A stretch of 64,000 nucleotides of DNA from the NCBI GenBank assembly GCA_016748015.1, contig JAAOMT010000375.1, positions 306,019 to 370,018 of the forward strand, given 5' to 3'. The notes under the pieces are model-generated. The model had not been told where the DNA came from, made no database searches, and saw only the letters and a program-made list of their open reading frames with translations. The translations under genes were made by a program, and so were the position numbers. Below are positions 1 to 64,000 of this stretch, piece by piece (the stretch's first letter is position 1; each line of letters begins with the position of its first letter). The DNA comes from Geosiphon pyriformis uo1. Taxonomy: Eukaryota; Fungi; Glomeromycota.

Positions 1-1350
1 TGTCTATATTAGTAAAACACTCAAACCAACTAAACTCAAATATAAATTTACTGAATTAGAAGCAGCAGTTATTATTTGAACTTTAAAATACTTTTAACAA
101 TATCTTCAAAATGTATTTCAATTTAATATTATTACAAATAATATTAGCCTTAAATGGCTTAACAAAAAAAACTTTAAACTTAATACCAAACAATCTTGAT
201 GATCTGATTTTCTAGCAGACTACAAATATATTGTTTATTACAAACCAGGCAAATTGTATACAAATGTAGATAGTCTCTCCAAAATGAGACAGGATTAGAA
301 TTAACACTAATAAACCATCAACCCAACAAAAATTAACAAATAAAAATAGATCCCAAAAACTATAATAATATAAAAACTATTTGAAGACTTTCAAAATACC
401 AGAAAATTGGTTTTTAGCCAAGAAATACCAATTACAATACCAATCTAAACAATATTTTCTGTATCACAACAAAATTTATTATCAAACCACCAAAACTCAA
501 CAAATTTACTTAGATTAATTCAACAAAATAAAAAAACAAGCTTATATAATATGTACACAGATTTTTTATCAAAACATCTAGAAAAAAACAATACAATACA
601 AAGAACATTAAAACATTATTTTTGGTTTTACATATATCAAAATATTTAATAGTATATAGAATTATATAATAGTTGTCAAAAAAAAGAAGGAACTCAACTT
701 ACTGAACTCTTAAATCTAATCAAAGTTGAACAATTTTTTGACAGAATAAGAATCAATTTAGTCAAACCACTACCTATTATCACTCAAGAAAACTGTTATA
801 TCACTATTACAATAGACTATTTTACTAAATAATCTAAAGTCAGAGTTATTTAATAAGCAGATACAAAATCAGTAGCAAATTTCATATATGAAAACATTAT
901 TTGTAAACACAAATATCCAATTGAACTTTTATCTAACCAAAAAACATATTTTATAAACAACATAATACAAGAAATTTGTAAACAATTTAATGTTAAAAGA
1001 CTTTTATTGTTATTTTATTACCTATATACAAATAGACTTATAGAATGATTCAATTGAATATTATGTGAATTACTAGCCAAAGTTTTAACCAATTTTGAGT
1101 AGAAATAGGATATTTTTATTTTATTAGTATTACTAACATATAGAACACTAAAACAAAATACCACAAAACACATACTTTTTGATATAATCTATAGAAGAAC
1201 AACAATATTACCAATTAATTTTATTGTAGAAACATATTCTATACAACCAATCAATAAAGAAAACTTTTAAAAACGCTTTAATAAAGAGTTTATACTCTTC
1301 TTAATACTTTGAAAAAAAAAATAACAAATAGCAACTACTCATTTGAACAC
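1..1350 (+). pseudogene. Degenerate Ty3/Gypsy pol fragment (RNase H C-terminus plus integrase), truncated by insertion of LTR-E at 1351
   Basis: Manual translation gives remnants ELEAAVII, YKPGKLYTNVDSLS, FDRIRINLV, DYFTK, TNRLIE and PFDIIYRRT, colinear with integrases elsewhere in the window; many stops. Confidence 0.8.
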
Positions 1351-3189
1351 TATTACTCATAGAAAAATATAAAGAAAGAAAACTAGAAAAACAGATAGAC
1401 CAATAAAAAAATAGTACTTAACATATAAGCACAATATTAGAAAACTATAACACATTGCTCAATAATATATATATTGCTAGTAAATTATAGTATACTGTTT
1501 AACAATATAAGCAATGTCAGTAAATTAGGGCACATTATTCAACAATATAAATAATATCAATAAATTAGGGCACATTGCTTAAGAAAATATGAGATCTTAT
1601 AAAACAAAAAATATGTATATATAATAAGAATCTTAGAAACAAAAAAGACAAAATTGATACCAAAATTCTCAGTTGGAATTTATTTAAGCATTCAGTTTAG
1701 AATTAATATTCACTATTCATTAATTATCTTATATCTCTTTTTTCAAAAAGTAGTTTCTACAACTTAAAGTGAAAACAAATTACATATCAATAAAATATCA
1801 ATTACTACTTAAATCTATGTTATTATCATTTGATTAAAAAATATTTATTGCTGTTACAGTTCAAGAATTTAATAGGAATTATAAATAATATAAATTAGCC
1901 AATCATAAAATAACACAGCAACAATTTATAAAAAAAGAAATAATTTACAAATAACAGCAAGCACTATTTTACAATAGCAGTAAGTACTATCATGCAATAG
2001 CAGCAAGCACTATCATGCAAAAGCAGCAAGTACCATTTAAAAATAACAGAAATAGAGTATTACAAGATGTTATTTTGTAAAACAATAATTATATATATAT
2101 ACAATAGTTTTTAATGATAAAAAAAACAGCTTTAACTTGAAGCAACAAATATCTAAATAAAATCTTATTCAAAAATAATTAATAAAAAAATAATAAATTG
2201 AATAAACATCACAATTACAAAATTAACAATAAAATTCACATACCCTCTCTAATGAATGAAACTATCATTTCATCTCTGAACTCTTTGGAAGAATAATTTC
2301 TGATCAAGATTATTCACGTGATTACTAATTAAATTAAAAAAGCTTTATTATATACTTAGGGAAATCACAAAAAGGCCATTAACATTCTATGTTTCTAAAT
2401 TAAAAAAACACATCAGGCAATTGCAAGAATAGCCTCAAAAAAGACCTCAGACAGTGGGTAGATTTCAGATTAGTCTCTGAAAAAAAGTACACAATATACA
2501 AAGACAATTAGAATTAGAGAAAAAGCTTACATCACAACATCAAAAGAAAATCTTCAGTATATTATCATTAATATCCAATACATAAAATAGAAGAACTCAC
2601 AAAAGACTGATTGCAATTAAAACAGGAGATCAACAATTAAAATATACCAAAAAAACACTCTTGTAACATTGCTTCCATTCTATCAACATGAAATGTTAAT
2701 AAAATCTAATACTTAATCATATTGAACCAATAGCTCTTGATCATAGTTATTGACAGAATACTAATTTTTTATTTTCTTTTATTTTTTTTCATTTTTTTTA
2801 TTTTTTTCATTTTTTTTATATTTTTTTTGTTGTTTGTTGATTTATTAACTGATTAAAAGGATTAAAAATTAAGTAATTTGATGTTAAAAATAGCCTGATA
2901 AAAAACCCAGAAATAAGAGTAGAGAACTCAAAAATTAAGAATAGCTTACCAAAAGAGCATAACTACTAGAATAAACCAGCCACTACATTAAAGAAAAAAA
3001 TTTGACAAAATAACCATTCTAAAAGACTACTAAAACCAATCATTGAATCTCTGTTTATTATACAAAGGACTCAACCAAAAATTTTTAGATAACTAAAATC
3101 TTCAAATATTATTAATTATATATTAACTATTGAGCACCAAATTACAGATTTGTTATTTGTTTCTATACTCCAAATAATCATCTGTAACA
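1351..3189 (+). repeat. 5' LTR of element E (contains nested solo LTR-C)
   Basis: Starts TATTACTCATAG (decayed TG) and ends TGTAACA; homologous to the reverse complement of 19338-20305; followed by a PBS. Confidence 0.8.
1852..2668. mobile_element. Solo LTR, type C
   Basis: TGTTACA...TGTAACA termini and an exact TSD TTGC (1848-1851 / 2669-2672). Removing it restores LTR-E. A second copy lies inverted at 41348-42111. Confidence 0.85.
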
Positions 3190-3191
3190 TT

Positions 3192-3208
3192 TAGTGCTCT
3201 CTATAAGA
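3192..3208 (+). promoter_or_regulatory. Primer-binding site of element E
   Basis: TAGTGCTCTCTATAAGA starts 2 nt after the LTR end and is a decayed form of the TGGCGCTCCCCGTGAGG consensus shared with A and D. Confidence 0.7.
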
Positions 3209-3497
3209 TATAATTCAGCAAAAAACCAGTACCAACAACAATTATTTGAAAAAGTAGCAGACCAAAAAAGTATAGGAAAAAACCATTTAGAATTCACAAA
3301 ATTCTTATTTTAGCATTATAAAAATTACTTCAGATTAATAAGCAACAATTGGCTAGCAGAATTAGTTTTTAATTTTTATGTTAACAAAAAAATCAAATCT
3401 TACTTGGAAGTTCAAAGAAATCTAAAAACTGCTTTTAATAACTTCAATAGTGAATTACTTCAAAGCACCATATATCTACCAAACTATTTGTTTGCAT

Positions 3498-4627
3498 TGT
3501 TATCTAAGTAGTAAAACCAATCCAAAGTTATGAAAAAACGTAACCAAAATGTGACATAACACAGAATAATGCACAATAATGTTAAATAACACGTTATAAC
3601 TTAGGATAATACAAGATAACACATTATAATGTGGAATAACACAGAATAATATATAATAACACCAAATAACGTGTTATAACATAGGATAACTAGTGATAAT
3701 ATAAAAAAATAAAGCAATAACAGAAATAGCAAAGCAATAGCTAACAATAGCAAGATAATTAAAAGCAATCCTGTAAAATCAAAGGAATGTATAAAAGCAA
3801 GTAGTTGTAGAAGTTAGAAAAAACAGATAGTAAAAAACAAAATTAATTTTTTTTCTTATATCTATTATATTTTATATTTAAGTCAAAATATAACTAAAAC
3901 AATTAATTATTTAATTATCTCTCCTTTCAAAAGATAAAAAAAAAATTCCTGAAAAATTCAACAATATCCTTCTTTCAAAAGATAGTTTTTTATAACTTGA
4001 AATGAAATCATTCCCTTATTAATAAAATTATTTATTATTATTGAATTCATGTTATTATCACTTGATTAAGAATATTAATCATTTTCACCACTATTAATAC
4101 TCTATGTTAATAAAATTTAATACTTAACCATCTTAGACCAATAGCTCTTAATCACAACTATTGATGAGATACTAATTTCTTATTTTTTTTTTATTTTTTT
4201 ATTTTTTATTTTCTTTTCTTTTCTTTTATTCTTTCTGATGAAACAGCAACATAGGAAAATTGACTGTCTGAGAATAAACTTCATAATAGCCTGGTAAAAG
4301 AGGGAGGCTTCTCCTAAGTTTTGGATATTAATATTATCTTAATAGCTTACCAGAAAAGCAAAAAAACAATACTGGACCCTAATGACTGCACTCATTAGCT
4401 CAAAGAAGATAGCTCACATTTATAGGAAGTTGCAACATGTGAAGACAAAACTTTGGGCCTTATAATCAAAGAACTCCACAAGTAAATTCATATTAATTAA
4501 AGAGATTTTCAAAGACTGATAATACACCAAACAAATCTACTAAAAGAAAGCCATCAAAAGCTCCCTAGAAACCCAAATTTTGAGCACCAAATATTACTAC
4601 CACATAACTCCAAGTTTACCCATAACA
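3498..4627 (+). mobile_element. Solo LTR, type B, inserted in gag of element E
   Basis: TGTTA...ATAACA termini; TSD GCAT/GCAC; homologous to 22290-23317; 10-bp tandem repeats at about 3550-3700. Confidence 0.8.
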
Positions 4628-5831
4628 GCACCAATAATTACAAAAATAAATAAAAAAATTGAAAATTACACCTAGCAAAGATTTTCTATTATCTTTGCAG
4701 ACAAAAAAAAATTACAAACACCAGCAAAAACACCAAAAAAATACAACCATCTACTTAAAAGAAACTAAGAGTCATTTTACTCATTTTACTTATTCACTTA
4801 TCCTATTACTACATATTTGAAAGTACTATCAATATACTATTAGAAAGTGCATTATTATTAGCAAAAACACTATTAGCAAGAATAATATTCTAAAGCCAAC
4901 AAGAAAAAACTGATCTATTGAAAACTTACAGTAATTTTTTTGAAGGATTTAAAACACAATTACCAATGCTATCAAGATTTCAATTACTGCCATCCCAGCC
5001 CAATTTTAGAGCTGTTAGTTTTTGAAAAATAACTGATTTAAAAGAAAAAAAAAATAACAATCAAGAATTTAAATACCAAAACCCAATTTTAAAAAACCTG
5101 GAAATACAAACTCAAATTGTTTAGGTTTAATAAAACCTAAACAATTTAAACTCCACTCTTATTGTCTTTCAAAACTTACCTTTAGTAATCTTAATTAATT
5201 CACCACCAGTTGTCTCAATTGTTGGACAATAACAATAGTCACAACCACAATCTTAACTATTGCCATAACAACTATTTTAATAACAACAACTACTATCACA
5301 ACCAATTATAGCACTAATGGTATATGCACCCATAGCAAAATTAAAAAAATTCAATGACAAAGAAAACAATGCCCAAGCATAATTAAATAATATCATAAAA
5401 GCTATTACTGCTAATAATTAGAATGGTATTAGAGTCTTACAAGTCATTTTGTACTTCTTACAAGATACCACTAATTCGTAATATCAAAGCTTGATCAACA
5501 AACTTATTATCTTTAATGCATTTAAAACTGAATTTTTAAAATACTTTAACAATAATAACAGCATTAATCATTTAGCAATAACATTTATTACCATCAAATA
5601 AGATGACACTAAAGCAGTCATTACTTATTTAAAATGTTTTCATAAAAATCTGCACCAAATTCAAGCCATCAATGCTAATTATTTTACAGCACCACAAATC
5701 ATAAATTAGTTTATCTGTGGTCTGTTTAATAGTATTTTATAACACATATATCTATTATATTTCCAAACACTCCAAGATATAGTTACAAATGCCCAAGATT
5801 TTGAATTGGCTAAATTAAAAGCCAACTATAC

Positions 5832-6475
5832 TGTTACAGATGGGAGTAACAAGCTAACAGATAACAAGAAAGAACAGAATTGTAAGGTGATAGAAATAAT
5901 CAAAAGGGATTCAACTTCAATGAGTGAATTGAATGAGTATGGATTCAATGTGCAAGATTAGTCTCATAAAATATCTTAGTTACTATTCTTTTCAAAAGGT
6001 AACAAGAGAATCTGAAGGTAGAGAGATAGTTCATACTGTCAACAATTGATTACTGCTGGTATTAATTCAATGTCTTTACATCGGTGCTCTTAGAATTCAA
6101 TATTAGGTATTAACTTGTGTTCTTCAGTCACATTTATACAAATAGTCTTTAAATACTACAATTATTCAAACAGAAAAAGGCCAACAAGTAATCTTTTATC
6201 CTAAGATGTTTGGATACTTGAAGGTAGGGAAAGAGAAATTAGCGATAAGAAAGTGATTGAGATGAAAGTTGTTATTTTTATTTATTTGATTTTTGTCTGA
6301 GAGATAATTTTCTACAGCTAAAAGACTCATTGCTTATATAGTTATTGAAAGTGGTCAACGACCAGGTTAACAACTAGGTCAATGATCACTATCTAAAAAT
6401 AGAGTGGCTAATTATATAACATTAGTGGCTAATACATGTGATAACTAATAAAAATTATGGGTTTCAACCATAACA
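5832..6475 (-). repeat. 3' LTR of A1
   Basis: Direct repeat of 12779-13398; adjacent polypurine tract (GGAGAGGATAA on the minus strand). Confidence 0.93.
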
Positions 6476-7101
6476 TTATCCTCTCCAAAAAGATTGAGCT
6501 CCAGCAAAATCAAGCTATTTATAGGGTATTCTAATTGAAGGGTTTTGTTTAACTCAAAACTAACTAGTTTGTTGAAGTCTTTTGTGAATAGAGTGTATAG
6601 TACTTGAGGCGAAATAAGCTTTGTATTCAAGAGACCAAATCTTTATATAAGAGTTTTGGCTTTTCTTGTAATGGTCAAAACTCTTGGGATATCTAAACGT
6701 ATAATACCCAAAATTTCCACTTGTATCTCTGAAGTTGTTTTCTTCATGAGCTTCATTTCTTCTATGATTTCACCAAGACAATTATAGAGTTTTAGTTGTC
6801 TTCTATATGACAAGTTTTTGTCTATAGGCAAGATTTCCTTAATCATTTTTTCAATTGTCATGGAAGGTGTAAGTATTGCTGCTGTTATGCTTTCCAGCAA
6901 ATACTTATCTATTTTGCTACCAATTTTTTCTCTTCTGGTAGTGGTTTTTTTTGGTCTAATAACAGTATGTGTTCTACTGTTATCAGTTATGGTGGTTTGT
7001 TTTCCAATAGTTAGAGTAGCATTTGGATAATTTTTGATCTAGTACTCATAGAGAGTGTAGAAAGCGTTTTGAATGTTTTGATCTAGGAAATAATTGTTCA
7101 T
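6445..7101 (-). pseudogene. Family A accessory ORF3 downstream of integrase (about 218 aa, two in-frame stops)
   Basis: ATG at 7101 (MNNYFLDQNIQ) is in frame with track ORFs 6643-6900 and 6445-6630; homologues in A2 (about 45150-45800) and A3 (about 24280-24900). Confidence 0.7.
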
Positions 7102-7199
7102 GTCAATTAAAGATATCTCTGTTTTGGAAATGGTGTATTTATTTATATCTAATTTTTGTTGATCATTTAGGTCGGTATTACCACAACAGATAACCAATC

Positions 7200-10100
7200 A
7201 AGTCGTTTGTGATATTTCTTAAGTCATGTGCCATGAACAGAGTGATCATTGAAGATTGTTCCATATTGATCTTGTAAGATATAAGAACCATTGTTCAAAA
7301 CTTTGTTGACTATAAAGAGTCTTTTCCACCAGCTAGAGAATTTATCACCATAGACATTGTCTCTGTCTGAACAGTATTCTAAAACTAAGTCACCAACACT
7401 TAAGGAAAGTGTTTTATATGTTTTCTTTTTTTTAAGCTTCTCTTGAAATTGTTTTATCTTTTTAAAGGCAATTATCTGTGCTTCTACTAATGAGTCAAGA
7501 ATGGTACCAAGTTTTTTTTGCAAAATGTCTTTGTAATTCCCTATTGTTATTTCTTTAAAGAGTATTGTCTTAATGTTAGTTTTTATTGGTAGGGTTGTCA
7601 TTTGTCCATAGAGTAGATAAAAGGATTCATAACTTGTTATGTCATGATTTACAGTTCTATAAGTGAACAAAGCTGAAGGCAGTACTTTGTCCTATAAGTT
7701 TGTTTTTTTGCTGGTTTTGGCTAGGGTTTCACATAGTGTTCTATTGAAATGTTCTACTAGGCCATTTGTTTGGGAGTGATAAGGAGAGGAAAGTTTGTGA
7801 CATATTCCCATTTTTCTGCAAAGTTCTTCAACAAGTGTACTGAGAAAAGCTTTTCCTCTGTCAGATAAAAGTTCTTTGGCACAGCCATGGTGACAAATGA
7901 TATCTTCATAAATGAAATTGGCTATTGAGACTGCTGTTTGGTCTGAAGTGGCTCTTGCTTCTACTTACTTTGTAAAATAGTCGGTAGCTGTAATAATATA
8001 TCTGTTGCTATCAGGAGTTATTGTTAAAGGTCCAACAATATCTATACCAATTCTGTCAAAGAGTTGACCAACAGAGATTGGATGGATATCTTCTTTGCAA
8101 TTGGGTTTTCCTCTTTTTTGGCAGATATCACAGGTTTTGATGTATTCAACAATGTTTTTTTTCAAGGTAGGCCAATAATAGCAAGCTAGAGTTTTCTGAA
8201 TTGTTTTTGTTTTTCCAGTGTTCAGCTAATAGATCAGTGTGTATATTGTAGATCACAATTTCTCTTTCTTCAAATCTGATGACTCTCTGGGGGTGGTCAG
8301 GATCTTTTTTATTTCTTTTATAAAGTTGGTTCTGGTGAATCAAATAGAAATTTGATTGTTTGTGCAAATGTTCTCTTTGTTGTCGTGTGTATTTTGGTGG
8401 GTATTGTTCTTTATCCAAAAATTCTATTAAGGCAGAGTAGTTGTCCAAGTCTATTATCATGTTTGTCAAAAAGGGGGAATTATTAATAATTAAGTTGGTT
8501 TGGTTTAAGAGGGTTGTTCTGTCACTGGATGGTAAGTCTGGAGAGAGCATCAGCATTTTGATGATTAGCTCCTTTGCAATGTTGAATATCATAGTCAAAT
8601 TCATCCAAGTGAAGTATCCAGCAAGTTATCTGTTTGTGTTTTAGCCTCTTTTTGTTGTACAGCCAAACCAAAGCTTGGTAATCTGTTACCACCAAAAACT
8701 TCACACCAAGAAGATACTTACTTCAGTAACTGGTGGACCATACTACTGCTAAGCATTCTTGTTCAGTGACTGAATAGTTCTGTTCTGTTGGGGAAAGAGT
8801 TCTACTGGCATAGACTATGGCATGTTTTTTGCCATCTTCATTTTTCTGGAAGAGAACAGCACCAAGTTTAAAGCCAGATACATTAGTGTAAAGGATAAAG
8901 GGTCGATCTAGATCAGGTTGCTTAAGGATGGGTTCTGTAACCAGTTTTTCCTTTAAAGTTTCAAAGGCTTTTTGCTGATGTGTTCCCCAATGGTAATTGA
9001 CATTTTTCCTGAGTAGTTGATTGAAAAAAGAGGCAATTTTGGAGAAATCCTTGACAAATTTGCGATAATAAGAGGCCAAACCAAGAAAAGAGTGTAGTTT
9101 ATGAATATTCATTGGTTGTTTGATGTTTTGGACTTTTTCAACTTTGGCTGAGTCAGGAAAGATTCCATCTTTTGTGATAAGATGACCAAAGAACTGGGTG
9201 GATTGTCTTCCAAAGAAAGATTTAATTGGGTTGATCTTGAGACCAGCATTTCTGAGGAGGTCAAAAACCTTTTGCAAATGTTCCAAGTGTTCCAAATAGA
9301 CTAGAACAAAGTTTTTTTTGGCTGATTTAAATACTTTATCCATTAAGCGTTGAAAGGTGGGAGGGACGTTGGTGAGACTAAAAGGCATGACTCTGAATTC
9401 ATAGGTACCATACTTGGTGATGAAAGCAGTTTTTTTTCTGCTTTCTGAATCCATTTCTACTTGCCAGAATTCAGCAGTTAAGTCAATGGTTGAGAAGAAA
9501 GCAGCATCTTTGAATTGGTCTAACATTGCATCAATCTTGAGAAGTGGGTACATGTCTCTTTCAGTGATGGCATTTAATTGGCAGTAGTCGACACAGAAGT
9601 GTAGTGTTCCACTTTTTTTGGATACCACTACAACTGGAAAAGCCCATTCACTCTTGGTTTCTTGTATGAATCCAAGTTCTTTCATCTGGTTTATCTCTTT
9701 CTTGATAAACTCATCATTGTGTTAATTGGATTGATAAGGCTTCAAATGGATGGGTCAAGTTTCTCTGGTAGTAATGGTGTGTTGTATCACATAGGTATGT
9801 TCAGAGGTATCATCTTCTTTAGAGATAACTGGGCTATTTCTAGCCAGCAAATTTTCAATGTCTATTTTTCTTTCTTCTGGGGAGAGTTCTTTTTGTTCCA
9901 CAACCAGTAATTAGATCTCAGGTGGTTCATTCTCAAAGGACTTCTGTACTTCTTTCAATTCTTCTCTGGGTATCAAACTGATTGATTCCCAATCTCTGTA
10001 ATAGATCAGGCATAATTTGCATTCATCGCTTGAAGAATACAAGAGTTTGTTGCACCAACACCAGGCACAAGAACCATGCCACCAAAAACTGTATTTGGCT

Positions 10101-11175
10101 TTCTTGCCAGGTTTTCTTTCAAAGATTCTTCTAAGAATATCATAATAAGGCCAGCAGATCAGCTTGCCATTTACAATGATTCTTTCTTTGTCTGCTTTAA
10201 CATTGTTCAGTGGTTTGTCATTGCTGGTGAAAGTGGTATAGGCGAGTTCAGCAGTTTCTTCTTGCTCTTCTTGTTCTTCTTTTTCATCGCTCTTTTTATC
10301 ATCTGATTCATCTGATTGTTTTTCTTCTTGGTTTTGTTTGGGTACTGGAGGAGTTGTCTAATGGCAACACTTAACTATAATGGGTTTCTTACCACATCTG
10401 ATGGTTAATTCACAAAGTTTATAATCAAGCAAAGCTTTTGCTTTCTTGAGCCATTCATTGCCAACAATGATGATATATTCTTTGGCTTCAGAAACTTCTA
10501 TGTCAGTTTCAATGCTGATTCTATTGATGCGAACAAAAACAGCTTTGGCAATACCCAGTCCTTTCTTTTTGTCACCATGTACATTGGTTATTGGTCTGGT
10601 AAAAGGTTCATCAATTTTTCTACCAATTGCTTCCAAAAAGTGTTTGGCAATGACACTAACAGATGATCTACTGTCCAGAATTAAGTTAATGAAGTATTTA
10701 GTCACTTGGGCTTTACAAATCAGAGAAATGACATTGCTGTTGTCAGCAAATCCAGCTTGGTAAAGGCACTTGTTGGTTTTTGATGTCTTCTTCTTTGAAA
10801 TTAAGAATTTGTAAAGATCCTTTCTGAACTGTGAGTGGGTCATTAACTGGCCAAAAGTAATATGTGCTGGGGTTTTCATGAGATCTTTGACAACGGAATA
10901 GGGTCCAGATTTTTGTACAATTTCTGGGGGTTCCAACTTTGGAGGATTCTTAAAAACTTTAGCCTTTGATGGCTTATTGTTATCAGCAGCAGAAGTTGAG
11001 ACTTTGTTGGAGTCTAGAACAAAATCAACCTTTGCTTTCTTCTTCTTTCTGGTTGGTTCTGAGGTGTTGATTGCTAGTTTATTTATGTCATAGTCATTAT
11101 CAGTTAAGTTAAAAGCGTAAAAAAAGTTTTCTTCTGGTTGGCTTGCACTCTCACTCTTTGGAAATGCGTCTACCA
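7200..11175 (-). pseudogene. pol: A1 pol: aspartic protease, reverse transcriptase, RNase H, integrase
   Basis: PR LILDSRSSVSVI; RT FCVDYCQLN, IDLTAEFWQV, MPFSLTNVP; RH EQNYSVTEQECLAVV, NADALSR; IN CDICQ, FDRIGIDIVGPL, DYFTK. Confidence 0.92.
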
Positions 11176-11182
11176 GTTTAAA
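11134..11182 (-). promoter_or_regulatory. Putative -1 ribosomal frameshift signal (U UUA AAC plus stem-loop) at the gag/pol junction
   Basis: In-phase TTTAAAC two codons before the gag stop; the -1 frame is the pol frame; downstream CUGGU/ACCAG-closed stem; conserved in A2 and A3. Confidence 0.7.
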
Positions 11183-12726
11183 GGCTGATAAACAGTGGCT
11201 TCAACTAGGGGATCCTCTCCAAAGAAATTGATGTTGGCATGATTGGGTCTTTGATTGGGGACATTGTTGTTGTTGTTGGGTCTGTTGTTTTGGTTGTCAT
11301 TGTTTCTGGGAGCTGGAGGAGACAGTAGAGAATTGTTGCAATCTCTGGAGAAATGTTCAGTTAATCCACATCTATAACACACAGGAAGGCCACAATTTTG
11401 CTGTCTTTGGTAAGAAGGTTGCTGGGGCTGATTAAAACGGTTTTCAAATCTGGGTCTTTGTGATTGCTGGTTATCTCTGACTGCTTGGGCTAATGGTTCT
11501 AATAGCCAAGCAAAATTTGCTGTAAGTCTATCTATTAATTGTTTATTTGGATCTTGTGTCTGAGCAGCAAAAGAAGTAGCAGCCATTTGAGAAGTAGGAG
11601 CCATAACAGAAGCAGGAGCAAAAACTGGAAGTGTGGATCCCAAATGCATTCTTTGATTGTCTTCAATTCTTTGGGCAAGTTCAATGGCCATATCTATGGT
11701 GGGATTATCTTTTAAAACCAAAAGAGGCCAAAGAGCATACGATAAATCAGTTTTCAATCCTTTTGTAAAGGAGTGGATCTTTTGCTCTTCAGTCCAGTTT
11801 CTACCAGAGTCTACACGCTTGATGAGTTTTCTGATTGCTTTGGCATATTTGGTCACAATTTCACCAGAACCTTGGGTTTTTTTTTCTAATTCCATACGTC
11901 ATTTGGATATTAAGATGGGGGTTCTGAATTTGTTTTCAAACCAGGTAGTAAAAGAGGTGTTGTTTTCTCCAATATTTGCTGGGGTCCATTTAACAATTCT
12001 TTGTTGAACACCAGCATTGGTTTCTTGTGAAAACCAGGTAGCAGGGAAGCCTTGGAGATAGCCACCAACAATTTGGAACTTGTATTTATCATTATACTGG
12101 TTTGCAGTGGCTGCTCTTTTAAAATCATCCAACCATTCAATTGGATCTTGGGCATCACCTCTGAATAGAAGTAGTAGAGTGTTGTTTCTTTGTCCCAAAG
12201 CAGTTTGTATGCCTTGGAGAGCGGCCAGGATGTTTACTTGCATTGGATCTTGGGCCATTGATTCAGAAGTTACTGTTTGTGTGGAGTGCTCTGATTTACT
12301 TAAGAAGAGATCAAAAATAGGGGCTGTTTGGTAGCTTTCTTCTTCTGTTTCAAGGAAAGTTATTGTTGATTGATGGGCAGCAATCCAAATGTGGATTTGA
12401 TGATTCAGATATTCGAAATCAGGGGGCTGTTGTTCAAAGATTGTAGAATATAAGAACTAATTGATACTGTTGTTTTTTTTTTCAAAGTTATCTTCAAAAT
12501 AAGCTTGATCAAAGTAATAGGTTGTATAAGTTGTGTAGGTTTTAGCTGAATGCTTATTTAGAAACCAGTTTCAAAAGTCTTAGAATTGTCTGCTAGATTG
12601 TTCTTCAATGGGAAAGCAGATCAAACAGGAGAGCAGAGGATTAAGTTCAATGAAATCTAGGTTGTTTCTGTTGTGTGCTGCAAAGTGTTCTTCTGATTGC
12701 TGTGGCAGATATGAGTAATCACCCAT
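11170..12726 (-). pseudogene. gag: A1 gag (retrotransposon capsid domain, CCHC knuckle)
   Basis: FRGDAQDPIEWLDDF capsid-like motif and CYRCGLTEHFSRDC zinc knuckle; ATG at 12726 is equivalent to the A2 ATG at 51414. Confidence 0.88.
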
Positions 12727-12778
12727 ACAATGAGGGAATAAGTGAATTTTGACAACCTCACAAGGAGCATCACTTTTA

Positions 12779-13398
12779 TGTTATGGATGGGAGTAACAAG
12801 CTAATGGATAGCAAGGGAGAACAGGATTATAGGGTGATGGAAATAATCAAAGGGGATTCAACTTCAATAAGCGAATTGAATGAGTATGGATTCAATGTGC
12901 GAAATCAGTCTCATAAAATATCTCAGTTGCTATTCTTTTCAAAAAGTAACAAGGGAATCTGAAGGTAAAGGGATAGTCTGTACTGTCAACAATTGATTAC
13001 TGCTGGTATTAATTCTATGCCTTCACGTCAGCACTCTTAGAATTCAATATCAGGTATCAACTTGTGTTCTTCAGTCATGTTTATACAAATAGTCTTCAAA
13101 TACTACAATTATTCAAACAGAAAAAGGCCAACAAGTAATCTTTTATTCTAAGATGTTTGAATACTTGAAGGTAGGGAAAGAGAAATTAGTGATAAGAGAG
13201 TGATTGAGATGAAAGTTGTTATTTTTATTTATTTGATTCTTGTCTGAGAGATGATTTTCTACAGCTAAGAGACTTATCGCTTATATAGCTATTGAAAGTA
13301 GTCAATAATTACTATCTAAAAATAGAGTGGCTAATTATATGACATCAGTGGCTAATACATGTGATAACTAATAAAAATTATGGATTTCAACTGTAACA
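12779..13398 (-). repeat. 5' LTR of A1
   Basis: TG..CA ends, direct repeat of 5832-6475, PBS adjacent. Confidence 0.93.
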
Positions 13399-15719
13399 AT
13401 ACTTAAGCTATTACTTAGTAATAAATGAATTATTTGAATTGAATACCAAATTAAAACAATTTGGTAAAGCTATTAATCAGAAAATTGAGAGATATTTAGC
13501 TAATAATTAGGCAATCTATTAGCCTCCACAATGTTATGAAAATTCAGAAAATTCTAACTGCATCTAACAACAGTCATTTTTATTATTATTAAATCAATAG
13601 TGATAATAAAAGACATGTAATTATTATTATTATAGTAAACAAAAACATTTGCAAATTGATTGTTGTGCATAGTTAAATAATCAATAATCAAAAAATCAAA
13701 ATTGAAATCTCAATTGCCAGTTCTAAACTTTAAACTATCAACCAAATCAAAACCAATATCAGCCTTATTATCCATTAATAATATAATAAGCAATATATTT
13801 ACTGTCAATATATTAAACTTCAGCATTAGTTATTTATTAACTGCAGCCACAGATTATTTATCAATCTCACTCATTTCAAACACTGCCACAAAACTCAGCT
13901 TAAGTAATTACTGGAAATTAATAATCAAGAATCACCCAACAAAACTGGAGATTAGTAATAGTAGTGCATCAACCAATTTTCTATTTATTACAACAGTAAT
14001 CAGAATTATATTAGTGGAGTTCAGAAACTGAGTACACCCAAAACCCAAATTTCCAAAGCTATTTAAGTTTCTTGGTAACCTCAAAAAATGCCTCAACCAA
14101 CAACCAGGAAACCAATTAACTTATTTCTTACAATATTCTACCAGCTTTTATTACAGAAGACAAATCACTTGTTGTAATATTCTTCTTTAAACTCAAAAAA
14201 CCAGTTAAAACACTTCTATTCAATAAAGCTGTCCTTGAAACTAAACTTATTATAGTCATGTACACTAATGCCAAAATTGATGACCATTCTATCAAGCTAA
14301 TTTTTAATAGTAGATTAGCAGACAGCATTATTACATGACAACTTATGAACTAATTAGATTGCTAAGTTGATTGTGTTACTAGTACCAGAATTATTACTAC
14401 TAATGAAATGACAAAAACACTCATTGATAAAATTAACAACTTTTTTTTTAAAGTTAATGGCATTATTGTGTCAATCAAAGTATTAGTAATGGAAGCCATA
14501 CAATACCAAGCTTTTGTTGGTAATAACTGGCTGTTCAAAACCAATGTTATGTTTGATTAAACTACTTAAGAGCTACAGATCAGTCAAAACAGGTAACATA
14601 TATAAGTACCAGCTACTTGTGGCCATTTCAAACTACAAATTATTCAAGCACAACAACTGATTAAATTTGAAAAAAAAGAGAAATCTACTTAAAAAGCTTA
14701 CCAAGTCTTCTGGGTTAACAATAATCATAACAACTTACTACTAGTACTCATCTAAAAAGAAAAAAAAAAGAAAAAGAAAAAGAAAAAAAAATATTCCAAG
14801 CAATCATCTTTACATATATCCCATATATCAACTCCAATCAAAGTCAGCCAATCTATTATCAATCCAAACTAATCTGTGTTAATTGTGGTAAAAAATTGTT
14901 GACAATAGATACATGTTGTAATAACAATAAAAAATGACTAATGATAACAAAATATTACTGCTGTTTATGTATTTTTGAATGTTTTAGATGACCAAAAAGA
15001 CAAAAAAAATAGAACAACAAATCATATTTTGCTTGTGGAAAAACTTTTTTGAACAAGAGAATGTAAAATAACATTTCTGGTTGTGAAAAAACATATAACA
15101 AATTGTGTTAGTACATGATTCTTATAAATAATTGGGTAAATAAAAAAATGTTAATAGACATTGCCTAAAAAAGAGTTGTAAAACATTTAGATAATTGTTC
15201 ACATAATGATAACAAAATCTGGCAAATAGCAATCACCAAAATTGAAAGCACATCTTTAAAAAATAAAAATAAATAAAAACAACTCACCAGAACCCAAAAA
15301 AATTATTTGAATCTTAAATTTTGATATTATTCTTAATATTATAGACTCAAAACAATTCTATAAGTACTATTAAGAATTAGTACTTATTAAAAAAGAGCAA
15401 GAGCAATACTTAAAACAACTTAATATCTAACTATATAATTATTGTTTAATTTTATGTAATTTCTAGTATTATAATGATTATAATATTATTTACAATCTAC
15501 CATTACACATAATTTATTTAATTCCTAAAAAAAAAAACCAATTAGCAAGTATGTATTGAAATCAGAATTAAAAATCAATTACAATTTAAACTCTAATAAT
15601 AACAACAACAATGGTTCTAACTTTGTTTACTATGACAATAACAATAATAATTCAAACTCCAATTACAACTCTAAACAATATATTATGCTTTCAAATCTAT
15701 TAATAAAGCAGAAACTTAA

Positions 15720-15990
15720 ATGGTTTAACAATAATAATGAAAATATTATGCCAGAATGCACACATAAAATTAATGCAGAATTTGATTTTAGGTATTTAAA
15801 AAAAACTGCCATCAGATTGAAACCATATTTGCACATTAGTATAAATTTGAAAATAGCACTAAAAATTCTAACAACAACAATAGTTCAATTAGCATCTAGA
15901 TTTAGTTTAGTAAAAAAAGAGATTAACATTAGAAAAAGAATAATTGATGCAAAATATGTAGGAAATATTATTGCAATACTACAAAACAAC
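15720..15990 (+). pseudogene. dUTPase domain (truncated) in element E pol
   Basis: AEFDFRY, QLASRFSLVKK and IIDAKYVGNI are decayed trimeric dUTPase motifs I, II and III. Confidence 0.85.
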
Positions 15991-16959
15991 TTATTTTTAA
16001 TTAAATTCAAAAAACTTATTTCTTAGCCAATTTTAGAAATCTATCAAGTTTTTTGGATTGACAATTTTTAAACAGAGCTACTATTATCTTTTACATAAGA
16101 AAAAAAGGTAAAAAAAAAGCTAATAAAAAACCCCAAAAATTATTATTAATTTACTTAAACCCAAATTAATGGAATCAATCATATCAACTCCTAAAATTAA
16201 TTTGTATTGATTGTAGAAAGAAGTTATTTTCAATAAATGTTTACATTAGAAACAATAAAATATAGTCCACCACTATCAGATACTATTGCCAATTTTGTGT
16301 GTTGAAATGATTTAGATAACCAAAATGACAAGGCAAATAAGACAATATGCCATGTCTTGTATGTGATAAAATCTTACTAGATGAAAGATTATGAAATAAT
16401 ATCCTTAACAGAAGAAAAACATGTAATGAATTCTGTTAATATATTATTTTAATCAATAATTGAGCATAAAAAAAAACTCTATTTGCCATAACTTATAGTT
16501 AAGCAATAAACTGACTGAATTCATATTTCATGATAAAAAAAAATTTGAAACATGGCCACAACAAAATAGAAGAATGTCATAACCAAAGAAGTACACATCA
16601 TAAAAAATATTCTAGTAATTATCAAAAAAATAGATGACTTATTTACAGATAATTCTAAAACATTTCAAAACTGGTATTAAAAACTTGTTTTATTTGAAAA
16701 TAACAGAAACAGAGACTAGTAAACCTTAATACAAAACTGTATAATTATTGCTTAATCTCTAGCCATTTTTAGTATTGTGACATGTATAATCTTTTGTTTA
16801 ATTTATTTCCAAAAACATTATATTTTATTATCAAACTACTAAAACTTAAGGAAAAATATGAATTTATTACTAAGAACATATTATTTTAAAAACCAAGTAA
16901 AACTACTGAAATAGAACAATATTTTACCTATTCTAATCTCTCCAAGAGTTAAAATTAAA

Positions 16960-17360
16960 ATAATATAATAAAAATAATAAAAAAATATGCCTTAAAAAAG
17001 CACATAAAAATGATACTGAATTTAATTTAAGATACTTTGAACAATTTTCTGTAGTTATAGCTCTACACTTTCTTGTAAAAATAGATCTCAAAATAGCTTT
17101 AGAAATTTTTATCAGTACTATAATTCAAGTTGTCTTTCAGTTTAGTCTTGCAAAGAAAAAAATTGATGTAAAAAAAAAATATTAAACCTGAATACATTAA
17201 CAATTATAATAAACTCTATATAATTAAATCACAAAAAAAGATTGTTTAAACTATCTTTCTGTTTCTTGTAAAAATACTCCAATTAATCCCAGTAATCATG
17301 CATAAGAAATTAAGCTTCACAGCTTGAAAAATTAAAAAATTTGGATCAAGTAAAAGAAAA
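16960..17360 (+). pseudogene. Second dUTPase domain (element F)
   Basis: AHKNDTEFNLRY, IDLKIALEI, QVVFQFSLAKK, and motif V remnant FGSS near 17340. Confidence 0.75.
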
Positions 17361-19337
17361 AACATAGCAGTTAATTTTATAAAAGACAACAGTAACAAAA
17401 TAGAATTTATTTACATTAATATGGTTATCTTTATCTTTCTGTATCAACAATACATTTTAAAAGTAAATTAAAAAATTCAAAATTAAGTTTTTTTATTTAA
17501 AGCTAACCCAGAAATTTTGTTTTTTAATTAATATTGTCAACTTATATATATTTACCAAAGTTTACAAGTATTTCAAAATCTTTATTCACAATTCCACTAA
17601 AGATATTATTGAGATTTTTAAAGGAACTCTTATAAGTTCTATTTCTTTGAACATTTAAAATTCTAAAAAATCTTAGCCTATTTTAAACTTTGTACAATTG
17701 TTCTTATTTTATAATATTATCTTTCAAGTATAGAACCTGCCAAAAAAAGCTACTTGTTTATACTAAAAAAAATTGCCAAATTAAACTTAAGAAACTTAAG
17801 TATTTTATAATAAATACAATTTAAAGTTTTCTTAAAACAATATAATAATATTTTTGCCAGCAAAAATGAATTTAAACACACTAATATAATAAAACATCAG
17901 ATCAACATAGAAAATGTTAGATCCATCAAACAATAAATTTACCAAGTAATTCTAATAGATAATAATCTGATTAAAAAAAAAGTACAATAAATGTTAAATA
18001 ATAAATTAATTAAGAAATCATTAAGTTTTTGGTCTTCTTCAATAGTATTGGTTATCAAAAAGAATGAGAAAATACAGTTCTGTATAAATTACCAAAAATT
18101 CAACAGTATTACTCAAAAAAATAGCTATTTAAATTTTCTTATTTAGGAAATTCTGGACAATTTACAGAATAAAAATGATTTTCTTTCTTAGACTTAGCCA
18201 GTAGATATTGACAAGTTGAAATAAATCCTAAGAACAAAAAGAAAACAGCATTTACTACATAAGACAGAAACTTTAAATTTAATGTAATGTTTTTTAAACT
18301 TTGTAATACTTCAGTTATCTTTTAATATTTTATGAATGTTATGTACAAAAAAATTCTCTGAAAATTAGTTGTAGTATTTTAAACAATACCAATGTGTTTT
18401 TAAAAACATTTAATGACCATCTATTCTATTTCTAACAAGCTTTTAATTGCTTACAAAGTGCCAAACTAAAGTTTAATCCAGACAAATGTTTCTTTGAAAA
18501 GACCAAACTAAAATTTCTAAGACATATAATAGAAAAAAATGAAGTAAAACCAGATTTGGACAAAGTAAAAAAGATTAAAAACTTTTTGGTTCCAACTAAT
18601 TTATAAAAACCAAAAAAATTCTTAGAATTGGCTGAATATTATTACAGATTTGTCAAAAATTTCTCAAATATTGCAAAATTATTTTATTACCTGCTGTCAA
18701 AATATGTCTTATATTTATAGAAAAAAAAACAACAAAAGACTTTTGACTATCTTAAATAATACTTAATAGAAGCATTAATATTAATTTATTCAGATTTTAA
18801 TAAATACTTTATTATTACTACAAATGTTTTAAAAAATAAACTAGGAGCCATTTTATTTTAAATTAGACCAGATAATTAAGAACATCCAATTACCGACACC
18901 AATTACAGTACTAGTTCAACAGAAAAAATATATAGTGTAACAAATTTGGAATGTTTCACTATTTATTAAACAGTAAAAAATTGGAGACACTATCTTTGCC
19001 AACTATTTGATCTATATACAGATTACAAAAAACTCATTTAATTATTCAGCAAGCCACAACTGGAAGGAAAATACTGTATGATAGAATATCTATCTGCAAT
19101 AATTTTCATACAAAGTATATTATAAAAAAGAAATTAAGAACACTAATATTAACAGTTTGTCAAAGATAACACAAATTTAATTCCGAACTCATGAACACAA
19201 CCACTTATCAACAATTACACTAATATTTATTAACATTCTAGTTCAAGAAAAAATTATCTTAATAAAAACAAAGTATTATACAAAAACAAGTTTGTAATTA
19301 TTTTATTTAGAATTACCAACTATACTATTAAAAATGC

Positions 19338-20305
19338 TGTTACAGGTGATTATTTGGGATATTAAAACAAATAACAAATCTATAACTTGGTATTTAATAG
19401 CTTATACAATTGGTAAATCTAAAAATTTTTATGATCTAAAGATTTTCATAATCTAAAGGGTTTGGTAGAGTTTTTTGTATAATGAACAGAGATTTAATTG
19501 ATGTTTTAGTACTTGTTCTGAAAGTTTTTTTTGTAAATTTTTTTCTCAGCATAGTGGTTAATTCTTCTGGCAGTTTTATTTTTCTGGTAAGCTATTCTTA
19601 ATTTTATGAATTCTTTATCTTTGTTTCATAGATCTTTTACCAAACTATTCTTGATGTCAATAACTTAATATTTAATTCTTTTAATTAATTAATAAACAAC
19701 ACAGAAACAAAACACAAGAAAATAAAAAAAAATAAAAAAATAAAAATAAAAATTAGTATCTCATTAATAGTTATAATCAAGAGCTATTAGTTTAGTATAG
19801 TTAAATATTGAATTCTATTAACATAAAGTATTAATAGAATAGAAATGATTAATATTATTTAATTAAACAATAATAATATGAATTTAGATAATAATAAATA
19901 TTTTATTAATGTGTGATTTGATTTTGTTTTAAGTTGTAGAAACTACTTTTAAAGAAAAAAGTATTGGCTAATTAATTGATTATTAGTATCAATTTTGTTT
20001 TTTTTGCTTTTAATGCTCTTACTATATATACATAATTCTTGTTTTACAAGATCTTATATTTTTTTAAACAATGTACTCTATTTTTTCTGACAATGTTTTT
20101 ATTGCTAAACAATATGTTATAGTTTTCTAACAATGTGCTTATTGTTAAACAATGTGCCATAATTTACTAACAATATGCATATTGCTAAGCAATGTGTTAT
20201 AATTTTTTAACATTTTGCTTACTTTTTAAGTATTATTTTTCTATTGGTCTATTTTTTTATTTGTTTTTTTTACTTTCTTTTTTTGTACTTTTTCTATAAA
20301 TAAAA
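19338..20305 (-). mobile_element. Solo LTR, type E, inserted in integrase of element F
   Basis: Reverse-complement homology to 1351-3189 (minus the nested LTR-C); TSD ATGC/ATGT. Confidence 0.8.
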
Positions 20306-22289
20306 ATGTCAAAACTACATTATCTTACAAAAAGTTATAAAAAACAATGAAAAAAAAACTGTTTTGCATAATATGTACTTTAATCTAATTGCAAAACACT
20401 TTAACAAAGATGTTATTCTGAAAAGAATAATAAATCTATATTATTGGCTAATAATATATAAGAATATCTTTAAATATGTTTTTAACTGTGGCTTATGCCA
20501 ACAAAAAAAAGGAGCAAGAACAATAGAATTACTTCAACACATTTCAGTTGGAAATCTATTTAATAGAATTGAGATTAATTTGGTTGGTTTTTTTTCAATT
20601 ACATCCAAAGAAAATTGTTATATTGCTATAACTGTAGATCATCTTATTAAATAACCAAAAACCAGAGCAATTTAAGTAGTTAATATTAAAACAATAGCCA
20701 AGTTTGTACATCAAGATCTAATTTGCCAATATAAATGTTCAAAAGAATTGTTATCTAACTAAGAAACACATTTTGTTAATAGTATGTTAATTTAAACTAA
20801 ACCAACAGTTTAGAATAAAATAACTTTTATTATCATTTTATTACTCACAAACAAATAAATTGGTAGAACAATTTAACTAAACATTGTATAAAACATTAGC
20901 AAAAATAAGTTATAAAAATACACAAAAATAAGACTTATTTTATACTTTTTGTATTATTTACATACCAAATATTAAAGCAAAATACTATTTAGCTTATACT
21001 ATTTAAACTAGTCTATAGAAGAAAAACCACTCTATTTATTGAATAAAAAATATTTTCTTTTCCAACAAAAACAATCACTAAAGAAAATTTTAAAACTACT
21101 TTATACCAAAAAACATACTAGCTTATAGAAACATTAAAAAACAATTATAGAACAGCAGCTAACAATATTAGTAACACTCAAAAATAATAGAAAAAAAAAC
21201 ATGATAATTGCCTATCTGACCAACCAATTGAATTCAAGATTGAAAACTAAGTACTATTATATTATACAAAAGCTGAAAAACAGTAAAGTAAAAAGTTTGA
21301 TCCAAAATAAGATGATCTATTTCATATATACAAAGTTTTAGGTAATAAAACTTATAAATTAAGATTAAAAAACAGAATTTTAAAGAAAGTAGCACATGGA
21401 AATCAGTTAAAAATTTATTATACAAACCAAAAGATATTGTATTTTATATTTCAATTAGAAATAGAGATTTTATTAATCAGACCAAAAGATATATCACAAG
21501 ATTTAGAACCAATTATTATCATCAAAATGTAATTAACATATAACTATTTAATTGAAAAATTTAAATATATATAATGACTAAAACAACAAAAAAAAAGTCA
21601 ATAGCATTTTTAATATAAATTTTTTAAATTAAATCCTAAAACTTTCAAAACAATTATTTAAAGCAATTTAACAATTCACAACTCAAATAAAAATTACAAT
21701 TAATAAAAAAAAGATATAATACAGAAACAAAAACAAAAAAAAGATGAGCAAAAGTTCAACTAGAACTAAACATTTCTATTTCTATAAATGATTATGGAAA
21801 AAAAAGATATGTGTTAAACAAAACTTAACAAAATTAAAGAATCTTTAAGTAAACTAAACTTGGAACCAATAATAAGAGAATAAGCACCAAAAAACTTCAG
21901 AGTATGAAAAAAAAGACTTCCATTAATCTACTAGTTCTATAAGATTGGTAAACAATTAGGATTGAAAACACTATATAAAGACTTTAATTACCAAATTTTC
22001 AACAGAGAAGCTTTTAAACAAGTAGAAGAATTTATAGGAAGAAACAACTTAATATTGCACTACAAAATAGCATATTGATTATATACAGTATTCAAATACT
22101 GTTCAGCTATACTGCTAAACAGTTTCCTAGAAACTATTATAGTCAATAACATAAGATAAATAATAAATAAACAATTTAAAAACTTATAAAAAACAATACT
22201 TAACACAACATTTAAACATTACATGAAAAATACAAATTTTATGAATACATATAATTTTACAGAAGCTAAATTCTAAAAAAAAAAAATAA

Positions 22290-23317
22290 TGTTACTTAAG
22301 TAAAAAAATCAATTCAAAAAATATTGAAAAAAATGTGATTAGAAAAGAGAATAATATAAAAAAACATAATAATACAAAATAATACAGAATAATATATTAT
22401 AACTTAAGATAACACAAAATAACACAATAATGTGAAATGGCACAGAATAACTAGCCATAACATAAAATAACTAGTTATAGTATAAATAATAAAGCAATAA
22501 CAGAAATAATAAACAATAATTAATAATAACAAGCAATCAAAAAACAATCTTATAAAACTAGAAATATATATAAAAATGAGTAGTTTTAGCAATAAAAAAA
22601 GGACAAACAGAGAAAATAGTTAGATAGAAAATATATTTTTTATCTATATCTATTAGATTTATTTTATCTATATATTTATATTATCTCAAATAAAAAAAAT
22701 ATTTGAAACCAAAAATTACTTATTCATAATTCCTGAATTTTATGTTTAAACTAAATTACTTATTTTTTTATCTTTATTTCCAGCCAGATGCTTTTAGCAT
22801 AAAATGTTTTAAACAAATAACAACTTGAACCAATCACTCTTGCTTATAATAATTAACAATACTAATTTTTTTTATTTTTTTTATTTTTTTATTTTTTATT
22901 TTTTCTTCTTCTTTTTTTTTTATTTTTTTATTTTTTTTGTGAAATGACAACATTGTAAAATCGACTGTTTGGAAATAAACTTTATTACAACCTGGTAAAA
23001 AGAAAAGTTTTCTTTAAGATTAAATATTAATATTATCTTATTAGCTTATTAAAAGAGCAAAAAGATACTACCAGATTTTAGTAATTGCACTTAACTAACT
23101 TGGAAAAAATAGCTCACACACTTAAGTTATAAATAATCAAATATTTTTTTGTATTTTATAACTAAAAAACTTTACAAATAAAACTAATAAAAAACTTTCA
23201 AATACTAATATCAAACAACTCACCTTAAATATTCAAAATAGAGATCTTTAAGCTCTTATTATCTAAATTTAGAGCACCAAATATTACCACAATATCTTAC
23301 CAAGTTTACCCTTAACA
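22290..23317 (+). repeat. 3' LTR (type B) of element F
   Basis: TGTTAC...TTAACA termini, preceded by a purine tract; homologous to 3498-4627. Confidence 0.75.
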
Positions 23318-23440
23318 ATAATATTTTAATAAGATAATAAAATTATAAGAAAATTAGCTCTTTAATGTCAAATCTGATCCTAATTAGACTGCTAAGTAAA
23401 TAAGTAGTCTTATTAAAAATAATTATGAACTTGTTAGTAT

Positions 23441-24061
23441 TGTTACAGTTGAAACCCATAATTTTTATTAGTTATCACATGTATTAGTCACTGATGTCAT
23501 ATAATTAGCCACTCTATTTTTAGATAGTGATCATTAACCACTTTCAAAAGATATATAAGCAATGAGTCTCTTAGCTGTAGAAAATTATCTCTCAGACAAG
23601 AATCAAATAAATAAAAATAACAACTTTCATCTCAATTACTCTCTTATCGCTAATTTCCCTTTCCCTATCTTCAAGTATCTGAATATCTTAAGATAAAAAA
23701 TTACTTGTTGGCCTTTTCCTGACATATATAATTGTAGCATTTGAAGATTATTTGAATAAACATGATTGAAGAGCACAAGTTGATACCTGATATTGAATTT
23801 TAAGAGCGCCAATGTGAAGACATAGAATTAATACTAGCAGTGATCAATTGTTGACAGTACGGACTATTCTTCTACCTTCAGATTCCCCAGTTATCTTTGA
23901 AAAGAATAGCCACTGAGATATTTTATGAGACTAATCTTACACATTGAATCCATACTTATTCAATTTGCTCTTTAAAATTGAATTCTCCTTTGATTATTTC
24001 CATCACCCTACAATCCTGTTCTTCCTTGCTATCCATTAGCTTGTTACTTCAACCCATAACA
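23441..24061 (+). mobile_element. Solo LTR, type A
   Basis: Reverse complement of the A1 LTRs, TG..CA ends, exact TSD GTAT. Confidence 0.92.
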
Positions 24062-25021
24062 GTATTATAAATAAGATGTATAAATTAGATATATTTAATA
24101 TATTAGATAACATAAGTAATATTAATATGTAATTAAAGCTTTTTATTTGTAGTTAGTTGTATCTTGTAATTTTTGTATTATTGGGTAAGCTGACTTTATG
24201 AAAGTGCCACAATTTTGTGATAAAACTAATAAAAAACCAGTATAGTTACATGTTAACAAAAAAAAACTATAATATTATTCTCTCCAAAGAAATTGAGCTT
24301 TAGTAAAATTAAGCTATTTATGAAATATTCTAATTGAAGATTTATATTTAACTCAAAACTAACTAGTTTGTTAAAGTTTTTTGTGAATAAAATATATAAT
24401 ATCTGAGATAAAATAAGTTTCATATCTAAGAGACCAAATCTTTATATAAGAGTTTTGGCTCTTTTAACAATGATTAAAACTTTTAAGACATCTAATTATA
24501 TAATATTCAGAATTTTTACTTATATCTTTAAAGTTGTTTTCTTCATAAGCTTTATATTTTTTATAATTTTACCAAGTTAATTATAAAGCTCTAATTGTTT
24601 TTTATATAACAGATTTTTGTTTATAAGCAAAATTTTTTTAATTGTTTTTTCAAATATATTGAAAGGTAATAATATACTTGCTATTATGCTTTTAAACATA
24701 TATTTATTCATTTTGCTATGAATTTTTTCTTTTTGGTAATGGTTTTTTTTGGTCTAATAATAGTATATGTTCTACTATTATCAGTTATAATGGTCTGTTT
24801 TCTAATAATCAAAGTAGTATTTAGATAATTTTTAATTTAATACTTATAGAAAGTATAGAAAACATTTTAAATGTTTTGATTCAGAAAATAATTGTTTATG
24901 TTAATTAAAAATACTTTTGTTTTAAGAATGATATATTTATATCTGATTTTTGTTGATTATTTAAATCAGTATTACTATAACAAATAATCAATTAGGTCAT
25001 TTGTAATATTTTTTAAGTTAT

Positions 25022-25898
25022 TGTTACAGATGATTATTTGGAGTCTTAAATCAAATAACAAATCCGTAACTTGGTACTCAATTGATAAAATTTGTTGGTA
25101 ATATCTGAAGGTGTTGTTTTATTTGAAGGTTTTGTTGTAGAGTTCTTTGTATAATAGACAAAAATTTAATGGTTGTCTTTTCAGTAGTTTCCCAGAATCG
25201 CAATTCTATTGAATTTTTTTCTCAGCATGGTGGCCAGTAATCTTGGCAGAGATGCCCTTTTGGTAAGCTATCCTTAAATTCTCAATTCCTATAACCTTCC
25301 TTTGGAGTTTTTTACCAGGCTATTTGTAATATCAATATCTCAGCACTTAATCTTCAAGTAATTAGTAGAACAAAAAAAATAACTAAAATAAAAGAAAATA
25401 AAAGAGATAAGCCAAGGCAATAAATGTTTGTATCCTATCAATAGCCGTGATCAAGAGCTATTGTTCCAGTGTATTTAAGTATCAATTACTATCAACATGA
25501 AGTGTTAATAGTAGAGAGTGGGATTGAAATAAAGAATATTTATTTATTTGATATTTGTGAATTAAAAGGTCACTTAGATGAAATCTTAGCTGGGAGGTTT
25601 TCTAACTAAAAGATTCTGTCTTTTCTATTTCTAATACTACCACTATATATACATAATTAAGATTCCTTAATTTTTCAATTCTTCACACCAGGAATTCTGG
25701 AATTCCTAGAATTCTACAATTCCTTTTGAGAGAAATTCTGGAATTCTGGAATCTTGCAATTCCTTTGTATGAGAATCCTGCAATTCCTGGAATCCTGTAA
25801 TTCCTCTTGAGAGAGATCTTAGAATTCCACATTTACTATGGCTACTTCTAATTGGCTAATTTATATGCTAATATACTTCTTATATTTTATAAGTAACA
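25022..25898 (-). repeat. 3' LTR of D
   Basis: Direct repeat of 34266-35118; GGAATTCC-type 9-bp tandem array at about 25690-25830. Confidence 0.92.
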
Positions 25899-25899
25899 T

Positions 25900-26580
25900 T
25901 ATTCTCTCTTTTTAATATTGAGCTCTGTTGAGATTTTCCAAATCTCCTAACTCTAATTCTCTGTCATTGAGTATTTCTTGAACTTTTTTTTTGAGAATTG
26001 CTTGGGTTATCTTGTTTTGTAATTCTTCAAATTGAGTGTTGGTTATTTTTCCTATCTGGTTCACTATAATAGAGTCCAATTCCAGATTAAATAAGATTTC
26101 TGGTCTGTCTTAGAATCCTGTATGTAGCCAATAAATGACTCTTGCTTGTATAGTCAAATTGTTTTTTTCCACAAACTGTTCTAGTTGTTGCAATATTGTT
26201 GTGTTGAATAACCATTTTGTTTTATCCATGTATAAGTTTTGAATGTTCAAGTGCCATTCCAAATGGAAATAACAAAAGTTTCTTGGAAATTCGTATATCC
26301 ACCATTTCCAAGTTTCTTTAGTCAACTCTTAATATGTGGTGACACTTGTTGGTTTTTTTATTGCTAATTTTATTTTTAGAACTATTTTGTTAATAGTGCT
26401 TTCTGTTTTCCTTTGACTTTTGTATTTGGATATCTTTCTGGTATCTCAGTATCAAATGGTTTGTTAATTGATAGTAATTTCTATATTCTGTTGTTGAATT
26501 AGTTGAAAAAGTTGTTGTGCTAGTAAGTAGATATTGTCAGTGATTTCTATTTTTCTGAAGTCTTTTGTCATGTCTACCAT
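25900..26580 (-). pseudogene. Family D accessory ORF3 downstream of integrase
   Basis: Frame from ATG 26580 through track ORF 26110-26325 (WKWWIYEFP...RVIYWLHTGF); homologous frame in F at about 21570-22270. Confidence 0.65.
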
Positions 26581-26629
26581 GTCTTTATATATTCTTTTTA
26601 TTGTTCAATTTTATGTGTTTGGTCCAATA

Positions 26630-29600
26630 ATTATGGTTGGTTCCAGATCTCATGGAATCTTATCTGGTTGGACTAGTATTCTCTGTACTCCTAATTATGG
26701 AATATTACTGGTGGATGGTGACACTATATAGTAATATGGTTTCAGTCGATTATCATGTGCTGTTTTGGTTAAGATTTTGTTGTTCTATCTTAATTTATAA
26801 GCTCCTTTTCCAAGAATTTCTTCTATGTAAAATGGTCTATTCCATTTGAAGTCAAATTTTTCACTCTATTGTTTTTCTATCTTAGTATGATGTAGAAGTA
26901 CTTTGTCTCCAATCTTGAATTCAACTGGTTTATCTGGTAGTTGGTTATTGTGTCTTTTTTTTTGTTTCTTTTGTAACTTTTGGATATTATCAGCTGCTTT
27001 TTGCCATTTGTTTTTTAATGTCTTCATTAAATCATATGTTCTTCTTAGCAATGTTCTTTAGAAATTCTCTTCTGTTATTGGTTCTGTTGAATATGTTTTG
27101 ACTTCTATCTTAACTGGTAATGTTGCTGTTCTACCATAGACTAATTCAAATGGTATTGCTTGTGTAGTGTCTTGCTTCATTGTTCAATATGCAAATAATA
27201 CTGATGGTATGATTAAATCTCATTCATCTTGGTTTTCTTGGCTGATTTTGGCTATTGTTTTACACAGTGTTTTGTTGAATCTTTCGACTAATCCATTTGT
27301 TTGTAGATAGTATGATGATGATAATGGTCTTTTTATTCCAAATCTTTGACTTAATTCTGCTAATGTTCTATTTACAAAGTGAGTTTCTTGATCAGATAAT
27401 AATTCTTTTGGACATCCGTGTTGACAGATCAGATCTTGATGAATAAATTCAGCAACAAATTTTGCATCTGCTCTTTGAATGACTTTTGCTTCTGGCCATT
27501 TAGTGAAATAGTCCATGATTACTGCAATATATTTGTTGCTTCTGCTGGTGATTGTTAATGGTCTGACTAAGTCAATTCCAATACAATCAAATGGTTGTCT
27601 TACTTTAATTGGTTTCAATGGTTCATTGGATTTTGTTCCTCCTCTTCTTTAACAAGCATCACAGTTTTGAACATACTGGATGATATTTGAATACATTGAT
27701 AGCCAATAGTATTTTTTCCTAGTTTTTTTTATGGTTGCTTCTTTATGAAAATGTTCTGCTGTTAGATCTGAATGCATGTTAAATAATATTGTCTCTTTTT
27801 CTGATTCTGTAATTACTCTTATTGGCTGGTCTGGATTTTTTCTGTTTTTCTGGTAAAGTATATTTTGATAATTAAAAAAATATTTTGATTGTTGTTTTAT
27901 GTTGTTTTGTTTCTTTTAAGATAATTTCTCCTTAAACAATTGGATATTTATATAATATTGGAGTTGTTAGTATTTTTATATATTCATCTTTTGTTATATT
28001 TTTGGGTTAAAATGTTTTTAGATTTGTCTTATTTGCAACAAACTGTCAGCATTTCTATTGTCTTTTTCTTTTTTATAATGTAGTGTATAATTGAATGATG
28101 AAAATTCTATTTTCCATCTAGCATGGCAGTTATCTCTAAATTCTTGCTTCTGAATTGAAGTCAATCCCTTGTGATTAGTGTATATTTCAAACTTTTGACT
28201 CAAGTATTTTTTTCACTTGATGACAACTCAATAGATGGCTAAGTGTTCTAGTGCTGGAGTTCTATAGTTTTTTTCAGCTGGAGTTAAGCTTTTATTGATA
28301 TAAGCTACTGGATGCTCTCTTTTATCTGGTTCTCTCTGTAATAGTACTACTCCCAATGCTTGACCAAATGCATCAGTTGTAATTATGAATGGCTTGTTAT
28401 AATCTAGATAGATCAGTACTGGAGCTTGAATAAGCTTTCTTCTTAATGTATCAAAAGCTTTTTGTTGGATTTCTGTCTATATATATTTGGTGTTCTTTGT
28501 TTGGAGTTGGTGTAGTGATTGAGCTATTTTGGAAAAATCTTTGATGAAATGGTAGTAGTATCCAGCAAATCCCAAGAATGCTCTCAATTCTGTGAAATTA
28601 TTTGGTACTGAAAAGTTCTTGACAATCTCAATCTTGTCTGAATTTGTTTTGATTCCATCTTTGCTCACAACATGCCCCAAAAACTTAAGTTCAGTTTTTT
28701 CAAAGAAACATTTGGTTGCATTTAGCTTTAATTCGGCTCTTCTTAGTCTTTTAAACACTTGTTGGAGATAATGCAAATGATCATCGAATGTTTTTGAGAA
28801 TACATTAGTGTTGTCCAAGTATATGACTACTGATTTCTATAGTAGCCCAGTATAAACAATTTTCATAAATTGCTGGAAAGTGGCTGGAGCATTCATCAAG
28901 CCAAATGGCATTACTTCAAATTCAAAGTTTCCTTCTCATATTGTGAAAGCTGTTTTCTCTTTGTCTTTTGGTTTTATGGCTACTTGCCAGTAACCACTGT
29001 CTAAGTTTAACATTGAAAACCATTTTTTTCTTTCAAAAGCATCAAAAAGTTCTTGGATCTTTGGAGTTAGATAGCTGTCTCCTTTTGTTACTCTATTCAG
29101 TTTCCAGTAATCTACACAAAAGCAGATTTTCCCATTTTTCTTATGGACTAGTACCACTGATAATGACCATAAACTCATAGATGACTGAATTAGTTCATTG
29201 TTAAGCATCTAATTGATTTCTTGACAAATAATCTTATGGCTAGCTGGTAGTATTCTGTATGTTTTCTGTTTAATTGGCATTACATCTTTAGTTTTGATTT
29301 GGTGTTGGATGATGTTAGTTCTGCCAAATTCATTCTCACTTGTAAAGATGTTATTGAAATTGTTAAGTAACATCTTGAGTTGCATACATTGTAATAGATC
29401 TAGATTTCTCAAGTTCATCTGTTCGAATTGTTTTGGTTGAAGCAGATAACATTTTTCTCATCTGTATATGGTTTGAGATGTGATATCTACATATCCACAC
29501 AGTTGTAAAAAGTCTGAAATGGTGTTTGGAAGTTGGTCTTCAATTTCTGTGGTTAAGTATCTGATGGTGGTTCCTGCTGGTATCTCAATGATATCTTCTG

Positions 29601-31880
29601 TGTTGTTGTAAATAAGGATTTTGATGTAACTGTGGTTCTTTGCTGGTATGTATAAGTTAACTAAACCAATTTTTTCTGATTCACAAAGTGTTGCTTCTGC
29701 TTCAAAAATCTGGATCTGATCTTTTACTTTTCTCTCTATAACTACCATGTATTGGTTATATAGTGGAATGGAAATTTGTTGATAGGTGGAGATAATTTCT
29801 CTCTTGTCAATAATTTCTTCCTCTGCCATATTAACTGGTACATTTATTCTATCTGTTGATCTGAATCCTTGTATCCTTTTAGCCATAATTCCTAACTCTT
29901 CCCTGTTTTTCACTGATACTAATTGAGCTATTTTCACCAGAGGCAGGAATATTGCCTGTACTATCTTTTCATTTGGCTTTATGACATAGGCCTTTTTTAA
30001 ATCGTTTTGTAGTATTGCAATAATATTTCCTACATATCCTGCATCAATTATTCTTCCTCTGATGTTAATTCTTTTTTTCACTAAACTACTCCTAGGTACT
30101 AGTTAAACCATTGTTGTTGTTGGGATTTCTAATGCTATTTTGAGATCAATGTATGTGTGTAAGTGTGGTTTCAATTTGATGGCATCCTTCTTTGGATATC
30201 TTAGATTAAACTTGGCATCAGTATTATGTGTATATTCTGGCATAATACCTTCATTGTTATTGCTAAACCATTTAAGTTCCTGCTCCTTAGAAAGGTTAGG
30301 AAGCACAATGTATATATCAGAATTTGAATTGGAGTCCGAATTATTGTAATTTTTATTGCCATTTTAAATGGAACTGGAACCATTATTTTTGTCATTATCA
30401 TTGTTAGAGTTTGAATTGGGATTGAAACTTGATCTCGATTCTAATGTGCAGCTACTGATTGGTTTTTCTTCTTCTGGAATTGTGTAAATCATGCATGTTG
30501 GTGAATTGTAAATAAAGTCACACTTATTACAATATTAAAAGTTACAGGGAATTAAGCAATATTAACATAATTAAGTATTCAACTGTTCTAAACACTACTT
30601 TTGTTCTTCTCTAATGGGTGCTAAATTTTGATAGTGCTCATGGAATTCTTTGAAGTCTGTTTTCAGGTCCAGAAAAGCATCTGGATTGAGAACCAATACA
30701 ATATTGACTGGTTCTAAGAGGTTGTTCTTGATTTCTAGTATTTTACTGGCTGTGGCATCTTCTATTTTGGCATTTACTATCCACCAGATCTCGTCTTTGT
30801 CATGTGGGTAACCATCCAATGGAAGATTGCTTGGTGCCAGATGGTAGTAACAGGTGTTTCATAACTTACCCAGTTGCTGATGAGAATCATGTATTGGCAC
30901 AAACCATTGCATGTTTTTTCTTGACCAGAAATGTCATTCCACATTCCTTTGTTAAGCAATTGTTCTCTACAAGCAAGACATGATTTATTGTTCTACTTGC
31001 CTTGTTACTTTAAATAGCCATACTATTCTCTGTGGCATGGCTTGCAGTAATAGTAGGTTCATGTCCAGTAATTTTTGTCTGGCATGATCCAAGCTCCCAT
31101 GGAAAAAAGTTTCTTCTCACAGTTTTTGTATTTGAGAGATATGTATAGTGGTTTTTTTATTGGTTCCTGTAAGTACTCTCTTTTCCAGCCACTAGTTGTT
31201 TCTTCTATGGTGGTGGTTTTTTTGGGTAGGTCTTTTTCTTTTCTTTTTCCTTTCCCTTTGTTGGTTTTTTCTCATTTCCAGGTTGGCAGTTTGTCTGAGC
31301 CATTGTTAGTTTCCCAGGTTTGGTTGGCATTCCAGGTAAGTTCTTTCTTTTGTGTTCTTTTTCTGTCATCATCCCAAGAGAGTATTGGTGGTAGTTTGTT
31401 GTGGTTTTTATCAGCCCATGATATTTGATAGGCTTTTTAAAGAGATTTGGTTATCTCTTTCTCGAGTTCTATTAACAGTGCTGGCATGTTAATGGTCTTG
31501 AAATAACTGGACATTGCTGGTGTTTGTATATGTTAACTATTTTGGCTGATTTGCAACTCTTGGGTGGTCCAGTTAAGCATTGTGTTGGTTTTGAACAGCC
31601 AATTATTCCCAACTAGAGCTTAATATTAGGTGGCTTCCATAATTAATATTTTGATTAGTACTATAATGCTATTAACCTCTATTGGGAGATCATCAATCTT
31701 ACCAATGGAAGTTTTGGTTGCTCCATCAGTAGTGATTATGCATGCACTAGCAGCACAATCAACTCGGTGACCTAATTGGTCTATGAGTTGTCATGTAATA
31801 ATGCTGCCAGTTGATTCATTATCTAAGATCAATTTGATGACGTGACCATTCACTTTCACAGTTTCCTTGAGTTCGAAAAA
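26630..31880 (-). pseudogene. pol: D pol: protease, Cys-rich linker, dUTPase, RT, RNase H, integrase
   Basis: PR IKLILDNESTGSII; RT FCVDYWKLN, LDSGYWQV, YLDN; IN FDCIGIDLV, DYFTKWPEA, QTNGLVERFN. Confidence 0.9.
29850..30285 (-). pseudogene. dUTPase domain in D pol, between protease and RT
   Basis: DAKFNLRY, RSSLVKKRINIRGRIIDAGYVGNI, EKIVQAIF and RIQGFRSTD correspond to all five trimeric dUTPase motifs, decayed. Confidence 0.9.
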
Positions 31881-32399
31881 AAAAATAGCTGCTAGGAATT
31901 TGTCATTGAAAATGGTTGCTGGTGGAATATTGCTAATAAGTGGCTGCTTTTGTTTGGATTTCCGGTTGTTGGGTGAAATGTCTTCTGGAGTAACCAGAAG
32001 CCTTAAATACTGTTGGGCATTTGGGTTTTAGGTGTATCTGGTGCCCGAATTCCATTGTTGAGATCCTGATAACTGGGTCGAGGAACTAGAGATTGGTTGA
32101 TAGACTACCATTGACAATCTTCAGCTCTGTTAGGTCAGTCTCAGCCTTTGGGTTCTGTTTTAAGGTAAGTTTTGTTACAGTGTTTGAATTTGTTGAGATT
32201 GATAGATTACTTGAGACTGCAGCTGATAGATAGACTGGAACTGCAGTTGATAAATTATGGATGTTGTCAGTTAATAAACTGGTGGTTGATAGATTGGCTG
32301 TTGTGTCATATATAAGTAATTCAGTTGATATTGTTCTGTTGATTGATTACTGACATAATTCTGTGATTGTAGTCAACAATCAAAGTTTTGATACTGATT

Positions 32400-34200
32400 A
32401 GCTAATCTTAGGTTGCTTATCTTTTTTTGGCATTCAAATTGTAAATGTCTTTGTTTACTACAATAGTGGCATATACACATTTTTTGTTGTCATGGTTGAT
32501 TGATTGATGCTGAACACAATTGATTTTGGGTACAATTTGAGTTTTCTTGATTATTGCATTATTGAGAAGGTTAATAAATTGCATGATTGTTAGCTAAGTA
32601 CCCTTCTAATTTTTGATTGATTGAATTACTGTATTGTTTTAATTTAGAATCCAATTCAGATAATCCATTTATTACTAGATTTACAGCTTGGGCATGGTTT
32701 GCTTCGAGTTTAGCCAATTCAAAATCTCTGGCATTTGTAACTGTGGCTTGAAGGTCTGCTGGATGTATTGGGCATATGTACTGGAGGATACTACTGCACA
32801 GTCCTCTAATGAATTGATTCAAAATTTGTGGTGTTGTAAAATAATCAGCCTGTATGACCTGAATTTGGCACAGATTTCTGTAGAAGTGTCCTAAGTAAAT
32901 GGTAACTGCTTTATTTTCTCCTTGTTTGATAGTGGTAAAGATGTTAGCTAGGTGATTAATACTGTTATTATTACTGAAATACCCCAGAAATGCAACTTTA
33001 AATTCTTGGAATGTTTGAGATTTGGTAACTAAACTTTGATATCATGAGTTGGCGGTATCCTGTAAGAAATAAGGGATGGCTTGGAGTGCTCTCGCATTAT
33101 TTTATCTATTAGCCGTAATGGCTTTTTCAATGTTATTGAGCCAAATTTGGGTGTTGTCTTTTTCGCCAGTGAATTTCTTGAGTTTTGCTATTGAAGTATA
33201 GGCCATTGGATCCAAGTTTGGTTGTTAAAGTTGTTGTTGTGGCTGTTGAAGCAGCTGTTGTAGTTGTTGGGGTGATTAAAATGGCTGCTGTTGAATCAGT
33301 TTAATAACCAGTTCAATTGGTGGTTGCTTAATAACGAGTACTGGAAATAAGTTTTACTAATTAATTATTTTGGGGTTTATATTGTTTGGATTTTGAGGAA
33401 TTTGAAAGTTTGGAGTTTCAGTTTCTGGGTTTTCTAAATTTGGATCTTGCTGAGTCTGAAAGTTTGGGGTTTTAATGTCTGGATTTTCCAGAATCAGTTT
33501 TTGATAAGTAAATTCTTGATCTTCGGCTTCTTCTTTTTTCTCTTTCTCTGATTCTGTTATCTCCCAAGGACTTGTGTTTCTGAAATCTGGTTGAGGTGAT
33601 GGTGATCGGAATTCTGATGGCATTGGCGATCACAATTTAAATCCTTCAAAATAATCATCATAGATTTCTAATAATTCTGCTTTCTTTTGTTTACTTTGAA
33701 AAGAGAGTTGCCCAAATGTTAATGTTATGTTTGATGTGAATGCACCTGTTAATGAGATGTTAATGGCACTTTCTGGTGTATAATAGTATGATGGATTGGT
33801 TGGTAATTCAATTCTGGTTTTTTTCCAAGTGGGTGGTTGTATTTGGTTTGGTATTACTGCTGATGTTTGTAATTTTTCCTTGCCTTTGTCTGCATATGTG
33901 ATTGAGAATTATTGTTGTGTATATTTTTCAATGGTTTGGTTTATTTCTTTAATAATTGGTGCAAAACTGTAGCTCTTTGGTAAGCTAGTATGTTGGAATA
34001 ATTCTGTATAAAAATTTTCTCTTGCGGATTCAATATTAATTATTCCTCCTAAACAGTCTGTGATTTTGTTGTTGATGTAGAAGTTGAAGACTGATTCTGC
34101 TGGAAAGTGGTTATTGTTTAATTCTAATTGTTGGCTGTACTGTTGAAACAAAAATTTCATGAATTTTAAATGGTTTGCTTCTATTCTTTCTGATTCTACT
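32400..34200 (-). pseudogene. gag: D gag
   Basis: MAYTSIAKLKKFTGEKDNTQIWLN capsid-like segment, QILNQFIRGL, and a CHYCSKQRHLQFEC knuckle. Confidence 0.85.
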
Positions 34201-34265
34201 ACTTTTGGGATGGGTGTAATTGGTGCTGGTTCTTTGTAGGATTATACTTCATAAGGAGTGCCAAA

Positions 34266-35118
34266 TATTACAGATAATTATTTGGGATCTCAAATCAAAT
34301 AACAAACTCATAACTTGGTGCTCAATTGATAAAATTTGTTGGTAATATCTGAAAGTGTTGTTTTATCTGAAGATTTTGTTGTAGAGTCTTTTGTATAATG
34401 AACAGAAATTTAATAATTGTCTTTCCAGTAGTCTCCCGGAATTGCAATTCCATCAAATTTTTTTCTCAGCATAGTGGCCAGTAATCTTGACAGAGATGCC
34501 CTTCTGGTAAGCTATCCTTAAATTCTCAATTCCTATACCCTTCCTTTGGGGTCTTTTACCAGGCTATCTATGATGTCAATATTTCAGCATTTAATCTTCA
34601 AGTAATTAGTAGAACAAAAGAAATAACTAAAATAAAAAAAAATAAAAGAGATAAGCCAAGGCAATAAATGTTAGTATCCTATTAATAGCTGTGATCAAGA
34701 GCTATTGTTCCAGTGTGTTTAAGTATTAATTACTATTAACATGAAGTGTTGATAGTGATGAGTGGAATTGAAATAAAAAATAATTATTTATTTGATATTT
34801 GTGAATTGGAAGATCACTTAGATAAAATCTAAGCTGGAAGGTCTTCTAACTAAAAGATTCTGTTTTTTTTACTTCTAATGCTATCATCATATATACATAA
34901 TTGAAATTTCTCAATTTCTCAATTCTTTACACCAGGAATTCCAGAATTCCTGGAATCCTGCAATTCCTTTTAAGAGGAATCCTGGAATTTTGGAATCCTG
35001 GAATTTCTAGAATCTTGCAATTCCTCTTAAGAAAGATCTTGGAATTCCATATTTACTATGGCTACTTCTAATTGGCTAATTTATATGCTAATATACTTCC
35101 TATATTTTATGAGTAATA
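34266..35118 (-). repeat. 5' LTR of D
   Basis: Direct repeat of 25022-25898 with termini decayed to TA; PBS adjacent. Confidence 0.92.
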
Positions 35119-35461
35119 TCATGTATTATAAACAAAGTGATTATTAAAAATTGTTTTATATTGATCTTGTAAGATATAAAAACTATTATTTAAAACTTTG
35201 TTAATTAAAAAGAGTTTTTTCATTGGCTAAAGAATTTATTACTATAAACATTGTTTTTGTCTAAACAGTATTCTAAAACTAAGTTATTAACACTTAAAAA
35301 AAGTGTTTTATAAGATTTCTTTTTTTTAAACTTCTCTTGAAACTGTTTTATCTTTTCAAAGACAATTATCTGTGCTTTTATTAAGGAGTCAAAAATGATA
35401 TCAAGTTTTTTTTACAAAATGTCTTTGTAATCTTTTATTGTAATTTTTTTAAGAATATTGT

Positions 35462-36176
35462 TTTAATTTACTAAAGCTTAATCTCTTTAAAAAGAATGAT
35501 ATTATAATTAAAACTTATAATTTTTATTAGTTATTACATATATTAGCTACTAATATTATATAATTAGCCACTCTATTTTTAGATAATAATTATTGACCTA
35601 ATTAATAATTTGAATATTAACATAATTATTAACTTAATTATTAACTATTTTAAATAGCTATATAAGTAATAAGTTTTTTAGTTGTAAAAAAATATGTAAA
35701 AAATCAAAAAAATAAAACAATATTTATTAATTTATTTTTTCTTTTATTGTTTGTTTCTCTTTTTTTATTCTTTATTTTCAAGTATTTAAATATTTTAGAA
35801 TAAAAAATTACTTGTTGGTATTTATTTATCTTTTTCTGATCTGTATAATTGTAGGATTTAAAAATTATTAAATAAAACATAACTAAAGAGCACATCTGAT
35901 ACTTGATATTAAATTCTAAAAATGCTAACATAAGGCATAGAATTATATCAGTGTGTTATTATTTGTTAATAATATAAACTATCTCTCTACTTTTAAATTC
36001 TTCAATTATCTTTTAAAAAAAATAACAACTAAGATATTTTATGAAATTAATCTTGCATATTAAATTTATATTTATTTAATTTGTTCTTTAAAGTTAAATT
36101 TTTTTTGATTAATTTCATTACTCTACAATTTTGTTATTTTTTGTTATTCATTAATTTGTTACTCTAATCTGTAATA
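35462..36176 (+). repeat. Inverted family-A PPT plus LTR fragment inside A3
   Basis: About 40 bp of the A 3' internal end/PPT followed by a decayed LTR-A (35500-36176), in opposite orientation to the flanking A3 pol. Confidence 0.75.
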
Positions 36177-36763
36177 ATTTTATCCAAGTAAATTAAAACA
36201 AAGTTTTCTTTTACTTATTTAAATATTTTGTTTATTAAGCATTAAAAAGTAAGAGAAATATTGATAAGACCAAAAGTCATGATTATAAATTTATAGATAT
36301 CATATTGGTAATAAAAACTGTTTTTTTTTACTTTCTGAATTTATTTTTACTTGTTAAAATCCAGTAGTTAAATTAATAGTTAAAAAGAAAACAGCACCAT
36401 TAAATTGGTTTAGCATTGCATTAATCTTAAATAGTAGATACATATCTTTTTTAGTAATGGTATTTAATTAACAGTAGTCAATACAAAAGCATAGAGTTTT
36501 ATTTTTCTTAGATATCACTATAATTAGAAAAACTTATTTGCTTTTGGTTTTTTGTATAAATTTAAGATATTTCATTTCATTTATTTTTTTTTAATAAATT
36601 TATTATTGTAGTGATTGAATTAATAAGACTTTAAGTAGATAAAACAAGTTTTTTTGATGATAATAGTATGTTGTATTACATAAGTTTGTCTAAAAATATT
36701 ACTTTTTTTTTCTTTTAGAGAGAGTTTTTTTTATTTTATTACTAATAATTATATCTTAAACAA

Positions 36764-37738
36764 TATTATTTATAAAATATAAGAAGTATATTAGCATATA
36801 AATTAGCCAATCAGAAGTAGACATAGTAAATATGGAATTCCAAAATTCCTCTCAAAGGAATTGTAGGATTCCAAAAATTTCAGGATTCTCATATGAGGAA
36901 TTGCAGGATTTTAGAATTCCAGAATTTTTTTTAAAAGAATTACAAGATTCCAAGAATTCCAGAATTCCTGGCTAGAGAATTGAAGAATTCAAGGAATCTT
37001 GTACAATGAAGTTTATGTATATATAGCAGTAATATTAGAAGCTAGAAAATTAGACTTCCAGAGTCAGTAAAACTTTCAGAGTCAATTAGACTCACAAGTC
37101 ATAATTATTAGAATTACAAGGACTTTTTAGTTTAAATTTGATCTAAGCAACTTTCCACATCACAAATATTAATAAATAATTATTTGCTATTTCAAATCGA
37201 CTCTCTACTATCAACTCTTCATGTTGATAGTAATCAATACTTAAACACACTGAAACAATAGCTCTTGATTATGGCTATTAACAGAATATTAACTTGCAAA
37301 CACCTTGGCTTATTTCTTTATCTCTTTTTTATTTTTTTTTATTTTTTATTTTTTATTTTTTTGTCTTTTGTTTGGTACTAATTGATTAAAAAGATTAAAG
37401 TGCTGAATTATTAATGTCACAGATAGCCTGGTAAAAGATCCAGAAATAAGAGTAAAATTATATATATATTATCAGATAGCTTACCAAAAGGGCACAACTG
37501 CTAGAATAAATCTAGCCACCAAGCTGAGAAAAAAATTGGGCAGAATTGCAATTCTGGAAACTACTACAATTACCACTGAATCTCTGTCTATTATACAAAA
37601 AACTCAACCACTAAAACTTTCAAATTAACAAAACCTTCAGATCCATAATACCTTCAGAAATCAACACTATTATATTAATTAAGTACCAAGTTACAGATTT
37701 GTTATTTGTTTTGAGACCCCAAATAATCATCTGTAACA
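36764..37738 (+). mobile_element. Solo LTR, type D-related, inserted in A3 pol
   Basis: Homologous to the D LTRs including the GGAATTCC array; ends TGTAACA; TSD ACAA/ACAG. Confidence 0.85.
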
Positions 37739-40523
37739 ACAGTTTATTTTTAAAAAACTTTTGTGTTTTTTTTATTTTTTCTCTTAGTATTAGGCTAATT
37801 GGTTTCCAATCTTTGTAATAAATTAAGTAAAACTTGTATTTATTATTAAAAAAATACAATAGTTTATTATATTAACACTAAATACAAAAATCATGTTACC
37901 AATAACTATATTTGGCTTTTCTGTCAGGTTTTTTTCAAAACTTCTTTTAAAAATATTATAATAAGACTAACAAATTAGCTTGCTGTTTACAATAATTTTT
38001 TTCTGTTAGTTTTAATATTATTTAATAACTTGTTATTGCTAGTAAAGATGATATAAGCAAGTTTAGTAGTTTCTTTTTATTCTTTTTCTTAATTCTGCTT
38101 AAGTACTAAAAAAGTTGTCTAATGATAACACTTAACTACAATAAGTTTTTTACCATATCTGATAGTTAATTTACAAAATTTATAATTAAGCAAAACTTTT
38201 GCTTTCTTAAATTATTTATTGCCAACAATAATATACTCTTTTGCTTCAAAAACTTCTATGTTAATTTTAATGTTGATACGATTAATATAGACAGAAACAG
38301 CTTTGGCTATTCCAAAATTTTTTTTCTTATTACTATATATATTGATTATTGGTTAAATAGAAAATTTATCAATTTTTCTTTTAATGGCTTTTAAAAAGTG
38401 TTTGACAATAATGCTAATAAATAATTCACTGTTTAAGATCAAATCAATGAAATAACTAGTAATTTGGGCTTTGCAAATTATAGAAATAATATTGTTATTA
38501 TTAATAAATTTAATTTGACAAGAGCATTTATTGGTTTTAAGTATTTTTTTTTTGGAATTAAGAATTTGCAAAGATTTTTTCTGAACTGTAAATGAATTAT
38601 TAATTGGCCAAAAATAATATGTACTAAGGTTTTTATAAGATCTTTAATAATAAGATAAAGACCCAGATTTTTGCATTATTTTTAAAGATTTTAATTTTGG
38701 AGAATTTTTAAAAACTTTTGTTTTTAGTGACTTATTACTATTAACAATAAAAATTAAGGCTTTGTTAAAATCTAAAATAAAATTAATCTTGGCTTTTTTT
38801 TTTTCTTGTGGATTCAAAAAGGTTGATAGCTAGTTTATCTATATTATGATTATTATTAGTTAAGTTAAAAGCATAAAAAAAGTTTTTTTCTGATTGACTT
38901 GTATTCTTACTTTTTAGAAATACACTTACCAGTTTAAAAACTAATAAATAGTGACTTTAACTAAAAAATTTTTTAAAAAAAAATTAATATTAACATGATT
39001 AGGTTTTTGATTAAAAATACTATTGTTGTTAAATCTGTTGTTTTAATTATTATTGTTTCTAAAAGCTGGTAAAAGTAAGAGAAAATTGTTGTAATTTCTT
39101 GAGAAATGTTCAGTTAATTTACAATAATAATATACAGATAGGCCACAATTTGCTGTTTTTAATAAGAATGCTGTTAAGATTGATTAAAATGAAGTTTAAA
39201 TTTAGATCTTTGAAGTTGTTAAGTTTTTCTAACTGTTAAGCCTAAGAGTTTTAGTAACTAAACAAGATTAGTTATAAGTCTATTTATTAATTGTTCATAA
39301 AAATTTTGAGTTTAGGCAGCAAAAAAGATAATAGTCATTTAAAAAGCAAGAGCCAGAATAAAAGCAGAAGCAAAAACTGGAAGTGTAAATTTTAGATACA
39401 TTCTTTGATTGTTTTTAATTTTTTAAGCAATTTCAATAATCATATCTATTGTAAGATTATTTTTTAGGACCAGAAAAAGCCAAAAAACATATAAAAAATC
39501 AGTTTTTAATTCTTTGGTAAAAGAGTAAATCTTTTGCTTTTCTGTTTAGTTTCTTTTAAAATCTATTTTTTTAATAAGTTTTCTTATAGCTTTAGCATAT
39601 TTAGTTATAATTTTACCAAAACCTTGAGGGTTTTTTAATTTTATATGTCATTTAAAAATTAAGATAAAAGTTCTAAATTTAGTTTTAAACTAAGTAGTAA
39701 AAGAAATATTTTTTCTTCAGCATTTGTTGATATCTATTTAATAATTTTTTAGTAAGCACTAACATTAGTTTTTTATGAGAACCAAATAGCAAAAAAGCTT
39801 TGTAGATAGCTATTAATAATTTGGAACTTGTATTCTGTATTATATTGATTAGCAGTAACTGTTTTTTTAAAGTTATTTAATCATTCAATTGGGTCTTAAA
39901 CATTATTTTTAATTAATAGTAATGAGATATTATTTTTTTATCTTAAAGCAGTTTGTATATCTTTAAGAACAGTCAGAATATTTGCTTGTATAAAGTTAAC
40001 AGTTATTGGTTTAAAAATAACTATTTGTGTAAAATAATCTAATTTACTTAAATTAATATCAAAAATAGAAGCAGTTTAATAACTTTTTTTTTCTGTTTCA
40101 AAAAAGTTTTAAATAACTAATAAACAACAATTTAAATGTAAATTTGGTAATTTAAATATTTAAAATCAAGAGACTGTTGTTCAAAAGTTATTAAGTATAA
40201 AAGTTAATTGATGTTGTTATTTTTTTTTCAAGATTGTTTTTAAAGTAAGCTTGATCAAAAAAATAAATTGTATAAACTATGTAGTTTTAAGCTAAAAGCT
40301 TATTTAAAAACCAGTTCCAAAAATCTTAGAATTGTCTACTAAATCGTTTTTTAACAAAGAAGCAAATCAAGCAGAAGGACAAAAAATTGAGTACAATAAA
40401 GTTTAGATTGTTTTTGTTGTGTACTTCAAAATGTTTTTTTGATTGTTAAAGCAAGTATGAATAATTATCTATATAATAGAAAATAAATGAATTTTAACAA
40501 TCTCACAAAAAACACTACTTTTA

Positions 40524-41245
40524 TATTATAAATTAAAATAACAAGTTAACAGATAGCAAAAAAAAACAGAATTATAAGATAATAGAATTATTAAAGAAAA
40601 TTTACTTTTAAAGAATAAATTAAATAAATATAAATTCAATATATAAAATCAGTTTTATAAAATACTTAGTTACTAATTTTTTTAAAAAGTAACTAAAAAA
40701 TTCAAAGATAGAAAGATAGTTCATATTATTAACAAATAATAATATATTGGTATAATTTTATGTTTTATATTAATGCTCTTAGAATTTAATATTAAGTATT
40801 AAATGTATTTTTTAGTTATATTTATTTAATAATCTTTAAATACTATAATTATACAAATCAAAAAAGAGTAAGTTAATGCCAACAAGTAATTTTTTATTTT
40901 AAAATATTTAAATACTTAAATATAAAGAATAAAAAAAAAGAAAAAAATGATAAAAAATAAATTGAATTAATAGATATTGTTTTTATTCTTTTAATTGCTT
41001 ATATTTATTCTTCTATTTGAAAGATTTATTGCTGATATAGCTATTAAAAATAGTTAATGATCAAATTATTAATTAGGTTAATAGTCAAGTTACTAATTAG
41101 ATTATTGATTAGATCAATAATCAGATTAATAATTAAATTAATAATTAGATTATTGATTATTAACTAAAAATAGTGTGGCTATTATATAATATCAATAGTT
41201 AATACATGTGATAACTAATAAAAACTATAAGTTTTAACTATAACA
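40524..41245 (-). repeat. 5' LTR of A3 (decayed)
   Basis: Homology to A LTRs; decayed PBS at about 40501-40517; expanded 12-bp repeat array. Confidence 0.8.
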
Positions 41246-44200
41246 ATATATTTAAATCAAGTTTTGCCAAGATATACTTTGATATTAGATCTTTTTTAAA
41301 TATGGTTCTCAAAAAAATATTGTCTAATAAACAATTTTTATATCTGGTGTTATAGAAGTATTTTCTTGGTATATTTTAATTGTTGATCTTCTGTTTTAAT
41401 TGCAATTAATTTTTCATGAGTTTTTCAATTTTATGTGTTGGATATTAATAATAATGTACTAAAGATTTTCTTTTAATATTATGATATAAGTTTTTTCTTT
41501 AATTCTAGTTGTCTTTGTATGTTGTGTACTCTTTTTCAGAGGCTAATCTGAAATCTATTCACTGTTTAGGGTCTTCTCTGAGACTATTCTTGCAATTGCC
41601 TGATGTGTTTCTTTAATCTAAAAACATAGAATGTTAATGGTCTTTTTGCAATTTTCCTAAGTATATAATAAAGCTTTTTCAATTTAATTAGTAACTATGT
41701 AAATAATTTTGATTAGAGATTATTCTTCCAAAGGGTTCAAAGATGGAATGATAGTTTTATTTGCTAGAGAGAATATGTGAATTCTATTGTTAATCTCGTA
41801 ATTGTGATGTTCATTCAATTTATTATTTTTATTAATTCTTTTTAAATAAGATTTTATTTAGATATTTGTTGCTTCGAATTGAAGCTGTTTTTCTTTATCA
41901 TTAAAAACTATTGTATATATATATAATTATTGTTTTACAAAATAATGTCTTGTAATACTCTATTTCTGTTATTTTTAAATAGTGCTTGTTGCTTTTGTAC
42001 AATAGTGCTTGCTATTATTTATAAATCATTTCTTTTTATAAATTGTTGCTGTGCTATTTCATAATTGGCTAATTTATATTATTTATAATTCCTATTAAAT
42101 TCTTAAACTGTTTAGCTGTTTTGCAATTTATAATTGATTATTAAATGCAATTCAGTTTTGTGTCTAAAAGTATATGTTAAAAATAGGATGTTTTAATAAG
42201 AAAAAAGCTTAAGTTTAAAGCCAATTTGTCTAAAGACTTTTCTAATAAGATTTTGTATTATTTGTTTTTATGTAGATTAAAAACTTTTAAGCAAATATAA
42301 GCAAAAAAACAGATAACTTTAGTTGTTGGGTTTTTTAATATAACAAGTATTCTTGGTTATTTGTCTGAACACTATTTTTTAAATTTACAAGTTGTAAACT
42401 AAGCATTCATAAATTTATTATAGTTTCTAATTAAGTTGAAAATTAGTCTTATTAATAATTATTTAGTAAGTGTTGTGAAAATATTTTTGAATAATAAAAT
42501 CTTTTTAGTTAACAACTTACTTAATGCTTTTTATTTTTCTGGCTGCTTTCAAATGTTTAAAATTTTAAAGAATTTTTATTACTTTAATATTGTTTATTCT
42601 TTAAAGCACTTGAATATTGTTTTTGAAAACAAATTATTAAACAAATATAGTGTAATTTTAGATTAAAAAATTTTTTATTGTTAAAAAAAATTAAGTTTTA
42701 AAAATCCAGTATTTTTGTGATTTTTTAAAGCTTTAATTTATATAAGTAAATTTTTTGCTAATTTTAATAAGATTGCTTTAATCTTTGGTTGCTTAAATTT
42801 TTTTTGTTCAGAAAAATTTTCAAATATTTGTGATAATTTACATAAACTGTAAACAAAAAAAATTAATATATATACTAATAGTTTATTAAAAAAGTTGAAT
42901 ATTGTAAAAGTAATAAGTAAAACAGCTGTATATTTTTCTAATATTGAATTAAGCATAAATATTGAAGTTTATAATTTGTTGTTTTTTACTATGTTTGAAT
43001 TATAGATAGTTGTGTTGATATTAGAAAATGTTTCTTTTTTTTGCTTTGTAGTTTTGTATATAAACAGCCAAACTACTATTAATACATGTATTTTAGAGCT
43101 TAGACTTTAATTATTTAACTTTTAAAATAAGTGTTAAATAAAAAAACATTATATAGTTAATTTAATCAAATTAAAAAATATTTTTGCAGTATAAATAAAG
43201 ATTAAAGACTATTTTGGGATTGTTGACAATATTTAAACAGATTTTTTTATATGTAATATAACTTTGTTTTATTTGGCTTTTCTAATTAGTGTATATAAAA
43301 AATTTATTATGGCTGATAGTTTGGTTGTATTAAACAATACTTATTATTTTGTTTGTAATATTTATTAAAATATTTGTTATGTTTAATAAGAAGTGAATTC
43401 AAATATAAAAATTATCAATAGTTTATTTATTTAGAATATAAATTAAATTTGTACAGTTTTAGTTTAGCATTCAGATTTTTATATGTTTTTTAAGTTTACT
43501 AATAAAACTTTGGTAGCTTTTTACACTTATTTAATAAAAATAGTTTATAAAAAATTGCCAGTTATTATTAAAAAAAAACTTTATAACAAAAATTATTTAA
43601 ATGTTTTATGTTTATTATGTGATAATATTAAATTGATTAATTATTTTTTTACTTGTTTAAAAAATACTGTTATATATTTCAAAATATTATTTAATTATGT
43701 TAAGTTATAGATATCTTTGGTAAAAATTTGTTTTTTATTATCTTTTTTGGTGCTATATATTCTTTTTTTGAAAATATTAAATGTTAATATTTATGTTGTT
43801 TTATGTAAAAATTTTGTTTTTAAAAATTAAATAAATAAGATAAAATCAGTTTTTGGTAATAAAAAAAAACCATGTTTATAATAATTGACTTTATTTATTA
43901 TTTAGCTAAAAAGTATCATAGTATATTGTAGTTGTTTAAATTTAAATTTAGAATAAATATAAAGAAAAATAGTTTAGTTAATATAAAAACAATATCTATT
44001 GTTTTTTATAATGTGTTTAGTTATTTATTAGTTGAAGCTTAATATTATTAAGTTATTTATTATTAACTTTAATCTGCATAAGACTTGTTCTTTTTTTTTA
44101 GATATAAACAATAATACAAATATTTATATAAATATATTGTATAATTTTAATTAACTTAAATAACTAATTATATATAATAAATATATGAATTATATTTAAT

Positions 44201-44275
44201 TAGATTTATTTAGTTTGTTTTTATGTTTTAAATAATAGTTGGATTATATTCATTAATAAATTAATAAAAAAGAAA
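41246..44275 (+). mobile_element. Degenerate 3' part of a LINE (post-RT region, RNase H, C-terminal Zn finger), interrupted by an LTR-C copy
   Basis: FKSSFAKIYFDIRSFLNMVLKKILSNKQFLYLV, IYTNSLL and KKLYNKNYLNVLCLLC are homologous to ORF2 of the LINE at 54474-59158; A-rich end near 44270. Confidence 0.7.
41348..42111. mobile_element. Solo LTR, type C (inverted relative to 1852-2668)
   Basis: Reverse-complement homology to 1852-2668; one terminus eroded; the LINE frame rejoins across it. Confidence 0.8.
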
Positions 44276-44497
44276 TCAATAATAATACTAAAAAATAAAA
44301 AAGCCAATACTTTATTTTTTATAAAAAAACAGATTTACAAGTTAAAAGTAATGTTTTAAAAAATATTAAAAAAATTAATTTAAATACATATTTTTTATTA
44401 AATTTAATTTAATTTATTTACAAATTAATTTTTATTTATAAATTATAATTTATATATTTACATAAACTATTAATTTAATAATTACTAAATAATTTAT

Positions 44498-45174
44498 TGT
44501 TACGGGTTGAAGTAACAAGCTAATAGATAGCAAGAGAGAACAGGATTGTAGGGTAATGGAAATAATCAAAGGGGAATTTAACTTTAAAGAGCGAATTGAA
44601 TGAGTATAGATTTAATGTGTGAGATCAGTCTTATAAAATATCTCAGTTGCTATTTTTTTCAAAAATAACTGGAGAATCTGAAAATAGAGGAATAGTCTGT
44701 ACTGTCAACAATTAATCATTACTGGTATAATTCTATGTCTCACATCAGTACTTTTAGAATTTAATATTAGGTATCAACTTGTGCTTTTCAGTCATGTTTA
44801 TTCAAATAATCTTCAAATGCTACAATTATATATGTCAGAAAAAGATTAACAAGTAATCTTTTATCTTTAAGATGTTCAGATACTTGAAGATAAGGAAAGG
44901 GAAATTAGCAATAAGAGAAGGATTGAGATAAAAGTTGTTATTTTATTTATTCTTGATTATTCAAATACTTGTTATTACATGCTTTTCTACAGCTAAGAGA
45001 TTCATCATTTATATAGCTATCAAAAGTGGTCAATGATCAGGTCAATAATCAGGTCAATAGTCAGGTTATTGATTAGGTCAATAATCACTTTCTAAAAATA
45101 GTGTGGTTAATCATATAACATCAGTGGCTAATACATGTGATAATTAATAAGAAGTATAGGTTTCAACTGTAATA
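44498..45174 (-). repeat. 3' LTR of A2
   Basis: Direct repeat of 51467-52154. Confidence 0.92.
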
Positions 45175-45899
45175 TCATCCTCTCCAAAGAGATTAAGCTC
45201 TGGTAAAATCAAACTATTTAGGAAATACTTTATTTAAAGGGTTTTATCTAACTCAAAACTAACTAGTTTGTTGAAATCTTTTGTGGATAAGGTATATAAA
45301 ACTTGAGGCGAAATAAGCTTTGTGTCCAAGAAACTAAATTTTTGTATAAGAGTTTTGGTTTTTCTTGTAATGGTCAAAACTTTTGGGATATCTAATCATA
45401 CAATGTTCAAAATTTCTACTTGTATCTTAGAAATTGTTTTCTTTATAAGCTTCATGTCTTCTATGATTTCACCAAAGTGACTATAGAGTTCTAGTTGTCT
45501 TCTATATAACAAGTTTTTGTCTATGGGCAAGATTTTTTTAATTGTTTTTCCAATTGTGATGGAAGATGCAAGTATTGCTGCTGTTATACTTTCTAGCAAA
45601 TACTTATCCATTTTGCTACCAATTTTTTTTCTTTTGGTAGTTGTTTTCTTTGGTTTGATAACAGTATGTGTTCCACTGTTGTCAGTTATTGTAGTTTGTT
45701 TTCCAATGATCAGAGTAGCATTTGGATAGTTTTTAATTCAATACTTATAAAGAATATAGAAAGTGTTTTGAATGTTTTGATCCAGAAAATAATTGTTCAT
45801 GTTAATTGAAAATATCTCTGTTTTGGGAGTGATGTATTTATTTATATCTGATTTTTGCTGATTATTTGGGTCAGTATTACCACAACAGGTAACCAATTA

Positions 45900-48800
45900 G
45901 ATTGTTTGTAATATTTCTTGAGTCATGTGCCATAAACAGAACAATCATTAAAGATTGTTTCAGATTGATTTTGAAGAATATAAGAACCATTGTTCAGAAC
46001 TTTGTTGACTATAAAGGGTCTTTTCTATCAGCTAGAGAATTTATCATCATAGACATTGTCTTTGTCTGAACAGTATTCCAAAACCAAGTCACCAAGAAAA
46101 GTGTTTTATAAGTTTTCTTTTTCTTAAGCTTCTCTTGAAACTGTTTTATCTTTTCAAAGGCAATTATTCATGCCTCTACCAATGAATCAAGAATAGTACC
46201 AAGTCTTCTTTGCAAAATGTCTTTGTAATTTCCTATTGTAATTTTTTCAAAGGGTATTGTCTCAATATCAGTTTCTATTGGTAGTATTGCCATTCGTTCA
46301 TAGAGCAGGTAAAAGGGTTTATAACTTGTTATGTTATGATTCACAGTTCTATAAGCAAACAAAGCTGAAAACAGTACTTTGTCCTATAAGTTTGTTTCTT
46401 CACTTGTTTTGGCTAAGGTTTTACACAGTGTTCTATTGAAACATTCCACTAGGCCATTTGTTTGGAGGTGATAAGGAAAAAAAAATTTGTGACATATTCC
46501 CATTTTTTTACAAAGTTCTTCAACCAGTATACTGAGAAAAGCTTTTTTTCTATCAAATAAAAGTTCTTTGGGACAACCATAGTGACAAATAATATCTTCA
46601 TAAATGAAATTAGCAATGGAAACTGCTGTTTGATCTGGGGTAGCTTTTGCTTCTACCCACTTTGTAAGATAGTTAGTAGCTGTGATAATGTATCTGTTGC
46701 TATTAGGAGTTACTGTTAATGGTCCAATAACATCTATACCAATTCTGTCAAAGGGTTGGCCAACAGAGATTGGATGGATGTCTTCTTTATGATTGGGTTT
46801 TCCTCTTTTTTGGCAGGTATTACAGGTTTTGATGTACTCAGCAATATCTTTTCCCAAGATAGGCCAATAATAGCAAGCTAAATTTTTCTGAATTGTTTTT
46901 GTTTTTCCAAAGTGTTCAGCTAATGAATCAGTGTGCATATTGTAGATCACAATTTCTTTTTCTTCAAATCTTATGACTCTCTGAGGACAGTCAAGATTTT
47001 TTCTATTTCTTTTATATAATTGGTTCTGGCGGATCAAATAAAAATTTGATTGTTTGTGCAAATGTTCTTTTTGCTGTCAAGTGTATTCCAGTGGGTATTA
47101 TCCTTTACCCAAAAATTCCATTAAGGCAGAGTAGTTGTCCAAGTTTATTATCGTGTTTGGTTGTAAGAGAATTACTAATAATTAGGTTGGTTTGGTTTGG
47201 GAGATTGTACTGTCACTTGGTGGTAAGTCTGAAGAAAGCATTGGCATTTTGATGATTAATTCCTTTATGGTGTTAAATATCATAGTCGAATTCATCCAAG
47301 TGGAGTATCCAGCAGGCTATTCATTTATGTTCTAGTCTTTTTTTGTTGTGCAGCCAAACCAAAGCTTGGTGATACTTATCCCAGTAGCTGGTAGCCCAAA
47401 CTACTGCTAAGTATTCCTGCTCAGTAACTGAATAGTTTTTTTCTGCTAGTATAAGGGTTCTACTAGCATAGGCTATTGCATGTTCTCTGCTATCTTCATC
47501 TTTTTATGAGAGAACAGCACCAAGTCTATAGCCAGATGCATCAGTGTGAAGGATAAAAGATTGATTCAGATCAGATTGCTTGAGAATAGGTTCTGTAATC
47601 AATTTTTCTTTGAGGGTTTCAAATGCTTTCTGCTAATGTATACCCCAATAGTAGTTGACATTTTTCCTGAGTAGCTGATTGAGTGGAGAGGCAATTTTGG
47701 AAAAATTCTTAACAAATTTGCAATAATAAGAGGCCAAACCAAGAAAAAAACGTAATTCATGAACATTCATTGGTTGTCTTATGTTCTGAACTTTTTTCAC
47801 TTTGGCTGGATCAGGAAAGATTCCATCTTTTGTAATAAGATAGCCAAGGAATTGGGTGGATTGTCTTCCAAAGAAAAATTTGATTGGGTTGATCTTGAGA
47901 CCTGCATTTCTGAGAAGATTAAAAACTTTTTGCAAATGTTCAAGATGTTCATCCCAGGTTTTTGAGTACACTATTATATTGTTCAGATAGACCAGAACAA
48001 AATTTTCTTTTACTGATTCAAATACTTTATCTATTAAGCATTGAAAGGTGGAAGGGACATTGGTGAGACCAAAAGGCATGACTGTGAATTCATAAGTGCC
48101 ATACTTGGTGATGAAGGTGGTTTTCTTTTGGCTTTCTGTATCCATCTCTACTTGCCAGAATCCAGCAGTTAGATCAATGGTTGAGAAGAAAGCAGCACCC
48201 TTGAATTGATCTAGCATTACATCAATCTTGGGAAGTAGGTACATGTCTCTTTTAGTAATGACATTTAATTGGTGATAGTCAACACAGAAGCATAGAGTTC
48301 CATCTTTCTTGAATACCACTACAACTGGAAAAGCTCAGTCACTCTTGGTTTCTTGTATGAATCCAAGTTCTTTTATCCAGTTTATTTCTTTTTTGATGAA
48401 CTCATCATTTTGGCAATTGGATTGGTAAGACTTCAAATAGATGAAACAAGTTTCTCTGGTGATAATGGTGTGTTGTATCACATGGGTTCGTCCTGGGGTA
48501 TCATCTTCTTTTAAAATAACTGGGCTGTTTCTTGCCAACAGATTTTTAATGTCTATCTTTCTTTCTTCTGGAGAGAGTTCTCTTTGTTTTACTACTAATA
48601 ATTGGATCTTAGGTGGTTCATTCTCAAAGGACTTCTGTACTTCTTTTAATTTATCTCTTGGTATTAGGCTAATTGGTTTCCAATCTTTGTAATAGATCAA
48701 ACATAATTTGCATTCATCACTTGGAGAATACAAAGGTTTATTGCATCAGCACCAGGCACAAGAGCCATGCCACCAATAACTGTATTTGGCTTTCTTGCCA

Positions 48801-49866
48801 GGCTTTTGGTCAAAGATTCTTTTTAGAATATTATAGTAGGGCCAGCAAATTAGCTTGCTGTTTACAATAATTTTTTTTCTATTAGCTTTAACATTGTCTA
48901 GTGGCTTGCCATTGCTGGTAAAGGTGGTGTAAGTGAGTTCAGTAGTTTCTTCTTGTTTTTCTTGTTTATCTTTTTCATCACTCTCTTCATCATCTAATTC
49001 TTCTGATGGCTTATCTTCTTGATTTTGTTTGGTTGCTGAAGGAGTTGTTCAATGGCAACATTTAACCACAATGGGTTTTTCATCACATCTTATGATTAGC
49101 TCACAAAGTTCATAGTCAAGTAAAGCTTTTGCTTTCTTAAGCCACTTATTGCCAACAATGATGGTGTATTCTTTAGCTTCAGAAACTTTCATGTCAGTTT
49201 CAATACTGATGTCATTGATGTGAACAGGAATAGCTTTGGCAATGCCCAGATCTTTCTTCTTGTCACCATGTACATTGGTCATTGGTCGGGTAGAAGACTC
49301 ATCAATTTTTCTGCCAATTGCTTCAAGGAAGTGTTTGGCAATTACACTAACAGATAATCCATTGTCTAGAATCAAGTCAATGAAGTAATCAGCCATTTGT
49401 GCTTTGCAAATTAGAGGAGTAATATTGCTATTGTCAGCAAGTCCAGCTTGGCAAGAGTGTTTATTGGTCTTTGGTGTTTTCTTCTTGGAGATTAAAGATT
49501 TGTGGAGATCTTTTCTAAACTGTGAATGGATCATTAACTGGCCAAAGATAATGTGTGCTGGGGTTTCTATAAGATCTTTAACAACAGAATAGGGTCCAGA
49601 TTTTTGTACAATTTCTGGGGATTCCAATTTTGAAGGGTTCTTAAAAACTTTGGCTTTTGGTGGCTTATTGTTATCAGCAGTGGAAGTTGAGGCTTTGTTG
49701 GGATCTAAAACGAAATCAACTTTGGCTTTCTTCTTTTTTCTGGTTGATTCAGAAGTGTTGATTGCTAATTTATCCATGTCATAGTCATCATCAATTAAGT
49801 TAAAAGCAAAAAAGGAGTTTTCTTCTGGTTGGCTTGTACTCTCACTCTTTGGAGATGCGCCTACCA
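45900..49866 (-). pseudogene. pol: A2 pol (PR, RT, RH, IN)
   Basis: LILDNGLSVSVI; IDLTAGFWQV, MPFGLTN, YLNN (decayed YLDD); HTDSLAEHFG...CNTCQ HHCC; FDRIGIDVIGPL. Confidence 0.92.
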
Positions 49867-51414
49867 GTTTAAAAGCTAATAGACTGTGGCTTCAACTAGA
49901 GGATCCTCTCCAAAAAAATTAATGTTGGCATGATTGGGTCTTTGATTGGGGGCATTATTGTTGATGGGTCTATTGTTTTAATTGTCATTATTTCTGGAAA
50001 CTGGAGGAAATAAAGGAGGATTGTTGTAATCTCTTAAGAAATGTCCAGTTAATCTACATCTATAACATATAAGAGGACCATGATTTTGCTGTTTTTGATA
50101 AGGAGATTGCTAAGGCTGATTAAAATGTAGTTCATATTTGGGTCTTTGTGGTTATTGGTTATTTCTAACTGCTTGTGCCAAAGGTTCTAATAACTGGGCA
50201 AGATTGGCTGTGAGTTTATCAATTAATTGTTCATTTGGATCTTGAGTTTGGGCAGCAAAAGAAACAGCAGCTATTTGAGGGGCAGGAGCCACAACAGGAG
50301 CAAGAGCAAAAACTGGAAGTGTAGATCCCAAATGTATTCATTGGTTGTCTTCAATTCGTTGGGCAAGTTCAATGGCCATGTCCATTGTAGGATTGTCTTT
50401 TAGGGCCAAGAGAGGCCAAAGAGCATAAGATAAATCAGTTCTTAGTTCTTTTGTAAAGGAATAAATTTTTTGCTCTTCTGTCTAGTTCTTTCCAGAGTCT
50501 ACACACTTGATCAATTTTCTGATTGCTTTGGCATATTCAGTTACTACTTCTCCTGGGCCTTGGGTTCTTCTTTTTAATTCCATATGCCACTTGGATATTA
50601 AGATTGGAGTTCTGAACTTGTTTTCAAACTGGGTTGTGAAAGAGGTGTTGTTTTTTCCGGCATTTGTTGGCATCCATCTAATGATTTTTTGATGAGCATT
50701 AACATCAGTTTTCTGTGAGAACCATGTAGCAGGGGAGCCTTGGAAGTAGCCACCAACAATTTGAAACTTGTATTCATTATTATATTGGTTGGCTATAGCA
50801 GTTCTCTCAAAGTCATCTAACCATTCAATTGGATCTTGGGCATCACCTCTGAATAATGGTAATGGGGTGTTGTTTTTTTACCCTAAAGCAGTCTGTATAC
50901 CTTAGAGGGCAATCAGAATGTTTTGTTGCAGAGGGTCTTGAGTCATTGGTTCAGGTGTAACTGTTTGTGTGGAGTGTTTTGATTTACTTGAAAAGAGATT
51001 AAAAACAGAAGTGATTTGATAGCTTTCTTCTTCTGTTTCAAGAGAAGTTTCTGTTGATTGATGGGCAGCAATCCAAATGTGGATTTGATGATTCAGATAT
51101 TCAAAATCAGGGGGCTGTTGTTCAAAGATTGCAGAATATAAAAGCTGATTGATACTGTTGTTTCTTCCTTCAAAGTCATCTTCAAAATAAGCTTGGTCAA
51201 AGTAATAGATTGTATAAGCTGTATAGGTTTCAGCTGAATGCTCATTCAAGAACCAGTTCCAAAAGTCTTGGAATTGTCTGCTGGATTGTTTTTCAATAAG
51301 AAAGCAAATCAAGCAGGAAGGTAAAGAATTGAGTTCAATAAAGTCTAGATCATTTTTGTTGTGTGCTTTAAAATGTTCTTCTGATTGTTGTGGCAGATAT
51401 GAATAATCACTCAT
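49861..51414 (-). pseudogene. gag: A2 gag
   Basis: Colinear with A1 gag; track ORFs 50902-51414 and 50482-50673. Confidence 0.88.
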
Positions 51415-51466
51415 ACAATAGGAAACAAAATGGATTTTGACAACCTTACAGAGAGCACCACTTTTA

Positions 51467-52154
51467 TGTTACAGGTTGGAGTAACAAGCTAATGGATAGC
51501 AAGAAAGAACAGAATTGTAGGGTGATGGAAATAATTAAAGGAGAATTAACTTTAAAGAGTGAATTGAATGAGTATGAATTCAATATGCAAAATCAGTCTC
51601 ATAAAATATCTCAGTTGCTATTTTTTTCAAAGGTAACTGGGGAATCTGAAGGTAGAGAGATAATCTGTATTGTCAACAATTGATCACCACTGGTATAATT
51701 TTATGCCTTATATTGGTGCTCTTAGAATTCAATATCAAGTATCAACTTGTGCTTTTCAGTCACGTTTATTCAAATAATCTTCAAATGTTACAATTATATA
51801 TGTCAGAAAAAGGCCAACAAGTAATCTTTTATCTTTAAGATGTTCAGATACTTGAAGGTAGGGAAAGAGAAATTAGCAATAAGAAAAGAATTGAGATGAA
51901 AGTTGTTATTTTATTTATTCTTGATTATTCAGATGCTTATTATTACATGCTTTTCTACAGCTAAAAAATTCATTGCTTATATAGCTATCAAAAGTGGTTA
52001 ATGATCAGGTCAATGATTAGGTCAATAATCAGGTCAACGGTCAGGTCATTGATCAAATCAATGATCATTTTCTAAAAATAGTGTGGCTAATCATATGACA
52101 TCAGTGGCTAATATATGTAATAATTAATAAGAAGTATAGGTCTTAACCATAACA
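51467..52154 (-). repeat. 5' LTR of A2
   Basis: TG..CA ends; PBS adjacent; 12-bp GGTCAATGATCA array at about 51997-52067. Confidence 0.92.
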
Positions 52155-52531
52155 ATATATTACAGATTAAAACAAAAATTTTAAAATAAATAGTATTTAA
52201 AAATAAATAAAATTAATCAGTAAACTAAAATAAAATAAAAACAATAAATAAATAAGCAATATTAAAAAAAATAAAGTTTCAAAATTATAATAAAATAAAT
52301 TATTTTTCTATTGTACTTTAAAACATTAAAATATATTAAAAAAAAGCTTTTTTTAAATTAAAATAGATTTTGCAACTATAATAAATAATTATCACATAAT
52401 TTTTTTATTTTCTCTTGTTGATCTCTTGACTATGACAAAAGCAAAATTTTATCAAAGTTTTAATTAGTCTTTTTTTTTTTCACCTTGTCTTCTCTCTAAT
52501 TATTTCTTCCAACTTTTCTTTTTTTGTTGCT

Positions 52532-54477
52532 ATGGATCTAGTGAGTGCTTCTGCTGGTGGTTTTGGTTTGGGCTTAACTGGTTTGGAAATCCACTTAAGT
52601 GCTAAGAGTAAGTGCATAAAGAGCATTTACTCCTGAAGTACATCTCATAAAAAGCCAAAGAAGTCTGTTACAAGTGTCAGTATGGTCAATTCATTTGCTG
52701 GCCTGTTAAATCTTGTTGATATTGATGTTTCTGGTAGGAAGTCTGTGATATTGTGGAGTAGTAAAGTTGGCAGTATTAATAGCAGTGTAAGCAGACTTTC
52801 AGATGTCAAAGATATGGCAAACACAATTGCCAAAGAAACCAGTTATACAGAATTAAATAAAGATAATAATATAGATGATACTACTCTGAAAAAAACTCGC
52901 ACTCAAACATATGTGCTGGGCAACCTACCAAAGTAACCTGTATTTGAACATATGAGTGACAATGATGAAGTGCTGGAACTTCCTCTTTGTGTAATTGTTG
53001 AATTCAATCAGTTGCTACTGCTCAAGTCACGTGCCCAAAAAGATGGAGTTTCAATTCAACAAAATCTTTTGTACTTAATATTGAGCTTTCTGTAACATCT
53101 GGTAAGTCAGTTAGTGATAAGTTAATTTTAGTAAAAAAATCTTTTATCAAGTAGATGGTTTTGGGGGAGCTTCAACTCCTTCAAAGTTCTTAGAAATCAT
53201 TAGATTATCTTTTATATTTGAATCAAGTTTGAAAAAAGCAAAGAAATTGGCTGTCAGTGAGAATATTTTAGTTAATGATGATGTCAAGCAGATAAACAAA
53301 TGCTTGAATTGGGAAATTGTTGTCAAGAAAATTTCTGTCAATCTTTCCAAATTGGTTGTGAAATCTGTTTTTTTCAAGTTTGGCAAGATTGTGTCAATTA
53401 AAATACAATTGATTAGTTTGTGGCAAAAAGCTTTTGTAAAATATGAATTATCTGAATTAGCTGATTTGGTCACAGTTAAATGGTCTGTTTTCATAGGAAA
53501 AGATTTTGTGCATGTGGCAAAGGTGATTGATGACAAACAAATATGAGTATTGAGGAATCATCATTGGGCTTTGTTGTATATTCTCTCAATTGGTACTACA
53601 GTTCATGATTTGTCAGATTTGTTGGATTCATATGGTAGAAAAACTTGTATTATTGGTCATAATCTTAGTTCATATGTGCATGATAAATGTGCAGTTGTGT
53701 GTTTTGCTAATGAGGCATCTAAATTGGCTGCTATTGGTTTTACTCCAGTATTTAAGAATGTGAATTTGTACTGGGCTAGTCTCTCTTTGGTCTGCTGTAC
53801 ATTATGCAAACAATTTGGTTACTTCTTTAGTGGTTGTTTTTTGGGTGAGAATTCAGGTGTTCATGGTAGACAGGTGGTAACTGTTCAAGATCAGATTTGT
53901 TTAGCCAATATATATAAGAAAAAGCAGGCTCCAATTGCCCATCCAGTTTTTTTTGATGGTAAAACTTAGGTTCAAGTTGCTGATGGCTTTTCTTTACATG
54001 TGGTCCTTTCATTCTTTTCTGGTACTGATTTGTCTTTTGGTATTAGAATTTTTTCTGCAATTCTTGCTTTCTTTGGTAATTTTGACTTATATGACCATTT
54101 GGCTTCTTTAGAACACTCTGTGGGACTCCTGTTGAACCAAGTTTCTAGTATCTTGAGAAAGTTAAGTTTTGTTAAATTGGTGTCTTTGGTGATCTCATTT
54201 TTTACCTTCCTCTTTTGTTGCTTCTACATCTTTGCAGTCAGGTTTGAATTCAAATATGGCTATGAATAATGTGTTGGTGCCATCTGTTCCTCTTTTCATT
54301 GATGTTAATGTCAATGTGTCTGGTTTTAGCTCTAATAATTCCAAGGTTCTGACCACTAAGGTAGATGGTTTGGAGTCTAAAATGATGACATTAGATGCAT
54401 CAATTAATTTGGTTTTGGTGAAATTAGATCGTTTATGTTCTGGTTTGGGTTTGTCAATTCCCCCTAATCTTCAATGA
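52532..54477 (+). pseudogene. LINE ORF1 (RRM-like region, CCHC knuckle, coiled-coil)
   Basis: KSVFFKFGKIVSIKIQL...KAFVKY is RRM-like; CTLCKQFGYFFSGC is a decayed knuckle; multiple stops. Confidence 0.75.
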
Positions 54478-57400
54478 GTGATTTGGTTTGGAAAATTGCC
54501 ACATGCAATGTTAAAGATATAAACAATCCTGTGAAACAGGCTGATATAATTCATTGGCATAAAGGAGTGAACAATTTGATTTCTGTTGTTACTGAAACTA
54601 AGTTAAAGGATAATGTTTGTTCATTGATTATAAATAAGTTTGATGATGTTTGGGTCTTCACTTCTGGTTTAGACTCTGGTCATTTGGGTTCTGGTGTTGC
54701 AATTATCATAGACAATTTGTTAGCAAGACATGTGTATAAGGTTTCTGAGATATCTGGTCGGCTCTTTACTCTCAAGTTACTCTTCAAAAATAAACTTTTT
54801 GTTTCAATTCTGGGGCTCTATGCTGGTGCTTCTTCCATGATTTGATTCTCTCAAGCTGGTGATATTAATTCTATGATTGTTAAAGCAGTGAACAAATTTT
54901 CTTTCATTGTTTTAGGTGGTGACTTTAATAAAAATAGCTCCCATAAGTACATCAATTTCAAAAAGTGTCTGGATTTTGGTTTGGTCAATTTCTTAAATGG
55001 AAGTTCTTATGTAAAAACACTAATATGGACTAACTCTTGGGGTGTGGCTAAGATAATCAATTTCTTGTTCATTTTTTTGAACTTGGTTAATATTGTGGCA
55101 GATTGCAATGTATTTGATGTTGGGGAATATTTTAATACTAATTATTAGGCTGTTTCTATGTTGGTGGGTTTGGATGGATTGTTTGATGTGCGGCTAAACT
55201 TCTTTTGCAAGCAAGTAAATAAAAATTGTTGGAGATTTGACTACAGAGATGCAGATAATATCAGATGGGTTAAGTTCAAAGAGGATATAGCAGCAAATGC
55301 TGTTATGTTTTACAATGAGTTTTTTGCATCTAAAAAGCACTCAGACTTGGATGCAATGTGGAATGCACTTCATAGGGTAATATGTCTATTAGCTAATACA
55401 GTCTTTAAAAGAAAATAGTTTAAGAACTATAACAGTGTTTTTACAAAAGAGTCATTCAGGTTTCACAAGCTGGAGCTTTTGGTGTCTAAAATTGTTAAAG
55501 CCTCTTGTCTAGTTTCTAGTGAGAAGTTTGCATCATTGCTTGTTAAATGGCACAGTTTGGATGTAGTTAATGCCTCTGTAGTGAAGTCTTTCTTTCTTTT
55601 GGGTTCTCATTTTGACATTATTCATTCAGTTTTGGTTAAAATTAAAAAGTTTTATTGTTCTTTTAAGATGTCAGAATTGGAGTGTACTAGAGTTTCTCAA
55701 ATTAGATTGTTAATTGATAAGAGAATAGAAAGCTTTGAATTAAACAAGAGTTATACTATCAGAAGTGTATTAGAGCATCTTTTTCACAAAGTTGTGTTGG
55801 ATTATCTGGCTGTTAATGGTAAATTGATTCTGGATCCTAATCTGATTAAGGCCAAGGTAGATGTAATTATAGAGAGGTGGACTAGGAAGTGTATAGTAGT
55901 AACTAATATTTCTGATAACTGGTATCACTAATATCAACTTTTGGAGTATGTTTTTGATGATGCTTTCTCTGATGTGATGTATCTGATTGGTTTTGATGAA
56001 ATGATTGGTGTGATTTCAAATCTGTTTGATGGAAAAGTGGCTGGTCTTTTCAACATCTCAAATGAATTATGGAAACATTGTAACAAGTCAGTTTTAGATA
56101 TGCTTTTGGTGCTCCTGAATTTTTGTTTGTGTTGTGAGTCTGTTTCTAAGCCTTGGAGGAAGGCTTGGATGTCAATGATCTTTAAACTATATGAGTGAAA
56201 AGAAGTTTTTACAAATATCTATCTGATTGCTTTAATTAAAATGGCTCACAAGATCTTTTCCAAAATTTTTTCAGACAGAATTTTTTTGGCATATAGTGTT
56301 TTTGATGTTTTTAGAAGGGATAATTTTTTTGTTTTAAAAGGCACAATGATACAATCTCCTATTTTTGCAGTTGGTTTGGTTATTAAAGATGTCTTGAAAA
56401 AGGACTGTGAACTATGGCTTGTTTTGCAGAACATGTGGAAGGCTTATGATTCTGTTGAGTAGAAGCATCTTAGAAAGAGCTTAGTAAGAATAAAAATGTG
56501 TGATAAATTCATTTGATTTTTTGGCAGCATTTACATAGTCGGGTTAACAGAATTATGACTGATTTTGGGTTAACAAGCAGTTATCAGATGCATGATGGTT
56601 TGGACTAAGGGGAGGTATTCTTATCTCTTCTTTGGCACATATTTTATAATCTTTTGTTGTGTAAAGTCAAAAGGCAAAAAAGTATATGTGGGTACAAGTT
56701 GAATTTACACTTCATTGTCAGAACTGGTTACTTAGAATCTCAAGCTGGTTTGACATCTTTTCTTGCTGCTGGTGTGTTTGTTGATAATACAATTTGGATT
56801 GGTAACAGCCAAACTGCTACTTAGCATATTTTCAACATTGTTAGTGAATTTTTTTGGCTCAATGACATTTTAATCAACAATAACAAAACTATAGCCATTC
56901 TCATTAATTGTAAAGTTGCACACTTTTTCTTGTTAATCAATGGTCTGCTTATTTCTATTGCTAAAAAAGGGGAGTCTTATCAGTACCTGAATATTTTTCT
57001 GTCTACTGAGGGCTTGTTAAAGCCCAGCTTAACTAAAGCTCATGTGGATGTTCATTTTTTTGTCAATTTTGTATTAAGAAAAACTATCTCTGATAAGCAG
57101 TTCTCATATTTGGTGTCAGCAGTTTTTTTCCCAATTGTCAGCTATAGGTTTCAATTTAGTTTTGTTCTTATTAATGTGTGTAATAAGTGAAACACTTTAA
57201 TTTACAAGGGCTTGAAGTCCAAATCTGGTCTTCCACATGATTTTCTCAATGATCTACTTCATTATTTTTCATTGTATAATTTAAAGACTTTTGAACAAAT
57301 TCAAGCTGAGGGCAAGTCTGCTTCTATTGTTTGGTTTTCGAATTTGGTTGGCATTCTGGGTTATCTGTTTGCACATAGATTACATGATCTGCAAGTGCTT

Positions 57401-59158
57401 AGCTAAAATTCTTATCATTCTTTGCTTTTTCTATTTTGTGTCAATGTTGACCCATTGAATAATTTTTTGGCTGGTGTAGTCCACATCTTTTTGAAGTGTG
57501 ATCTGTCTCTGAGTGGTTTTGTGACTAATGTCTTTCATTTCTGGGGTGGTACCCTTTTGTCTCTTGTTCTCAGTGGTTCTAAGTTTTTCAAATGTGTCTT
57601 TTTGCTTTGGTGATATGGAATTGCTTTTGCTAAGCAGCTTTACAATTGTGCTGGTGCAGTTCTTAATTGGAAGACATTTAAGCAGTGGAAAAGATTAGAC
57701 TTGTATGGCCCAATTCCTAACTGGTTTGAGCTTTCTGTTTATTTTCTTAATGATGTTTCTTCTTCTTTTATTTGTTTGCCTTTTTCGGTGAGTGTTAATT
57801 TGTTGAATATTCTTAAGTCTCATGAATTTGGAGTTATTTGTGACCATTTGTTGGGTGTTAATGCTAGTTGTTTTTCTGTTTATACAGATAGTTCTCTTAG
57901 CAGTTTGAGAACTCCAGACATAAAGGCTGGTGTGGCAGTTTTCTTTGAAGATATTGGTTTGGGTTTGGGTGTTAAAGTTTTTGGATTGGTGTTTTCTACT
58001 ATGGCCAAGCTACAGGCTGTCACTTTGGCACTTGAGTGTATTTTCTCTTCTAGTTCAGTTCAAATTTTCTCAGACAGTTAGTCTGCTCTGGATGTGTATA
58101 AATTGGAGTTGGGCTTGTTGTGTCCTGATTTTCAGAATCAGTATTGAATTGAATATTATTACATCATGAGTGTCATTCATGAAAAAAATTTGGAGATTAG
58201 TTGGCATAAGATTAAGAATTATTTGGAAGTTTTGGGCAATGAATATGCTAATACTTTTGCAAAGACTTGCTTTTCTAATTGGTATCTCTCTTATTATATT
58301 GCTGATTGTCATATCAAGACTGATGGTAACATTGTTTTTGCTAATTCTAGACATTTTGTTCACATTGTATTTTGGTCTGTCCATTGGGCATGCTGAAAGA
58401 TTGGCTCTGGTTCTCTAGTTTTGATGAACACTCTGTGTATTGACATTGATTGGTTTAAGTCATTTTTGGTATGACATTTTGATTCACATTTGGTTTCTGG
58501 TTTCACTAGTAGGAGTACTGCTAAAGCTCGTACTTATTTTATAAAGGCTTTGTATCATTGGCTTCTTGTTGCTGTTCATAAGCATTTGTATGCCAAGAAC
58601 TATCTGAGTGTAGTATGTTTGTTTTATGAGGATATTGAGATCTCAGACCACACTTTTTTCTGCTCATTTGATTCTGATGTTTGTGTTCAGTTGTTGGACA
58701 CCTATGTAGTCAATTGGAAGATAGTTTTTGGTTTGTTTTGCTTAGTCTCATGTGTGTTATAGTGTTTGAGTTCCTGTTTTTTCAATATTGCTGTGTGTAT
58801 GACTTTGAGCAAGAAGTTTGTTTTCAATAGTTGATATCGGAAGTCTCTTTCTATTTTTAAAGATTTTAAAATTGTGGGTCAGATGATTGTGAACTTCATG
58901 CACAGATTTGGCCTTACATTTAGAGAGAAGATTTGGTTGGCTTGTGTTAAACACTGGATGTTTATGAAGAAAAACGAACTAATTCCATATAATAGATCTG
59001 TTCCAGTCTCAGTGTGTAAGCTTTCTTTGGTGTTTTCTGCTAGTGTAATTAAATTGTTGGGTATTGCTAATACTATTGGTATTAGTTTTGGTTTTCATAA
59101 TTCTTGTTGGTTTTTTTTAGGTTTAGATAGTATAGTTTCAGTTCATATAGACATATAG
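54474..59158 (+). pseudogene. LINE ORF2: APE endonuclease, reverse transcriptase, RNase H, C-terminal Cys/His motif
   Basis: APE IATCNV, TETKL, LGGDFN; RT QNMWKAYDSV, GLD*GEVF, FVDNT; RNase H VYTDSS, AKLQAV, FSDS, GNEYAN; CLF..IEISDHTFFC. Confidence 0.9.
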
Positions 59159-59279
59159 TGTTGTTCTGATTAGTCTGAGTAGCTAATCACATGTGAAAAA
59201 TGCATGATTCACACCTAGTTTAGATTACTTAGTTGATGTATTGTACTAGATAATGTTTGGATCTCACTCATTAAAATAC

Positions 59280-60057
59280 AAAAAAAAAAAAATCACATAA
59301 ATTATAATTAATTGTATTTATATAATTTGGAATTACAATAATATAATAATCAAATATTATGTTATTAAAATGTTATTTTTACTTTATATAGATACATTTT
59401 ATTTAAAAATAGTGTTAAATGGTTAATTCATGTAATAAAACTAATTATAATATATTATGTGGCTAATAAATCAACTAATATAGTTAAATAACAAAATAAA
59501 TTTAAATTTTAACCCATTTGATTATTATATCTAAACATGAAAATATTCACACATAGTTTATGTACATTGATGCACACAGAAAATCGTGTTTTGTGTGCAG
59601 GTTATGAAGAAAGTTTTCAGATTCGCGTCCTAGATTTTCAATTTCCACAGGCTTCTTCNNNNNNNNNNNNNNNNNNNNAAAAAAAAAAAAATCACATAAA
59701 TTATAATTAATTGTATTTATATAATTTGGAATTACAATAATATAATAATCAAATATTATGTTATTAAAATGTTATTTTTACTTTATATAGATACATTTTA
59801 TTTAAAAATAGTGTTAAATGGTTAATTCATGTAATAAAACTAATTATAATATATTATGTGGCTAATAAATCAACTAATATAGTTAAATAACAAAATAAAT
59901 TTAAATTTTAACCCATTTGATTATTATATCTAAACATGAAAATATTCACACATAGTTTATGTACATTGATGCACACAGAAAATCGTGTTTTGTGTGCAGG
60001 TTATGAAGAAAGTTTTCAGATTCGCGTCCTAGATTTTCAATTTCCACAGGCTTCTTC
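59280..60057. other. Assembly gap (20 N, 59659-59678) flanked by an identical duplication of about 379 bp
   Basis: 59280-59658 reads identical to 59679-60057. Confidence 0.92.
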
Positions 60058-60080
60058 ACTTTTTCAAATCATTTCGCAAA

Positions 60081-61800
60081 ATGTCAATAACGTTGTACAT
60101 TCAAAAAGTTATTGGATTTTCAATAACATATTATCTAGGTGGTGTTTTCATCACTCTTGTAATTATTAAACTTCAAAAACTTTTTGTTAAAACGCGAGAC
60201 AAGTCTTTAAAACCTGAATACGTGTACGAATATGACGAAACGCTAATAGTTAAAAATGAGGTGTTGGAGAAGCCAAAAGAAATAGTAACCTCACAATGTA
60301 TGGCAATTATTCTATTTTCAAAACCTTTTGAATACGTTACTCCAACGCAATTTAAGAGTTCAGTGATAAAACAAGTAAAGAAAGCTAGTGTAGGTCCTTA
60401 CGTCCTCGAGAAATTACATGGACACTTTCTTCGAGCTAGCCTTGGTATTAAGAAAGAGTCACCCTTGAAAGGAAATTTCTTTTCTGAAGCCATTTTCGAG
60501 TTTAAGCCTCCTTATGTGTTGAGTCGCGCCACCACCTCTCTTTTAACATCAACCTCTTGGCAACTTCTCAAAAAAACCGCAGCTGTTCCAAACAAACGGG
60601 CTGAACAGCCAAATATTGCACCGATCTGCAGATCTACAATCAAAATGATATCAACCAAGGAAAAATGTTGGGTTCTAAGAATTGATCTAGGATCTGGTGT
60701 TATACTTCACTTAAAAATAGGCACTTTAATAGAAGAAATCACTTCGAAGATTATCGACAAAGATGAACAATCTATTCGCGTTTATTGCTTACTTGGAGAA
60801 ATATGGGATCAAATCAAGAATACTCAATTTCCTTTAGAGTTATTGACCGTTTCAAAACAGAACTTCACAATGCAATCAATAGCCAATATGCTTTTTAATT
60901 ATATCAGACAATCAACCCTAATTGATGCCATGAATATTCCTGCCGCAAAGATCAAAATCACATTGAACACCTATGAAATCAAGCATGGCTTAAGAAATCC
61001 CGAGACAAAACTTATTTGTAGAACTCTAAGAAAAGAAAACATCATGGATAATCAATTTTGTCATGAGCTTGAGCAGTTATTAAGCTTCACTGATTTTTGG
61101 AATATTCCTATCCTAAAACCTCCAAAGACAAATGTTTTTAGCCCTCAAAAAATACCTTTGGCTGGTCCCCGCGATAATCTTATCAACAAAATTATTTTAA
61201 ACATCGACAAGAAAGGCTTCCTATATCATGATCCAAAAAAATTATTAGAGACAAATATCTTTGATGACAGGGACGATGATGGTGTCAAAGAATTACCTCA
61301 TGATTTATATCAGGAATCAAAATTTGTTCAACAACCCGATCCTAATAATCAAGTAGAGCTTGAGGATGAGAAACTGTCCTTATTCGGACAGGACTCGAAA
61401 TATACATGCATTAATCACCTAACATCCGAGCCCAGCGAGAATGATGATTCAGATATTAATGAATTGTGTTTTAATGGTCCCAATGCTGCAGCTTCTTCTC
61501 GTCATGATGCAGGCTATGAGAAATTTTTGGAACAGGCTGCCGAGCTCAGAATTACAGAAGAAGGTCAGTATTTAAATTTTTTTTTGTCAACCTTAACGGT
61601 TTTAGCTTTTATTTTATTTCATAATATTTATCATATAATCTTCTTCTTCTTATTCTTCACCGTGCTTAGAAGAACCTAATATATCGGACAGCAAAGCCGC
61701 CAGAATGAGGCTTGCAGCTCATCGCCTTGCAAAAACACTTGGATGGGATTGGGACGGGACAAGAGTTGAACCTGAAGATGGAAACAATTGGAACAATTAA
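60081..61800 (+). CDS. Two-exon hypothetical protein of about 537 aa with an N-terminal hydrophobic segment (exons 60081-61563 and 61670-61800)
   Basis: Long intact CpG-retaining ORF; GTCAGT donor at 61564, pyrimidine tract and TAG acceptor at 61669; exon 2 is open in phase (EEPNISDSKAARMRLAAH...NNWNN*). Confidence 0.75.
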
Positions 61801-61803
61801 TAT

Positions 61804-61836
61804 TAGTAGTAGTAGTAGTAGTAGTAGTAATAGTAG
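61804..61836 (+). repeat. (TAG)n microsatellite in the presumed 3' UTR
   Basis: TAGTAGTAG run directly after the stop codon. Confidence 0.85.
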
Positions 61837-62720
61837 CTTGAGATGTGTATTTTACTTTTTGGTAATTTCTAGTAGTCGGAGCTAAAATACAGCACGATGA
61901 TAATAATAAAAACTTATTAAGAGATAACCACCACGATCGTATATAGTATTTTGTTTCCAACTTCGGTAAGGTGTGTTAACGTAAGATTACTTTATATAAA
62001 CTTGGAAAATATTTTATTTTATAATTAAACTAGAATAAATAATAAAAAAACCTCACTTGTTAAAGCAATAAAATAAATAAATGAATAAAACAAAATTTGT
62101 TAAAATTACTATTCTGATTTTTGAATATACATATTTGGATTTTTAAAATAAAAATCCTTTTACTCATTTAACAAATAAACTTAAAAAACAACTTTTTTTT
62201 TGTGATAGTATTATTTCAAATAACACAAAATATCAAATAATTTTTATTAATAAAAATAGAATAATAAAACCCCCCCCCCCCCAAGAAAAAAAAATTTGAT
62301 ATGTTTTGAAAAAGCAAGGATTGTGAATATTTGGCTTATTATGATATTGCACTTTGTACATTTAATTCTGAAAGACCAACATGTTGTCCATTTCAAATTC
62401 TTTGATTCTCAATCAAACTTATATCTTAAAAATCATATCTTCAAAAAATAATTGACATTTGTGTATTTTTATCTGTGAATTGAACTTTAATGTATTAATT
62501 GCAATTATACAGTGTGTTACAAAAAAAATTAGACAAAAATACACATCACAAACTTAATACAGTTTAACCAATTTTAGTTAGTCTGTGGTGGTTAAATTAG
62601 GAAGTGAATGCTAAGATAAGTGGCTAAATATGATAAATTTTTTTCACGTATTTTACTATGGTGCAAACCATTTGGGGCGTGCTGCAACAAAGCCAGACAA
62701 AGTGAACATGTGACGTCACA

Positions 62721-63854
62721 TTATTTTACGTTTGAATAGACTTTTTTCTTCAGAACAAATACTAGTATTAATGCCGTTACGGCCATAGTTACGAACACGG
62801 TAGGAATTAACCAAAGTGGGGAAATTCGGCCGATTGATTCTTTTACTTCCGCACTGGCTCTGAGAGCTGCTACTTCTTGCTCTTTAGCAGCTACGTCTTT
62901 TCGCAAGCGGTCTAATTCTTGGCTTCTGTCTTTTTTTCCCCAGATTTTAGCGTATTCTTCAGGGTCTCTTAGTTTCAGAGCAATTCTGTCTACTTCGATA
63001 GCTCCCAACGGCTTGTTGTTTTTGACAGGTTTATTTGAAGGTATATACCATCGATGAGTTTTATACTTCGGAAATAAGTTAACTATCAATTCCTTCTCAT
63101 CCGGAAAATCACAATCAGAAGAGAATTCTGCTTCCTCTCGAGCCATTTTGGCAGCTTCTTTAAACCTGATTACCACATTAAAATCCCGACAATCAGTATT
63201 CGCTTCAATTTTAGCCATTAACTCTTTGAGCATTTGCCCGATTTCATTTCAAGTTTCTTGATCCAGAGCTTGAATGTCGTTGGGGAGGTGGGCTTTGGTG
63301 GAAATAGCAATGTTTCCTACTGGATGTTCTTTAAAAACTGTGGGTATACACTTTAGGTCATTCTGTAATTTAGCTACTGTTTTACTTTTTTCAACGATGG
63401 TTCTGTTTTGGTCGGGTTTCATTGCCTCTTCAAATTTTTTTATTCCAGATACGGGTAATTCATCAGACTTTACGCTTATCGGTACCGATACCATGCCTCA
63501 ATCTTTTTTGTATTTAGGTACTAAATGAAGTTGAAAATGAGGAGGCTGGTCTTGAGCACCTTCTTTTCCAATTGGTATAGCAATTACATATCCTGGCGGA
63601 GAATATTTAGATTCTAACCTTTTAACATTATCTTGCAAAATCGGCAAAAGATCATTCCACGCTTGCATGGTTATCGTTCTTAAGTCAATGCTATGTTCCT
63701 TCGTTGTTAAAGTAATATGGCCTTTTGTTCCAAAACGAATGCTAACAAAAGAAAAAACTTCTCCAAAATCAGAGACTAAGTTCTTAATCATCCCTTTTTT
63801 GTAAGGAAAAGAATGGTTGATGCAGGTCATACATGGCTTTTTTTCTTCTGACAT
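62721..63854 (-). CDS. Tandem HIT-fold protein with coiled-coil and C-terminal transmembrane anchor; 377 aa under genetic code 4 (TGA=Trp), broken in three under the standard code
   Basis: Three track ORFs are in one frame, separated only by TGA at 63498-63500 and 63249-63251. HIT features: CMTC, KGH..TKEH, PHFQLHLVPKY. No introns; ends in TAA. Confidence 0.8.
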
Positions 63855-64000
63855 AGTAAATAAATTTTTAATAGGACTATAAGAACGGATATCGCATTTT
63901 GAATCATAATCATTTTTGGAAAAGGCACATGTTTTCCTAAGCAATTATTAAATCAAAATTGTTTTGTCGTTCGTGGTAATCATTTTACTTATTCATTAGC

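Follow-up and report, generated by a model that had tools for sequence, protein, structure and literature searches.

An endobacterial-type gene in genetic code 4 as cargo of a Sola1-type transposon at a nuclear site of Geosiphon pyriformis

We analysed a 64,000-nt stretch of DNA (the window) at the end of contig C601 of the 128-Mb Geosiphon pyriformis assembly. Close to its right end lies a gene that needs TGA to be read as Trp (code 4) and that is cargo of a many-copy, Sola1-type cut-and-paste DNA transposon, placed between the end of the transposase gene and a terminal repeat. Sequence comparison supports assigning the gene to the type found in Mollicutes-related endobacteria (MRE), with its nearest relatives in Mollicutes-type chromosomes. 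The window copy resides in the nucleus: it is joined to nuclear DNA, and RNA over it has been processed by the spliceosome. We consider it probable that the transposon captured an MRE chromosomal gene and carried it along when inserting into a Geosiphon chromosome, the transposase presumably being translated in the MRE and delivered to nuclei together with the element. Coordinates are collected in Table 1.

Table 1. Features of the window and of related bacterial loci
Feature	Position	Strand	Remarks
MRE-type tandem-HIT gene, transposon cargo	62721..63854	-	377 codons in code 4; CxxC, two HIT-fold domains, coiled coil, C-terminal membrane anchor
HIT domain 1	63507..63785	-	PF01230, 27 bits (cut-off 21.5); motif H-F-Q-L-H
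TGA codon 119	63498..63500	-	12 homologues: W in 6, Y/F in 4, R in 2
TGA codon 202	63249..63251	-	W in 12/12 homologues
Terminal inverted repeat	62674..62707	+	33/34 to commonest form
ATTT target-site side, AWWT type	62670..62673	+	partner beyond contig end
Transposase, last three codons and stop (DUF7869, Sola type)	63989..64000	-	92% identity over 71 bp to C702 copy; contig end
Spliced antisense RNA over cargo gene	62800..63878	+	two studies
Antisense RNA intron 1, GT-AG, 78 nt	63041..63118	+	X2/X3 runs
Antisense RNA intron 2, GT-AG, 109 nt	63340..63448	+	X2/X3 runs
706 bp identical to start of contig C643	63295..64000	-	sequence comparison
Many-copy nuclear repeat beside insertion	62506..62658	.	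outside element
Neighbouring nuclear ORF with spliced intron	60081..61790	+	outside element
-1 frame-change run	L125:10770-10840; L127:8770-8840; L128:3775-3850		transposase of bacterial copies

A tandem-HIT gene of endobacterial type

The first-pass annotation of this DNA had proposed one minus-strand frame interrupted only by two TGA codons and closed by TAA. Indeed, 63854-62721 is a single frame with two TGA, four TGG and a final TAA, and neither TAA/TAG nor a frameshift occurs within its 377 codons. We searched 1.8 billion proteins without a profile, using stop-free pieces of the gene, and searched again from the best full-length match; this yielded a family of 300-500-aa proteins. With X at both TGAs, the window protein was 41-44% identical over its full length to P0090, P0071, P0002 and P0088. 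Of the two TGAs, the annotation had singled out the second as a Trp site, and codon 202 does align with W in every homologue; its expectation of Trp at both sites held only in part at codon 119, where half of the homologues have W and ten of the 12 have W or another aromatic residue. The gene thus has TGA at conserved Trp positions and no other internal stop, as expected under code 4. The internal repeat on which that proposal drew is real: the sequence shows it weakly (23% over 86 columns, E 4e-4), the fold predicted for a homologue clearly.

In the predicted model of P0090 (pLDDT 75), two HIT folds are accompanied by a long helix and, at the terminus, by a hydrophobic one; the model resembles GalT and Hint structures, with E-values of 1e-8 to 1e-4. 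Together with the PF01230 match above its cut-off, it places the window protein in the HIT superfamily. The motif of HIT domain 1 lacks the catalytic second His (close homologues have H-F-Y-M-R), and no His motif was found in HIT domain 2. Neither the Hint/Fhit hydrolase motif H-x-H-x-H-x-x, with its nucleophilic second His, nor the GalT/Apa2 motif H-x-H-x-Q is present in the window protein. Compared with the HIT superfamily (Hint/Fhit and the tandem GalT, Apa2 branch), it has the same two HIT folds per chain, but is devoid of the catalytic His and adds a C-terminal coiled coil and a membrane anchor. In MRE, the product is most likely a pseudo-dimer that is anchored in the membrane and would bind nucleotides without hydrolysing them.

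Gene neighbourhoods identify the contigs of the homologues as code-4 bacterial DNA, the neighbours being nusB, gatB/gidA, an amidase gene with three TGA and no TGG, and parA/pemK. Since the family lies beside such housekeeping genes and a transposase was found in none of the six bacterial HIT loci checked, it is chromosomal in MRE. While its closest relatives are on code-4 contigs, a more distant member is present in the named MRE genome GCA_031674855.1, and HIT-family matches read through TGA in five genomes of that genome's family. These relationships agree with the MRE origin, with TGA as Trp, that the annotation had put forward: the closest full-length relatives are chromosomal genes of code-4 endobacteria. 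It had also allowed for an ordinary fungal pseudogene in which two TGG had decayed to TGA, a kind of decay that is common in the nearby retroelements. We give this reading practically no credence, as the uninterrupted frame speaks against it, a paralogue (C669) carries 15 TGA in a 413-codon frame, and the nearest full-length homologues, being bacterial code-4 genes and not fungal TGG genes, already refute it. A mitochondrial origin was rejected because the relatives adjoin bacterial housekeeping genes. As a separate observation, two adjoining tandem-HIT paralogues lie beside a PemK toxin gene on a code-4 contig (L122:273-2456), an instance of HIT family expansion in MRE mobile regions.

The transposon and its nuclear site

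Although the annotation had recorded the gene, it contained neither the transposon end nor the transposase tail that flank it. The 34-bp terminal repeat starts 13 bp past the stop of the gene and has 64 matches in the assembly, compared with none in a reversed control; the transposase tail is 135 bp upstream of the gene. The C702 copy has the same order, namely transposase, short spacer, HIT gene and terminal repeat. Of the window copy, the assembly holds one end only, the left end lying beyond the assembled contig. The 34-bp matches pair as inverted ends of elements of 0.4-8.6 kb, and matching 4-bp AWWT duplications were present in five of six two-ended elements checked (ATTT in C633; ATAT in C648, C669, L124 and L125), whereas the 4-bp flanks of L123 do not match. 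The relatives therefore have the terminal inverted repeats and 4-bp AWWT duplication of Sola1, and the window copy has ATTT at its one end. The transposase matches DUF7869 with 52 bits and contains the motifs YSYDW, CDNAGGQNKN and GHTKFKCD, which we tentatively assign to Sola transposases.

Sola1 DNA transposons were reportedly described by Bao et al. in 2009. The AWWT duplication is cited as a hallmark of Sola1 in PMC3845634, and Sola1 has been reported from Rhizophagus (PMC5751038). Our element resembles Sola1 in its terminal inverted repeats starting with G and its 4-bp AWWT duplication, and may do so in its DUF7869 transposase of ~590 aa, which is putatively Asp-based, but differs in that the transposase is in code 4, the cargo is both bacterial and fungal, and relatives occur in bacterial chromosomes. 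Elements are usually laid out as terminal repeat, fungal cargo in the standard code (kinase-like, Crinkler), transposase, cargo in code 4 and terminal repeat, and related proteins are annotated in assemblies of Gigaspora, Ambispora, Diversispora, Racocetra and Dentiscutata. No tRNA gene was found in any element, which gives no support to a suppressor encoded by the element; scans for promoters and terminators stayed at chance level. Many elements also have a conserved ORF of ~100 codons without TGA directly upstream of the transposase (for example L039:3652-3960, L115:2056-2391 and L014:7850-8064), for which no Pfam family was found. Two pairs of terminal repeats in the Geosiphon assembly, 0.4-0.5 kb apart (C348:37692-38112 and C718:2169520-2170058), are miniature non-autonomous derivatives.

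Nuclear residence of the gene, inferred by the annotation, is supported by reads of two kinds. A contig assembled separately from a DNA run (X1) covers 62619-64000 and 155 bases beyond; it includes 55 bases outside the terminal repeat and so bridges flank, end and gene, although X1 may underlie the submitted assembly, which makes this an independent assembly and not an independent sample. The repeat at 62549-62619 is not crossed by any one contig, so it is from the submitted assembly that nearness to the gene at 61.8 kb is taken. Two further runs from two studies (X2 and X3) behave as RNA, since the intron of the neighbouring gene (61564-61669), correctly predicted by the annotation as intron-bearing, is spliced in them. 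The same runs contain the antisense RNA with two introns over the cargo gene, and in X2 the antisense RNA over the HIT region was assembled in spliced form only. Such spliceosomal processing places the underlying DNA in the nucleus. When exons were checked one by one, the antisense RNA had no long ORF. Because translation in the standard code would stop at codon 119 and the RNA is antisense, the gene is probably dead cargo in the nucleus, and nothing indicates that the HIT protein is produced by the fungus.

A chimeric assembly of MRE and fungal reads, the other alternative that had been raised, would be in keeping with the position of the gene at a contig end, with the recurrence of 706 bp at another contig end and with the link between element and gene at 61.8 kb occurring in no single contig; MRE-fungal chimeric assemblies are documented (PMC11423566). 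We nevertheless regard it as highly improbable in view of the separately assembled DNA contig, the two GT-AG introns seen in two studies and the dozens of decayed copies with duplications. Furthermore, no code-4 TyrRS or TrpRS is present in the assembly, which argues that no MRE chromosome was mixed in wholesale. In C643, the HIT gene runs on into a retrotransposon relic, and this junction was also found in an RNA-type run.

As the annotation had noted, CpG is retained in the region: the observed/expected ratio is 0.85 in the gene and ~0.8-0.9 across 60-64 kb, compared with 0-0.35 in the remaining window. Searches of Pfam and the Atlas found no family for the neighbouring ORF. A second spliced antisense RNA in the CpG-rich island has three GT-AG minus-strand introns at 61026-61418, antisense to a 532-codon plus-strand ORF. 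The CpG-poor part (7000-58800) is filled with decayed Ty3/Gypsy-type and LINE-type retroelements. A 20-N gap at 59660-59679, between two copies of a ~390-bp stretch (59270-60060), is likely a scaffolding artefact.

Across the assembly we counted 23 loci of the HIT family, 19 of them tied to the element by a terminal repeat, transposase or other element gene within a few kb; most paralogues were examined as 3.3-kb loci. We built a tree with bacterial homologues, in which decayed copies were read with X at stops and context was checked for six of the bacterial rows. Here the 13 element-borne copies require six changes, at least four of them forced by strong branches, and form a single clade in none of 200 bootstrap trees, while the window copy pairs with the chromosomal P0090 (support 100/99). 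Since the element-borne copies do not form one clade, the MRE HIT gene family was likely captured by the element several times. A soil contig also contains a transposase and a HIT gene, the latter 92% identical in DNA to the C669 copy. Of the endosymbiont-to-nucleus transfer that the annotation had proposed, the MRE origin therefore stands, but not the notion of a lone stretch of endosymbiont DNA, the gene being transposon cargo from a family captured repeatedly; "recent" applies only relative to the decayed copies.

Code-4 transposases and their relatives in bacterial chromosomes

A metagenome scan retrieved 80 transposase loci with 79-92% identity. Full-length frames have ~580-610 codons, each needs 2-6 TGA, and none has lost all of them. 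TGA clusters in five Trp columns that have TGG in other copies (TGA/TGG counts of 30/13, 15/31, 19/27, 42/4 and 25/21 in 48 transposases), and median dN/dS values under code 4 are 0.09-0.14. At the level of sequence, this shows a transposase that treats TGA and TGG as synonyms under purifying selection. One subfamily from soil (L055, L060, L070, L080, L092, L099 and L104) has a CpG observed/expected ratio of ~0.08 and GC3 of ~0.18, with an intact code-4 transposase under purifying selection; a purely bacterial life would not explain it unless its MRE methylate CpG.

Members of the transposon family also appear as insertions in MRE chromosomes of two unrelated samples, as contig sequences show. 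In the first (L125/L127), a 5.8-kb element carrying AIG1-type genes lies between PNPase and TyrRS on a 162-kb code-4 contig, with both ends (24/34 to the nuclear repeat) and an ATAT duplication; this sample also holds nuclear copies beside fungal genes. In the second (L128/L129), the transposase follows rplP and only the left end was found, a candidate right end in L128 having been rejected for its position within a helicase gene and its missing GGG start. The bacterial copies form a distant subfamily, ~53% identical to the nuclear one, and all of them have a -1 frame change at the same A9-A10-TTT run, where nuclear-type copies are in frame. The run suggests a candidate site of regulated or programmed slippage, by analogy with insertion sequences. 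Neither the transposase nor a HIT homologue gave a match when scanned against GTDB, and no close bacterial copy was found in five family-level and 401 order-level genomes around the MRE genome, a search that had no positive control. A bacterial copy of the cargo-carrying nuclear subfamily was likewise not found in GTDB or these MRE-related genomes.

The existence of bacterial copies and the decay of many nuclear ones could also reflect a one-way leak, in which the element is active only in MRE and nuclear copies are DNA fragments passively repaired into chromosomes. This is very unlikely, given that nuclear copies carry fungal cargo and are delimited precisely by the terminal repeat, flanked by 4-bp duplications and not by bacterial sequence, as is characteristic of insertion by a transposase; the duplications already largely refute it.

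Proposed traffic between endobacterium and nucleus

According to the capture and co-insertion that we favour, the transposase would be translated in the endobacterium, the only code-4 compartment that supplies cargo, and elements would collect bacterial genes there. The excised element and enzyme would then reach host nuclei in the shared cytoplasm, and family copies in nuclear DNA do have AWWT duplications. Fungal cargo would be gained in the nucleus and may return when MRE take up host DNA. Several observations count against this explanation: elements with intact code-4 transposases carry standard-code fungal kinase and Crinkler genes; wherever their flanks can be read, they lie in DNA of fungal appearance; one subfamily has stayed intact despite strong CpG depletion, as would fit a long stay in the nucleus under selection; and the bacterial copies are distant and have the frame change, none of those found belonging to the cargo-carrying nuclear subfamily. 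A more far-reaching version, for and against which we see the case as evenly balanced, is a two-way shuttle between nucleus and endobacteria: a eukaryotic transposon would be translated only in the bacterium, insert in both genomes, and bring bacterial genes to the nucleus and fungal kinase and Crinkler genes to the bacterium, in several host genera.

Nuclear readthrough is the main rival, though we deem it unlikely. It assumes the same origin of the cargo, but the element would now spread from nuclear copies, the fungus would read UGA as Trp at low level (through near-cognate readthrough, editing or a tRNA leaked from MRE), and code 4 would be a relic of an earlier MRE stay. In its favour are intact transposases under purifying selection in fungal-looking and in CpG-depleted contexts, the intron-type fungal cargo and the failure to find a close bacterial copy. 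It is, however, hard to reconcile with the retention of 2-6 TGA in every full-length transposase though TGG is freely available, with elements that lack a tRNA, and with the bacterial insertions; the repeated uptake of different MRE genes would moreover need repeated MRE passage. If it were true, selective decoding of UGA by these fungi would likewise be a novelty.

Nuclear insertions of endosymbiont or organelle DNA are known as nuwts and NUMTs. Our case is similar in that a symbiont-code gene is stranded, probably dead, in the nucleus, but those are random fragments, whereas here there are precise terminal repeat ends and target duplications. Pack-MULEs and bacterial composite transposons likewise carry captured genes between their ends, but the cargo of our element has its sources in two domains of life, with two genetic codes. 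Reports on MRE (Ca. Moeniiplasma) and their Mucoromycota hosts describe gene exchange mainly in the fungus-to-MRE direction, without naming a vehicle (PMC10507103, PMC13315312); the partners are the same, and kinase and AIG1-type genes take part there too, while the transfer here is bacterium-to-nucleus, repeated and with transposition footprints. We found no published description of the element in the literature searched: papers on MRE transfer and on chimeras contain no transposon, and a survey of AMF transposons does not mention Sola. What is new are the insertions in MRE chromosomes of two samples, the finding that the HIT cargo has several origins, and the evidence from reads at the window site.

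The element is a known kind of transposon with an unusual two-domain life, and suggests a vehicle by which DNA may travel between symbiont and host. MRE-fungus gene exchange is documented but no mechanism is known for it, and a transposon with footprints in both genomes is a concrete, testable candidate; the insertion of DNA into host chromosomes would here be the work of a bacterial enzyme. In practice, code-4 DNA in such fungal assemblies cannot simply be filtered out as contamination, and the element provides a basis from which to develop genetic tools for fungi and bacteria that lack them.

Two further observations concern individual elements. The nuclear copy L124 has inverted ends of 492 bp (6610-7101 and 12692-13183) that are 100% identical, so this copy is very young. 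L108 is an element in GC-rich DNA with a different fungal cargo and the flanks of L123 and L124 have 43-53% GC, which suggests hosts outside Glomeromycotina for all three.
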